Source: Octopus vulgaris | Taxonomy: Eukaryota | Direction: 5' to 3' | Assembly (NCBI GenBank): GCA_951406725.2 | Contig: OX597826.1 | Span: forward strand, 35,650,001-35,714,000 | Length of the DNA stretch: 64,000 bases | In this document: piece by piece, positions 1-64,000 of the stretch | Position numbering within the stretch: position 1 is the first letter of the stretch | Layout: each line of letters opens with the position of its first letter | Translations under genes and position numbers: made by a program | Notes under the pieces: model-generated | Database searches by the model: none | What the model saw: the letters and a program-made list of their open reading frames with translations, nothing else | What the model was told of the DNA's origin: nothing

Positions 1-931
1 AATTCATTTCGGTGTTGATATTTAAACCATATGAAAATAAGAAAAATAAGAAAAAAAAAAAGAAAGAAAGAAAGAAAAAATTATTACCCCGAAGCCAAAC
101 CTCTTGCTGGTCATGCTCCATGTAGATTCCTTTAAAAAGTTCTACAATTAGAATTTTTCAAGATTATTCCTTCTTTGGAGAAACCAACCCAACCACTTCG
201 CATGTCAAATTTCTCTGCTGGTCTTTGTTTCCTTTTTGTTTTGTTTCCCAGCCATTTGAGAATAAGCAGAATCAAATACAACACCGATATCCAAAATGAA
301 AGGTAAGACTGCATGAAGAGAATGGCCTGCAGAAATTTTCTAAAGAGAGAATCAATAGAATTGTCACTGGAACAAGAATCTCTTCTATTTTCTTACAGGT
401 TCTGTCAGACGCAGGATGACTTTTAACCGTTTCTTTCGAAGTATTATCATCATTAATCTCTGAGTGGTTATTCGCTAGCCTCATTCAACTGAAAGTGATT
501 TCTTCAAGTGTTATTTCGAGCTAAGAGTCATAAATCTAAAAGTCATAAACTTTTCCATGAGCTGGCTGCATCGTACGTCTGTAACAAAGGTTGTACACAA
601 ATAATATTATAATACATTACATGTATATTACATATAACAGCCAGCACAATGTTCAGAAATGTATGAAACAGACACAACTTTTACTTGTTTCATATGGCAC
701 TAGTGTGTGTGTGTGTGTGTAGCTGTTAGAATGGGAAGAGCTTCTGAATTGATTTTCATGTTTGACTCTCCTATATATGCATGTATATGTACCTCAGTAT
801 ATGCACATAAACTTCCTTATAGTTCCAACACTCTAGGCAATATGAATATATATATATGTATGTGTGTGTGTGTGCATGCCTGTATATATATATATGTGTG
901 TGTGTTTGTATATATATATATGTGTGTGTTT

Positions 932-980
<49 letters not shown>

Positions 981-1002
981 AGTATACAAGAGCACTCCAT
1001 CA

Positions 1003-1317
1003 GTTACGATGATGAAGGTCCCAGCTGATATGATCAGTGGAACAGCTTGCACATAAAATCAACATGCAAGTGGATGAGTGCTCCACAGACACATGTATCC
1101 TTAACACAGTTCCCAGGGAGATTCAGCATGACACAAAGTGTGTGTGACAAGGCTGGCCCCTAGAAATACAGGTACTACTCATTTTTGCCAGATGAGTAGA
1201 CTGGAGCAACCTGAAATAAAACGTCTTGCTCAAGGACGCAATGCGTTTTTCAGGAATTGAACTCACAACCTTATGATTGGGAGGGAAATGCCCTAACCAC
1301 TATGCCACACACCTTCA
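1003..1317 (-). mobile_element. tRNA-derived SINE, family C
   Basis: tRNA-like head on the minus strand (B-box-like GAGTTCAATTCC) followed by a CTTGAGCAAGAC core; homologous to 21519-21830, 48990-49290 and the head of 29688-30050. Confidence 0.75.
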
Positions 1318-1344
1318 CTATGTGTGTGTATATATATATATATG

Positions 1345-1383
<39 letters not shown>

Positions 1384-1418
1384 ATGTGTGTATATATATA
1401 TATATATATATGGATGTG

Positions 1419-1467
<49 letters not shown>

Positions 1468-1499
1468 CATATGTATGGATGTATATATATATACATATA

Positions 1500-1738
1500 T
1501 AAATTATAATTAAGGGTATCTAAGAGATACCACCATGCTAGAAAATAGCAGCCAAAACTTGACAAAATAAACTAGCAAAAAATTACTGGGCAAATTGTCC
1601 AGTAATTTTTTGCTAGTTTATTTTGTCTCTTTGTCTTCTCTCCTGGTGCTGTATGAACATTTAATGTGGTTTTAGAGTCAAGTTTTGGCTGCTATTTCTA
1701 GCGTGGTGGTATCTCTTAGATACACTTAATTATAATTT
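1500..1738. repeat. Foldback (palindromic) copy of a dispersed repeat
   Basis: Outer arms ~1500-1563 / 1677-1738; inner ~33-bp-arm hairpin 1561-1627; an unrearranged relative lies at ~59058-59190. Confidence 0.85.
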
Positions 1739-2207
1739 TAATAATAATTATTACCTTTGAAGTTTTTATTCCCATGCTGGCCACCTGATAAGATCGGTAT
1801 TTTAAATAACTTTCTTATCCTTATTTATATATATTTATGTATATATATACATATATGTTCGTATGTATGTATGTATGTATGTATGTATGTATGTATGTAT
1901 GTATCTATCCGCATGCATTTGCCAATATGTGTGTGTGTGAAGTTACATTTCTTATATACTTAATGTTGTTAGAATTATTTACAGAATTATTCTTATGAAA
2001 GTTATTATTTCATTTAGAGACTTTTTTATTTATTTAGTTATTTTTATTTGTTGCCTCATACTTAGCTGCAGGATATTTAAGTAATGTAGCTGCAGTCTTT
2101 CTGCTGAGGCATTTTAAATAGCCTTAGACACACTTTTAGGCATACACACACTAACATTGTGAATGAATATATGCTTGTATAGATTTTGATAGATATGTAT
2201 ATATACA

Positions 2208-2368
2208 GGCGCAGTAGCGGCTGTATGGTTAGTAGCTTGCTTACCAATCACATGGTACCGGGTTCAGTTCAACTGTGTGGCACTTTGGGCAATGTCTTCT
2301 ACTATAGCCTCGGGCCAACCAAAGCCTTGTGGGTAGATTTGGTAGTCGAAAAGGGAAAGAAGCCCATC

Positions 2369-2410
<42 letters not shown>

Positions 2411-2650
2411 GTATATATATGTACACATATATATGTATGTGTTTGTATATGTTTGTGTTTGTGTTTGTCCCCCACCATCGCTTGATGACCGATGTTGGTG
2501 TGTTTACATCCCCATAACTTAGTGGTTCGGCAAAAGCAACTGATAGAATAAGTACTAGACTTACAAAGAATAAGCCCTGGGGTCAATTTGCTCAATTAAT
2601 GGCAGTGCTCCAGCATGGTCACAATCATATGACTGTAACAAATAAAAGAA
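2208..2650 (+). mobile_element. tRNA-derived SINE, family A (internal TA/TG microsatellite)
   Basis: tRNA-like head, GGGCAATGTCTTCTACTATAGCC core, internal microsatellite, 3' GTGCTCCAGCATGG...AAAAGA; more than 10 copies in the window. Confidence 0.85.
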
Positions 2651-2704
2651 TATGTATCTATTTATTTATATATACAGATGTATACACACATGCTAACATA
2701 TATA

Positions 2705-2980
2705 GGTGCAGTGTGGCTGTGTGGTGAGAAGAAGTTTTCGTTCAAGCTAAATGGTTCTAGGTTAAGTCCCTTGGCATGGCATCATGGACAAGTATCTTCT
2801 ACCGTAGCCCCAGGCACATTAAAGCCTTGAGATGGAAACTGAAAGAAGGCCATCACTTATATAATACCTAGCAGTTCAGCAAAAAGTGACTGATAGAATA
2901 ACTAACCATTCTTAAACCAAAAACAATAAAAGAACTGGGGTTGATTTGTTCAACTAAACCCTTCAAGGCAGTGCCCCAGG
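2705..2980 (+). mobile_element. Degenerate family A SINE
   Basis: Diverged head and partial tail matching 2208-2650. Confidence 0.65.
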
Positions 2981-3682
2981 GAGAGGGAGTTCTCCACTGG
3001 TTTTGATGGTTAGCATTCTGTTGATCAATCAACCGAATTATTTGCTCCTGGACTACGACACAAGTGTTTGAATATTCCACAGACACAGGTACCACTAAGA
3101 TAAGTCTCAAGTTGAATCAGCATGGTGCAGTATGTGATAATGCCAAAACATTTGAATTGCAGTTAGAATCCATCAAGTGGACTTTGGTACCAGTCCTGTA
3201 TGCCAAATTCTATTCACACAGTCTATGGGTTGACTTGGTGCTATAACAAATGGAATTTGCACAAGAAGTTATGCCATGCAATTGCACCCGAGTCCTCATA
3301 GTAGCAAAGCAAACTTATTAATGATTCACCTGCAGTAGGCCAGTAAGCCTATAAATATATGTATGCGTGTGTGTATGCATGTGTATGCATGCATGTACGT
3401 GTATGTGTGTGTATGTATGTATGTATGTATGTGTGTGTGTATGTATGTATGCATGTCATTATTCAGTTTTATCTCAAGATTTTTTGCCAATAAAGAGCCA
3501 TTTTGTAATCTATATCCAAGGTTCCTTCATTGGAATTTCAACAACATCAACAGGGTATTTTTATATGCATGTATGTATGTATGTATGTATGTATGTATGT
3601 ATGTATACATGTAGATCTATATGCTTTGTTTTATGTGTCTTCTCATATATATAGTTGCATATCTAGACATGCTGATATATAG

Positions 3683-3890
3683 TTAAATAATAAACTTCAG
3701 GAAAGTTTTACAAATTTTTACAGTTCCACTGATGGATTGGATCTGTAGTTTTCGAATCAGCTTTCTCCTTTCTGGTTTTGAGAAGCCTAATTTCTTAAGA
3801 TTGGTATTTAGGCAGTGTGTTACATATCCCAGTGCCCCAATAATTACAGGTATAGACCTGAACTTGTAATCTAGGTAGAGTAACAGCAAG
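3683..3890 (-). pseudogene. 3' fragment of an RLE-type (R4-like) non-LTR retrotransposon ORF
   Basis: YKFRSIPVIIGALGYV...LQIQSISGTVKICKTFL resembles the C-terminus after the restriction-like endonuclease (PVxIGALG motif). Confidence 0.65.
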
Positions 3891-4019
3891 TATATATGTA
3901 CATATACATGTATATATGTTCTGTTTCTCATTTTAACTCAAAGTAAACTTTTAACTGGCCACTGACTTGGTAGCCATGTTGTGAAGAAAGGTAGCTTGAT
4001 TTACCCGTCATCCCTTAAA

Positions 4020-4178
4020 TCTTAGATTTTTATAGTCCCAGATATTGTGTTCATTTATAACATATGGATTAAAGGATTTGCATTCCCTCCCCAAGATTCC
4101 AAGTGCAGCTATAACTTGCTCCAGACACATTGGTATATATCCTGTTGCTCCAATAATGTATTTAGTTTGTATCTGTAT
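4020..4178 (-). pseudogene. Second, diverged RLE-type LINE C-terminal fragment
   Basis: IIGATGYIPMCLEQ...(frameshift)...NTISGTIKI aligns by eye to the 3683-3890 peptide. Confidence 0.55.
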
Positions 4179-4210
4179 ATGATTGTACATATGTATGTAT
4201 ATATACGTGC

Positions 4211-4265
<55 letters not shown>

Positions 4266-4849
4266 AATAACAAATGAAAAACAGAAGATGGAATATACAA
4301 GAATATATTATTAATCACAACAATTGTTTCGACACATCTAGCACCGATTCCTCTTGTAGGACCCTCAACAACTGGCACAAGAGTTTCCGGTGGTGCTGAT
4401 GTATGTTGTGATAAATAAATATAAAAAAATTATAAAAATTACTGTTCCACAATGCAACTTTCTGTTTTGTAGAGAGAAAAACAGCCAGACGGAGGAAAAA
4501 TCTTCATATATATATAGAAGATCCAAAAATAAAATTGCTGAAGACAAAACGAGAAACAAACACACACATACTCATGTATATGGAAGCATGGATGCAGGTA
4601 GTGTGCATGTGTAAGAATATGGTGTAGCATCTGCTGTATTAATGAATGTACATGTGATGAGCTAAGATTCTAAATCGAAATCACAATTATTAAATATTAA
4701 AATTTCATTTGCTATGAGTTATGTGTCACACGCTGATGAGTTGAGTTATCTCTCTGCAAGGCTGGCTGCATGAAACATTTACATTCGTCAGACTAATAAC
4801 TTGATAGAAATATATCTAACAAACACATATACATAATAGGCACACACAC

Positions 4850-5204
4850 ATACTCACACACATACACACGTATATATAATATATATATATATTTACATGT
4901 ATGTATGTGTGTTTATATATATATATATACATATATATATACTTGTATGTATATAAGCATACAAATACATATACATGTATACATATATAGATCAATACAT
5001 ATGCATATTTATACTCACATCAATAAATGTATATTGTGCGTGTATGCATGTGTAGAAATACATACATATATATATATATATATGTATACAAACACACATG
5101 CACATATATATGCATACACCAGTATATATGTGTGTATGTGTTTATATATATGAATATGTATATAGCATATATTAATATGCATGTATGCTCGTGGATATAT
5201 ATGT

Positions 5205-5257
<53 letters not shown>

Positions 5258-5367
5258 CATACATATATATATATATGTATACGTATGTATATATATATAT
5301 ATACACACATACACAATATATATACATATTTATATATATATATACACACATACACAATATATATACA

Positions 5368-5407
<40 letters not shown>

Positions 5408-5560
5408 CATATATATATATATATATACCCACACATACATACATATACACACACACACATATATATATATACATATATGCATACCACCATCTATATATGT
5501 ATGTAAACATATATGCACACACATATATAGAGAGATAGGTATACATATACACACATGCAT
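4850..5560. repeat. Compound (TA)n/(CA)n microsatellite tract
   Basis: Direct reading; similar large tracts at 12765-13100, 32040-33020, 47536-48020, 56760-57180. Confidence 0.95.
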
Positions 5561-7433
5561 GCACTGAATTTGTTAAAGCTTGCTTATATATTAATCCATA
5601 CTCCTTTAGAACTCTGATCCCTTAACTCCATAAATATTATTATGTAATAAATCTATTGTTGTTGTTATAGTTGTTTAGCCTTCAGGTCAGCTTTGATTGA
5701 TCAACAGTTAGAACAATGTTCTTCACATTAATTACTTAGCCAATGCATCAAGTGCAAGGATTTTGAATCTGAACTCTTCCTAGCTCACCGTTATATATCC
5801 AGATATTAAATGAAATCATTTACAAAGATATCATGTGGAGAAATTGTTCTTTAGAACTACAATACTCAATTAAATGAATATCCAAGTAACAGAAATATTA
5901 ATTACAGATATCCTCATTAAGAGAATTCACACCATGATAAAATCAGGATTTTCAAGGTTTAATTCCAATGTCCCGAGGAAGAGTATTTAGGGCTGTATTT
6001 AACAAGCCAGAGTTAAATAATTATAGCCATATGAAATGGTGAAAATTTAAGTCATCGCTTTCCTAAAATTCTTCAGATGAAAGTCTGAATTTTTATGTTT
6101 TTTTTTTAGGTTTTGTTTTATTATTTTCCCTATTCCATTACGAAATAGTGGGTCTTGAAATCTGCTCCCGCCTCAGTGGCATCACTAATGTTTGTTAATT
6201 TTCCTCCCGGTCACCATTTAAGCAACATCGTTTAATCACAGTTATACACTTCTGTTTGAAGGTAAAGGAGACGCTTCATCTGACAGGCAATAATCTCGTT
6301 AACCTATCAACTTTCCATTTCTGTTATGATTATCTAACTCTTGCTGAAATTCCTCTGGTTCATTAATTGTTTAATTTCGATATTATTTTTCTGTTAGTTT
6401 GGATATCATAATTGATTGCAAAAATTTTGGCTGGTTCCTTATAGAAGAATAATATAAGATCGTTTAACTACTTTAAATATAATATTGCTTCGTCAACACA
6501 ATAAAAGAATTATCTCCCTTTACCCTAATTATAGTGTCACATTCAATTTGATTAATAATTATACAAAAATAATGATGAAAATAAAACATGGAGGCCAAAA
6601 TGAGATTGAAGTGTAATTATTAATTTAGTGGTGAGTGAACTGAAAGAAATTAGAAGCACCTTAGATGCTGCAAGACATATCTCTTCTTTGGATGGATGGG
6701 AAAATGTTAAGAAAGAAATACAGGGATGACTGAAAAATGTATTTTAGCCTGTGTTAGGTTTTGTTGAAAAATGCTGAAGGTTGAATGACCGGTAGTGGAG
6801 GGGGAAGGATGATGTTTCATAAGTATTAAAGTAAAACTGGAAATATCTGTTTTTGCAGTGTGCATGATTTGTTTGTATCTGTGTGCATATGTATTTCTGT
6901 GTGCCATTAACAGTTATGTGTGTATAGTTAGTTCTCTCATTGTTATGTATGTATAGTGTGTATAGTGCTTACATTATGTGTGTATAGGGCATACATTATA
7001 GATCTAACGTGTATGAATTTATGTAGATAAATGTATTGTTCTGAAGTATTTAGATAACAGTGTTATAAAAGATGAGATGCTAGAGTTATGAGGAATCTGT
7101 GTATGAGTGTATATCATTGGTCTGTATGTGTGTGTGTATATCATTACTGTGTGTGTGTGTGTATCATTGCTGTGTGTGTGTGTGTAAGGCAGATTGAGAG
7201 AAACTCATTTGAAGTTGACTTTTGTTGTAGACATTATGATGGATGGCTTCATGACTTCAAAGACTTCGAAAATGAAAATAAAATCCCTTATTTGAAAAAA
7301 GGTAAAGTTTGGTGGCAGAAGGGCTTCCTGCTATAACATTCTACTTCAAAACTATCCTCCTCTCTAACCTATGCCAGCACTGAAAGTCAGGCCTTAAATG
7401 TATGAACAACCACACACATGCACATTATATATA

Positions 7434-7466
<33 letters not shown>

Positions 7467-7468
<2 letters not shown>

Positions 7469-8145
7469 CAATAATAATTCTCTAAACGAGATATAGACAG
7501 TAACTGCTCCATAACATAAGGGACGTTAGCCATCCGAATGTGGCTAGGGACAGGGCAGGGCGGTGGGGGTGTTACTGATGCATTTAGCCCCAGGCGATCA
7601 TCAACGTCACCAGGAGGGCTGACGCCATCACGGCGTCCTCTAGCCTGCAAAGGGAGATCATTCCTCGAAGAAGCGGATGCCACATACGGACCCAGGTTTC
7701 AAGGTGTTTGCTTATTATCAACGTATGGCAGGCACCGCCCCTCGACGAACGACTCTCTGTGCAGGCTATCTATATAAAGATTTTCACAGTAAATACATTT
7801 ACTGATGTAGAAAATCTGTTCGACAGCAATAATAATTCTCTAAACGAGATATAGACAGTAACTGCTCCATAACATAAGGGACGTTAGCCATCCGAATGTG
7901 GCTAGGGACAGGGCAGGGCGGTGGGGGTGTTACTGATGCATTTAGCCCCAGGCGATCATCAACGTCACCAGGAGGGTCCGTATGTGGCATCCGCTTCTTT
8001 GGGGAATGATCTCCCTTTGCAGGCTAGAGGACGCCGTGATGGCGTCAGCCCTCCTGGTGACGTTGATGATCGCCTGGGGCTAAATGCATCAGTAACACCC
8101 CCACTGCCCTGCCCTGTCCCTAGCCACATTCGGATGGCTAACGTC

Positions 8146-8151
<6 letters not shown>
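7467..8151 (-). mobile_element. Retrozyme-like element: 358-bp monomer + 152-bp partial tandem copy + 178-bp inverted copy, inserted in (TA)n
   Basis: 7825-7976 repeats 7467-7618; 7974-8151 is the reverse complement of 7516-7693 (3 mismatches); contains an HHR motif; GC-rich and CpG-retaining relative to the flanks. Confidence 0.75.
7678..7730 (-). ncRNA. Type I hammerhead ribozyme with U3-A8 core variant
   Basis: Minus strand: UGCCAUACG-UUGAUAA-U-AAG CAAACAC CUU-GAAAC CUGG GUC^CGUAUGUGGCA; perfect 6-bp proximal stem I; stem III self-complementary. Confidence 0.72.
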
Positions 8152-8195
<44 letters not shown>

Positions 8196-8208
8196 GTATA
8201 TGTATGTA

Positions 8209-8242
<34 letters not shown>

Positions 8243-8269
8243 TAGATAGATAGATAGATAGATAGACAG

Positions 8270-8562
8270 ATACAAAATTAAGAGGAATGACCACTAAAGT
8301 GGACACCTAACATGCTAAACATAGACATGAAATCTTGCAGATATCTGCATGCTTGCATACGCAGATATTAACAAGTGAAACCATTGGTACGTAGGTAATC
8401 GTTTTTTATTTCATATATTTTCATTTGTCTTGCTCATTTTTACATTTTGGCGTTTTGCTGAGATTTTTCTTGAGAACACACTCTTCATAGTAATGGTGAT
8501 TTGACGTCTATGTTTAGCATATTAGGTGTCCACTTTAGTGGTCATTCCTCTTAATTTTGTAT
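8270..8562. repeat. 57-bp inverted repeat pair enclosing ~180 bp
   Basis: 8270-8326 vs 8506-8562, one mismatch. Confidence 0.9.
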
Positions 8563-8655
8563 GTAACACAATTTTGAATCTTCAGACTTTTCAAATATGC
8601 AAAGCCACTGATTTTAATTGATTAATATCAATTTCTACCCTTATTATTTCATTTT

Positions 8656-8708
<53 letters not shown>

Positions 8709-8721
8709 GGTATACATATAG

Positions 8722-8791
<70 letters not shown>

Positions 8792-11055
8792 AGAGAGGGG
8801 ATTCTTTAAAATTACAGCTGATAGCTTGATTTGTGACTCAAGTTTCTTGACACAGGCAAAACATTTACTAATCAGTACTGGTGTTGTATATGGGTGTGTG
8901 CGTGTGTGGTCTGTTGCTTGTCTTAGTGTTTGTGTATGTGTATGATTATAGACATACAAATACACACACACATACGTAGGTGTATGTTTGTATGAACTCA
9001 TATATATGTCTATGCAGATGAATGAATCAATATATTATACCTAGAGTGATATTTGTTAAAAAAAAATAATAACATCCCATTTGATATTCAATAACACATA
9101 TAGAAATTAAGCATAAACATACATCAACATACAGATACACAGACACACACATAAACACATAGACAATTACACACAGATTTTTACTGAAAGAAAAATACAC
9201 AAACCTAAAACAATACCAAGTGAAAGTCATACATTCCAATATAAGTATATTTCTTCTCCAACATCAACACTAAATAAAATACGCAAATATAAAGTCATTT
9301 ATTGGCCAAAAGAATAATATGGGTGTTTTATGGTAAACCGTTATTGATAATAAGAATAACAGAAGAAATCAATGGCCCTAAAGTAGAATTTGTTTGTTTA
9401 ATCACTGAATAGCAAAGGAAAGATTTCTATTTTTTTATATTTTCTGTATTGTTTTTTTATTATTATTTTTATTCTTGATATAAGCTCATCCGGACATTAT
9501 AATTGTTTAGAGAAAAAAAAAACCATTTTTTTATTGCTCAATACTTTTTATTATATGATTGTAATTCCTTCAGAGCCTCTCTCTCTCTCTCTCTCTCTTC
9601 TTCTTCCTCTCTCTCTATCTCTTCCACGCTTTTCCTCTCTCCCTCTATCCACATTTTCAGATGGGTGTGTGGGTGTGGTTTATAGAATTATAGGTAATTG
9701 TTTGTTTTGGTTTATTGTTGCTTTGTTGTTACTACTACTACTGCTGCTACTACCACTACAACTACTACTACTATAATTGTTGTAGTTCCTATCATCATCA
9801 TCACCATCATTATTGTTTGCTGTTACTTTCATACTGTTCTATTCTGTATTGCTGCAAAAGGACCCACCTGTGGCTATGCAACCCCATCCCTCACACCCCT
9901 CCACACCCCTCTAACATATACTGTGTCATTTCTATGGCAGCATTGCCTTTTAGAATTGGTCTTATTAACTGCCTAATGGTTCTCCGTTCCAAAGTACAAC
10001 TTACCTGGATTATTATCTAACAGTTCTTGCCATAGATTCACACTCCATATTGTTATGAAGCTTTTTTACATATTTTTTTTTATTGTGGGGGTGAGTGGTG
10101 GAAGACAATATTTTTTGTTTTAGAAATATATAGAGATTTTTATCAGAAACAAACATCATCATCATCATCACCATCATCATTGTCATTGTTGTTATCACCA
10201 TCATCGTCATCATCATCATCATCATCACCACTGTTACCATTGATAGTGTTATTGCAGCGTTATTGACATCATCATAATTGTACTTGTCATTGTCATCATC
10301 AGCATCATCATATCACCATCATCATTGTCATCACGATTGTCATCAACAGCATTATCATCACTATCATATCACTAGCATCGTATCATCCTTATCCTCCTCA
10401 TCATCATCATCATCATCATGTTTCACTGAGGCAAGCCCTTACAGTGTACTAATCATAATATCTGTGTATGCAGAGTGTATCTATTCTAAACTTCAAAACA
10501 ATAGTGGTTGGTGGTGGGCATGGGTGCCACCATCAGTCAAAGTCAGCCATTCCTCTGCACAAGTATGGACAAACCTAAGCAAAGTTTTTTTGAGGACGAT
10601 TGGCATCTGCCCATGTATGGAAGACTCCCCTCTCCCCACAAAACTGATTTTTATCTAAAGGAAAGATCACTGACTTGGGCCAACCAAACTGGCATCAGTG
10701 TTATTGCAGGTGATATTATCAATCAAAATTGTAGAATAGATACTGCAAGTTATCTTCCCCATTCTATAACCATTCCTTCAATTTGACACTCTAGAATAGC
10801 ACTGTTTTATGACTTCAATCTGAGAACAAAGTTAACCTTTACAGGATTTGAACTCAGGATGCAGTGAGTCACAACATATACCATGAGACACAACACTCTA
10901 ACAACATGGTCAATTTACTCCCTGTTAAATCTATTTGTGTAGCTCTTCATATAAATATTTTTGTCTCAGGTTGGCAAGTACGTTTCATTGAAACTTTGTT
11001 GAAATTAAATAAAGATCATGGGATTATTATTTCACTGTAAATATATTTTCAAATC

Positions 11056-11420
11056 ATCATCATCATTGTTGTTTAACGTCTACTTTCCATGCTGGCATGG
11101 GTTGGATGTTTTGACTGAGGGCTGGGTAGCCAGAAGGCTGCACCAGGCTCCAATCTGATCTGGCAAAGTTTTTACAGCTGGATACCCTTCCTAACGTCAA
11201 CCAATCTGATAGTGTAGTGGGTGTATTTTACATGCCACCGGCAAGAGGGCCAGTCAGGTGGTACTGGCATTGACCATGCTTGGATGGTGCTTTTTACATG
11301 TCACCGGGACAGAAGCCATTCAGGCAGCATTGGTAACAACCACCCTCAAATGGTACTTTTTACCAGTCAGCCAGCACTGGCATTGACCATGCTGAAATGT
11401 TGCCTTTTACGTGCCACCGA
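11056..11420 (-). mobile_element. 5'-truncated RTE LINE 3' end / RTE-tailed SINE
   Basis: Reverse complement matches the 3' UTR at 54560-54823, including the GGCACGTAAAA repeats and (GAT)n tail. Confidence 0.85.
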
Positions 11421-11810
11421 CACAGGAGTGTAATCCCCGAAGTATATAATTGTCAACATGGATGTATGGAAGAATGAGCTACTTGTGGTGTGCAATGGAG
11501 GTGAAGTATCATGATACCTGAACAGGATTTTGTGGAGGACTGCAAGGAAATGATGCTGTTTAACAGCATCTGCAACCCCATTGTTTACAACAAGTAAATG
11601 CATATGAAGGTGAGAGAAGTATGATCTCAAACAAACATGCATCTGTAAACATGCACATGTGTAGATACATATGTATTTATGTATATCATCTGAGCTCATC
11701 TCCATAACAAGCCAAACAGGACAATACTTTGATAGCTGACCAATTGGCAATAAATTTTATCCATTTCTTAGTACATTAGGAATGAGAACCCAGGTTCGAA
11801 ATTTCCCCAA

Positions 11811-11855
11811 GACACCTGATGAGGCTGGAGGGTATATCAGCTGAAACGTTGTGTT
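11811..11855 (+). ncRNA. Minimal type I hammerhead ribozyme (Penelope-like)
   Basis: GACAC-CUGAUGA-GGCUG(10 nt)CAGCU-GAAAC-GUU^GUGUU; stem III reduced to the palindrome ACGU. Confidence 0.7.
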
Positions 11856-13015
11856 AAAAACAAACAAGATGAGGACAAATATCCATCAAAAGTAAATAAT
11901 GTAAATTTTATCCATTTCAGAATATGGCAATGCTGGTTGTAACATTGGATATTGAAAAGGTATTGGAAAGATAGAGGAAAGAGAAATTTGAAATACGCTT
12001 TGGTGATATATTTTGTTCCTGCAGTAATAATTTTAAGATTACTGAAAATGAGACTCAACGAGTATTGGAAATGTTGCAAGATGCGAAGAAAATTTTAGAA
12101 AAAATAAATAAGTAAATGAGTGGAAATTGAACTGGTGAGTGTGATAACATCAGTGTCATGGAGAGAGGAGGTTGGTTTGCATCGGCAACTGTTGGTCTTC
12201 CATAAACAACCTTGCTCGGACTTGTGCCTCAGAGTGGAACTTTCTAGATGCAATCCCATTGTCATTCATGACTGAAAGGGGTCTTTTCATTTCTTTTATT
12301 TAGGCATGGTGGTACTACTAACCTAGCGTTAGAGACCAGTGGATGCTTCAGAACAGCTCATTTGCTTAAAAAACAGCATGATATGAAATTAAATAACTTG
12401 ATATAATTGACGAGAAAACAGGAATTATATAATTGACTTCATCAGCTTACAGTTGATTCTGCAGTATGATGAAGTGAGCTCGAAGCTGATTGCTTGCAAA
12501 TCACCTTACAGCTTCTTCAGAGCTTCAAAAATGATGTTGATTATGTAATTCTATAATTCTTGCTTCCTTGTCAATTATTTCATTTCATATATGTATATTT
12601 GTGTAATTATAAAGAAATGCTTTACCAAATAAACATGCACATTATTTTTGAAGCATTGAGGTAGCTATAACATATTGTACATGCACTCAGCATGTTATGT
12701 CAGAAACAGCTGCAAGCTGATGAAGTACATTGCAAATCTCCAGTTCTTTACTCAATTATTTAATGCATATATATATATACATACATACACCCACATGGAT
12801 ATGTATATATATATATGTATATATATATATATACACATATATATGTATATATATATATACATATATATACATATATATATATACATATATATACACATAT
12901 ATACATATATATACATATATATATACATATATATATATACATATATATACACATATATACATATATATACATATATATATATATATTATATATATATATA
13001 TACATACACCCACAT

Positions 13016-13089
<74 letters not shown>

Positions 13090-13688
13090 TTTTATATATA
13101 CAAAGTCATAGCTGCAGAGGCACACAAATATTTATATACAACATCAGCTTCTTAAAGTTTTTATCAATGAAAGTCACTTTTTGAGCTTCAGTCAGTCCAG
13201 GGATATAACAAAAGACACCTGCTCAAGGTGCCACACAATGAAGCTAAGCCAAAAGCCAAAAGTGTTTGTGAAACAAATTTATTAAATATACGACCTTGTA
13301 TAAAGTAGGAAAAGAAAGATTTAAACAAGAGAAAAGCAATTGGAAAAGAAATGATACTTGCTTAAAGCACATGCAGAACTCTTGACTACATGCTGTAGAA
13401 TCACATTCACACTCTCTCCCACACACATGAGTGTGTGTGTGTGTGTGAGTGTGTGTGTGTGTGAGTGTATATGTATGTATGTGTGTGTGTGTATATATAT
13501 GTATATATGTATGTGTGTGTGTATATATATATATATATGTAGGCATGTATGTATATGTTTATATATATAAATATGCAAACACACACACACACACACAGTA
13601 TACATACAACCATATAAATATATACATATACACATATATATATATTCATATCTATGTGTGTATATGTGTACATATGTAAATATATGTG

Positions 13689-13732
<44 letters not shown>

Positions 13733-14116
13733 TAGATTCATATATAACTGTGTATGTATGCATGTATATATATATATATGTGTGTGTATGCTTGTATATA
13801 TAAATGTGAGCATCTATATATAGCTATGTTCATATGCATTGCAAATTGACATAATCAATTTTCCAGCAAATGCCCATTTTATACTTTTTCCTTGTCCATT
13901 GCACCAGAAAATCACTGTCATGCCACAAAAATAATTTCAAGCTTTGCTAAACAATTGGTGAAACTAAGAACATTCGGTACCATTCTTCCTGTTGTTACTG
14001 TTGTTGGTGTTGCAGTTGATGCTGCAGTTGCTATAGCTGAGCATGCATTTGATTATTGCAGTGAATTGTAGCATGTTACATTTCATGTTTCTTCACTTGC
14101 TCTATCACGGTTACAC

Positions 14117-14168
<52 letters not shown>

Positions 14169-14234
14169 CACACACACACACTGATGTTGAGCAATGTGTG
14201 AACGAACACACAACCCCACATTGGTATATATATA

Positions 14235-14455
14235 CATGAGAAGGTGCTGAAAAGTACCTGGCTTTGAGGGTATCGTGAAAGGCCTGGCCTGAAGCCCAGT
14301 ATTCTGAGTTCTTTTACAGGGCTTAGAAAAACTGAAGGACTGCTACAATAAGTGTGTGAATCTGAGAGGTGAATATGTTGAATAAAATCATAATTAACTG
14401 ATTCTCCTGTATTTTTACTAACCTAAAACCAGGAACTTTTCAGCAGCAGCCACAT
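14235..14455 (+). mobile_element. Internally deleted mariner element (MITE-like)
   Basis: TIRs GCTGAAAAGTACCTGGCTTT / AAAACCAGGAACTTTTCAGC; transposase C-terminal remnant GLEKLKDCYNKCVNLRGEYVE*. Confidence 0.8.
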
Positions 14456-14499
14456 GGCAATTTTCTACAAATTTTTTTTTTTTTTAATTTTAACCCCCC

Positions 14500-14738
14500 A
14501 TCTCGAGAATGACCTCCCAGAGGTGTTGGGGGTGCCAATTGGCAACAACCCTACACATGATGGCTCCAGCCCCGCCGGGTCAAGTTTACAGGAGCCGCCT
14601 GCCCAACTTCGCTGTTCCTCCACCATCTGCACATTCTAAGGAAGAGATTGCTGAGGATGGCGGAGAGGCAGGTGGTAATTGAGGAGCAATACTGACCAAC
14701 TATCCAGCCGGTAGTTGCTAAACAACAACAGCAGCTAC
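14500..14738 (+). mobile_element. Probable LINE/SINE 3' tail ending in (CAA/CAG)n
   Basis: GC-rich island ending TAAACAACAACAGCAGC; family not identified. Confidence 0.35.
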
Positions 14739-14744
14739 CACAAA

Positions 14745-14785
<41 letters not shown>

Positions 14786-14904
14786 ACACACACACACACA
14801 CACGTGCATACATATATATTATATTAGAGGAAGAATTAAAACCAAGGCAGAAGGAGTATCTCAAGTCATTTAGAATAACTTAATTAGCGTAAGGTGAATT
14901 TGAA

Positions 14905-14980
14905 GTCTTACAGCTGTTTCTGGGATAACCCAAGAAGTAGGTTAGCATGTCCACACACTTGGTATTCAGTCATCAGAAAC
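14905..14980 (-). ncRNA. Degenerate type I hammerhead motif with long stem II (Penelope-like remnant)
   Basis: Minus strand GUUU-CUGAUGA...CCAAG/CUUGG...GAAAC AGCU GUA^AGAC; base of stem II mismatched. Confidence 0.55.
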
Positions 14981-15799
14981 AATGTATGAATATTTTAGAC
15001 AGGAAAAATTTACAGTTTGCAAGAAATAAAATTCATAGTTTGTAAGAAATAAAATAGAAGAACAAAGAGTAAAAGTTGTTAGGCAAATATAGACAGAATA
15101 ATGTTCCCAACTCATCTTTTTCCAGAGGATATGGATGCAGGTTGGTACTTCCATGAAGAAACCAATACGGATCCCTAGATCTAGCCTTAGCTGTGATTTT
15201 GGAACCTAATGGTTGACCTACTAAAGCAATTAACCAGCATACTTATTTGTTTAGATCACAAGTGAATTCAACCCAACAGTTTTTCTGAGTTCCTACATGG
15301 TTTACAGACACCCTCCATGCTGCTATTGTGTTTATGTATATAGGATAGTGGTACAAGTAGAAATAGCAGATGATTATATACGATGCTATAGTAAACCTTC
15401 ACTGCATGTATATATACATATATTGGCAAAGATGTTAGCAGGTAGCAAACATTAAAAATTCATCTTACCTATAGGAAGAACATTATATAAATGTACAACC
15501 CAGATGTGGATAATCTAGGACGGAGGTTTCAAACTTTCCAAACTATGTTTGTTAAAGTAAATTTTATTAGCTCTCACCAGCTAGATTCACCTAGACAAAA
15601 TCTCAAATGTCACTACATCAATGCCATATATGTTCTGAATATGCATTAAAAGCTGCTGCCCTTTTATGCTGGAAACAGCCTAATGATGCTAACTGGTGAT
15701 ACCAGATTTTGGGGTTACACTATGCTGTGCCTATATAATGTAGGATAAACAGTAATAACAATAATAATCCTTGGATGAAATTTATAAATATATATATAT

Positions 15800-16290
15800 A
15801 CTAGCAGTATTGCCTGGCTTTGCAAAATGGTCACATTTAATTCAAAGCGTTAAAAATGTTATGAAAACAATTGGTATGTGTTCACAAAGTCCAAACGATT
15901 AATATGAAAAAACCCTCCAATCTACATCCTGGAGATTCATTTCTTTGCTGAATTTCTACAATGTTTACGGCGATTCGTTTTTATATCTTGATTTTTTATT
16001 TTTCATGCAATTTACGCATGCTTGCACATGTGGTGAACACAGTTCACGTCAAACAGCTGACTAAGTAAAGTTCACTATTCAATGCATGGGGTAAGGCCTA
16101 AACGAACACATTATCGATTTTTGCACTTGATAGATGAATTTCGGAACAGAAATAGCGCAGTTCAATTTTCATTCGCCTAAACTTTAAGTGACCCATTTTT
16201 GGTGGTTCTATGATTTGTTGGCTAGGAGGAGATGTGCCGGGAAGTTAGACACACAGACACACACACAAGTTGAGTTTTATATATATAGAT
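15800..16290 (+). mobile_element. Non-autonomous Helitron/Helentron-like element
   Basis: Start ACTAGCAGTATTGCCTGGCTTTGC and end GACACAC...TTTTATATATATAGAT, shared with 24923-25319. Confidence 0.55.
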
Positions 16291-16387
16291 ATATATATAC
16301 ACATACATACACACACATATATGCTGTGGTTACCTGCAAAGAAAACATGACATCATTGGCAGTCTCTTATGTGTATATATATATGTA

Positions 16388-16446
<59 letters not shown>

Positions 16447-16727
16447 GTATTTATATAAAAGAAATCAGAGGTCCTTCATGCACCAAAGGCTTGAATGTAT
16501 TCTCTCCATGGCTGAGATGCTAGTCTCAGACAGGATCGCTCAATTTTTGCCAGTTGAATAAACTGGAGCAACATGAATTAAAATGTTTTTGCTCAAGAAT
16601 TCAATGCATTGCCCAGTCCAGGAATTGAAACTGCGATCTTACATTCTTACATCATGAGTGCAACACCCTGACCACAGAGCCACATGCCTCTAACATATAT
16701 ATGTGTACATATATACAGATACACGCT

Positions 16728-16785
<58 letters not shown>

Positions 16786-17222
16786 CATACATATATATAT
16801 ATATATACATATACATACATATATATATATATACATATACATATATACACACACATATATACAGTGGTTACCTGCAAAGAATATATATGACATCACTGCC
16901 AATCTCTTATGTGATGTGTATGTGTGGGTGTCTGTGAGTGTAGGTGAATGTATGTAAATCTATCCGTCTATTTGTCTCTCCTATATCTGCCTTTCTCTAT
17001 CTGTCTCTGTCTGTCTGTCTATCTACTTATCTATCTATCAATCGATCTGCCTATCTATATGTGTGAGTGTATGCCTCCGGGCATGTAAAGGAACTCTTGG
17101 TGAAACACTTGGAATAGTGATGGAGACAAGTTTCAGCTTCAAGCAAATGACTGTATACTTATATACACACACACATGTATGTATATATTCCTGTATGTAT
17201 ATATGTATAGTTATACAAACAG

Positions 17223-17293
<71 letters not shown>

Positions 17294-18544
17294 ATAGATA
17301 TGTGTATTTAGCTATACATAACATGTGCATGTATAAGCTATTCTGTGTGTATATGTGCATGCGCTTGTGTACGTGTGAGCATGTATGTGTGTGTGTGTGT
17401 GTATGTTTGTGTGCTTCACTTTTCTTTATGGGTGTTTCTTTACTACCCTGCAGTTTTGTACCCAGTGAGAAAATTGGGAAAGAAAGTGAATGAAGTTTTA
17501 GCTTGCAGCAAATGAATAAATAAACTCTGTCAAATACATTGGATATTTCCTTCCTCTTTCCCTTGTACACCACAATATACATACATACATATATATAATA
17601 TTTATATATACACATACATACATATATATAATATTTATATATATATATGTGCCTTATATTACATATATGTATGTTTTGATGATGATGATGATATATATAT
17701 ATATATCAGGTAACACATTGGTGATAGTGGATCTCCATCATTTAACATTGAGGATTCAGTTATTTGAGCTACTGAGTTATCTACTTCTGAATGAACATAT
17801 AAGTGACTGAAAAATCCACAGACACATATATCAGATGGTCGAGAATTTGATTTCTGGCAGGACATTGAACAAGACACTTTGCTTTATGTTGCTCCAGTCC
17901 ACTAAATTGGCCCTTCCACTCAATTGCCCCTTCTAACAACAACCCACCTACTTTAAAATAACTGAACTTAAAATTTCTACATAAAATTTTCATGCCAATT
18001 TATGCTACAAACATTTCTTTAATAATGATAAAGCTATTCTCCTAGATTTTTTTCAATAATTTCAAATTTATTCAAAAAGGACAGAATATATTTAAAAATG
18101 AATACTGCAGCAAAACATTTAAAGTGATCTAATTTAAAACCTCTCGTTACAAGTTCATAATATTTATGTCCTAATCCAAAACACCCACTGAATAATGACA
18201 AATTTATTTTACTAAACTCTTCATCATTTCAAAATTAATTCCAACAAATCAAACAGTGTATTTCAACTCAAATATTCTACAGAAACAGTTAATGTAATTC
18301 TCTGTAAGCGTTAGCATAACAGTCTATGAGAAGGCTCTACCTATTAAACTACGGATAAATTCTGCTTGTCAGGTTTCTGTTTAGGGTCCATCGATCTAAT
18401 ATCTTCCACATGGAATGAGTTGAGCCAGGATTGATGTAAGGCTGTAGAAAATGGTGCTTGATCAATATGCCAATCACTGAGATCAAACCAGGGACCTAAT
18501 GGTTGCCCTGTAAACTTCTAAATGATTCTGACTTACATGCCTAT

Positions 18545-19530
18545 AGGAGCAGGCATGGCATGGCTGTGTAGCTAAGAAGCTCACTTGGCAACCAAATGGT
18601 TATATGTTCAGTCCCACTGTGCAGCTCCTTGGGCAAGTGTATTCTAGTATAGCTCCAGACTGACCAAACCCTTTTGAGGGAATTTGATAGACAGAAACTG
18701 AGTGGAAGCTTGTTCTGTGTGTATATATACGTAAATAAGGTCTGATCAAAAAATAGTGGGACTGTTGCTATGGTTACAGAGTTAAAGTACTCAGAGTGAA
18801 GTCTCATTGCACAAGTTGACCTTGGACCCTGTTGTGCATGCATGCTCATTTATAACAATCTAACTCATTTCCGTTGGTGATAGCAATGCTTGGAAGTAAA
18901 GTGTGTAGAGTGTGGTTGTCTCAAAAAGAAGGCCAAGTCACAGCTGTGCAGGATCTTGTTGTGTCAAGGAAGATGGAAACATTTTGAAAATGGTTATAAC
19001 AGGTGATGAAATGTGCGTCAATAGCTATGGTCCTGAAACCCAAGGTTAGTCTCCACAGTGGAAGACCCCAAAAAGATTTCAAGATATCAAGAAAGTTCAA
19101 GACAATGCAATGGGAAAGCTGCTGGGTATCCCCTCAAAAAAAAGAATTGCAAGAATGCTTCTATCAAGGGAAACAATACTGGATAAAGTGTGTGACTACA
19201 GACGGGGACGACTTTGAAGGGGGTTTAAATGCCAAATTGACCAGTGCTATAGGTTTCATTTTATAGCACCAGTCCTGATACATTTTGATCAGACCTCATA
19301 TATATGTGTGCATATCTTTGTGTTTGTGTTCATCTCCACCCCACTCACTACCTAACTGCCTGACAATCGATGTTGGTTTGTTTATATCCTCATGACATAG
19401 CAGTTTGGCAAGAGAGACTTTAAGCAGTTGATTTTTAAAATGTCAGTCCTGGGGTCGATTTGTTTGGCTAAACCCTTTGAGGTAGTGCCCCATCAGGCTC
19501 ACTGGGACCAGTAAATGACAGAAGATAAAG
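18545..19530 (+). mobile_element. Family A SINE split by a mariner insertion
   Basis: SINE 5' half 18545-18730 and 3' half 19301-19530 flank the mariner. Confidence 0.75.
18735..19300 (+). mobile_element. Internally deleted mariner transposon
   Basis: TIRs AGGTCTGATCAAAA...GGACTG / CAGTCC...TTTTGATCAGACCT; remnants VITGDE (first catalytic Asp motif) and WIKCVTTDGDDFEG. Confidence 0.85.
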
Positions 19531-21518
19531 ATCTGTGTGTATGTGTGTATGCATGTGTCTGTGTATGTGTGTGTGTGTGTGTATGTGCATGTGTAGGTTC
19601 ATTCTGTATTGGTCTATCAATCATTGCTTTGTGGATAATTCACAGATCACTCAGTGCAGTGTGATCTTGAGCAAGGCATATCATGTCATGCTCTTTCGGT
19701 CTACTCGTCTGTAAAGGTGTACCAGTGAGAGTGAGAGAGTAGCATGTGACTTGAATAACATCCAGCTGCTATTTCCAGTATGACTGCTTGGAGACTCCAT
19801 CACCCAGATATTAGTGTGGAGATGAGATGGTTTGGAGCAGTGCAGAGCATCTTGATGGCCATCACTGTGGCTATGATACTGATGAGGATAATGTTGGCTG
19901 TGAATGATGACAATGGTAGTAATTATGATGATGATGATGATGGTGGTGGTGGTGATGATGATGATGATGACGATGATGATGACAACAATGATGCTGCTGC
20001 TGATGATGGTGTTCACACCGATGAGGTAGGCTTGGAAGTGAAAATACAATAAGTGCAGTGTTGGTGGTGTGAGTGATTGCAACGAAAGTGGAAATGCTAA
20101 AGGCTTTTGTGAGAAACGATTGTGGTGGGTGGAATTGCTAAAGGCTTCGGTGGTGGTGGTGGTGGTAGCAGTAGTAGCTGGTGTTTATTGCTGAAGGCAC
20201 AGACTACAATGGCAAGCTTGATATGCTGGTTGGTAAAGTTAAAAGAAATGATAATGATGATGACGATGATGATAACGATGATGATGATAATGATGAAACC
20301 TAAAACTGCTAAAGCAGTGGTGATAGTCACAGTGACAAAGAGACCAGGTTGCAGTAATATTGTTGTTAGTAGTTGTGCTGATGTTGGTGGTGGCAGTGGT
20401 GGAGGTGGAGGTGGTCACGATGAATGTTCTTATGATAGTGGGGATAATGACATTGGTGTTGAAGACGAAGGAGGTGGTTCCAATTATGACGTTGATGGTG
20501 GGTTGTAATGATAGCTACAATTGCAATGATGATCATGATGATGGTGGTGATGGTGGTGGTAATTCAGGACCTAAAATTAAAATTATCATATTAATTATAA
20601 GCCATTGATTAAGACACTAATCAGCACTTTACATATTGTAACTGCTACAGTAGTGAAGAACACATTTATACATTCATACACTAACAAATCAAAAACAATA
20701 GACACCTATGCAAAGAGGCATGCACACACACACCTTTCCGGTGACTCTGACCAACTTAGCTCTCCCCCTTTCATCACCCTTGCACTAAGCACTACAATTA
20801 ATCCTTCTGCCCCTAAATAATATGTGTATTTAATGGTCATCTTCTTTATTTGTGGGTTCTTTGGTGTCCATAGATTCCAATCCTTGATATAAAGTTCCTA
20901 TCACAGGTGAGATATATAAATATTTAGGTCGAGAAGCCAGATGGAAGTCCACTCCTCCGATCAGTCAGTTCCAAGAATGGTTCCCTTGCTTTTATCCACC
21001 CCATCTCCACCCCTAGTCTCAATGTCTCTCCAATAATAAACTCACGAAAATGAACAACAGCTGACAAATGCTCCCACACTTGAGACTAGACATTGACCAA
21101 CATCTTTTGTCCTCCATCCACATACTGACCATAGTCTAAGAGGCCATAGATGGCATGTGGCTTTGTGACGAGTGCATCATGATTATATATATACATATAT
21201 ATATAAAAGGTAAAATGCATTGGTGATAGTGGATCTCTAGTATTTAACTGAAGATTCAGTTGTTTGAGCTACTAAGTTATCTGCCCCTGAATTAATATAC
21301 AAGTGACTGAAAAGTCCACAGGCACATATATCAGATGGTCATGAGTTTGATTCCTGGCAGGGCATTGAACAAGACACTTTGTTTTATGTTGCTGTAGTCC
21401 ACTCAATTGGCAAATGGGAGTTGTACCAGTCATTTAAAGGGTCAGCTTTGTCACACTGTGTCATTTTCTGAAAAGCAATGTTTTTGACTTATGACACCTT
21501 TGCATTATACCAACGATA

Positions 21519-21830
21519 TGACAACGAGGTTTCCAGTTGATAAGCCAATGAAACAGTTTGCTTCTGAAATTAATGTGCAAGTGGCTGAGCACTCCACAGA
21601 CATGCATATCCTTAACAAAGTTCTCCGAAAGATTCAGCATGACAGAATGTAACAAGGATAATATAACAAAGCTGAGCCTTTGAATTACAGGTACAACTCA
21701 TTTCTGCCGGTTAAGTGGACTGGAACAACATGAAACAAAGTATCTTGCTCAAGGTCACAATTCATCACTAGGAATTGAACTCATGATCTTAAGGCTATGG
21801 AGCTGAAACCCTAACACTAACCCACATGCT
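21519..21830 (-). mobile_element. Family C SINE
   Basis: Homologous to 1003-1317. Confidence 0.75.
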
Positions 21831-21974
21831 TTTCTATTTTCTTTCGCCTCAAGATTCATAAGACTGATTACTATGGCATGTAATGGACCGAGACCACAAT
21901 ATTCCCTCTCCCATAAAAGGAACCCACCAGTCCTTTACGAGGTTTAATACCAATAATTTGGAGGGATGCATGTG

Positions 21975-22118
21975 AATTGATCACATTGACCCCAGTTCTA
22001 TACACTCAAGAGGGATGAAAGGCAAATCTGACCTCAGCAGAATTTGAACTAAGAAGGTAAAGAACCAGAAGCAATGTCTCTAAGCATTTTGGCCAACAAT
22101 TCCGCCAGCTTGCCACCT
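21975..22118 (-). mobile_element. Degenerate family B SINE
   Basis: Partial match to 46629-46845. Confidence 0.55.
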
Positions 22119-22196
22119 TCCCAGCATTATATACAAGTGTATCCGTGTGTATCTCTGTGTGTCTGTTAGTGTGTGTTAATGCATGTATGTATATAC

Positions 22197-22548
22197 CCTT
22201 TTATGCTTTTGCACATTTGTTTCAATCATGCTGGAGCACTGCCTTTAGTCAAACAAATCGACTCCCGGACTTATTCTTTGTAAGCCTAGTACTTATTCTA
22301 TTGCCAAACTGCTAAGTTATGGGGATGTAAACACTCCAGCATCAGTTGTCAAGCGATGTTGGATGCACACACACACATATATATATACATATGACAGGCT
22401 TCTTTCAGTTTCCATCTACCAAATCCACTCACAAGGCTTTAGTTGGCCCAAGGCTATAGTAGAAGACACTTGCCCAAGGTGCCATGTAGTGGGACTGAAT
22501 CCGTAACCATGTGGTTGGTAAGCAAACTACTTACCACTCAGCCACTCC

Positions 22549-22550
<2 letters not shown>
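22197..22550 (-). mobile_element. Family A SINE
   Basis: Reverse complement of the 48498-48901 pattern. Confidence 0.85.
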
Positions 22551-22579
<29 letters not shown>

Positions 22580-22833
22580 CTATATATATATATATATAAT
22601 CAGTTTTCTTGTTGTTGCTTTTTATTCAAACTTACACAAATTAATTTTTGCTTCTATTTTAATTATTTGGGGTTCTAAGTTTTGTACACACACACACAGA
22701 CACACACACACACACACGCACATACATAATTACACACACTATTTTCATTTCTCCCCATGAGGGAATGCTTAGTTTTAATAAAAGTTTATTTCGGTTTTAT
22801 TTCTCCCAACTCATTCTTTCTCCTTATTATGCC

Positions 22834-22878
<45 letters not shown>

Positions 22879-23809
22879 ATGTGTGTATGTGTGTGTGTAT
22901 TCCTTTGTGTTTTATTTACAGCCTGCTGTAAATCACTTTCTATCAATTTCACACATCTTGTTGAAGATATAGAAATGTAGATGAGAAAAAGAAAAAAAAA
23001 GAAAACAAAATGAGATGATAAATACTGAATGGAATACTATCATTATTATTATTATTATTATTGTTGTCGTTATTTCTTTCTTCCTTCAGACTAATAAAAT
23101 TTTGCAAGAATGACTATGGCTGTTATAATTTATTATTGCTGTCCATCACTATTGTGATCATTATCATTCTTATTCTATGACTGCACTTTTTCTCTCACTC
23201 CTCATCCTCATCCTCATCCTCTTCACACACACCTCCCCCCTCTTCCTTCTTTTCCTTCTCTTCTTTCTTCTTTTCCTCCTCCTCTTCTTTTTCTGCTTCC
23301 CCTTCTCTTTCTCCTCCCTTTTTTTGCTAGCTATCATCATCATCCTCGTCATCACCACCACCACTGTAGTCATAGACATAAATTTGTTTTTTTTTTACAA
23401 GTGCCATCAGGGGTTCAGCTGTAACAGTGATCCTCAGAAAAATGTTCAGCAGCATCGTTGTCATCATCACCGTCTTCTTCAGGACCCTTCATCTTCACTG
23501 TCCCCAGCATTATTTCTCTCATCATTACCATCTCCACCATCCCCAGCACAGTCGTCACAATTATCAATCTTGAGACACACCAACATTATTATTAAAGTGA
23601 AATATTTCTCCCTTATCATCATCCCTGTTGGTGAGTCAGTTTCAACATCATATGGTAAATGCTGAACTCATTGGGGAGAATCTATGGAGGCAGGGAAACT
23701 GCAAGAAGTAACAGTCAAGCATCCCTCAAACCAAACCAAATGGAGACGCACATCAGAAAGTCTTAAGTGGAAAAAGGAAAAGAAATTTGTGTGTGTGTGT
23801 GTGTGCATG

Positions 23810-24190
23810 TCTTTTTACTCTGTTTACTTGTTTCAGTCATTTGATTGCAGCCACACTGGAGCACCACTTTTAGTTGAGCAAATCGACCCCAGGACTTATT
23901 CTTTGTAAGCCTTGTACTTATTCTATAAATCTCTTGTGTCGAACCGCTAAGTTACGGGGACACACCAGCATCGGTTGTCAAGCGGTGTTGGGGTGACAAA
24001 CAGAGACACACATATGTATATACATATATATGACAGGCTTCTTTCAGTTTCCATCTACCAAATCCATTTACAAGGCTTTGATTGGCCTGAAGCTATAGTA
24101 GAAGACATTTGCCCAAGGTGTCACGCAGTGGGATTGAACCCGGAACCATGGGGTTAGTAAGCAAACTACTTACCACACAGCCACTCCTGC
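23810..24190 (-). mobile_element. Family A SINE (left member of head-to-head pair)
   Basis: Full-length reverse copy. Confidence 0.85.
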
Positions 24191-24197
24191 ATATATA

Positions 24198-24594
24198 GGC
24201 ACAGGTGTGGCTGTATCGTAAGAAGCATGCTTCCTAACCACATGGTTCCAGGTTCAGTCCCACAGTGTGCTACCTTTGGCAAGTGTCTTCTACTATAGCC
24301 TCAGACCAACGAAAGATTTGTGAGTGGATTTGATGGACGGAAATTGAAAGAAGCCCGTTATATATATATATATATATATATTTGTGTGTGTATCTGTGTT
24401 TGTACCTACTCTATCGCTTGACAACTGATGCAATTGTGTTTATGTCCCCATAACTTAGCAGTTTGGCAAAAGAAACCAACAGAATAAATATAAGGCTTTC
24501 AAAGAATAAATCTTGGGGTTCATTTGTTCAACTAAAGGCAGTGCTCCAGCATGGCTGCAGTCAAATGATGGAAACAAGTAAAAGAATAAAAGAA
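24198..24594 (+). mobile_element. Family A SINE (right member of head-to-head pair)
   Basis: Full-length forward copy starting 7 bp from the previous one. Confidence 0.85.
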
Positions 24595-24614
24595 TATATG
24601 TGTGTGTGTGTATG

Positions 24615-24688
<74 letters not shown>

Positions 24689-24922
24689 CATATGGAGAAT
24701 ATACAGGGAGTTTCCATCAACTGACGTTATGTAATAGGCATTGTACCATGTAAATCTTCTGATGACAGACTAATTAGCATATGGAAAATTTACTCAATAT
24801 CATGACCAACATACTTGACTATTCTAGAAACAGATGTAAAGACATTATCCATTTACATTCTCTATCTAACAAATTAAATGTTTTTCAAATGATGTAAAGT
24901 TTTATTTTACTTTTTAGTGTAT

Positions 24923-25319
24923 ACTAGCAGTATCGCCCGGCGTTGCTAGGGTTGTAAGGGAAATAACTATATAAGCATTTTTAGAGAGTTATAGGCAAAA
25001 GATAGCAAAAAAATGCATTAAAAATGGAAAAAATATTAAGGTAAATTTTTTTTTAAAATCGTTGACACATCGTAGATATTTTTAGAGAGTTAATTCCCTT
25101 ATATAAAAGCGAAAAAATGCATTAAAATGGAAAAATATGATGGTAAATTTTTTTTAAATCGTAGACTCATCGTAGACGCGCGCTAATACCCAGAAGGGCT
25201 CGATATGAATCACGACTATAAGATACCCGGTTTTGGTTAAACTGCACCGCAAAATGTGGGAGTAGTTACGAATCTAAATCGAAGGGGACAGACACACAAC
25301 TTCACTCTTATATAAAGAT
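24923..25319 (+). mobile_element. Non-autonomous Helitron/Helentron-like element with internal ~100-bp tandem duplication
   Basis: 5' ACTAGCAGTATCGCCCGGCGTTGCTAGGG hairpin, 3' GACAGACACAC...TATATAAAGAT; duplicated block ~24977-25176. Confidence 0.6.
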
Positions 25320-25645
25320 GCTTTTTTTTTTCAGTCATAGAGTTAGATTTATGAAGGTCTTCAGTAGAAAATCCTTCAAATTCTGACTCGCTGCTTGATA
25401 TAATGAAATTCGTATCCATTTTTTGTCAGAATTACAAATTTTGAAAACACAATAGGAACAAATTTCGGAAAAAAAATCTCCCATAATTCACGGAATTAAA
25501 ATTACACTTCGATTTTTGTACAAAACTGTATTTGAAGTGTTTACGAAGTATAATACGTGTTTTCACGAATGTACTAAAGAGATTTACTCTGATATTCTCA
25601 TTTAAATATGAATAGGTAAATTCGGGCGGTTTGGTAACGAAAGGG
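25320..25645 (-). mobile_element. piggyBac-like transposon left end with start of transposase
   Basis: Minus strand TAAA-CCCTTTCGTTACC terminus; acidic N-terminal peptide MDTNFIISSSESEFEGFSTEDL. Confidence 0.5.
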
Positions 25646-25649
25646 TTTA

Positions 25650-26095
25650 TATAAGTGTCGTCTGTTTATACATAAACACTGTTTCATACTTTCAGTTTAG
25701 TCTTCCTCAAATCACTCTGTCGCTAATTTACTCTCTTCCAAGAACATTTTCACCCACTCTTATCTGTTAGCTTCCCATACATTTTACTCATGTATCTATC
25801 AGCGTGATAGACAGAAACAAATATTACATCTAGTTTCACTTTATTCGTTGCACACTGTTTGTGTGCGTTTGCGTGTGCTGTAAACCAGACTAAGAAAAGC
25901 ATTTGACATACACACCAGAATGTGAGTTTTCTGTAAATTTTGCTTAATTGGAGTTTAAATATTAAAAACTGGACCTGGCATGACCCGATGCATTCTACTC
26001 TTAAAAATGCTAGGTAAATTGTAATTGAAGAAATCCTATATTGTAGATTTCTATAACTTACAAAGGGAGGCAGATAAAATCTGCCTTTTATAATA

Positions 26096-26100
<5 letters not shown>
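25650..26100 (-). mobile_element. Helitron-like 5' portion
   Basis: Minus strand starts TCTTATTATAAAAGGCAGATTTTATCTGCCT (TC start plus short hairpin) next to (TA)n. Confidence 0.35.
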
Positions 26101-26158
<58 letters not shown>

Positions 26159-26202
26159 CATACACACACATATATATGTAAATATATATATATATGTAAA
26201 TA

Positions 26203-26234
<32 letters not shown>

Positions 26235-27107
26235 GCATATATACACACATACATGTACATGCATGTATATGTACATGGGTACATGGGTACAGGTCGTTAA
26301 GAAAACATGAACAAAATGAGAAACAAGAACATAAAAAACAAAAGCATAGAGAACAAACATTTTTTCAAACAACGAAAGAAACAAATAGAGAAACTAGATA
26401 GGTAACATAAAGAACATTCCCTTCATTAATTGCTCTCTTTTATCTACTCTGCATTTTGAAGGTAGGGACAAGACGTGACTTTGTTAAAACAGTCCTTCCT
26501 GCAAAGCAAATTAAATAAAATTTGGGTTTTTTTTGCGGAGGGTTAAAGTGGTAACAAAAACAGGACAGTAAGAATACATATACACACATGCATACCATAT
26601 GTATGTATGTACATACGTATGTACACACACACACACACACATACAGAATTGAAGCATTAAATCTATGTTGCCAGTGGTATAGCTAACTTAAGGTTTTCAT
26701 AAAATGTTTCATCTGAATGTATTTTTGGCATGCAGTGTGACTGCTGTGGTTTCAATTCTCAGTTAAAGGAATTTTATTCTGCTGCATTTCCACCCTCAAC
26801 ACACTGATGCAAAGCAAAAGGTGGTGGAGGACAAGGTCAGAGGGGTGAATGGGTGCAAAATTACTTGTTTGTTATCAGGTCTGTTAATTAGATCAGAGAT
26901 TCTGAATAATGTCTTTTCTGCACTAAGAACATAACAAAGCTTTCGTGTGATACTGCTAAGTGTGTGGGATAAGCATGAATGATATAACTTCCCGTTTTCA
27001 CTCAAGATCATAAATGCTTAATGATTATTGAAATCAAACCCAATATTTTTACTCAGAGGTTAGTATTGAGTTAAAATTTTAGCCCAACGTTTGCAATATC
27101 AGGTTAG

Positions 27108-27278
27108 GGGATAAGATGATTACATCGATCCCAGTGCATAACTGGTACTTATTTTAGCAACCCTGAAAGGAGGAAGGGCAAAGTTAACTTCAGTGGATTT
27201 TGAACTTGGAATGAAAAGATGGACAAAATGCTGCTAGGCATGTTGCACAGCATGCTAATGATTCTGCCAGCTCGTTGC
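27108..27278 (-). mobile_element. Family B SINE
   Basis: Matches 46629-46845 in reverse. Confidence 0.65.
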
Positions 27279-27877
27279 TTGTACAAACGTAATAATTAAA
27301 ACCAAGAATAGTAATTCATAATTAGAGTCACAAGAAATGTGACATGTAGGTGTTTAACAAACATGTTATACTTGAATTCTAACACTGCTAAAGTTTAACA
27401 AATGACAATATTAATAGTAATGATAACAACAACAACAGCAACCACAACAATAGTGCTGATTCAAACAAAAGCTAAAAACGCATGTAATGGTTGAATGCTT
27501 CCTGACATTTGATAACTTTTTTATCTTCATTGAACTTATTCACCATTCAATTGCTTTAATTAATCTTGAACTTGTTTACACTACAGGAGATTTCCTATGA
27601 CAATGGATCATCGGAAATTCAGGATTAAATATTCTATGGTGACAGAACACCATGGAGGATTTCCTCAAAAGCTTTTATCATGTGTTCAGATGGTTCACTT
27701 TTGTTCTAACAAATAATACTATTTCCGTGCACTTTCGGTACTAAAGGTTCATGCTACATGAAATTTCTGAGAAGAACTAATGCTTGACTTTTCACCAAAA
27801 ACAGCCATTCTAAAACAAACCATGGACTCAACTAACATATTATGTGTGTGCATGCATGTGCATGTGTAAACACATAT

Positions 27878-28070
27878 ATCATCATCATTATCCTTTAACA
27901 TCCTTTTTATAAGATGGCATATGTTAGACAGTTTCACTGGAGCAGGAAATACCTGAGGCCACACCAGGTACTATTGTCCATTCTGGCATGGTTTCTATGG
28001 CTGGATGCCCTTTCTAATACCACCACTCCACACAGTGTATTGGGTGCTTTTTATTTGGTACCAGCACCAG
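27878..28070 (-). mobile_element. RTE 3' tail copy
   Basis: GGCTGGATGCCCTT...CCACTCCACA and (CAT)n match the RTE 3' UTR. Confidence 0.65.
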
Positions 28071-28429
28071 TATCAAATCTGCTGTGGTGGACAGGTCTTC
28101 TTAAGTACAACAAGGTGTCAGACACCTCTGACATTTATCATCTCATTTGTAAGGCTCAGTGTCTTGATATCAGCTTTCAGTATATCTATGTGTATATATT
28201 TATATGTGTGTGTATTATGTAGTTATATTATGGCATTTGAACCTCAAGGGTATGCCCTGGCACTTGCCACTATCTATATCTCTCTCTTCCGTTACTCAAA
28301 CATCTCATTTATACTCTGATCCCCGTTCCTTGTGAGCATGCCTGGCATTTTGTCACCATCTCCATCCTGCAGTATACCACTCTCTCACCCTCTCTCCTTC
28401 TCCTGCACTTCCCTCAGGCTGGGCAACCT

Positions 28430-28784
28430 CTTTTACTTATTTCAATCATTTGACTGTAGCCATGCTACCTTTAGTCGAGCAAATCGATCCCATGACTTAT
28501 TCTTTGTAACCCTAGTGCTTATTCTATCAGCCTCTTTTGCCGAACCACTAAGTTACAGGGACGTAAACACATCATATTCAGTTGTCAAGTGATGTTGGGG
28601 GGAAAAACACACACATACACTAAAAGAAGCCCATCGTATATACATACGATGGGCTTCTTTTAGTTTCCATCGACCAAATCCACTCACAGGGCTTTGGTCA
28701 ATCGGAGGCTATAGTAGAAGACACTTGCCCAAGGTGCCATGCAGTGGGGCTGATGCTGGAACCGCACAACCACTCCTGCGCCTA
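28430..28784 (-). mobile_element. Family A SINE containing a 21-bp-arm palindrome
   Basis: Reverse copy; palindrome at 28619-28664. Confidence 0.8.
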
Positions 28785-29687
28785 TACAACCATGTATTTT
28801 CTTTGCAGTAGCGCACCTGTTTCTGTTTTCTTCCCTGATCTTTCTCTCTCTGGCTGGGTAACCTTGTACTTCCTCTTCAGCAAGACAGCAATATTGTTTG
28901 AAGTAATTCAGGCTTGCACTGTGGTATCCAATTCTTCAGAGCTTCTTTCACATCTTCTATCTCATCAAATTATTTCCCACCAAAACTGACCTTCATTGAA
29001 TTAAACCAAATTGGTCAAAGCATGAAGATTCCAGATCCAGTCTGTATGGAGAATGGAAAACCACCACCTAGACCAATTTGCCGACTGCCAGATTTCTTGC
29101 AAAAGATGTGTGTTGCAGTGCATTGTCATGATGTAAGAAGATTTTTGCTAGGTATCTTCCTCGTGATGTGTTTTCCAAGATTTTTAACTCTCTCAATTTA
29201 TATCAACAATACAGAATCAAACAAATACATCAACCCAGTGCTCCTAGACTTGTAAATATTTATTTTTTCAGAACTTCATTTTGTAGAATTGTATAAGATT
29301 TTTCTTTGTTTTCTTCTTGGGATGATCATTAGTTTTGGTTCAGCAAATAAGTGCCTGAAGAGTTTGTTATTATCATCGTCAACTATGATGAAAATTATTT
29401 TGGTAGGATGGTCAATATAGACAAAAACAGGAAAGCATCTATGCAAAAATGTATACACTAATGTATATATGCTCATCTGTATATGCTACCTGTATACAAG
29501 TATAATCATGAATATACATATGCATACATATAGATATTAGTATGTGTGTGCATGTAATATCTATCTATCTATTCATCTATCTCTATATCTACCTATCTAT
29601 ATACACACACACACACATACAAATACACACATATATATATATACGTATAAACATACGCGCACACACACACACACATATATATATATA

Positions 29688-30050
29688 GAAGGTGTATGGC
29701 TCAGTGGTAAGAGCATCAAGCTTACAATCGTGCGATTGTGAGTTCGATTCCCGGACTGGGCTGTTTGTTGTGTTTTTGAGCAAGACACTTTATTTCATGT
29801 TGGCTCAGATCACTCAGCTGTAGAAATGAGTTGTGACATCACTGGTGCCAAGCTGTATCAGCCCCTTTGCCTTTTCCTTGGATAAGATGGGTGGCATGGA
29901 GAGGGGAGGCTGGTATGCATGGGAGACTGGTGGTCTTCCATAAAAACAACCTTGAGTTGTGCATTCACTGGTACGGTGACTTTCTGCCCAGACTTGTACC
30001 CTGGAAGGGAACCTCTCAGGTGCACCTATGGTCATTTGTGACCAACGGAG
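29688..30050 (+). mobile_element. Family C-type SINE with alternative tail
   Basis: A-box TGGCTCAGTGG, B-box GAGTTCGATTCC; tail also found at ~12150-12285. Confidence 0.8.
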
Positions 30051-30559
30051 TTAAATTTTTTTATACAGACATATATGCATATATAATATGTATGTATATA
30101 TGATATATATATATATATATATATATATATCAATATATATATTAATATAGATATATATATCCACGCATATATATGTACACACACACACGTATAGCTTTCT
30201 CATAGCTTTATACCTAAAGTGTCCTTCAGTTTTGAATGTCTTTGTAACTCTGCTGAAGCAAAAGATTAAAATACAAAAATGTCCTTCTTCAAAGATTCCT
30301 TACAATTATACAAACACAAAACCGAAAAGGCAGAAGACATATTTATATAACCATTTCACTTCAAATAAGATTGCGGCTGTTTTGCAAACTTCCTCATGTA
30401 GCAGTAATTTCTTCATTGTTGTCGTCATTACCATCATTACCACCATCATCATCATCACTAGAATCATCATAACCACTAGCATCATCATAACCACTAGCAT
30501 CATCACCATCAGCATCATCATCACCAGTATCATCATCACCAGCATTGCCATCATCATCA

Positions 30560-31230
30560 CTATCATCATCATTTAATATCTGTTCTCTATGTTAGCAAAG
30601 ATAGTTTGACAAGAGCTGGCAAGCCAGAGGGCTATGTCAAAGTTCTGTTGCCTGCTTTCTACAGCTGGATGCCTTTCTTAATGCCAATCGCTTTACAGTG
30701 GGTACCGTGTGCTTTTCATGTGGTCCAGCTCTGGCAGAGTCACCATGCAACTTGCGACACAAGACAAAGTCCCCTCAACTGGGTTGGGGGGGATAGCAGT
30801 AGTATTGAGGGAGGAGGTTTTGTGGCAGTTGATATGAGGTTGAAAGAATAATAGAGAGGGAAAGATGGAGATAGGTGACTTGTTGTAAAGGAGATACAAA
30901 GATACCTCAGTTGGAGGAGAATGGAGAGAAAGAGAGACTAAGAGAGAAAGGTAGTGATGGAGAGAAAGGGAGACTTAGAGAGAAAGATAGTGATGGAGAG
31001 AGTGGGAGAGATGGTGGTGGGTAATTGTGAGGACCGAATCTCAAAGGACATGTTGGTGGATGAATATAGGTGAAGTGATACGGAGGATTGGACTGGACGA
31101 GGTTACAGTGGGGAAAATTTCATAAGAATGTAAGGGGAGGCTGGTTGATTTGTTAGAAGTGGCCTTTTCCAGCTTCTTGGATGCCCTATCTGTTATCTGG
31201 TTTACCTTGTGACATGTCTGGCCCACTAAA
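30560..31230 (-). mobile_element. Diverged RTE 3' region
   Basis: 3' UTR motifs plus degraded ORF C-terminus (QGKP.. corresponding to RGRP). Confidence 0.55.
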
Positions 31231-32116
31231 ACTTATGCTTTCAATATTGTGTTCACATCATTCACTCCACTCTATTCTCAGATGACCACATTTCAATCAG
31301 AGGCTGCTAACAATTTACATATAGTTCTACACAAATGCCTATAACACCCCTCCTTGTTCACTCAAACCCTGTTTCCTTGACTCCAACTGACTTTGACAAG
31401 GACTCCCTTGGCAACTCTTTTTGGTTTTCTAGCATCAGATTTGCAAACTTAGAACAAATATGCATTGTTGACTGAATACATCTCCCTTGAGTCACATTTA
31501 ATACTTCCAACAAGAGAACATGTCAGAACATTAACACTGTATTGCAGGAACCCCAATACAAAATATGTTTGATTGCTGAAAGACTTACCATTGTCTTGGA
31601 AGATTTCAGATACTTCAGGGGGTAACATAAAGCTGTCTCAACATATAATTATGGTATTAGATTTATGAGTTCAAAAATAGTGTTGGGATACAAATAGAGA
31701 TGCTTGTCTGAAATATGGTGGACACTGTTATATAGAATTGATATTGATTCTGAGAATATTTAGGATGATGTATTTTCAAATTCTGAATCTGATGCCAAGT
31801 GGAAGCTGTTATGGATAGAAATCCCGATTTGGATCTATCAACCGTGGTTTTGATTACATGTCATTATTTCATCTATCTTATGATTTTTACATATAGTTTT
31901 CTTTTTTTTTCCTGTAAAATACTTTGATTTTGGTAAGTTTCTGATTTCCCCTGAAATTTAGCTTTGTCAAACTAAGAAGTATTTTATTGAGTGGCAGGAT
32001 CTATCATACACACATACATGTCTACATATGTACACATGCACACACACACACTACATATAAACAAACATATGAATATTATAAATAATGTAAACATTTGTGT
32101 GTGTGTGAGTACATGA

Positions 32117-32149
<33 letters not shown>

Positions 32150-32897
32150 TGTATACATGTGTGCATGTGTACATATATATAGCTATATACATATATCATA
32201 TATAAACATATATATTGCAGATTCTATATACATTTATATATATGTATGTATACATATATAAAGACACACACACACCAATATATCTATATATATGTATGCA
32301 TACATATACACACATATGTATAAGTAAACAGCTCATGTATATGAAAACATACACATATATGTGGATGTGTTTGTAAATAGCCTTCTAGATGTATGCACTG
32401 TCTGAAATAAGAGATTGAGAATTACTGTGAGGAAACATGGAATATTCTTTTATATGTATAGATTATTATTCAGTAAACAAACAAACATACAATCATACAT
32501 ACATAGATACATACATACATACATATGTATGTTGTATACATATATATATATACACACACACACACACATATAGATACATATATATATATATATATATACA
32601 TACATACATACATACAGATATGTATGTATGCATGTACATATGTATGTGTATATATAGAGAGAGAGCGATAAACAGATGGATATATATATATATATATATA
32701 TATGCATGTATGAACACATACATACAGCTGATGAACAGCAGACAATAATGGTAAAATATCAACAGACAAAAATAATCAGCCATATACAACAGAACAGCAT
32801 TCATTTCTTTTACTTCCATATTTTTTTGCATGTGTAGACTGCAATATAATTCTATACACATGTATCAACACACAATTACATCTGTCTATACACACAT

Positions 32898-32971
<74 letters not shown>

Positions 32972-33439
32972 GTATATAAATTTATCTGAATCCACACATA
33001 CAGACACACACACATACACACCTGTGTTTATATGAGACTATAGCAGGAGCTAATCTACATATTATGTTGAAAACCCTTCAATAAGATGTAAAATTGCATT
33101 TTATACAATTTTATGTTGAATATTTCATGCAAATATTTCTATGGTTGGTAATGGGAGATTGTAAAAGATCTTATCTCCATAAATGTATTCTTTCCTATTG
33201 ATACTTTCAACATCTTGTCCATCATGTTTAACGTTTTATGGCAGAGCACAACCAAAAAGTATAAATTTCTTTTCTAAAGCTAAATGCCTGTATATATTTT
33301 ATCAATATTAAACTACGCAGAAATATTCTCACACACACACATATGCACATACATAAAAGTACGTATATGTGCTTATATATCAAATATACATATATAATAT
33401 AATGTACATAAATAAATAAGACCACCACTATTACCATCA

Positions 33440-33835
33440 TCCTCACCATCATTTAGCATCTGTTTTCCATGCTGACAGGTTACATAGTTTGACAGAAACT
33501 GACAAACCAGAGAGCAGCATCAGTCTCCAGCCTGTTTTGGCTTCATTTCTATGGCTGGATGCCCTTCCTAATGCCAACCACTCCACAGTGTGTAGTAAAT
33601 ATATATATAAATATTTACTGCACATATATATATATCAAAATAACCAATACTAGTGGCACATAAAAAGCACCCACTACACTCTCAGAGTGGTTGGCATTAG
33701 GAAGGGCATCCAGCAGTAGAAACCTTACCAAATCAGACCGGGGTTTGGTGCAGCCTCCCAGTTTACCAGTTCTCAGTCAAAGAGTCCAACCCATGCCAGC
33801 ATGGAAAGCAGACATTAAACAACAATGATGATGAA
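33440..33835. mobile_element. Two RTE 3' tails in inverted (head-to-head) arrangement
   Basis: 33440-33595 minus and 33652-33835 plus both match 54640-54823; another plus copy at 34128-34310. Confidence 0.8.
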
Positions 33836-34680
33836 GAAATATGTATACATAAATATATATATATTATGTATGTGTGTGTATATACATATATATACATGAG
33901 TGTGTGTGTGTGCGTGGTGACATGGTTGTGCACTTAAGTAGCATTTTTTCCTTAACATACAGTTTTGGCTCAGTGCTAATGCTTGACATCTTGGGCAGTT
34001 GACTCTTATTGTAAATCTGACTTAAACCAAAATTTTGATGGAAACTAAAAGAATCCCAAGACATACACACACACAGAGACTCAGGCATATATATGGCTGT
34101 GAGTTATTTGTTCACCTCACTAGTACTTTTGGCATGAAAAAAGCATCCTGTACACTCTGTGATATGGTTGGCATGAGGAAGGGCATCAAGCCAGAGAAAA
34201 AAAGGCCAAAGCTGACATTGGGGTTCAAATGGTCTTACATTTCATTGGATCCTGGTTAAACTGTCCAGCTAATGCCAGCATGGAAACAGATATTAAATGA
34301 TGATGATGATATATACGTATGTATACATGTATACATGCATACCTGTTTATGTATAAATATATATACATTGATGTTAATGCAAGTAGGTTCTAAAGACTAA
34401 ATGTGCATTTAACAGGAAATTATCACATATTCACATCATTCTCTCTTCACTGATATCTAATGTGTCACATTATAATCCTTGGATGTACGTGAGTGTGTGC
34501 ACGTAAAAGAAAGGGAGATAGTGAGATACAGTTGTCAAGAGTCCCACCCTTGAGGGATCAATGCTAGAGGTGTTAAAACAATTATCATGATTAATAATAA
34601 ATTCTCGTATATTCTATCTTCTGTCTTTCAGCACAGGCATGGCTGTGTGGTAAGAAGCTTGCTTCCCAACCACATGGTTC

Positions 34681-34911
34681 CAGGCCTAAAGTCACCCAAA
34701 AGTAAATCAAAATTCCATAAATACTTAATATTCATTCCAATTATGAATGTTTAATGAATGAACTCTGTGAGTTAAAATCACCATTTTGGGGGTTTTTTTT
34801 TCAACATTTGTCTATTTATTAGCGAAGTCTCCTTTAAAACAATTTTTTGTTTTAATCTTGGAATGAACTGGTTTTTGATTTACTCCCAGGGGACTTTTGG
34901 CCAACCCTGTA
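34681..34911. mobile_element. Tc1/mariner-type MITE
   Basis: Right TIR GGGACTTTTGGCCAACCCTG-TA; truncated left TIR GGCCTAAAGTCACCC. Confidence 0.5.
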
Positions 34912-35530
34912 TATTCAGTGAAATATGTCACAGATATACCAGTTGAAGAAGAAGTAAAATATCTCTTTCGGGTATAATTTGAAGAAACATGAACTCCACA
35001 AGGGTGGCATGCTTTGGGTATATTAAACCAATATAATGGCTTCAATGCTTTTCCAAGGCTTACTTGTTATATCAAACTCTTCGTTATCAATACAATTATG
35101 ATAAGATAACGAGTGTTCATTTAATTTGCTAGAAATGGCAGCCAAATCTTTCTTGTTGGTAACTTAGTATCACATTGGATAATATAGTCTTAGATACACT
35201 ATGTTTGGGATGGACAGATAGAACAACTCTGAAAATGGGAATGCTCATGTAAGTCTGAGCTGGAGCAGAGCAACAATGGTGACAATGATGAGGATGGCAA
35301 TGAGAACAACAGTGGCAATGGCAGAGATGACGGTAGTGGTGTTGACAATGTGAAACAACGACAATAATAATATTGGTGATGACAATGACAACTACAACGA
35401 TGATGATGATTACAACAATGATATCTACAGCAACAACAACAACACCTAAAGTAATAGCAATCCCTATATGTCAGCAGCTCCCTTATTTGAACCCAGTTTT
35501 TACTCCAATGAACCACGTGTAGCAGACATA

Positions 35531-35940
35531 TTCTTTTACTTGTTTCAGTCATTTTGACTGTAGCCATGCTGGAGCACTGCTTTTAGTCAAGAAAAATAGA
35601 CCCCCAGGACTTATTCTTTGCAAGCCTAGTACTTATTAAATCAGTTTCTTTTGCCGAACCGCTAAGCTACAGGGACATAAATACCAGCATCAGTTGTCAA
35701 GCAGTGCTGAGGGTGACAAACACATGCACACACACATACATGATGGGCTTCTTTTAGTTTCCAGCTACCAAATCCACTCACAAGGCTTTGGCTGGCCCGA
35801 GAATGCAGTAGAAGACACCTACCCAAGGTACCATGCAGTGGGAGTGAACCTGGAACCATGTGGCTGGTAAGCAAACTACTTACCACACAGCCACCTCTGC
35901 ATGCACACACACACACACACACACACATATTTATATATAT

Positions 35941-35983
<43 letters not shown>

Positions 35984-36158
35984 CATACACACACACAACA
36001 GGCTTCTTTCAGTTTCCATCTACCAAACCCACTTATAAGGCTTTGGTCAGCCTGAGGCTATAGTAGAAGACACCTGCCCGAGGTGCCACACAGTGGAACT
36101 GAACCCGGAACCATGTGGTTGGGAAGCAAGCTTCTTACCACACAGCCACTACTGCACC
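35531..36158 (-). mobile_element. Family A SINE plus a second SINE head
   Basis: 35531-35900 full copy and 35997-36158 5' half, both minus. Confidence 0.8.
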
Positions 36159-37294
36159 TATACATATCTATAAATTCATGACCCAACAGTCGCTAAATGA
36201 ATGCACAACCGACCATGCTATATTTTGTCTCAATTTATGTGTGAATATTATAAGAAACATTAAAACCCACTCTTTATGATCTCCACAAGTTGTTCTGCTT
36301 GTTTCTTTGATTTATTACCCGATTCCATTGTGTCTGTCTTCTCAAATATTGCTTCTCACTTCTTCCAACAATAACCAAAGTCTCCGGACTTCACAACTAC
36401 TACATCATCTCACTGTTTATTTTTCTGATTTATGTTAGACTTGGTTGAGCCGTGGTGGTGATAAAGGTATTGATGTTGAGGTGGTGGTGTAGTTGTTGTT
36501 GTTGTTGCGGTGGTGGTGGTGGTGGTGGTGGTGTGCCAGAGGTGATTATAAGCACAAGACTGTCACAAATAGACAAGAACAGTAAATAAAAATAATTGCA
36601 AGACTCGGTAATTATTGCAGGACTGCATCGAAGAGATGGGGGATATATTGGCACTGCGAGGGAGGAAGCGCTAACAACAAATGAAGACAACTTTTCCAAA
36701 GATTCAGTTTGCCTGCAACTTGCCATTCCACTACAGAAACATAACGAAAACAACACTCATTATTGTTGTTGTTGTCATTGCTGTCATCCTCCTCTACACT
36801 TCCTACAACTCTTTTTCTTCTAATTATTGGTTTTAATTCATCCTTGTATCGTTTTCAGTTATTTTGACTTTGTGGCCCATAAAAGAAATTATTTGTGTGC
36901 TTTACGTCTATTTTTCCATGCTAGTATGGATTTGATGGATACACATTTATGAAGCTTTTTTTTTATAGACCTCGTTACTAACCCTTAGCTGTATTTCAGG
37001 TAAGGGATCTTCTTAGTCGATTCATCAGTTGCACATGCTTTCCCATTCCCAAAAATCTTTCTCCAGCTTTTGTAAGGCATTGTGACCAAAGTCTACTTTT
37101 ACTGCAAATCCAGGGATTATTTCATCGGCCTGCAGAAATTCATTCGTCCATTCTCTAGCGATTCACATCAGTTGCCACAGTTGCTGATCACCTGATGATT
37201 TGCCTTCGGTGTTGGTTTCCCATTCTTTAACACTTTTGTTGTATATCTTTCGGAATACAGTAAATCATTCTCCTCTTCCTTCTCCTCCTCCTCC

Positions 37295-37485
37295 TCATCA
37301 TCATCATTTAGCATCCATTTCCCAGGCTGGCATGGGTTAGACGGTTTGACTGTAACTGATAAACCGGAGCTGCACCAAACTCCAGTCAGATTTTGGCTTG
37401 GTTTCTACAGCTGGATGACCTTCTTAACACCAACCACTCCAAGAGTGTAGTGGGTGCCTTTTATGTGTCACTGTCACAGGTGCCC
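37295..37485 (-). mobile_element. RTE 3' tail copy
   Basis: Matches the RTE 3' UTR with (CAT)n. Confidence 0.8.
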
Positions 37486-37489
37486 TTTC

Positions 37490-37818
37490 AATTAATTCTT
37501 AAAATAATGAACAATTTCCTAAAGTAACCAGGTTACTATTAAACTAACATTTGCAACATAAGTTAACGAGAAATTTTGATGATCAGTTTAAATTCAATCC
37601 TTTAAAATTTAAACTGACCACAATCCGGCCCGAATATTCTATCAGTTATATCTTCAAACTGGCCAGATCTGGCTTCTCACACCTACACTGCAATGTTATT
37701 CTTAAACTAGACAATCACCTCAACAAAATATTGAAGTTATGAGTTAACACAGGATTAAAAACAATATGAATGAATAAGCATCACATTTGAGAGAGAATCT
37801 GAATGCTAAAAGGTTTTA
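37490..37818. mobile_element. piggyBac-like MITE fragment
   Basis: Ends GAATGCTAAAAGGTTTTAA (degenerate ...AAAGGG-TTAA terminus); related sequence at ~17940-18295. Confidence 0.35.
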
Positions 37819-38532
37819 AATCACTCTAAAATAGGAAATTTGTGTCACAAAAGTAGAAGTGATCTCAGGGAGTTTTGCATTGGAAGGGACAACTTCTTAA
37901 ACTCCTCTGGGCACATTGCTCTTGTAAATGGTGCCACTTCTATAAACAAGAACATTCTGCAGAGATCAGACACCCAGCATGTCTCTGTTGTCAAGAACTC
38001 ATTAACTGAATGCTGCTTGTGCTTGGAACCCATTACTTGCCTGCAATGTAAAAGAACAGGAAGGAGGGCTGCTATATAGACAGAAATACAAGGTCATCGT
38101 CAACTTACGACCACAAATGGTTCCAAGTGACTGGTCCTAAGTCGGCATATAAGCCTGCATAGTTTTGTTTTATAGTTTTACATTCTTAAGGGACATTCTC
38201 AGGTAAAAGTTACACACAGAATTCTGTATCATACTATTATACTGGCATCAGTCAAACATTTCCAAGTCTCAAGCAGTCATAAACAAATAAAAGGTAGCCT
38301 CGATGTCTCCACATTAGGATAGACATCCAACACAGTGGCGATCAATAACCAAACCTCGGGGAAGTGTTTGTTGGCTGACCTCATCTGTAGATGGGTTAAT
38401 TTCGAAAAAAATTAACCCCATTAGATTTCAACTGGACTATTTATTATTGCTGCTGGGAGTTGGCACGCCAATCATTGTGAAGCCAACTGGTTGTAAGTAG
38501 ACTATGACCTGCATGTATCTATAGATAGATAG

Positions 38533-38572
<40 letters not shown>

Positions 38573-39571
38573 ATGCGTGTGTAGAAGTGATCTTCAATGT
38601 AAACCTGAAGCCAGAATAACACTACAGGTCTACAGTCTGGCCCATGAAAGCATGAAAAGTAGTGGATCAAACACTGGTGATGAGGATGATGATGATGTTG
38701 ATTTGATGATGATGAAAATGGTGAAGAGAAGGAGAAAAATGAGGATGAGGTTGTTGAAGAAAGTGATGATGATAATCATTGTCATGAAGATGGTGGTGGT
38801 GGTAGGAGGACAATGATGAGGAGGAGGAGTAAAAGACAGCAGCAATGATGATGACAATGATGAAGGTAGTGATGATGATGTTGATGATGATTTTGATGAT
38901 GATGATGAACTAACCAAGTGATTAATCATTTCATCTTCATTTTCATCTCATTCTATATTTGCCAAATTCTATCTTTTTAATTTGTCCATCCTGTCATTTG
39001 GTTTGTTCTGAAAGCCTCTTTCAGTTCTGCCGCTAAAACTTAGAAGCATTCAAAGTTCCTTTCAAGAATTGTGACCTTTTTTTATTGTTTTTTTTTCTTT
39101 CTGTTGTCTTGTTTCAGTCAATTCTGAGATTACTTCCAATCTTCAGATATTGTCCAACCAATGTCGTTTAATGTGACAATGCTTCTCATTCCAAGTCATG
39201 TCTTTTAATTCTTCATCTACTTCTCTAACAATGACTACTACTACTACTGCTGCTGCTGCTGCTAACACCACAAATACTGCTAATGCCGCTTTATATATAA
39301 ATGTACACATTCATATGTGTGCATGTATGTGTGTATGTGTGTGTCCAAGGAATGAAAGGGGAGAACTTGATATTTAAAGATATCTCTCTATCTATCTATG
39401 TGTGTATATCGATCTATAAAACTACAGACACAGATATGTGGATGAATACAAATATAGAAGAGAAGTATGTAGGAAGACACTCAAATAGGCAGATGACTGG
39501 AGTGGTGGTCTGAATAGGACTGGATATTACTATAATATACTACAATATAATATAGTATATTATATTAAATT

Positions 39572-39830
39572 AGTTTAAAGATACATCTTGCAGATACTCT
39601 GGGATGCATTGTCAGTGATGTTTCCAAGGTTTCAGGGTGTTAAGGATCTTTCAACATAAGAACCCCTTCGCCCAGTTGACCCCCTCCCACCTCCCCAGGG
39701 TTGACCAAGACTCAACATGCATCCCAATGGCAACAAAGTACCGGTCTGTCCACTTTATCCAAAGCCATCTAGTGGCCTTCTTTACAGCCTCATTGTTGGA
39801 ACTTAATTCCAACTTCTTTGCTTGCTTATA
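39572..39830 (-). pseudogene. 3' end of a HERO/R2-like RLE non-LTR retrotransposon
   Basis: NEAVKKATRWLWIK resembles the AAEKASRWLW C-terminal motif, followed by a short structured 3' UTR. Confidence 0.55.
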
Positions 39831-40681
39831 GCAGGGAAACATTTACAATATTACATATGACTCTTCGTGTGAGGGCTTAGCCGGATGGTTACTCCTTTTT
39901 ATAAAGCGAATCTTACTGCTAGACTCCACCAAACTATGAAACCACTGGTGCCAACCGATACACATATTGCTTTCTAAAGGCAGCGAGCTGGCAGAATCAT
40001 TAGCACACCAGGCAAAATGCTTAGCAGCGTTTCATTCAGCTTTATGTTCTGAGTTCAAATCTACCGAGGTTGACTTTGTCTTTTATCCTCTAGTGTAATA
40101 TATAGATAGTACAATGTGGTTGATGTGGCTGTGTGTTATGCTATCACAAGAGTTCATACAGAGATGAATAAACAAATACAAGATCTATACTTTTACTACA
40201 TAAAAATATATTTAATTATTCATTTAGTGAAAACACATAGTCTCAAGTTGTAGTAGCAAAAAAAGTTCAGAGGTAGGAAGTGTAAGACAACAGTGAAGGG
40301 GTGGCTTTCAGTCATATCGGCTATGTGGCATAGAGAAATAGACAGACATAGCAACAACGTGAATGGCTCTAAGTCTAATCAACTAAGAAGCAAAAAGCTG
40401 GGTTAACAAGCTGCTTTTATTAATGGGACACTAGACATTCTAGAAACTTCCAAACGTAACACCAAGCTTCTTGAATAATCAAGAATCATGTTTCATGACA
40501 CAGATATTTCGGGAATCTTAGTTGAATGATCTCCTTTCCAAGAAAGATCATAGAGTAACCTCTCTTTCTATCTTCAGGGTTGACAAAATAAGTACCAGCT
40601 GTGTGCTGGGGATTGATGCAATTGGCTTACCTCATTCTCTGAAGCTACTGGCCTTGCACCAATATCTGAAACCAATGTTAC

Positions 40682-40889
40682 ATATTCTTTTCTACTCTAG
40701 GCACAAGGCCTAAAAATTTTTAGGGAGAGGGCCAGTCGATTAGATCGACCCCAGTACTCAACTGGTACTTAATTTATCGACCCCGAAAGGATGAAAGGCA
40801 AAGTTGATCTCAGTGAAATTTGAACACAGGACGTAAAGATAGATGAAACGCCGCAAAGCATTTCGCCCAGTGTGCTAACGTTTCTGCCA
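40682..40889 (-). mobile_element. Family B SINE
   Basis: Near-complete reverse copy of 46629-46845; partial plus copies at 39979-40090 and 40565-40680. Confidence 0.85.
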
Positions 40890-41796
40890 ATGTTACCAAT
40901 ATTACATATTATTTCATAACAGCTGCTTTACTATTAAATATCCCACTTTCAGAGTAATTACACAGAGTAACCGTAAAGAAAAGGAACTACAAAAGGATTG
41001 ATAAGGGAAATGACACCTGGCTTTAAAACTCTGCCTCTTCATAAAACCTTTCTAAACAATGTTACCTTTAATTTTTTGCAGCAGTGATGTACAGAAATTT
41101 GCACATAAAACAAATTTTGTTTTTCTTTGCAAAATATGTGCACAATGATGCAAGTAACCATCGTTCGAATGTCTTCAATAGAAAAAATAAAACTGTGATT
41201 TAATCTTGGAAACCTTGTGTGTACACATTTCTCCCTTTGTGCGCCGTCTGTGAAGCATATGTGCACATGCACAACTGCAAAGCTTAGAGGAAGACTGCCT
41301 CCAACCAGTGCCAGCATGGAAGAGGCAGAACTAAGATACTGATGACGATGATGATGATGAACGTCGTCATGGTAGTGGTGGTGATGATGATGATGATGGT
41401 GGTGGTGGCACTGGTGATAATGATGATGACAGTGATGATAACAATGATGCCATTGACAGTGAGAATAATGAGGACAATGATGATGATAATTGTGTTTAAG
41501 ATGATTATGAAAGTGATGATGATAAAGTTAATATAATGAGCTGCAGTCTTCCTCATAATACTACTGCATAAAACTGAGTGTATACTATACAAAAGTGGTA
41601 AATTCCTCAGTAGTTGACTGAGCAACGCAAGTTCCATTTCTGGCTGAAGCTGTTTACTTACTCTTATAAATCACTTGTTAAGCTTATCTCCACACATTAT
41701 CTATAGAAATGACAGCCAGTACTGATTTCTTACCATGTTTTGTATCCAAATATGTCTGATATAAACAATGAGACTGAAGATGTAAAAATGGGTAAC

Positions 41797-41843
41797 TGGT
41801 GTACATGCATATTTCGGGAGTTTTTGTTCTTTCATCAGTACCA
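41797..41843 (-). ncRNA. Degenerate type I hammerhead motif
   Basis: Minus strand UGGUA-CUGAUGA-(16 nt)-GAAAU AUGCAU GUA^CACCA; near-palindromic stem III, stem II decayed. Confidence 0.5.
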
Positions 41844-43464
41844 CATCCAACCCATTAACTGCTCATGTAAACATTGCTTAAACAGCCACTAAATTTAGTG
41901 GATTAACATTATTGGATATACTAATTTTATGTATTAAACACACTCTTGCATTAAATGTACTCCAATACGAAATGCCGTAGCAAATCAGAGCAAGCTATAA
42001 TATGCATAGAAAATCTGTAGAGTTAACCTTTACAAGGGATTTAATAGCACTGCTATCACAGTAGGACACACTATTGACTTATAAAAGCATTCAATATACC
42101 TGGTAGTATATTATGGTTGCATAAATAAATACAGTGTCCCTATGAATCGTTAACACTTGTAAATATTCTACAGTATCGTTATACAAGCATACGTCTATGG
42201 AAGATTTACCAAATTCTATTAAGGCAAAAACTTCCCAAGACATGCTGTGATATGTTATATCTACATGTAAAGATAATATTTCAGAAACCATGCAAATTTA
42301 TTCAAAAAATGCTAATTCTTATTTCACTGTACCAGCAACCTGCTTACCATATTTAGTCTAAGATACTTCAAGTTTCTCTAAAAGAAAATTCTTATCTTCA
42401 GGAAAGAAACACACTTCAGACATAGATCTACCTTCTAAATTTAATTTGCTATATTTTATTTGGCTATTTATTTATGTATTTATTTACTTACTTTTGTTCT
42501 GAGATTATCAACCAAAATAGGTTTGTAATGAATTTTAAAAGCTAAATTATTTTGCTGAAGAATACTAAAAGAGATATGGTAGGAAAAGAAGAAGATTTTT
42601 GACAGCACACTCTGCAGATTCATATGATAGCATAACAAAAATGAACAAAATAAAGTAATTGCTTAAAAATTCCCTTCAAACCATTTAAAATTCTCTTGGA
42701 CTGCAATTCTCATTAAGAAAGAGAAAGTGGAAAAGAAAGAAAAAAAATAACAAACAAAACAAAAGACCCAACACTCTACTAATGTTTATTTCAAGTAGGT
42801 TTTTGTGTTTCGAGAAACAACTTTTTTGTTGTTGTCCTTGTTTGATTACTTTTTCCCTCTCACTATGCTTCATTGCTGCAAAATTTTGCAATGCCTAAAA
42901 TACTTGATAATTAGATAATTAATAGGTTTAATAATGTTGTCTATCAGGCAATTAATACAATAAAGACTTCAAACATAAATTCTTGAAGTCATTCAAAAAG
43001 TATCCTTTTAGATATACTTTTATTGAAAATTTATTTAAATTCTAAATAACATATCATTAACTGTTTACATATAATTTTATGCTAAATTTTTCAATACTTA
43101 TGTGGGTTTGATAAGTTTTCAAATACAAATATAATATGGCATGTATTTTTATTGGCAGCAATGAATTTCAAATGACTGGCAGACCAGGTGATTATTTTAT
43201 CAATTGCTGTTTTAACAATTCCGAGGTCATATTTCTAATAAAATACACAGTCTGTGTGATTTAATGAATTCTAAAATTCTGACAATATAAATTAAGATAT
43301 AATTACTAAGAAAATGGCCATGTTAAAACATTTGTTTGACAACCACATTTTGGGTTCTGTTACACTGGATGACATACTGGATAAATGTTTTCTGCTATTG
43401 CCTCAGGTCAATCAAAGCCTCATGGTAATGAATTTGGTAAATAGAAACTGACTTGCATGAGTAT

Positions 43465-43868
43465 ACTCTTTTACTTGTTTCAGTTATTTGACTGTGACCA
43501 TGCTGGAGCACCGCCTTTAGTCGAGCAAATCGACCCCGGGACTTATTCTTTGTAAGCCCAGTACTTATTCTATTGGTCTCTTTTGCCGAACCGCTATGTG
43601 ACGGGGACGTAAACACACCAGCATCGGTTGTCAAGCAATGCTAGGGGGACAAATACAGACATACAAACACATACATACACATACATATATATATATATCT
43701 ATATACGACAGGCTTCTTTCAGTTTCCATCTACCAAATCCACTCACAAGGCATTGGTCGGCCTGGGGCTATAGCAGAAGACACTTGCCCAAGGTGCCACA
43801 CAGTGGGACTGAACCCAGAACCATGTGGTTGGTTAGCAAGCTACTTACCACACAGCCACTCCTGCACC
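43465..43868 (-). mobile_element. Family A SINE, well preserved
   Basis: Full-length reverse copy with CpGs retained. Confidence 0.9.
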
Positions 43869-45922
43869 TATGTGCATATATATATATAATATATAAAAAG
43901 TATGTGTGTGTTCATGTGTGTATGTGCATGTGTGTGTTTGCATGTGCATGTATGTGTGTGTGTGTCTCCTTGTCTGATCCATGCAAGCGGGAAAAAGTGG
44001 TTGCAAAACAATGATAATGACAATGATGATATTAATGATGATGACAACAATGATGAAGAAGTCACAACAGAATCCCTTGCAGCACTAGACTGATTATGTT
44101 AGAAACATATTGTCTATGAGGAAAAAGAGAAATTCTTCTCATGTGACATACACAACAGTAATTAGCATGTTTTCCTTTTGAATCTGCTATATATTAGGAA
44201 TACATTTGCAAATCATTGTTTTGAATTTCATTGACCACAGAACAAATGGCTTATTTTCACTTGGCAGATTGTAGCACAGATCAGCAAACAGTTTTCAGAA
44301 ATTCTAAAATAAAACCATCTGCCTTTCTGTATGTTCAAAGGTTTTGAATTTCTTCGATTGAGTCAAGTGTGTTATGAACATATTGTTATTATAAAAATTA
44401 GATGTTCTCCTGTGACATACACAACAATGGTTAGCATATTTTGTGTTTGAATCAGCTGGAAAGTATTACAAATGAACATGCAAGTTATTGTTCCAGGTTT
44501 CACAGTTTAAAGTGGAAAAAAACAATTTTTTGAATTATGTGGAAATTTACATTTATGAACAAGAACCATTATACAACATAGACTGATGTTTGTTGAATAC
44601 TGTTGGTAAAGATGGTCTGAATTTATACATCAGTTATTACTGCAGGATCAAGTACATGGTGAAAGAAGAAATAGACCTTGTCGAACACATGTGTCATGGC
44701 CGAAGGAGGACAGTAAAGAAACTGAATTCTGTTAATGATTGAGAATAGGGAAGTGTGGAGAAAACGAGTCACTGTGATATGAGTGCATCTAAATTGACAG
44801 AAGTTATTATTTACATCTTAATTTGCTGAAATCATTCTGCACAGGATGATAGACATGACCTGATTCATTGAGGGTTAGGTTATGTGTACCTCAGAGATTT
44901 CCCCATCAGGTTTAATCCACCTGTCAAAATTGTTTGAGTGTGGTCAACAGATATACTGCAGCTTTTGAGCTGTGTTGAGAGCTGAGGACAAGATAAAGAC
45001 AAAAATTAAAAGAGTTGCTACTGAGAGAACATATGATGCACTTTCATCGAACATTATTCACACTCAATGATTGACAAGATTAACAGGCTCAGGGGAAAGG
45101 GTTGCAGAGGGTGCAAGAGCACCTTTTAAAATTTTGGAGTATGGCTATGAAAATGCTTTGAACATCCTCCTGAAAAACTGGGTTTGCATCAAATTAGCAA
45201 ATTTTGTTCTTGCACTTATGACTACAATAATGGCAAAAAATTACAGAAAATACAAACAAGTGGCATGAAGATAGTTTTCTCTTAAATATTTCATTTGTTT
45301 TTTCAAACTAGAATTTACTACCATTGATTTTAAAATAATTAAAAAAATAAAGATATTTATTGTCTTGACGAAACGTGCAGGTATGGTTGTGTGGTTATAA
45401 AGCTTGCTTTACAACCACATGGTTTCAGGTTCAGTCCCACAATGCATCACCTTGGGTAAGTATCTTGAACTAAATCCATAGGCTGTTCAAATTTTTATGA
45501 GAATTTGGTAAACGGAAACTGTATGGATGCCTGTCATATATAAATATGTGTACATACATGTGTGTGTGTGTATATATAGTTGAAATTTATTGAAAATCAA
45601 AAAAACGAAGACATGTATGAACAACCAGGTGTATTTGTTTGATACCTGGGAAAATGAAAAAGTCTTATGTTTCACTCATACACTCTTTAACGGAAAGGAA
45701 TAAGAGAAAATAGACAGAGAGAGAATGAAAAAAACATGTAGAATTCAGCAGTCCAGCATGGCGAATATATATGTGTGTATATATATATATGTGTGTGTGT
45801 GTGTACTTTATTATTATTAAAGCTGCAAAAACAACACAAAAAAAATCACAAAAATCACAAAAATCTACTACTCAGAGAATGTGAAACTCTGAGTAGCAGA
45901 ATTTTGTGAGTGCAGTGTGGAC

Positions 45923-46267
45923 AGGTATAGGAGTGGCTGTGTGGTAATTAGCTTGCTTATGAACCACATGGTTCCAGGTTCAGTCCCACCCTGGGCAAGT
46001 ATCTTCAACTATGGCCTCGGGCCAACCAAAACCTTATGAGTGGATTTGTGTGTGTGTTTATATGTTTGTGTGTGTGCTTGTTCCCCCCAACATTGCTTGA
46101 CAACCAATGCTGGTGTGTTTACATCCCCTTAACTTAGTGGTTCAGCAAAAGAGACCTATAGAATAAGTACTAGGCTTGCAAAGAATAAGTCCTGAGGTCA
46201 ATTTGCATGACTAAAGGCGGTGCTCCAGCATGGCCACAGTCAAATGACTGAAACAAGTAAAAGAGTA
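45923..46267 (+). mobile_element. Family A SINE
   Basis: Forward copy with an internal deletion. Confidence 0.85.
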
Positions 46268-46343
46268 TAAAGCATATTACTCTACCTCCGGTATTCAAGT
46301 ACTATTTTTTCCCCACCTTGTTTCACATTAATGTGCTTACTTT

Positions 46344-46381
<38 letters not shown>

Positions 46382-46628
46382 TAGAGGGCACATGAGGTGC
46401 CTACTTGCTAGAAAGTGGGGCTAAATCCTCAACTGAACCACCAAATTATGCTGAAATACACAACAGAACTGAAGGTGGCACTGCAGCATGGCCACTGTCC
46501 AATAACTGAAACAAATAAAAAAATAAACATGCAAGAGAGAATACAGTTCCTGCAATATATTTTAAACCCTTGATTCAAAGACAGGGAATTTATAAATGCA
46601 TATTGTTTTCAATATTTTCTCCTGGCAA

Positions 46629-46845
46629 GGCGGCAAGTTAGCAGAAACGTTAGCATGCCAGGTGAAATGCATAGCAGTATTTCGTCTGTCTTTGCGTTCT
46701 GAGTTCGAATTCCACCAAGGTCAACCTTGCCTTTCGTCCTTTCGGAGTTGATAAATTAAGTGCCAGTTGCATACTGGGTTTGACCTAATCAACGGGTCCC
46801 TTACCTCAAAATTTCGGGCCTTGTGCCTAGAGTAGAAGAGAATAT
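46629..46845 (+). mobile_element. tRNA-derived SINE, family B
   Basis: GGCGGCAAGTTAGCAGAAACGTTAGCA head, B-box GAGTTCGAATTCC, tail GGCCTTGTGCCTAGAGTAGAA. Confidence 0.85.
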
Positions 46846-47535
46846 TTTCTCCTGGTTTTTGTCTTTTAATCTCACAGGAATGTCGTCTTAGCAACCAAGA
46901 CTTCATAAATTCTATAACTACTAAATTAGTTGCTACTTCATCAGAAGACACTAAAAAGTAATTTAAAACTTTAAACGTCTTTCTTCAAGTTAAAAATCTT
47001 ACTGAAAGTTCTTGCTCTCTATAAATTAATTAATTTTCATCCAATTTTCATTTATTTCTTTCTTTACTTTTTAAAAATTTTCTGTTGTTGTTGTTGTTGT
47101 CATCTTTTATAATAAAATATATAATGGAAATGTAATGTGGCGAAAATTTGTGGCTGCATCTCTAAGTATGCAATAATCAACCTCATCACCAACATCATCA
47201 TGATCACCAACATCATCATCATCATTATCACTACCATCATGACCAACATCACCATCATCAATGATAACACCAACAATAAAAGCAATACCATGACGAGTAC
47301 ACGATCACCACCACCACCACCAACAACAACGGCAACAACACTGCCACCTCTCGCATCAACACCATTATCGTCTTCATGTTGTTGATGATATTAAATAATG
47401 CAATATAACTTTCACTTGATTAGTAATTTTATATGAAAATGTAAATTGTAATGGAAACTGAAATAAAATCACTAATTAATGAAAAGATTAATTAAAAATA
47501 TTTGTGTTAATAAAGCTGCTAGCCAAAATATTCTC

Positions 47536-47570
<35 letters not shown>

Positions 47571-47845
47571 TGTATATATACATATATATATACACACACA
47601 CATATATATATGCACATATATATATACACACATATATATATATATACACATATATATATACACATATATATATATACACACACATATATATACACACATA
47701 TATATATACATATATATATATACACACATATATATATATACACACATATATATATATATATACACATATATATATATACATATATATATACACATATATA
47801 TATATACACATATATATATATACATATATATATATACACACATAA

Positions 47846-47882
<37 letters not shown>

Positions 47883-48497
47883 TCTACACACATATATATA
47901 TATACACACACACACGTATATGTGTGTGTATATCTGTGCATGCACATAGATATTCATATATAAATATACATATATATGCATATACATTTACACACATATA
48001 TATGTATTTATGTGTGTGTGTATACAGAAATACACAATTTTGGACAACTATATTTGGTCAAGAATTCTTCCTTAGTTACTCTTCTCAAAAAAATTACTTC
48101 AAATTTAGCTGAATTCTTTCAATTTGGAATATTTCCAATATGTATCATACATAGACACACAAAAACACACATATGTTCAACATTTATCTAAATAGGCACA
48201 CATTCAAACAAAATTACATGCACACTCACACACACACATATTATATATGATATAAATATATTATTTTGAAGTTGGATATTTGAAAGATGGTCTAGCATAA
48301 GATTGGAAAATGGAGTTGGCAGAGGAAGACTAAATATAAGAAACAAACAGAAATGGTGAGTTTAGATCCTAAGATTTCGTGTATAACAAATGTGATGGCA
48401 CAGAAACACTGGAAGGAACTGTGCAAGGACTATGGGAAGTAGACATATTCTGCCCATTCCAATATGGAAGCAGCAGATGAAACTTTGGCAGATATGA

Positions 48498-48901
48498 CAG
48501 GAGTGGCTGTGTGGTAAGTAGCTTGTTTACCAACCACATGGTTCCGGATTCAGTCCCAATGCGTGGCACCTTGGGCAAGTGTCTTCTTCTATAGCCTCGG
48601 GCCGACCAAAGCCTTGTGATTGGATTTGGTAGATGGAAACTGAAAAGAAGCCCGTCGTATATATGTATATATATATATATATGCGTGTGTGTGTTTGTGT
48701 GTCTGTGTTTGTCCCCCCCCCCCCAACATTGCTTGACAACCAATGCTGGTGTGTTTATGTCCCTGTCATTTAGCAGTTCAGCAAAAGAGACCGATAGAAT
48801 AAGTACTGGGCTTACAAAAGAATAAGTCCCGGGGTCGAGTTGCTTGATTAAAGGCGGTGCTCCAGCATGGCCGCAGTCAAATGACTGAAACAAGTAAAAA
48901 A
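48498..48901 (+). mobile_element. Family A SINE
   Basis: Full-length forward copy. Confidence 0.9.
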
Positions 48902-48989
48902 GTATGGCAGCAATAACAATAGACTTCTGTGACTGTATCTCTAATGTACATCAGCCTTGGAACTGGCACTCTGATTTTTATAATTATGA

Positions 48990-49290
48990 AAGACCCAGTT
49001 GATCTGATCAACAAAACAGCCTGCTCATCAAAATAAAAAAAAAGGCAAGTGGCTGAGCATTCCACAGATACATGTATCCTTAACATAGTTCTCAGGGCTA
49101 TTTAACGTGGCACAGGATGTGGTGAGGCCAGCCCTTTGAAATACAGGCACAACTCATATTTACCAGCTGGGTGGCCTGGAACAGCATGGAATAAAGTGTT
49201 TTGCTTAAGAACCAAAGATGCTGCTGGGAATTGAACTCACGAACTCACAAACATGAGCCAAATACCCTAACAATTAGGCCATATGCTTTC
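48990..49290 (-). mobile_element. Family C SINE
   Basis: Homologous to 1003-1317; an inverted partial copy lies at 49445-49588. Confidence 0.7.
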
Positions 49291-49619
49291 ACTAGCCTTC
49301 AACCCCTTGCATAAAACCATCTCCTTTTCTCTCAAATAATATTCTCATTCAGTTAAGGTTTTTTTTTCCTTTTCCTTTCATTGTTTTGTCTTTCAAGGTA
49401 ACTGGTCACCTCACTGGTGCTGGTGTTATGATAAAAATCATTCACTTTACTCCATGTTGCTCCAGTCCACCCAGCTGGTAAATATGAATAGTACCTACAT
49501 TTCAAGGGGCTGGCCTCATCACATTCTGTGCCACACTGAATATCCCTGAGAACTATATTAAGGATACATGTATCTGTGAAGTGCTCAGGGGCCATCCGGA
49601 CTCCTGCCTTCGCCATGAA

Positions 49620-50294
49620 CAAGAATTAATCTTTTCTCTTCACTCTTTTGCACCACATGGGCTCAACTCCCTTCCTCTCCTCTGTTTACTCCTATCCACC
49701 TCTCCTCTCTTGCCCTGACACCTACTTCCCCTCTTCACTCCTACCCACCTTCTCCCTTCAGTGATACTCACTCCATCCACATCCCATGCCCATAATTACC
49801 ACTCCGACATACCTCATCTCTACGCCCACATACCCCACCCCTACCCCTACACCCTCAACCCAAACCCTACCCTCACATTCTCACATCCCCAACACTGCCA
49901 CACCATCCTGCACACACTAGTACTTTCCAGCACCCACACCATCCACACACCCACACATTACACACACACACATCCACAGGTAAGTCACCAGCCCCTATTC
50001 ACACGCTCGCACTTAGACACTCACATACACTCACACGCACGTGCACCTTTGGTTTGGGATCACCAATTGTTTATTATCTCCCCTTCTTCCTAGCTCTCCT
50101 GTCTAACTACCTCTGTTTAGCCATTTGCCATGATTGACTGCTAACTCCAAAAGTTTGTTTTATTCTCCCTCTGTTTATTTACTCATGTTCCTTTCTATTG
50201 AAGATCATAGGCTTGAAACATAAAAGACATTCTCACCTTCCCAAGCGTCAAACTAATACACATGTCTTCAATGTTTTGTTCTGTAAATTTCAAC

Positions 50295-50295
<1 letters not shown>
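49620..50295 (+). mobile_element. Penelope-like 3' remnant with decayed hammerhead-like motif
   Basis: C-rich tract, then CTTTCTA-TTGAAGA-TCATAGGCTT-GAAACATA-AAAGAC (50191-50228); reverse relative at ~45580-45710. Confidence 0.4.
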
Positions 50296-50326
<31 letters not shown>

Positions 50327-50356
50327 TACACACACATACATATATATATACACACA

Positions 50357-50387
<31 letters not shown>

Positions 50388-50498
50388 CTTATTATTTTTA
50401 TTCTTCCATACATAGCACGGCATACATTCATTCGCTGTTACAACATTTATTCATACGTTGCCTCTGTTAAATGTCTCAAGTTGAAATAACGATTTGTC

Positions 50499-50838
50499 TT
50501 TCCTATCTCTCTCACTACGAAATATAACCTTTTAGGCTACCTTTAAGTATTAACCCCGTCTTTCCGCCATAACTTGATTTTGGCTTTCCTATCTCTCTCT
50601 CTACGAAATATAACCTTTTAGGCTACCTTTAAGTATTAACCCCGTCTTTCCGCCATAACTTGATTTTGGCTTTCCTATCTCTCTCTCTACGAAATATAAC
50701 CTTTTAGACTACCTTTAAGTATTAACCCCATCTTTCCGCCATAACTTGATTTTGGCTTTCCTATCTCTCTCTACGAAATATACCCTTTTTTAGGCTACCT
50801 CCAAGCCTTAATCCCATCTTTCCCCATCTTTCCGCCAT
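50499..50838 (+). repeat. Four tandem 86-bp monomers upstream of the RTE ORF
   Basis: TTTCCTATCTCTCTC starts at 50499, 50585, 50671 and 50757; first three nearly identical, fourth diverged. Confidence 0.95.
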
Positions 50839-51310
50839 CGACGGTGCGCCCGCCCCCCACCCCCACCACCAATACCGGTGAACACTGTTCTCACCATCTA
50901 CACCGGATACGCCCTACTCCCTCCTCCTCCCCCCTTCCTACCCCTTCTCCTCATATGCTTTCACTGTGAAAAGACAAGCTGCTAGCGCCACAGCTCATCA
51001 ACTGCCCACTGATCTTACGCTTCCTCCTGACACTGCCTCAATCAGGCTATCTCCTTCCAGTCCCCTCCGTAATATCATACGTTTTTTATTTCTTACGAAC
51101 CTACACCAACCCTTCCTGCCATCGTTCCTCCTTACCCCAACCTTCCCCACTGGTGCTCCCCTATATTGACCGCACCCCCTCTACTATCTCTCCCCCTCTT
51201 TTCACTGGTAAAACCTTTCTCAGCTGGACCCCCCCCAACTCAACTCTAGAATATCTGTATTTTTCCTCCTTACTACGCTACCTAATTACGTTACTCAGTG
51301 ACGATAACGA

Positions 51311-51508
51311 ATGTCCACTGCTAACACCAGCTCCTGTCCACGGCGTGGACAGGTCGGAAGACAGATCAAAAGAAAAATGCTACGAAAACTATCACCACCA
51401 CAACAACCCTCCTCTTCTCAGGCGCTGAATTCCCCCCTCCCCCCACATCTCCTTCCCAGTTTTCAGAGTTGGCACTATCAATGTTGGTACATTGACAGGC
51501 AAGTCTAG
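51311..51508 (+). CDS. Short basic upstream ORF overlapping the RTE main ORF
   Basis: ATG-initiated 65 aa (MSTANTSSCPRRGQVGRQIKRKMLRK...); the main ORF has no ATG before its APE motif I. Confidence 0.45.
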   Translation: MSTANTSSCPRRGQVGRQIKRKMLRKLSPPQQPSSSQALNSPLPPHLLPSFQSWHYQCWYIDRQV

Positions 51509-54500
51509 TGAGATTGTAGAGATGCTAGAGAGAAGACAGGTTGATGTATGCTGCATACAAGAGGTAAGATGGAGAGGTGCTTCGGCTAGGGTCCTCACGG
51601 GCAAGGCACTTAGGTACAAACTCTTCTGGCAAGGTAACGTGGAAGGTGTAGGGGGTGTAGGCATTCTCCTTGCGGAGAAATGGGTGGATGAGGTCATAGA
51701 GGTTGTCAGGGTTTGCGATAGAGTGCTTAAGCTCAGGTTGGTCCTACAGAGTGGCACAGCTATGATTATCTCCGCCTATGCCCCACAAGCGGGACTACCA
51801 AATGATCAGAAGGACAACTTTTATGATAGCCTTCTGCAGGCTACTTCAAAGACTAGTAGCAAGGACCTCATCTTTGTAGGTGGAGACTTTAATGGGCATG
51901 TTGGGCGGGAATCCGGTATCTTCACTGGGGTACATGGTGGCTATGGTATTGGCACCAGAAATGATGAGGGAACTAGACTGCTGGAATTCTGTGATGCATG
52001 TAACCTTTCAATCTGCAACACTAACTTCAAGAAGCCAGTCTGCCACCTCATAACTTATCAGTCAGGAGACTCCGCTAGCCAAATAGACTTCATCCTCACC
52101 AGAAAGCGGGATGCAGGGTTGCTCTTGAATACAAAGACCCTCCCGGGTGAAGAATGTATCCTTCAGCATAGACTAATCATCAGTGACTTTAAGCTTAAGG
52201 CCAGAAGGACTCCAAGAAACAAACCAATCCAGAAAAGAAGGATTTGGAGGCTAAAGAACCCTTCACATGGTCAGAAATTTAGGGACATACTCATCAAGAA
52301 ATTTGATGAGAGGGAGGAGGAGCTTCAGACGTCAGACATAGAAGGTAGCTGGGAATTCCTACGGGACAGCTTGCTGAGTGCCACAGACCGAGTCTGTGGA
52401 TGGTGCAAAGTCCCTTCCAGACCTAGAATTACGTGGTGGTGGAATAGTGCAGTAGATAAAGCCATCTGTAAAAAGAGACGGGCCTGGAAAGCCTGGAAGG
52501 ATGGGGGCAGCAGGGAACTGTACCAGATAGCCAAAAGGGAGGCTGGGCGGCAGGTATACATAGCCAAAGACGTAGCAGAAAAGAAGAAGCTTGCCAATGT
52601 CCAGCGACGCGAGGATCAAAGAGCTGAAGTATTTCGGATTGCCAGACAGTGTGTCAGAGAAAATAGTGATGTTATAGGAGAGAAATGTGTCCGCATGGAT
52701 GATGGGGCACTTGCTTTTACTGCTAGTGAAAAGAAAGAGGCTTGGAGAAGCCATTATGAAAGACTGCTGAATGAGGAGAATGAATGGGAGGAGGAGAGCC
52801 TGCAAAATGTCGACCCAGTAGAGGGACCAGCTACCCGAATAGACAGCTCCCTTGTAGATAAGGCAATTAAGGATATGAAACCAGGCAAAGCCCCTGGCCT
52901 ATCAGGAATCACTGCTGAGATGCTTAAAACAGCTGGCTATGTGGGCTATACCATAGTCACCCGCATTGTAAACCAGGTAGTTCACAATGGAGTCATACCC
53001 AATGACTGGTGCAGCAGCACCATAGTCAACTGCTACAAGGGTAAGGGTGATGCTCTAGATAGAAATAACTACAGAGGTATCAAACTGTTGGACCAGGTGA
53101 TGAAGGTCTCAGAGAAGGTCATAACCCATCTCATTAGGGAGAGAATTTGTTTAGATGAAATGCAGTTCGGTTTTGTACCAGGTAGAAGCACCACTGATGC
53201 TATATTCCTGGTCCGACAACTCCAGGAGAAGTACCTAGCTAAAGATAAACCCCTCTACATAGCTTTTGTAGACTTGGAGAAAGCCTTTGACAGGGTTCCC
53301 CGTTCCCTCATCTGGTGGTCGATGCGGAAACTGGAGATTGAAGAATGGCTAATAAGGGCTGTACAGGCTCTATACAGAGAGGCTGTCAGCAAGGTTAGGA
53401 TTGGCAACGAATATAGTGAAGAATTCCGGGTAGAAGTAGGTGTGCACCAGGGCTCAGCCCTCAGTCCCCTTTTATTCATCATAGTCCTTCAGGCAATAAC
53501 AGAGGAATTCAAAATGGGATGCCCCTGGGAGCTCCTCTATGCCGATGACCTAGCTCTCATAGCAGAATCACTACCGGAACTAGAAGAGAAATTTCGGGTG
53601 TGGAAGCAAGGGCTGGAATCAAAGGGCCTTAGAATAAATGTAGCAAAGACCAAAGTATTAGTAAGCAGCAAGAGGTACTCAGCACACCCCCCCTCGGGTA
53701 GGTGGCCCTGCTCAATCTATAGGAAAGGTACAGGTAGAAACTCCATAAGATGCACCCAATGTAAGTTATGGACACATAAGAGGTGCAGCAACATTAAAGG
53801 GAAATTAACAGATAAGATAGCTTTCATGTGCGGCAGATGCACAGGGACAATAGACACAACAGACACTCAGAAAACAGATTCCATCACACTCCAGGGAGAG
53901 AAACTAGAAGTAGTTGATAGTTTCCGCTACCTGGGTGACCATGTTAGTAGCGGAGGTGGATGCACAGAGAGTATCACCACTAGAATACGAATAGCCTGGG
54001 CAAAGTTCAGAAAGCTCCTACCCCTACTGGCAACAAAAGGTCTCTCCCTCAGAGCGAAAGGTAGATTGTATGATGCATGTGTGCGAACTGCCATGCTTCA
54101 CGGTAATGAAACATGGGCAGTGACTGCAGAGGACATGCGTAGACTTGAAAGAAATGAAGCTAGCATGATCCGCTGGATGTGTAGTGTCAGTGTGCACGCA
54201 CGACAGAGTGTAAGCATCCTAAGAGAAATGCTGGATATAAGAAGCATCAGATGTGGTGTGCAAGAGCGACGCTTGCGATGGTATGGTCATGTGCTGCGGA
54301 TGGATGAAGAGAGATGTGTGAAGAAGTGCCACTCCCAAACAGTTGAAGGTATCAGGGGGAGAGGTAGACCCAGGAAGACATGGGATGAGGTAGTCAAGCA
54401 TGACCTCAGAGCATTGGGCCTCACTGAGGCAATGGCGAAAGACCGAGATCTCTGGAGATATGCTGTGACTGCAAAGACCCGGGCTGCTTTCTGCAGCAAT

Positions 54501-54584
54501 TCCACATACCCCCTACCCATTCAAAGTACCCCGGATCCCCAAAGTACCCCGGACCCAGTTGCCCCCGTGCCGCTGGCACGTTAA
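51492..54584 (+). CDS. RTE LINE polyprotein: APE endonuclease, reverse transcriptase, PHD-like zinc finger (frame open from 51429)
   Basis: APE motifs GTINVG, CIQE, SAYAP, GDFNG, IDFIL; RT motifs NYRGIKLL, QFGF, FVDLEKAFD, GVHQGSALSPLLF, YADD (53538-53549), FRYLG; RTE C-terminal LRWYGHV and RGRPRKTW. Confidence 0.97.
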   Translation: MTGKSSEIVEMLERRQVDVCCIQEVRWRGASARVLTGKALRYKLFWQGNVEGVGGVGILLAEKWVDEVIEVVRVCDRVLKLRLVLQSGTAMIISAYAPQAGLPNDQKDNFYDSLLQATSKTSSKDLIFVGGDFNGHVGRESGIFTGVHGGYGIGTRNDEGTRLLEFCDACNLSICNTNFKKPVCHLITYQSGDSASQIDFILTRKRDAGLLLNTKTLPGEECILQHRLIISDFKLKARRTPRNKPIQKRRIWRLKNPSHGQKFRDILIKKFDEREEELQTSDIEGSWEFLRDSLLSATDRVCGWCKVPSRPRITWWWNSAVDKAICKKRRAWKAWKDGGSRELYQIAKREAGRQVYIAKDVAEKKKLANVQRREDQRAEVFRIARQCVRENSDVIGEKCVRMDDGALAFTASEKKEAWRSHYERLLNEENEWEEESLQNVDPVEGPATRIDSSLVDKAIKDMKPGKAPGLSGITAEMLKTAGYVGYTIVTRIVNQVVHNGVIPNDWCSSTIVNCYKGKGDALDRNNYRGIKLLDQVMKVSEKVITHLIRERICLDEMQFGFVPGRSTTDAIFLVRQLQEKYLAKDKPLYIAFVDLEKAFDRVPRSLIWWSMRKLEIEEWLIRAVQALYREAVSKVRIGNEYSEEFRVEVGVHQGSALSPLLFIIVLQAITEEFKMGCPWELLYADDLALIAESLPELEEKFRVWKQGLESKGLRINVAKTKVLVSSKRYSAHPPSGRWPCSIYRKGTGRNSIRCTQCKLWTHKRCSNIKGKLTDKIAFMCGRCTGTIDTTDTQKTDSITLQGEKLEVVDSFRYLGDHVSSGGGCTESITTRIRIAWAKFRKLLPLLATKGLSLRAKGRLYDACVRTAMLHGNETWAVTAEDMRRLERNEASMIRWMCSVSVHARQSVSILREMLDIRSIRCGVQERRLRWYGHVLRMDEERCVKKCHSQTVEGIRGRGRPRKTWDEVVKHDLRALGLTEAMAKDRDLWRYAVTAKTRAAFCSNSTYPLPIQSTPDPQSTPDPVAPVPLAR

Positions 54585-54909
54585 AAGCTCGAACCGATCG
54601 CGACCAATGCCGGACCCCCCGGCCCCTGTGCAGGTGGCACGTAAAAAGCACCCAATCCACTCACGGAGTGGTTGGCGTTAGGAAGGGCATCCAGCCGTAG
54701 AAACTCTGCCAAATCAGACTGGAGCCTGGAGCGGCCCCTGGCTTCCCAGACCCCGGTCGAACCGTCCAACCCGTGCTAGCGCGGAAAACGGATGTTAAAC
54801 GATGATGATGATGATGATGATGACACACACAGACACATATATATATATACATACATATGCATATTTACATGTATGCATACACATATATACCTGCATATAC
54901 ATATATATC

Positions 54910-54957
<48 letters not shown>

Positions 54958-54978
54958 CACACACATATATATATATTT

Positions 54979-55013
<35 letters not shown>

Positions 55014-55016
<3 letters not shown>

Positions 55017-55197
55017 TAGTGAATTGAAGAAATGGAGTTGAACGAAGATTGAACAGAAATCGTTTTATTTCATTCTACACGTGTTTCGAAAGGCACAATT
55101 TACCAAATTCCGATTGAATAATGAGACCATATGGTCTCATTATTCAAACGATTTCTGTTCAATCTTCGTTCAACTCCATTTCTTCAATTCACTAATA
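55014..55197. repeat. Foldback: 52-bp perfect inverted repeat with inner 34-bp palindrome
   Basis: 55014-55065 vs 55146-55197; palindrome 55114-55147; minus strand has CGAAACACGTGTA...AATAAA (HHR 3' half plus polyA signal). Confidence 0.9.
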
Positions 55198-55572
55198 ATA
55201 TTAAAATTCAATTATCTGCACCAACGCACGGTTGCAACACCATATGGTTGTACCTCCAACCGTGCTGTCTTCTGCTGTGATTTTTGCTACCAAGGTATCG
55301 GTTAAACTTTTGATTAATCTGCAACAAGATTATTCATCTTTCTATTTCACATTATATATATATGTATATATATATACAAAAAAGGGTGGAATATAATTAA
55401 TTTAATAAAATTAATAAATTTCACCTGGTAGATTTATCGGTATGGAAAAGACCATCTTTTGCAATAAGTTGCTCAAAACCACATACCGAAAATATTAGAA
55501 ATAGCAGTCAAATTGATCACTATTTCCTCTTGCAACCACTTGTTGCAATTAACCCTTTAATTATATATATAT

Positions 55573-55618
<46 letters not shown>

Positions 55619-56966
55619 CTATATATATACCTATATATATAATATACATATATATACATTAAATGGACCTGTAGGCATAGTGTGTGGATTTCAGCTTGGC
55701 AAGCTGTTGTCCATCTTAAATAAATTCATGCCAACAGTTCATTTGAGCTCCACACCTCCACCTTCATCTGCTTCTTTCTTGTTGATAGATAGGTATCTTT
55801 TATTTTTCATAGCAGCAAGAAAACCCAGCTGATGAGGCCAATGTTTTCAATCTATATGTGTAACTTGTAGAGTATGAACTGTTGGTTGCATATAAAGGGA
55901 AGTCTTTGTATCTTTTGATTAAGTTAGATGAAGAGCGAAACTAAGAGATGACAAGAAAGATGTAGGCTGAAGTGAGAAGTAAAAAATTGCGAGTGAAATC
56001 AGTCAATAGAAAAGTTGTGGCCAGCCCCGAAGAGCAAAGGCCATGCTAATAACTTTGAAATATGAGAAATATGAAGAAACTTTTATAAAGTTAAAATGAA
56101 TTTCCTTAAAGGCAAAACCTAACAAATGGAGATGACAAGAAGAGAATGATTCTATAAGAGAATCTGATATCAATTTGACATGAGCTGTGGAATATGCAGC
56201 TAGATCTAAATGCAAAAATTTGGATGTTTCACAAAAGTTATAACCCTTTTGATAGCAACATTTCTGATACCAACAATCCATGGTTTTATGAAGAACAATT
56301 CCTGTTTTAAAGTGGTCAAAAATAAAAATTTCCATAAAAATTTCAGGTTATGTTGCAAAAACCAGATTAATTTTTTACAAAGTTATTTAACTAAATTTTT
56401 CAATATTTTCGTGATTGCTTGATACAATGGTAACATATTTCAACTGAAGTATGGTAAGAATATAATTAAAGAATCACTGATAGGAATGAAATAATCCCCA
56501 AATGACCTACTTTCATATTGTACGTAATGTTATATATAATCCTTTGTGTTGTTACACTTAATCATCAGGATTAATGAAGAGAAAATTTGCAAACTGCAGG
56601 ATAATGATGAAAACAGATTTACATACTCCTCAATACTGATGAGAGTAAAATATATTTTCTTACTCATGATTGCAAATAAAGCAAAGTATACACGCATACA
56701 CACACACTAACCACTGATTAATGAGTAGACTCCTGATTCAACTACAACTAGGTGCATAAATATATCCTTTCATTTATATATATATGTACATATACGTATA
56801 TACATATACAAATAAATATACACACATATATACACATATATATATACACACACACACATACACATGTGCATGCATATATAAATATTTATAATTATATATA
56901 TATATATATATATATATACATACACACACACACATAAATACATGCATGCATACGTGTATATATATT

Positions 56967-57030
<64 letters not shown>

Positions 57031-58268
57031 CACACACATATATATATATATATACATACACACACATATAAATACATGCATGCATACGTATATAAATGTT
57101 TATAACTATACAAACATATACACACACACACACACACACACATGTGAACACACACACACACATGCCCCTGTACACATATAAATACATACTCTGATGCTGA
57201 CAAAATGCCTGATTCCTTTCAATTTCCTTTTCGTCTTGTTGGTTTCCTTCACCAAAATCTTTTCAAGATTTCCTTGAAGCCTAATCACCAAAAACTATCA
57301 ATAAAATATGATTGGAAAACTATAAAAAAAAAAGATTGAAACAAAAAAAAACAGCAAACTCCCTGAAGAGAGTTACTCCATCTATTTAAAAAATATCCTG
57401 GATATTATCGATAGTAGTAAAGCACAAAATAGATATATATATATGCATATACATACACGCATGCATCCGTACATATGTATACATACACATACACATCTAT
57501 GTTCATATACGTATGTATGTATAGACATACGTCTGTGTGTGGGAGTAGAGTATAAGTAGAAGTGATATTCAATATAAACCTGAAGCCAGACTAACACTAC
57601 AGGTGTACAGCCGTTCAATGACACAGTTACCTGTATTTTGCCTTCAGAGTCTTATAAAGATATTTTCCAGATGTTCATTTCGCAAGTGGTGACTCCTTTA
57701 TGGAGTATATGCCTCTGCTCATTTGAAAATAATATAAATGTCCACGTGTATGTGTGTATATGTATGTCTGTGCGTGTGTGTGTGTGTGTGCACACTTTTG
57801 TGTGTGTATTTGTATGTATATACACAAAGAGAGTGAGAGGGGGAAGGAGAAGAAAGAAGAGGTAGTAATGGTGATATACACAAGCTTCATACAAATAGTT
57901 TTACATGGATCACAGATCACTAATCATACTGAATAAAGTACAGTATAACATAAAAGAATATGTAACTTTTTAATCTCAACAGCTGTTTCGGGAAGCTCAG
58001 AGTAATAATCATATTAGAAATTACATATTTCCTCCTCTTATTCTATATTTTTCTGCTCCAACTAAATAGATATATTCCTACCAAGCCTAACTGTGTATAT
58101 CTCCATTACCACCTCCTTATCAGCTTGATTAGTATTTCTGCTATAGTCATTCTTGTTGGTACTGGCCTTGTGCAGGACAAAGAATTCAATGTTTAAGCTT
58201 AAATTCTTTTGAACACTACTATGTTTTCTATACAGAGAAGTACCTGATCTCGTCTACTGTGTGTAGGT

Positions 58269-58311
<43 letters not shown>

Positions 58312-58464
58312 CGTGTATGGTCAAAAAGTAGAAAACACATAGCTGAAAGAACCACAGACAGTGTTTGTAGGCTGATGCTCCAGAAAAATGTAAGAACTTA
58401 ATATTTTGAGCAAAGGATGGGAGCAGAAAAAAAGTTGAGAGAAAGAAGCATCTGAGTTAAGTGG

Positions 58465-58513
<49 letters not shown>

Positions 58514-58664
58514 ACATATACATATACACATATGTATGAATATTTACTCATTTATGTATAATTATATGTGTATATTGTTATATTTAGGAATGGTCATATT
58601 GCCAGTTTAGCCAATAAAAACACACGCACTATATATTTGGTGTTTGCACAACAAATATTTAAAC

Positions 58665-58735
<71 letters not shown>

Positions 58736-59750
58736 AACTGTCTTCAAAGACTCATATTGTCGTCCAATGCTTGAAACAAGGAGTAGATAGACAACTGACA
58801 ACTGATGGAGGGTCGTTCTCTATGTTACTTGTCCTGTTTTCTATTTGTTTCTCTCATTGTCTGTGTATTGAACTCATTTGTTTTTGCATTTCATTTCGTT
58901 TACTGTTGGTGATGTCCTGTACCCATATATGCATATGTATATATATGAATATATATAAATTTATATAAATAAGGATAAGATCATTATTTAAAATACACAC
59001 CATTTCAAGTGGCTAGCATGGGAATAAAAACCTCATAGGTAATTATTATTATGTAAGTTATAATTAGGGGTATCTAAAAGATACCAACATACTAGATATA
59101 GCAGTCAAAACTTGACTAAAACTACATCAAATATTCATACAGCACCAGGAGAGAAGACAAAGAGACAAAATAAACTAGCAAAAAGTTATTGGATAATTCC
59201 AGATCCCGGATTTCTGGCTTTTCATGAGAAATGATCTGCCTCATCAGTGGAATATACACAAAATAGTACATATACATATATAATACAAAAAAATAACTAC
59301 TTTTAACCATAGACTGAAACAGCTGTAAGAAGTGATTTTAATGATTTCAATAATTTATATTATGATTTTTATAATTTGTATTCTTATCTTATATGTATTG
59401 AATTATAAGATATATATATGTATGCTATTAAGGTTCTCATTTTGTTACATGAATAAATAATTCAACATTCTAATATCCGAAAGTTAACGAACAAACTAAA
59501 TTTGTTTCTCCATTTTCTTATTTGTATTATAAATTAACAGTAAAATATTTCTTTACCTTCACCCATTTGATGCAATAAATAAGTTAATTGCATTGCAATT
59601 AAAAGCATTTATGTATTAAGAATATGGGTATATTGGATAAATACTATCCCTTAGTGGGTTACAGCCATAACCCCTAACTTACTTTGTGGTATATATATAT
59701 ATACAACATACGAATATTTACATATACGCACATATAAACACAATTTATGA

Positions 59751-59783
<33 letters not shown>

Positions 59784-61807
59784 TAAGCATAAGGATTGAA
59801 CTAGACAAACTTTTACCTTTACCGCTGTAGTAACACTTATATCCATTGTCCTATTATTCCTCTCCACTAGATCACATGATCTATAATGTTATTCTTAGAT
59901 TTAAGTGCAAACCAAAAAAAATAACATTGGAACTAGGCTGGAATAATTCTATTACAGAGCCAAGTGTAAATGCAACAGTCAAAATAAACACAGGAGACTG
60001 TGAAGAATTGTTTGGCTGTAGATTTTGTGTTATTTTATTTATCTGTAAGGATAAATTGATCACTTCGCTATGGTAGGAAGTCAAAGAAGACACAAACACT
60101 AACATAACGAAGCATTAATTAGCTGTTAGAGAATATTGATTTTACATCGACCTTTTTTTTTTCCTTTCTTCCCCCGAAACAATAGTTTGGTAAATAAATA
60201 AAGGTATAAATGAATTAATAAAATAGAATAAAGTAATTTGAGTAGTGTTAGTTTGGTGGTGTGTTTTAGTATTTAGTGGTGAATGTGATGTTTTGGACAT
60301 ATACTAAGAAGTACAGTATTTAGATATATATATTAACCCCTCCTCTCTCTCTATATATATATATGTGTGCGTGTGTGTGTGTGTGTGTATATATACACAC
60401 ACATATACATACATAATTATTAGCCACAGAAAGAGTAATAGTATCAAAAGGCAATATTTATCTCCAACTTAATGTGGATGTGTAATAAAACACAGAATGT
60501 TGCATTCTATGTAAACTTGAGGAACACATATCCACACCCTCCTGTCAATGATATATATAGAATCTCAGTGTCTATTCAGGCACTGATGTTGCAAATAGTC
60601 TGTGGGTTTATTAAAAATTAATTATTAGCAACAGGAGCAGTGTTAATACTATAAAGCAATTGTTATATCCAACTTAATATGGATGTTGTGGTAGAAGTCA
60701 AAATACTGCATTATTTACCTTAAGAGGACCTCTCATAAGGACTTGTGGTGCTTTTATCCACCCTGAGTCCATGTGAGAGCTCCTTTCAAGTGGTACACTT
60801 AATCAGTCACCTAATTAAATACTAAAGCCAGGTGTCTCCGTTGTCTTTAGTGGAATTGACTGTTGAAGGAAATTGGACCAGGTTTCCTGTTTCAGGATAC
60901 TTCCATCACCCATAACCACCAGTGTCTAAGGTCAGGTGGAAAGGTCACTGACGCTCACTTCAACCCAAGACTAACAGGTAAAAGAAATGAACAATGATCA
61001 AGCTTGACCAATGAACACTACTAAAGAACTCACCATTATGAGATGAAGGGCTGAGTAGATAAATTAAGATTTCTTTAACAATTAAAAGAACATGTATGGT
61101 AGAATCTCATATGCATATAATACAAGGTGTTTAAAAATTTTGAATCACCGAAATTACTTATGCAACTAGTGGACAAAAACTCCCTCTAAATTGTTTAAAA
61201 TCTTAAAATAAATACAAGCAAAGTTGAGAACTATAATATTATCATTCAATTGTAAATAAAAGCAATATTTTTAGATTCTAATTAGAAACTCTCTTGGGTA
61301 ATATATCCATTGTTTCTAGTACTGTAGGCTGTGGTTTAAAGGAGATTTGGCAATTAATTCTAACAAGACAACTGAGTATGCAAAGGTTTTTTGATTTTTT
61401 TTCGTTGTTTATTTTGTTAGCTTGTACATCATATTATCTGGGGGGTTCCTAATTCTGCAACTTCACTGCTCTCCATTATCACCAAAAATACTAATGAGAA
61501 TTCTGAAAGCAAAGGCAATTTGAGCAAAAACAAATTTATTACAAGAAATATAAATAAAAATACAAAAATCTAATAAACGAGTAGAAATAAAGAATTAGAT
61601 ATCAAAAAATATAATCTATTTATTTAGTAAATGTTCAATATTGTGTTTTGTCTCAGGTCAAAGGATTGTTTTGGAGAGAAAAAGAAGAAAAAAAACACAA
61701 GATGTAATATTCATTTTTCACAAGGGTTATTAGCTGCAAAAGTTAAGTAAATATATTTTATTGACTCAGTCTGAAACAAAATATTTTTCTAGATTTGGCC
61801 ATAATTT

Positions 61808-62336
61808 AACATCTGTATCAGTGCTTACACCTGTATGTCAGTGCTTAGTGTTGTATTGCAACATTTACACCTGTACATCAAGTTTTAAATTTGAACCTTA
61901 ATCATTCTACATGTATCCCTATGTTTGTGACCACCTCTCAGTATTTGTACCTGCATCTCAAATGTTTACACCTGTATTTCATTGTCTGTATTTGTATCCT
62001 AGTATTTACACCAATCATATAACCTGCTCCTTGCTATTTGCATGTGTATCTGGCTGATAACACCTGTACTTCAGTATCAGTATTAGGACTTTCATTTCTA
62101 AACTAGTATGCCAAGGTTTACACCTGTGGCACCATTATTTACACCTCTGCTTCACTGCTTACTCATGTCCATAAATGTTTGTATGATGTACCTCACTATT
62201 TACAGCTGTAACTTAGTATTTTCACCTGCAATTCAATGTCAATACCTGCACATCAATGTTTACACCTGCAGCACATTATTTTTTCTTGCACCTCAGTATT
62301 TACACCTGTACCCTGTTGTTTACACCTGTACCTCAG
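61808..62336 (+). repeat. Degenerate ~20-bp minisatellite with TTTACACCTG core
   Basis: CACCTG at 61828, 61868, 61969, 62061, 62121, 62223, 62263, 62303, 62323; spacing mostly near multiples of 20. Confidence 0.8.
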
Positions 62337-62424
62337 GATCTACCACAAAGTTGTTAAAATATTGATAATATACATAAACATCAAAGTGAGAATTCCCATA
62401 AAAAGCAGGAATTGATGTTGTTTT

Positions 62425-62830
62425 CTTTTACTTGTTTCTGTCATTAGATGGTGGCCATGCTGGGGCACGGCCTCGAAGAATTTCTTTTAGTTGAAGGAAT
62501 CAGCCACAGTGCTTATTGTTTTTTAAATCCTGGTATTTATTCTATTGGTCACTTCTGCCAAACCGCTAAGTTATGGGGATGTAAACAAACCAACACTGGC
62601 GGTCAAGCAGTGGTGGGGCACAAAAGCACACCACACACATACACACACACACACATATATATACACATGACAAGATTCTTTTAGTTTCCATCTACCAAGC
62701 CAACTCGCAAAGCTTTGATCAGCCCAACACAGTAGTAGAGGTCACTTCCCCAAGCTGGAGTGCAGTAAGACTGAACCTAGAACCATGTGGCTGGGAAGCA
62801 AACTTCTTATCACACAGCCATGCCTGCACC
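62425..62830 (-). mobile_element. Family A SINE (diverged)
   Basis: Full-length reverse copy. Confidence 0.8.
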
Positions 62831-63215
62831 TATCCAATCTTCTCCAAGAATTGAAACCAGACAGCTGATTATATCTCAGTTTGTTTACATTTCGGTCAAT
62901 GGTGTTCAGCAACAGTTTAGAATATCAATGGAATGTTTACAAAAAAATATTCGATATTTCTCAAATGAATCTAAATTATTGTAGCATGGGGTTTTGCCAA
63001 AATGTCTCACCTTCGATTTAAAATAGTAACAAAGATATGTGCCTGGAATATTTTACATTACATCAATCACTATATTCTTTGATTGTCAAAAATATCATGT
63101 TTGTCAATTCTAAAAGGTTAACTATTTCAAGTAGGAAAAGAACTCATAAATTCTGTATTTTGATGGCTTACACATTAACACACACACATGCATGCACACA
63201 ATATTACACACACTT

Positions 63216-63246
<31 letters not shown>

Positions 63247-63349
63247 AAACAAAACAAAACGAATGAAATTTTTACATATCTGTATCTTTAGACATATATA
63301 TGTGTTTATATTTGTACACTCACACATTCATAGATGCATATCATATATG

Positions 63350-63404
<55 letters not shown>

Positions 63405-64000
63405 TATATACATATATACATACACCTATACATACATATATGTGTGTGTGTGTATATATATATAAATGTACCTATTTTCAATTATCATGCAAACATCTAG
63501 CAAAAGGGAAGACACGAAAATGTGTACACATGCATGTAAGTGCATGCACATGTGCACATGCATGCATGCACACATGTATTTACACAAAGGCTTCTTTCAG
63601 TTTCCATCTACTGAATCCTCTTGCAAGGCTTTAGTCAGCCCAGAGCTTCACTAGAGGACACTTAGTCAAGATGCTGTATATGTACATGTGTGTGTAGATA
63701 TAGCAAGTGAGAGATAGACAGACAGAGAGAGTGAGAGAGACAGATAGATAAATAGATAGACAGGCAGGCAGACGGACAGACAGGCAGACGGACAGACAGG
63801 CAGACGGACAGACAGGCAGACAGATGGATAGATAAATATATAGCGCATGTGTGCATATCTTTGTGTATGTTTGTATGTATTTATGTATGTAAGCATGTAC
63901 ATACATGTGAATCTACTTCTCTGTGTAATTGTGTGTGTGTGTGTGTATTTCTCATTCTCAATATAGTTATGTTTTATGTATTCCCACATTAAATCTTTTT

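Follow-up and report, generated by a model that had tools for sequence, protein, structure and literature searches.

A young copy of a dispersed, hammerhead-bearing, non-coding family in Octopus vulgaris, probably pasted by a Penelope-type enzyme from one RNA

The element at positions 7467–8151 of the window (by which we mean the whole 64-kb stretch of Octopus vulgaris DNA that was analysed, 64,000 nucleotides) is, judged from its sequence and that of its relatives, probably a young copy of a dispersed non-coding hammerhead family, pasted by a Penelope-type enzyme from a single RNA that was probably a circle. Its family shows the sequence-level features of a metazoan non-LTR retrozyme, being non-coding, within about 150–450 bp, tandem at many loci and furnished with a type I hammerhead, and we are highly confident that the element is of retrozyme type. 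The single copy at 7467–8151 is an ordinary daughter insertion. It comprises a unit, a partial repeat and an inverted arm, with (TA)n on both sides, and its features are as follows.

7426–7466, no strand: left part of the (TA)n target tract
7467–7976, RNA sense minus: long arm, 510 nt or 1.42 units, outer end at S1 (unit base 1)
7467–7824, minus: one full 358-nt unit, as cut at S1
7467–7510, minus: 44-nt 'tail' between S1 (unit base 1) and S45 (unit base 45), from the fixed outer ends of copies and by analogy with PMC11167929
7678–7730, minus: type I hammerhead motif, predicted cut 7689/7688, from a descriptor, an alignment and pair counts
7712, minus: rare stem II variant of this copy, weakening or shifting stem II
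7778–7817, minus: hairpin that a computed fold places directly 3' of S1 in the RNA
7825–7976, minus: second, partial unit (bases 1–152), identical to the first at 152/152 positions
7974–7976: GGG overlap, 3 nt, joining the two arms
7974–8151, RNA sense plus: short inverted arm, unit bases 227 to 50, an inverted copy of 7516–7693
8152–8189, no strand: right part of the (TA)n target tract

A sequence-only reading of this DNA had described a 358-bp unit, a near-exact 152-bp repeat and a 178-bp inverted copy; all three are present, the repeat being exact. Its (TA)n setting was also found, with TA tracts at 7426–7467 and from 8149, the right flank (8149–8264) carrying TA first and then other short repeats. 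The inverted arm is identical to 7516–7693 at 175 of 178 positions; CpG transitions account for two of the three mismatches and hint that the copy has decayed since it was inserted. The outer end of this arm lies at base 50, 5 nt short of S45; its inner end starts 2–5 nt upstream of the cut site, so that the 3' strand of the hammerhead is present and the core absent. The description 'GC-rich' holds relative to the window (48.6% vs 35.7%) and not in absolute terms, and the CpG observed/expected ratio is 0.85 in the element vs 0.34 in the window (686 seen, 2034 expected). It had seen no recognisable protein, and indeed stop-to-stop frames over the element reach at most 111 aa and tblastn of four resident Penelope proteins against the 64-kb window gave no match. 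No further copy of the unit was found elsewhere in the window.

Relatives are abundant in the genome. A 24-nt motif from the middle of the unit has 1011 exact matches (reversed control, 0), a count that takes in subfamilies down to about 80% identity; the tail motif has 316 and the hammerhead motif of this subfamily 115, while the TA-to-S1 junction has 1025 across related subfamilies, the sister subfamily included. A DNA search in which 40 of 1334 candidates were scored returned 128 matches on many contigs, and relatives range from 99% identity to the unit down to about 80%. The earlier claim that a tandem retroelement, dispersed, non-coding and equipped with a hammerhead, inserted here recently is supported. 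Of the outcomes named beforehand as adverse, a single-copy sequence is excluded by the 1011 motif matches, and an ORF of which the unit would be the terminal repeat was attached to it in none of 87 loci. Tandem length does not exceed 3.5 units among copies at least 90% alike and reaches 5.6 and 15 units in more distant subfamilies. The hammerhead region also occurs in contigs from four sequencing runs whose labels name four organisms. Contigs of four runs presumed to be RNA contain pieces of the family but reveal neither strand, ends nor circles, and so weigh neither way on expression; among the runs listed, none is on record as RNA. In one run, a 390-nt contig has unit bases 1–154 and 325–358 in common with the unit and a different middle of 172 nt, which makes the region around the two start sites the conserved part.

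Several related sequences were noted in passing. A more distant 354-bp non-coding sister family (L062 1460–1873, L063, L086–L088) shares the tail, has a canonical C3-G8 core and a different palindromic loop III, and is two-armed too; at L066 1500–2400, a fragment of about 95 bp from the start of this sister, together with a TA tract, has been amplified as a local minisatellite. A very young sister subfamily of 359–360 nt (L190, L192, L204, L221 and others) carries a C at position 4 of the core, and its arms can reach 15 units. At L145 and L146 (G000:C1 near 67.41 and 67.47 Mb), two one-armed copies that are identical, flanks included, lie in opposite orientation 61 kb apart and probably represent an inverted segmental duplication. 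In the RNA sense, A>G is the commonest change (74, vs 40 T>C); RNA editing as its source was dropped, no unit having more than three.

On the minus strand the hammerhead motif begins with stem I, in which 7730–7722 pair with 7688–7678 (9 bp with a 2-nt bulge). The core, UUGAUAA at 7721–7715 (U3 = 7721, A8 = 7716, A9 = 7715), carries U3 and A8 instead of the canonical C3 and G8, and is followed 3' by a short stem II, GAAAC, a 2-bp stem III with a 4-nt loop, and the GUC that ends at 7689. The predicted cut agrees with the start of the 3' product at 7688 in the sequence-only reading, whose single hammerhead per unit on the minus strand stands as to motif and strand; the locus as a whole, however, holds only one complete hammerhead, the 152-bp repeat ending before the motif. 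A descriptor found one site in the window, on one strand only, against 0.03 per shuffled window (30 shuffles) and 0/3000 shuffled units, figures that are flattering because the descriptor was written after the motif had been seen. Rfam gave no hammerhead in this stretch, its matches being chance microRNA and snoRNA hits, mostly on TA tracts. Four control loci, relatives with a canonical core among them, were equally negative; Rfam is blind to these motifs.

All of 100 listed motif matches have U at position 3, whereas at position 8 a hand count gives 58 with A and 42 with G; the U3-G8 wobble in these 42 shows that the core pair is not strictly kept. The variant at 7712 occurs in 2 of the 100 and is absent from the contigs of four other runs. 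Base pairing is nevertheless kept in 94.7% of cells across 19 haplotypes, related to one another and hand-picked, with two-sided changes at four pairs and slid controls at 25–55%; from these alignments, we conclude that subfamilies have preserved the predicted hammerhead fold. In 70 of 116 motif matches loop III forms a perfect palindrome, in differing versions, which fits expectation for dimeric hammerheads. The fold lies above the minimum energy, forcing it costing about 13 kcal/mol in the circular monomer. U3-A8 covariation is natural and active in vitro (PMC3088659, section 8), and U3-A8 cores are known from hammerheads of Schistosoma Penelope-like elements (PLEs; Cercyon min-HHR, pLTR; PMC4209133). 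Like these, the present motif shows covariation of the 3–8 pair and a tolerated U-U at the base of stem II; unlike them, as they are described in those two papers, C-G, U-G and U-A versions co-exist here in related, recently spread subfamilies. A literature search found no activity data for U3-G8 cores; the non-standard cores (U3-G8, and C4 in the sister subfamily) may cut slowly. A clean compensatory path from C-G to U-A was rejected, as a tree of 28 copies, which omits loci without a long enough segment, needs three changes and leaves the C-G, U-G and U-A versions unordered.

The inverted arm turned out to be the usual condition and no oddity. Behind the first 100 listed matches to the mid-unit motif lie 49 loci on contig 1, all of which were analysed: 32 are two-armed, with arms back to back and RNA 3' ends outward, 16 are one-armed (two of them duplicates of each other) and one is complex. 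In 30 of the 32 two-armed loci, one arm ends at S1 (base 1–6) and the other at a second start; the remaining two have damaged ends. The second start lies at bases 43–50 in 24 of the 30, while in six the BLAST alignment stops at base 62, these six belonging to a diverged subfamily in which the flank shows the arm continuing. Were two equal starts chosen freely, about half of the pairs would match, but the same start was used twice in 0/32. The same pairing was seen in 19 of the 28 two-armed loci among 38 further loci, selected with bias, the other nine having a damaged second end; in 40 loci picked by TA+S1, the inverted arm ended at S45 in 26 and at S1 in none. The one exception (L031 3040–4084) has both outer ends at S45, and its flanking DNA (2900–4190) is mirrored too, which suggests a later fold-back duplication or an assembly effect. 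The window copy follows the rule, with a long arm from base 1 and a short arm from base 50. We conclude that copies have their outer ends at two constant sites, separated by ∼44 nt, and that the inverted arm is the family's normal form. A genome search had been expected to reveal many tandem copies, often in TA repeats and with permuted ends; the copies are as foreseen, and their ends are not permuted.

TA flanks the element on at least one side at 39 of the 49 contig-1 loci. Target duplications of 10–15 bp are present at about eight non-TA sites among 87 loci and are not resolvable in the TA tract of the window, and overlaps at the junction of the two arms across the family are mostly −6 to +6 nt. 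Two side cases were set aside: retrotransposon insertion at the unit start site was rejected for two loci cut at base 212, which adjoin common short repeats and no coding element, and the 2.6-kb gap between two insertions at L031 is ordinary genomic sequence.

This architecture matches that of PLEs. Their insertions are marked by partial tandems, an adjacent inverted truncated copy, a tail of 30–40 bp at one end and a bias towards (TA)n (PMC8557442), where the origin of tails and inverted arms is called undefined. A purified PLE protein, PAc, predicted to be a dimer, cuts and extends both strands, and its two internal starts bound the tail (PMC11167929). The same features appear here: a partial tandem with an inverted 5'-truncated copy, a tail at one end (44 nt) and a TA or microsatellite target. 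By analogy, the family's insertion footprint matches the Penelope pattern of a 'tail' and two starts, and the 44-nt tail would be the interval between two reverse-transcription start sites. As PAc requires RNA 3' of its start sites (PMC11167929), the modelled hairpin at 7778–7817 is a conceivable candidate for an enzyme-binding site. Mobilisation of the 358-nt family by a Penelope-type enzyme, a route that the sequence-only reading had noted for metazoan retrozymes, is supported by the two-arm, two-start footprint and the TA targets, and we regard it as very likely.

A potential source of such an enzyme resides in the same genome. A family encoding a 781-aa protein with reverse transcriptase and GIY-YIG domains (L096–L112, e.g. 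G000:C17:42763841–42766183) has many intact copies of 95–99% identity, which end in TA tracts and have two 3' ends ∼38 nt apart; one copy, L101, is two-armed with the tail on one arm only. Near its 3' end it carries a minimal U3-A8 hammerhead whose core, UUGAUAA, is that of the retrozyme. A CxxxxCxxC motif precedes the endonuclease, which points to the Neptune clade, and we presume the family to be of Neptune type from this motif. A protein search for an autonomous partner returned the 781-aa family alone. Alignment of the retrozyme tail with the Neptune-type end was not significant (35/300 shuffles as good), and no shared tail DNA was found in 30 GIY-YIG loci, the top scorers only of 6136 candidates, and Penelope elements from 20 longer loci gave none either. 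The search for an autonomous partner through tail-motif loci (14 of 30 read) and the 40 TA+S1 loci gave only sister subfamilies, and a further lead ended at the 354-bp sister family and at no ORF.

What kind of RNA was copied can be approached from the arms themselves. In copies at least 95% like the unit, opposite arms of a locus differ by 1.6%, vs 3.3% between loci, the within-locus value being lower in 25 of 26 loci, and markers agree between opposite arms in 320 of 331 cases, vs 72% between loci. By these markers, both arms of a locus are from a single haplotype or from two that are very close. Where a sister subfamily with 84% identity to the unit was examined, units differ by 0.27 bases within loci, a figure dominated by one long locus, vs 7.6 between loci; the same subfamily has 14 near-identical full units in one arm, and at L204 a single haplotype on both arms. 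Alleles private to a locus are mostly unshared within it (shared in 36/174 same-arm and 30/198 opposite-arm comparisons), as expected from later mutation, although this gives no proof of one molecule. A comparison with the nearest other locus ran against the one-template reading and is biased by its taking of the minimum.

Of 88 arms, only 2 stop at the cut site, vs 2.4 expected, so that the template was read through there, and a mechanistic stop of the inverted arm at the ribozyme cut site is rejected; an unfiltered count on contig 1 gives 6 of 80 arms, the ends of diverged copies being imprecise. Arms longer than one unit number 46 of 88, of which 59, outside contig 1, had been selected for length; the proportion on contig 1 alone is 9 of 29. 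Since there is no stalling at the cut site and arms exceed one unit, a cut linear monomer is not the usual template. The greater-than-unit-length copy had been ascribed to circular or multimeric RNA, and it fits both, but template jumping fits too. A circle explains the arms most simply, and on the sequence comparisons we lean towards it as template.

The same element and enzyme might instead have used an uncut linear multimer, or repeated jumps between monomers, with no circle as intermediate, and this we consider unlikely. Read-through at the cut site fits such a template equally well, as PAc, the one PLE studied in vitro, inserts unprocessed RNA there, uncut RNA being its main substrate and hammerhead cutting dispensable (PMC11167929), and U3-G8 cores (42 of the 100 listed) and C4 cores may be slow to cut. 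However, arms of 5 to at least 14 near-identical units would need equally long, homogeneous and uncut parents, and two same-strand hammerheads are found in only 11 of the 49 contig-1 loci. Retrozymes of mussel, coral and axolotl accumulate as circles (PMC7229834), and the conservation of the hammerhead fold across subfamilies also speaks against a template that is never cut.

If the unit were instead the pseudo-LTR (pLTR) of a coding PLE, the loci would be its 5'-truncated remains. The insertion architecture is identical to that of PLEs (PMC8557442), U3-A8 cores are known from PLE pLTRs (PMC4209133), and retrozymes and pLTRs are related in Xenopus (bioRxiv 10.64898/2026.07.22.740005). Nevertheless, what follows base 358 is base 1 of the next unit, and such head-to-tail repetition goes on up to 15 times. 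Matches to Penelope proteins next to the element are absent from all 87 loci, two of which have fragments more than 600 bp away, and from 40 further loci read up to 5.9 kb inward, two of which have separate fragments, and an ORF for reverse transcriptase and GIY-YIG between pLTRs, as in an autonomous EN+ PLE, was found neither in these 87 + 40 loci nor in the window. We therefore consider this explanation improbable.

The term 'viroid-like', as used at first, finds no support: it implies RNA-to-RNA replication. Replicons of that kind often have ribozymes on both polarities, and the hammerhead here is on one strand only. An endogenised replicon multiplying from RNA to RNA, with occasional reverse transcription, would accord with the viroid-like size, with the strong folding of the unit RNA (z = −4.4, 0/100 shuffles as good) and with the heterogeneous circles of mussel, for which RNA–RNA replication is named as one option (PMC7229834); with hundreds of genomic copies whose retrotransposon footprint accounts for their spread, it is very improbable. 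A satellite, minisatellite or assembly fold-back artefact with a chance hammerhead-like motif, for which the lack of an Rfam hammerhead, the poor assembly of TA tracts and the one locus with mirrored flanks might be cited, is equally hard to credit. The copies are short and scattered, each in its own unique flanks; their ends are fixed and unequal, target sites are duplicated and the arms differ from each other. The motif was found in 0/3000 shuffles, and the hammerhead region recurs in the contigs of the four runs with four organism labels.

For the favoured reading, copying of one probably circular RNA by a Penelope-type enzyme, the following sequence of events is proposed. A source locus with several units would be transcribed, and its hammerheads would excise monomers, which ligation would close into circles; cleavage would probably proceed as dimers, because stem III has only 2 bp and its loop is palindromic or nearly so. 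Both strands of a TA tract would be nicked, with a stagger of 10–15 nt, by a Neptune-like protein that plausibly acts as a dimer. Each DNA 3' end would then prime a cDNA, the first beginning at S1 and the second at S45, and synthesis would run round the template until it stopped, the two cDNAs being joined at a few bases of microhomology. The locus at 7467–8151 is probably a dead-end daughter, because it has a single hammerhead, so that it could not release a monomer by double cleavage, and because RNA through it would fold as a long hairpin. Li, Clavereau and Pollet (2026, bioRxiv 10.64898/2026.07.22.740005) give at least two consecutive hammerhead units as the rule for an active copy; the locus has fewer, which bears on its activity as a source and not on family membership.

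A more far-reaching version, which we offer tentatively, is that one Penelope dimer writes each insertion on a single hammerhead-made circle, its subunits locked to starts 44 nt apart and working on opposite strands. In every Penelope insertion, tail and inverted arm would then be two faces of one reaction, and the C-G, U-G and U-A cores would tune cutting and keep circles intact. If this were true, a 358-nt RNA without a sequence-matched master element would be a minimal defined substrate with which to rebuild the reaction.

The retrozyme class, the U3-A8 core and the link to PLEs have all been published before. Metazoan non-LTR retrozymes include those of mussel (350–390 bp) and axolotl (330/350 bp) (Cervera and de la Peña, 2020, PMC7229834). 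As in the retrozymes described there, the family has a non-coding unit, here of 358 nt, with GC below 50%, head-to-tail repetition, one type I hammerhead per unit, target duplications of more than 4 bp and co-existing autonomous PLEs, and a U-U at the base of stem II recalls axolotl HHR_Amex2. The U3-A8 and U3-G8 cores, back-to-back arms, two fixed starts and TA targeting set it apart from the retrozymes of that description; the words 'inverted' and 'microsatellite' are absent from the main text of the paper. Circles and cleavage were demonstrated for those retrozymes; in the present family cleavage is predicted and circles are proposed.

Retrozymes have been proposed to be non-autonomous PLE derivatives on the basis of co-occurrence and of pLTR homology in vertebrates (Li, Clavereau and Pollet, 2026). 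The family resembles the retrozymes of that account in size range and in dispersed copies from monomer to multimer, but here the evidence is the insertion footprint, and a homologous pLTR was not found. With EN+ PLEs, as described in PMC8557442 and PMC11167929 (Neptune, Naiad, Poseidon PAc and non-autonomous Chlamys such as MRC1), it shares partial tandems, the inverted truncated copy, the one-end tail, microsatellite or AT-rich targets, two internal starts and extension of both strands. It differs from them in having no ORF and a unit that repeats itself and flanks no gene; its hammerhead is of extended type with a long stem I, unlike the minimal hammerhead of PLE pLTRs, and its 44-nt tail is not detectably homologous to that of the resident Neptune. 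A two-arm, two-start footprint for retrozymes was not reported in the main texts of the literature found, and no paper on cephalopod retrozymes was found by title or start of abstract, although supplements may hold examples.

The return of retrozymes to DNA has so far been inferred mostly from co-occurrence with PLEs. In the present family the footprint is seen on a short RNA that encodes no protein, and each start serves one arm almost without exception; a young intact Neptune-type ORF in the same genome offers a directly testable enzyme–substrate pair.

Two other features of the window were noted. A MITE-like element of 293 bp lies at 8270–8562, 120 bp from the insertion; it has terminal inverted repeats of 65 nt (95%) and one related copy (L095) among 225 loci. 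At 51429–54581 (+), an uninterrupted frame of 1051 aa has a start that, as we take it, resembles the endonuclease of an RTE-type LINE, and it is presumably a young LINE; an 86-bp tandem array lies at 50493–50827.
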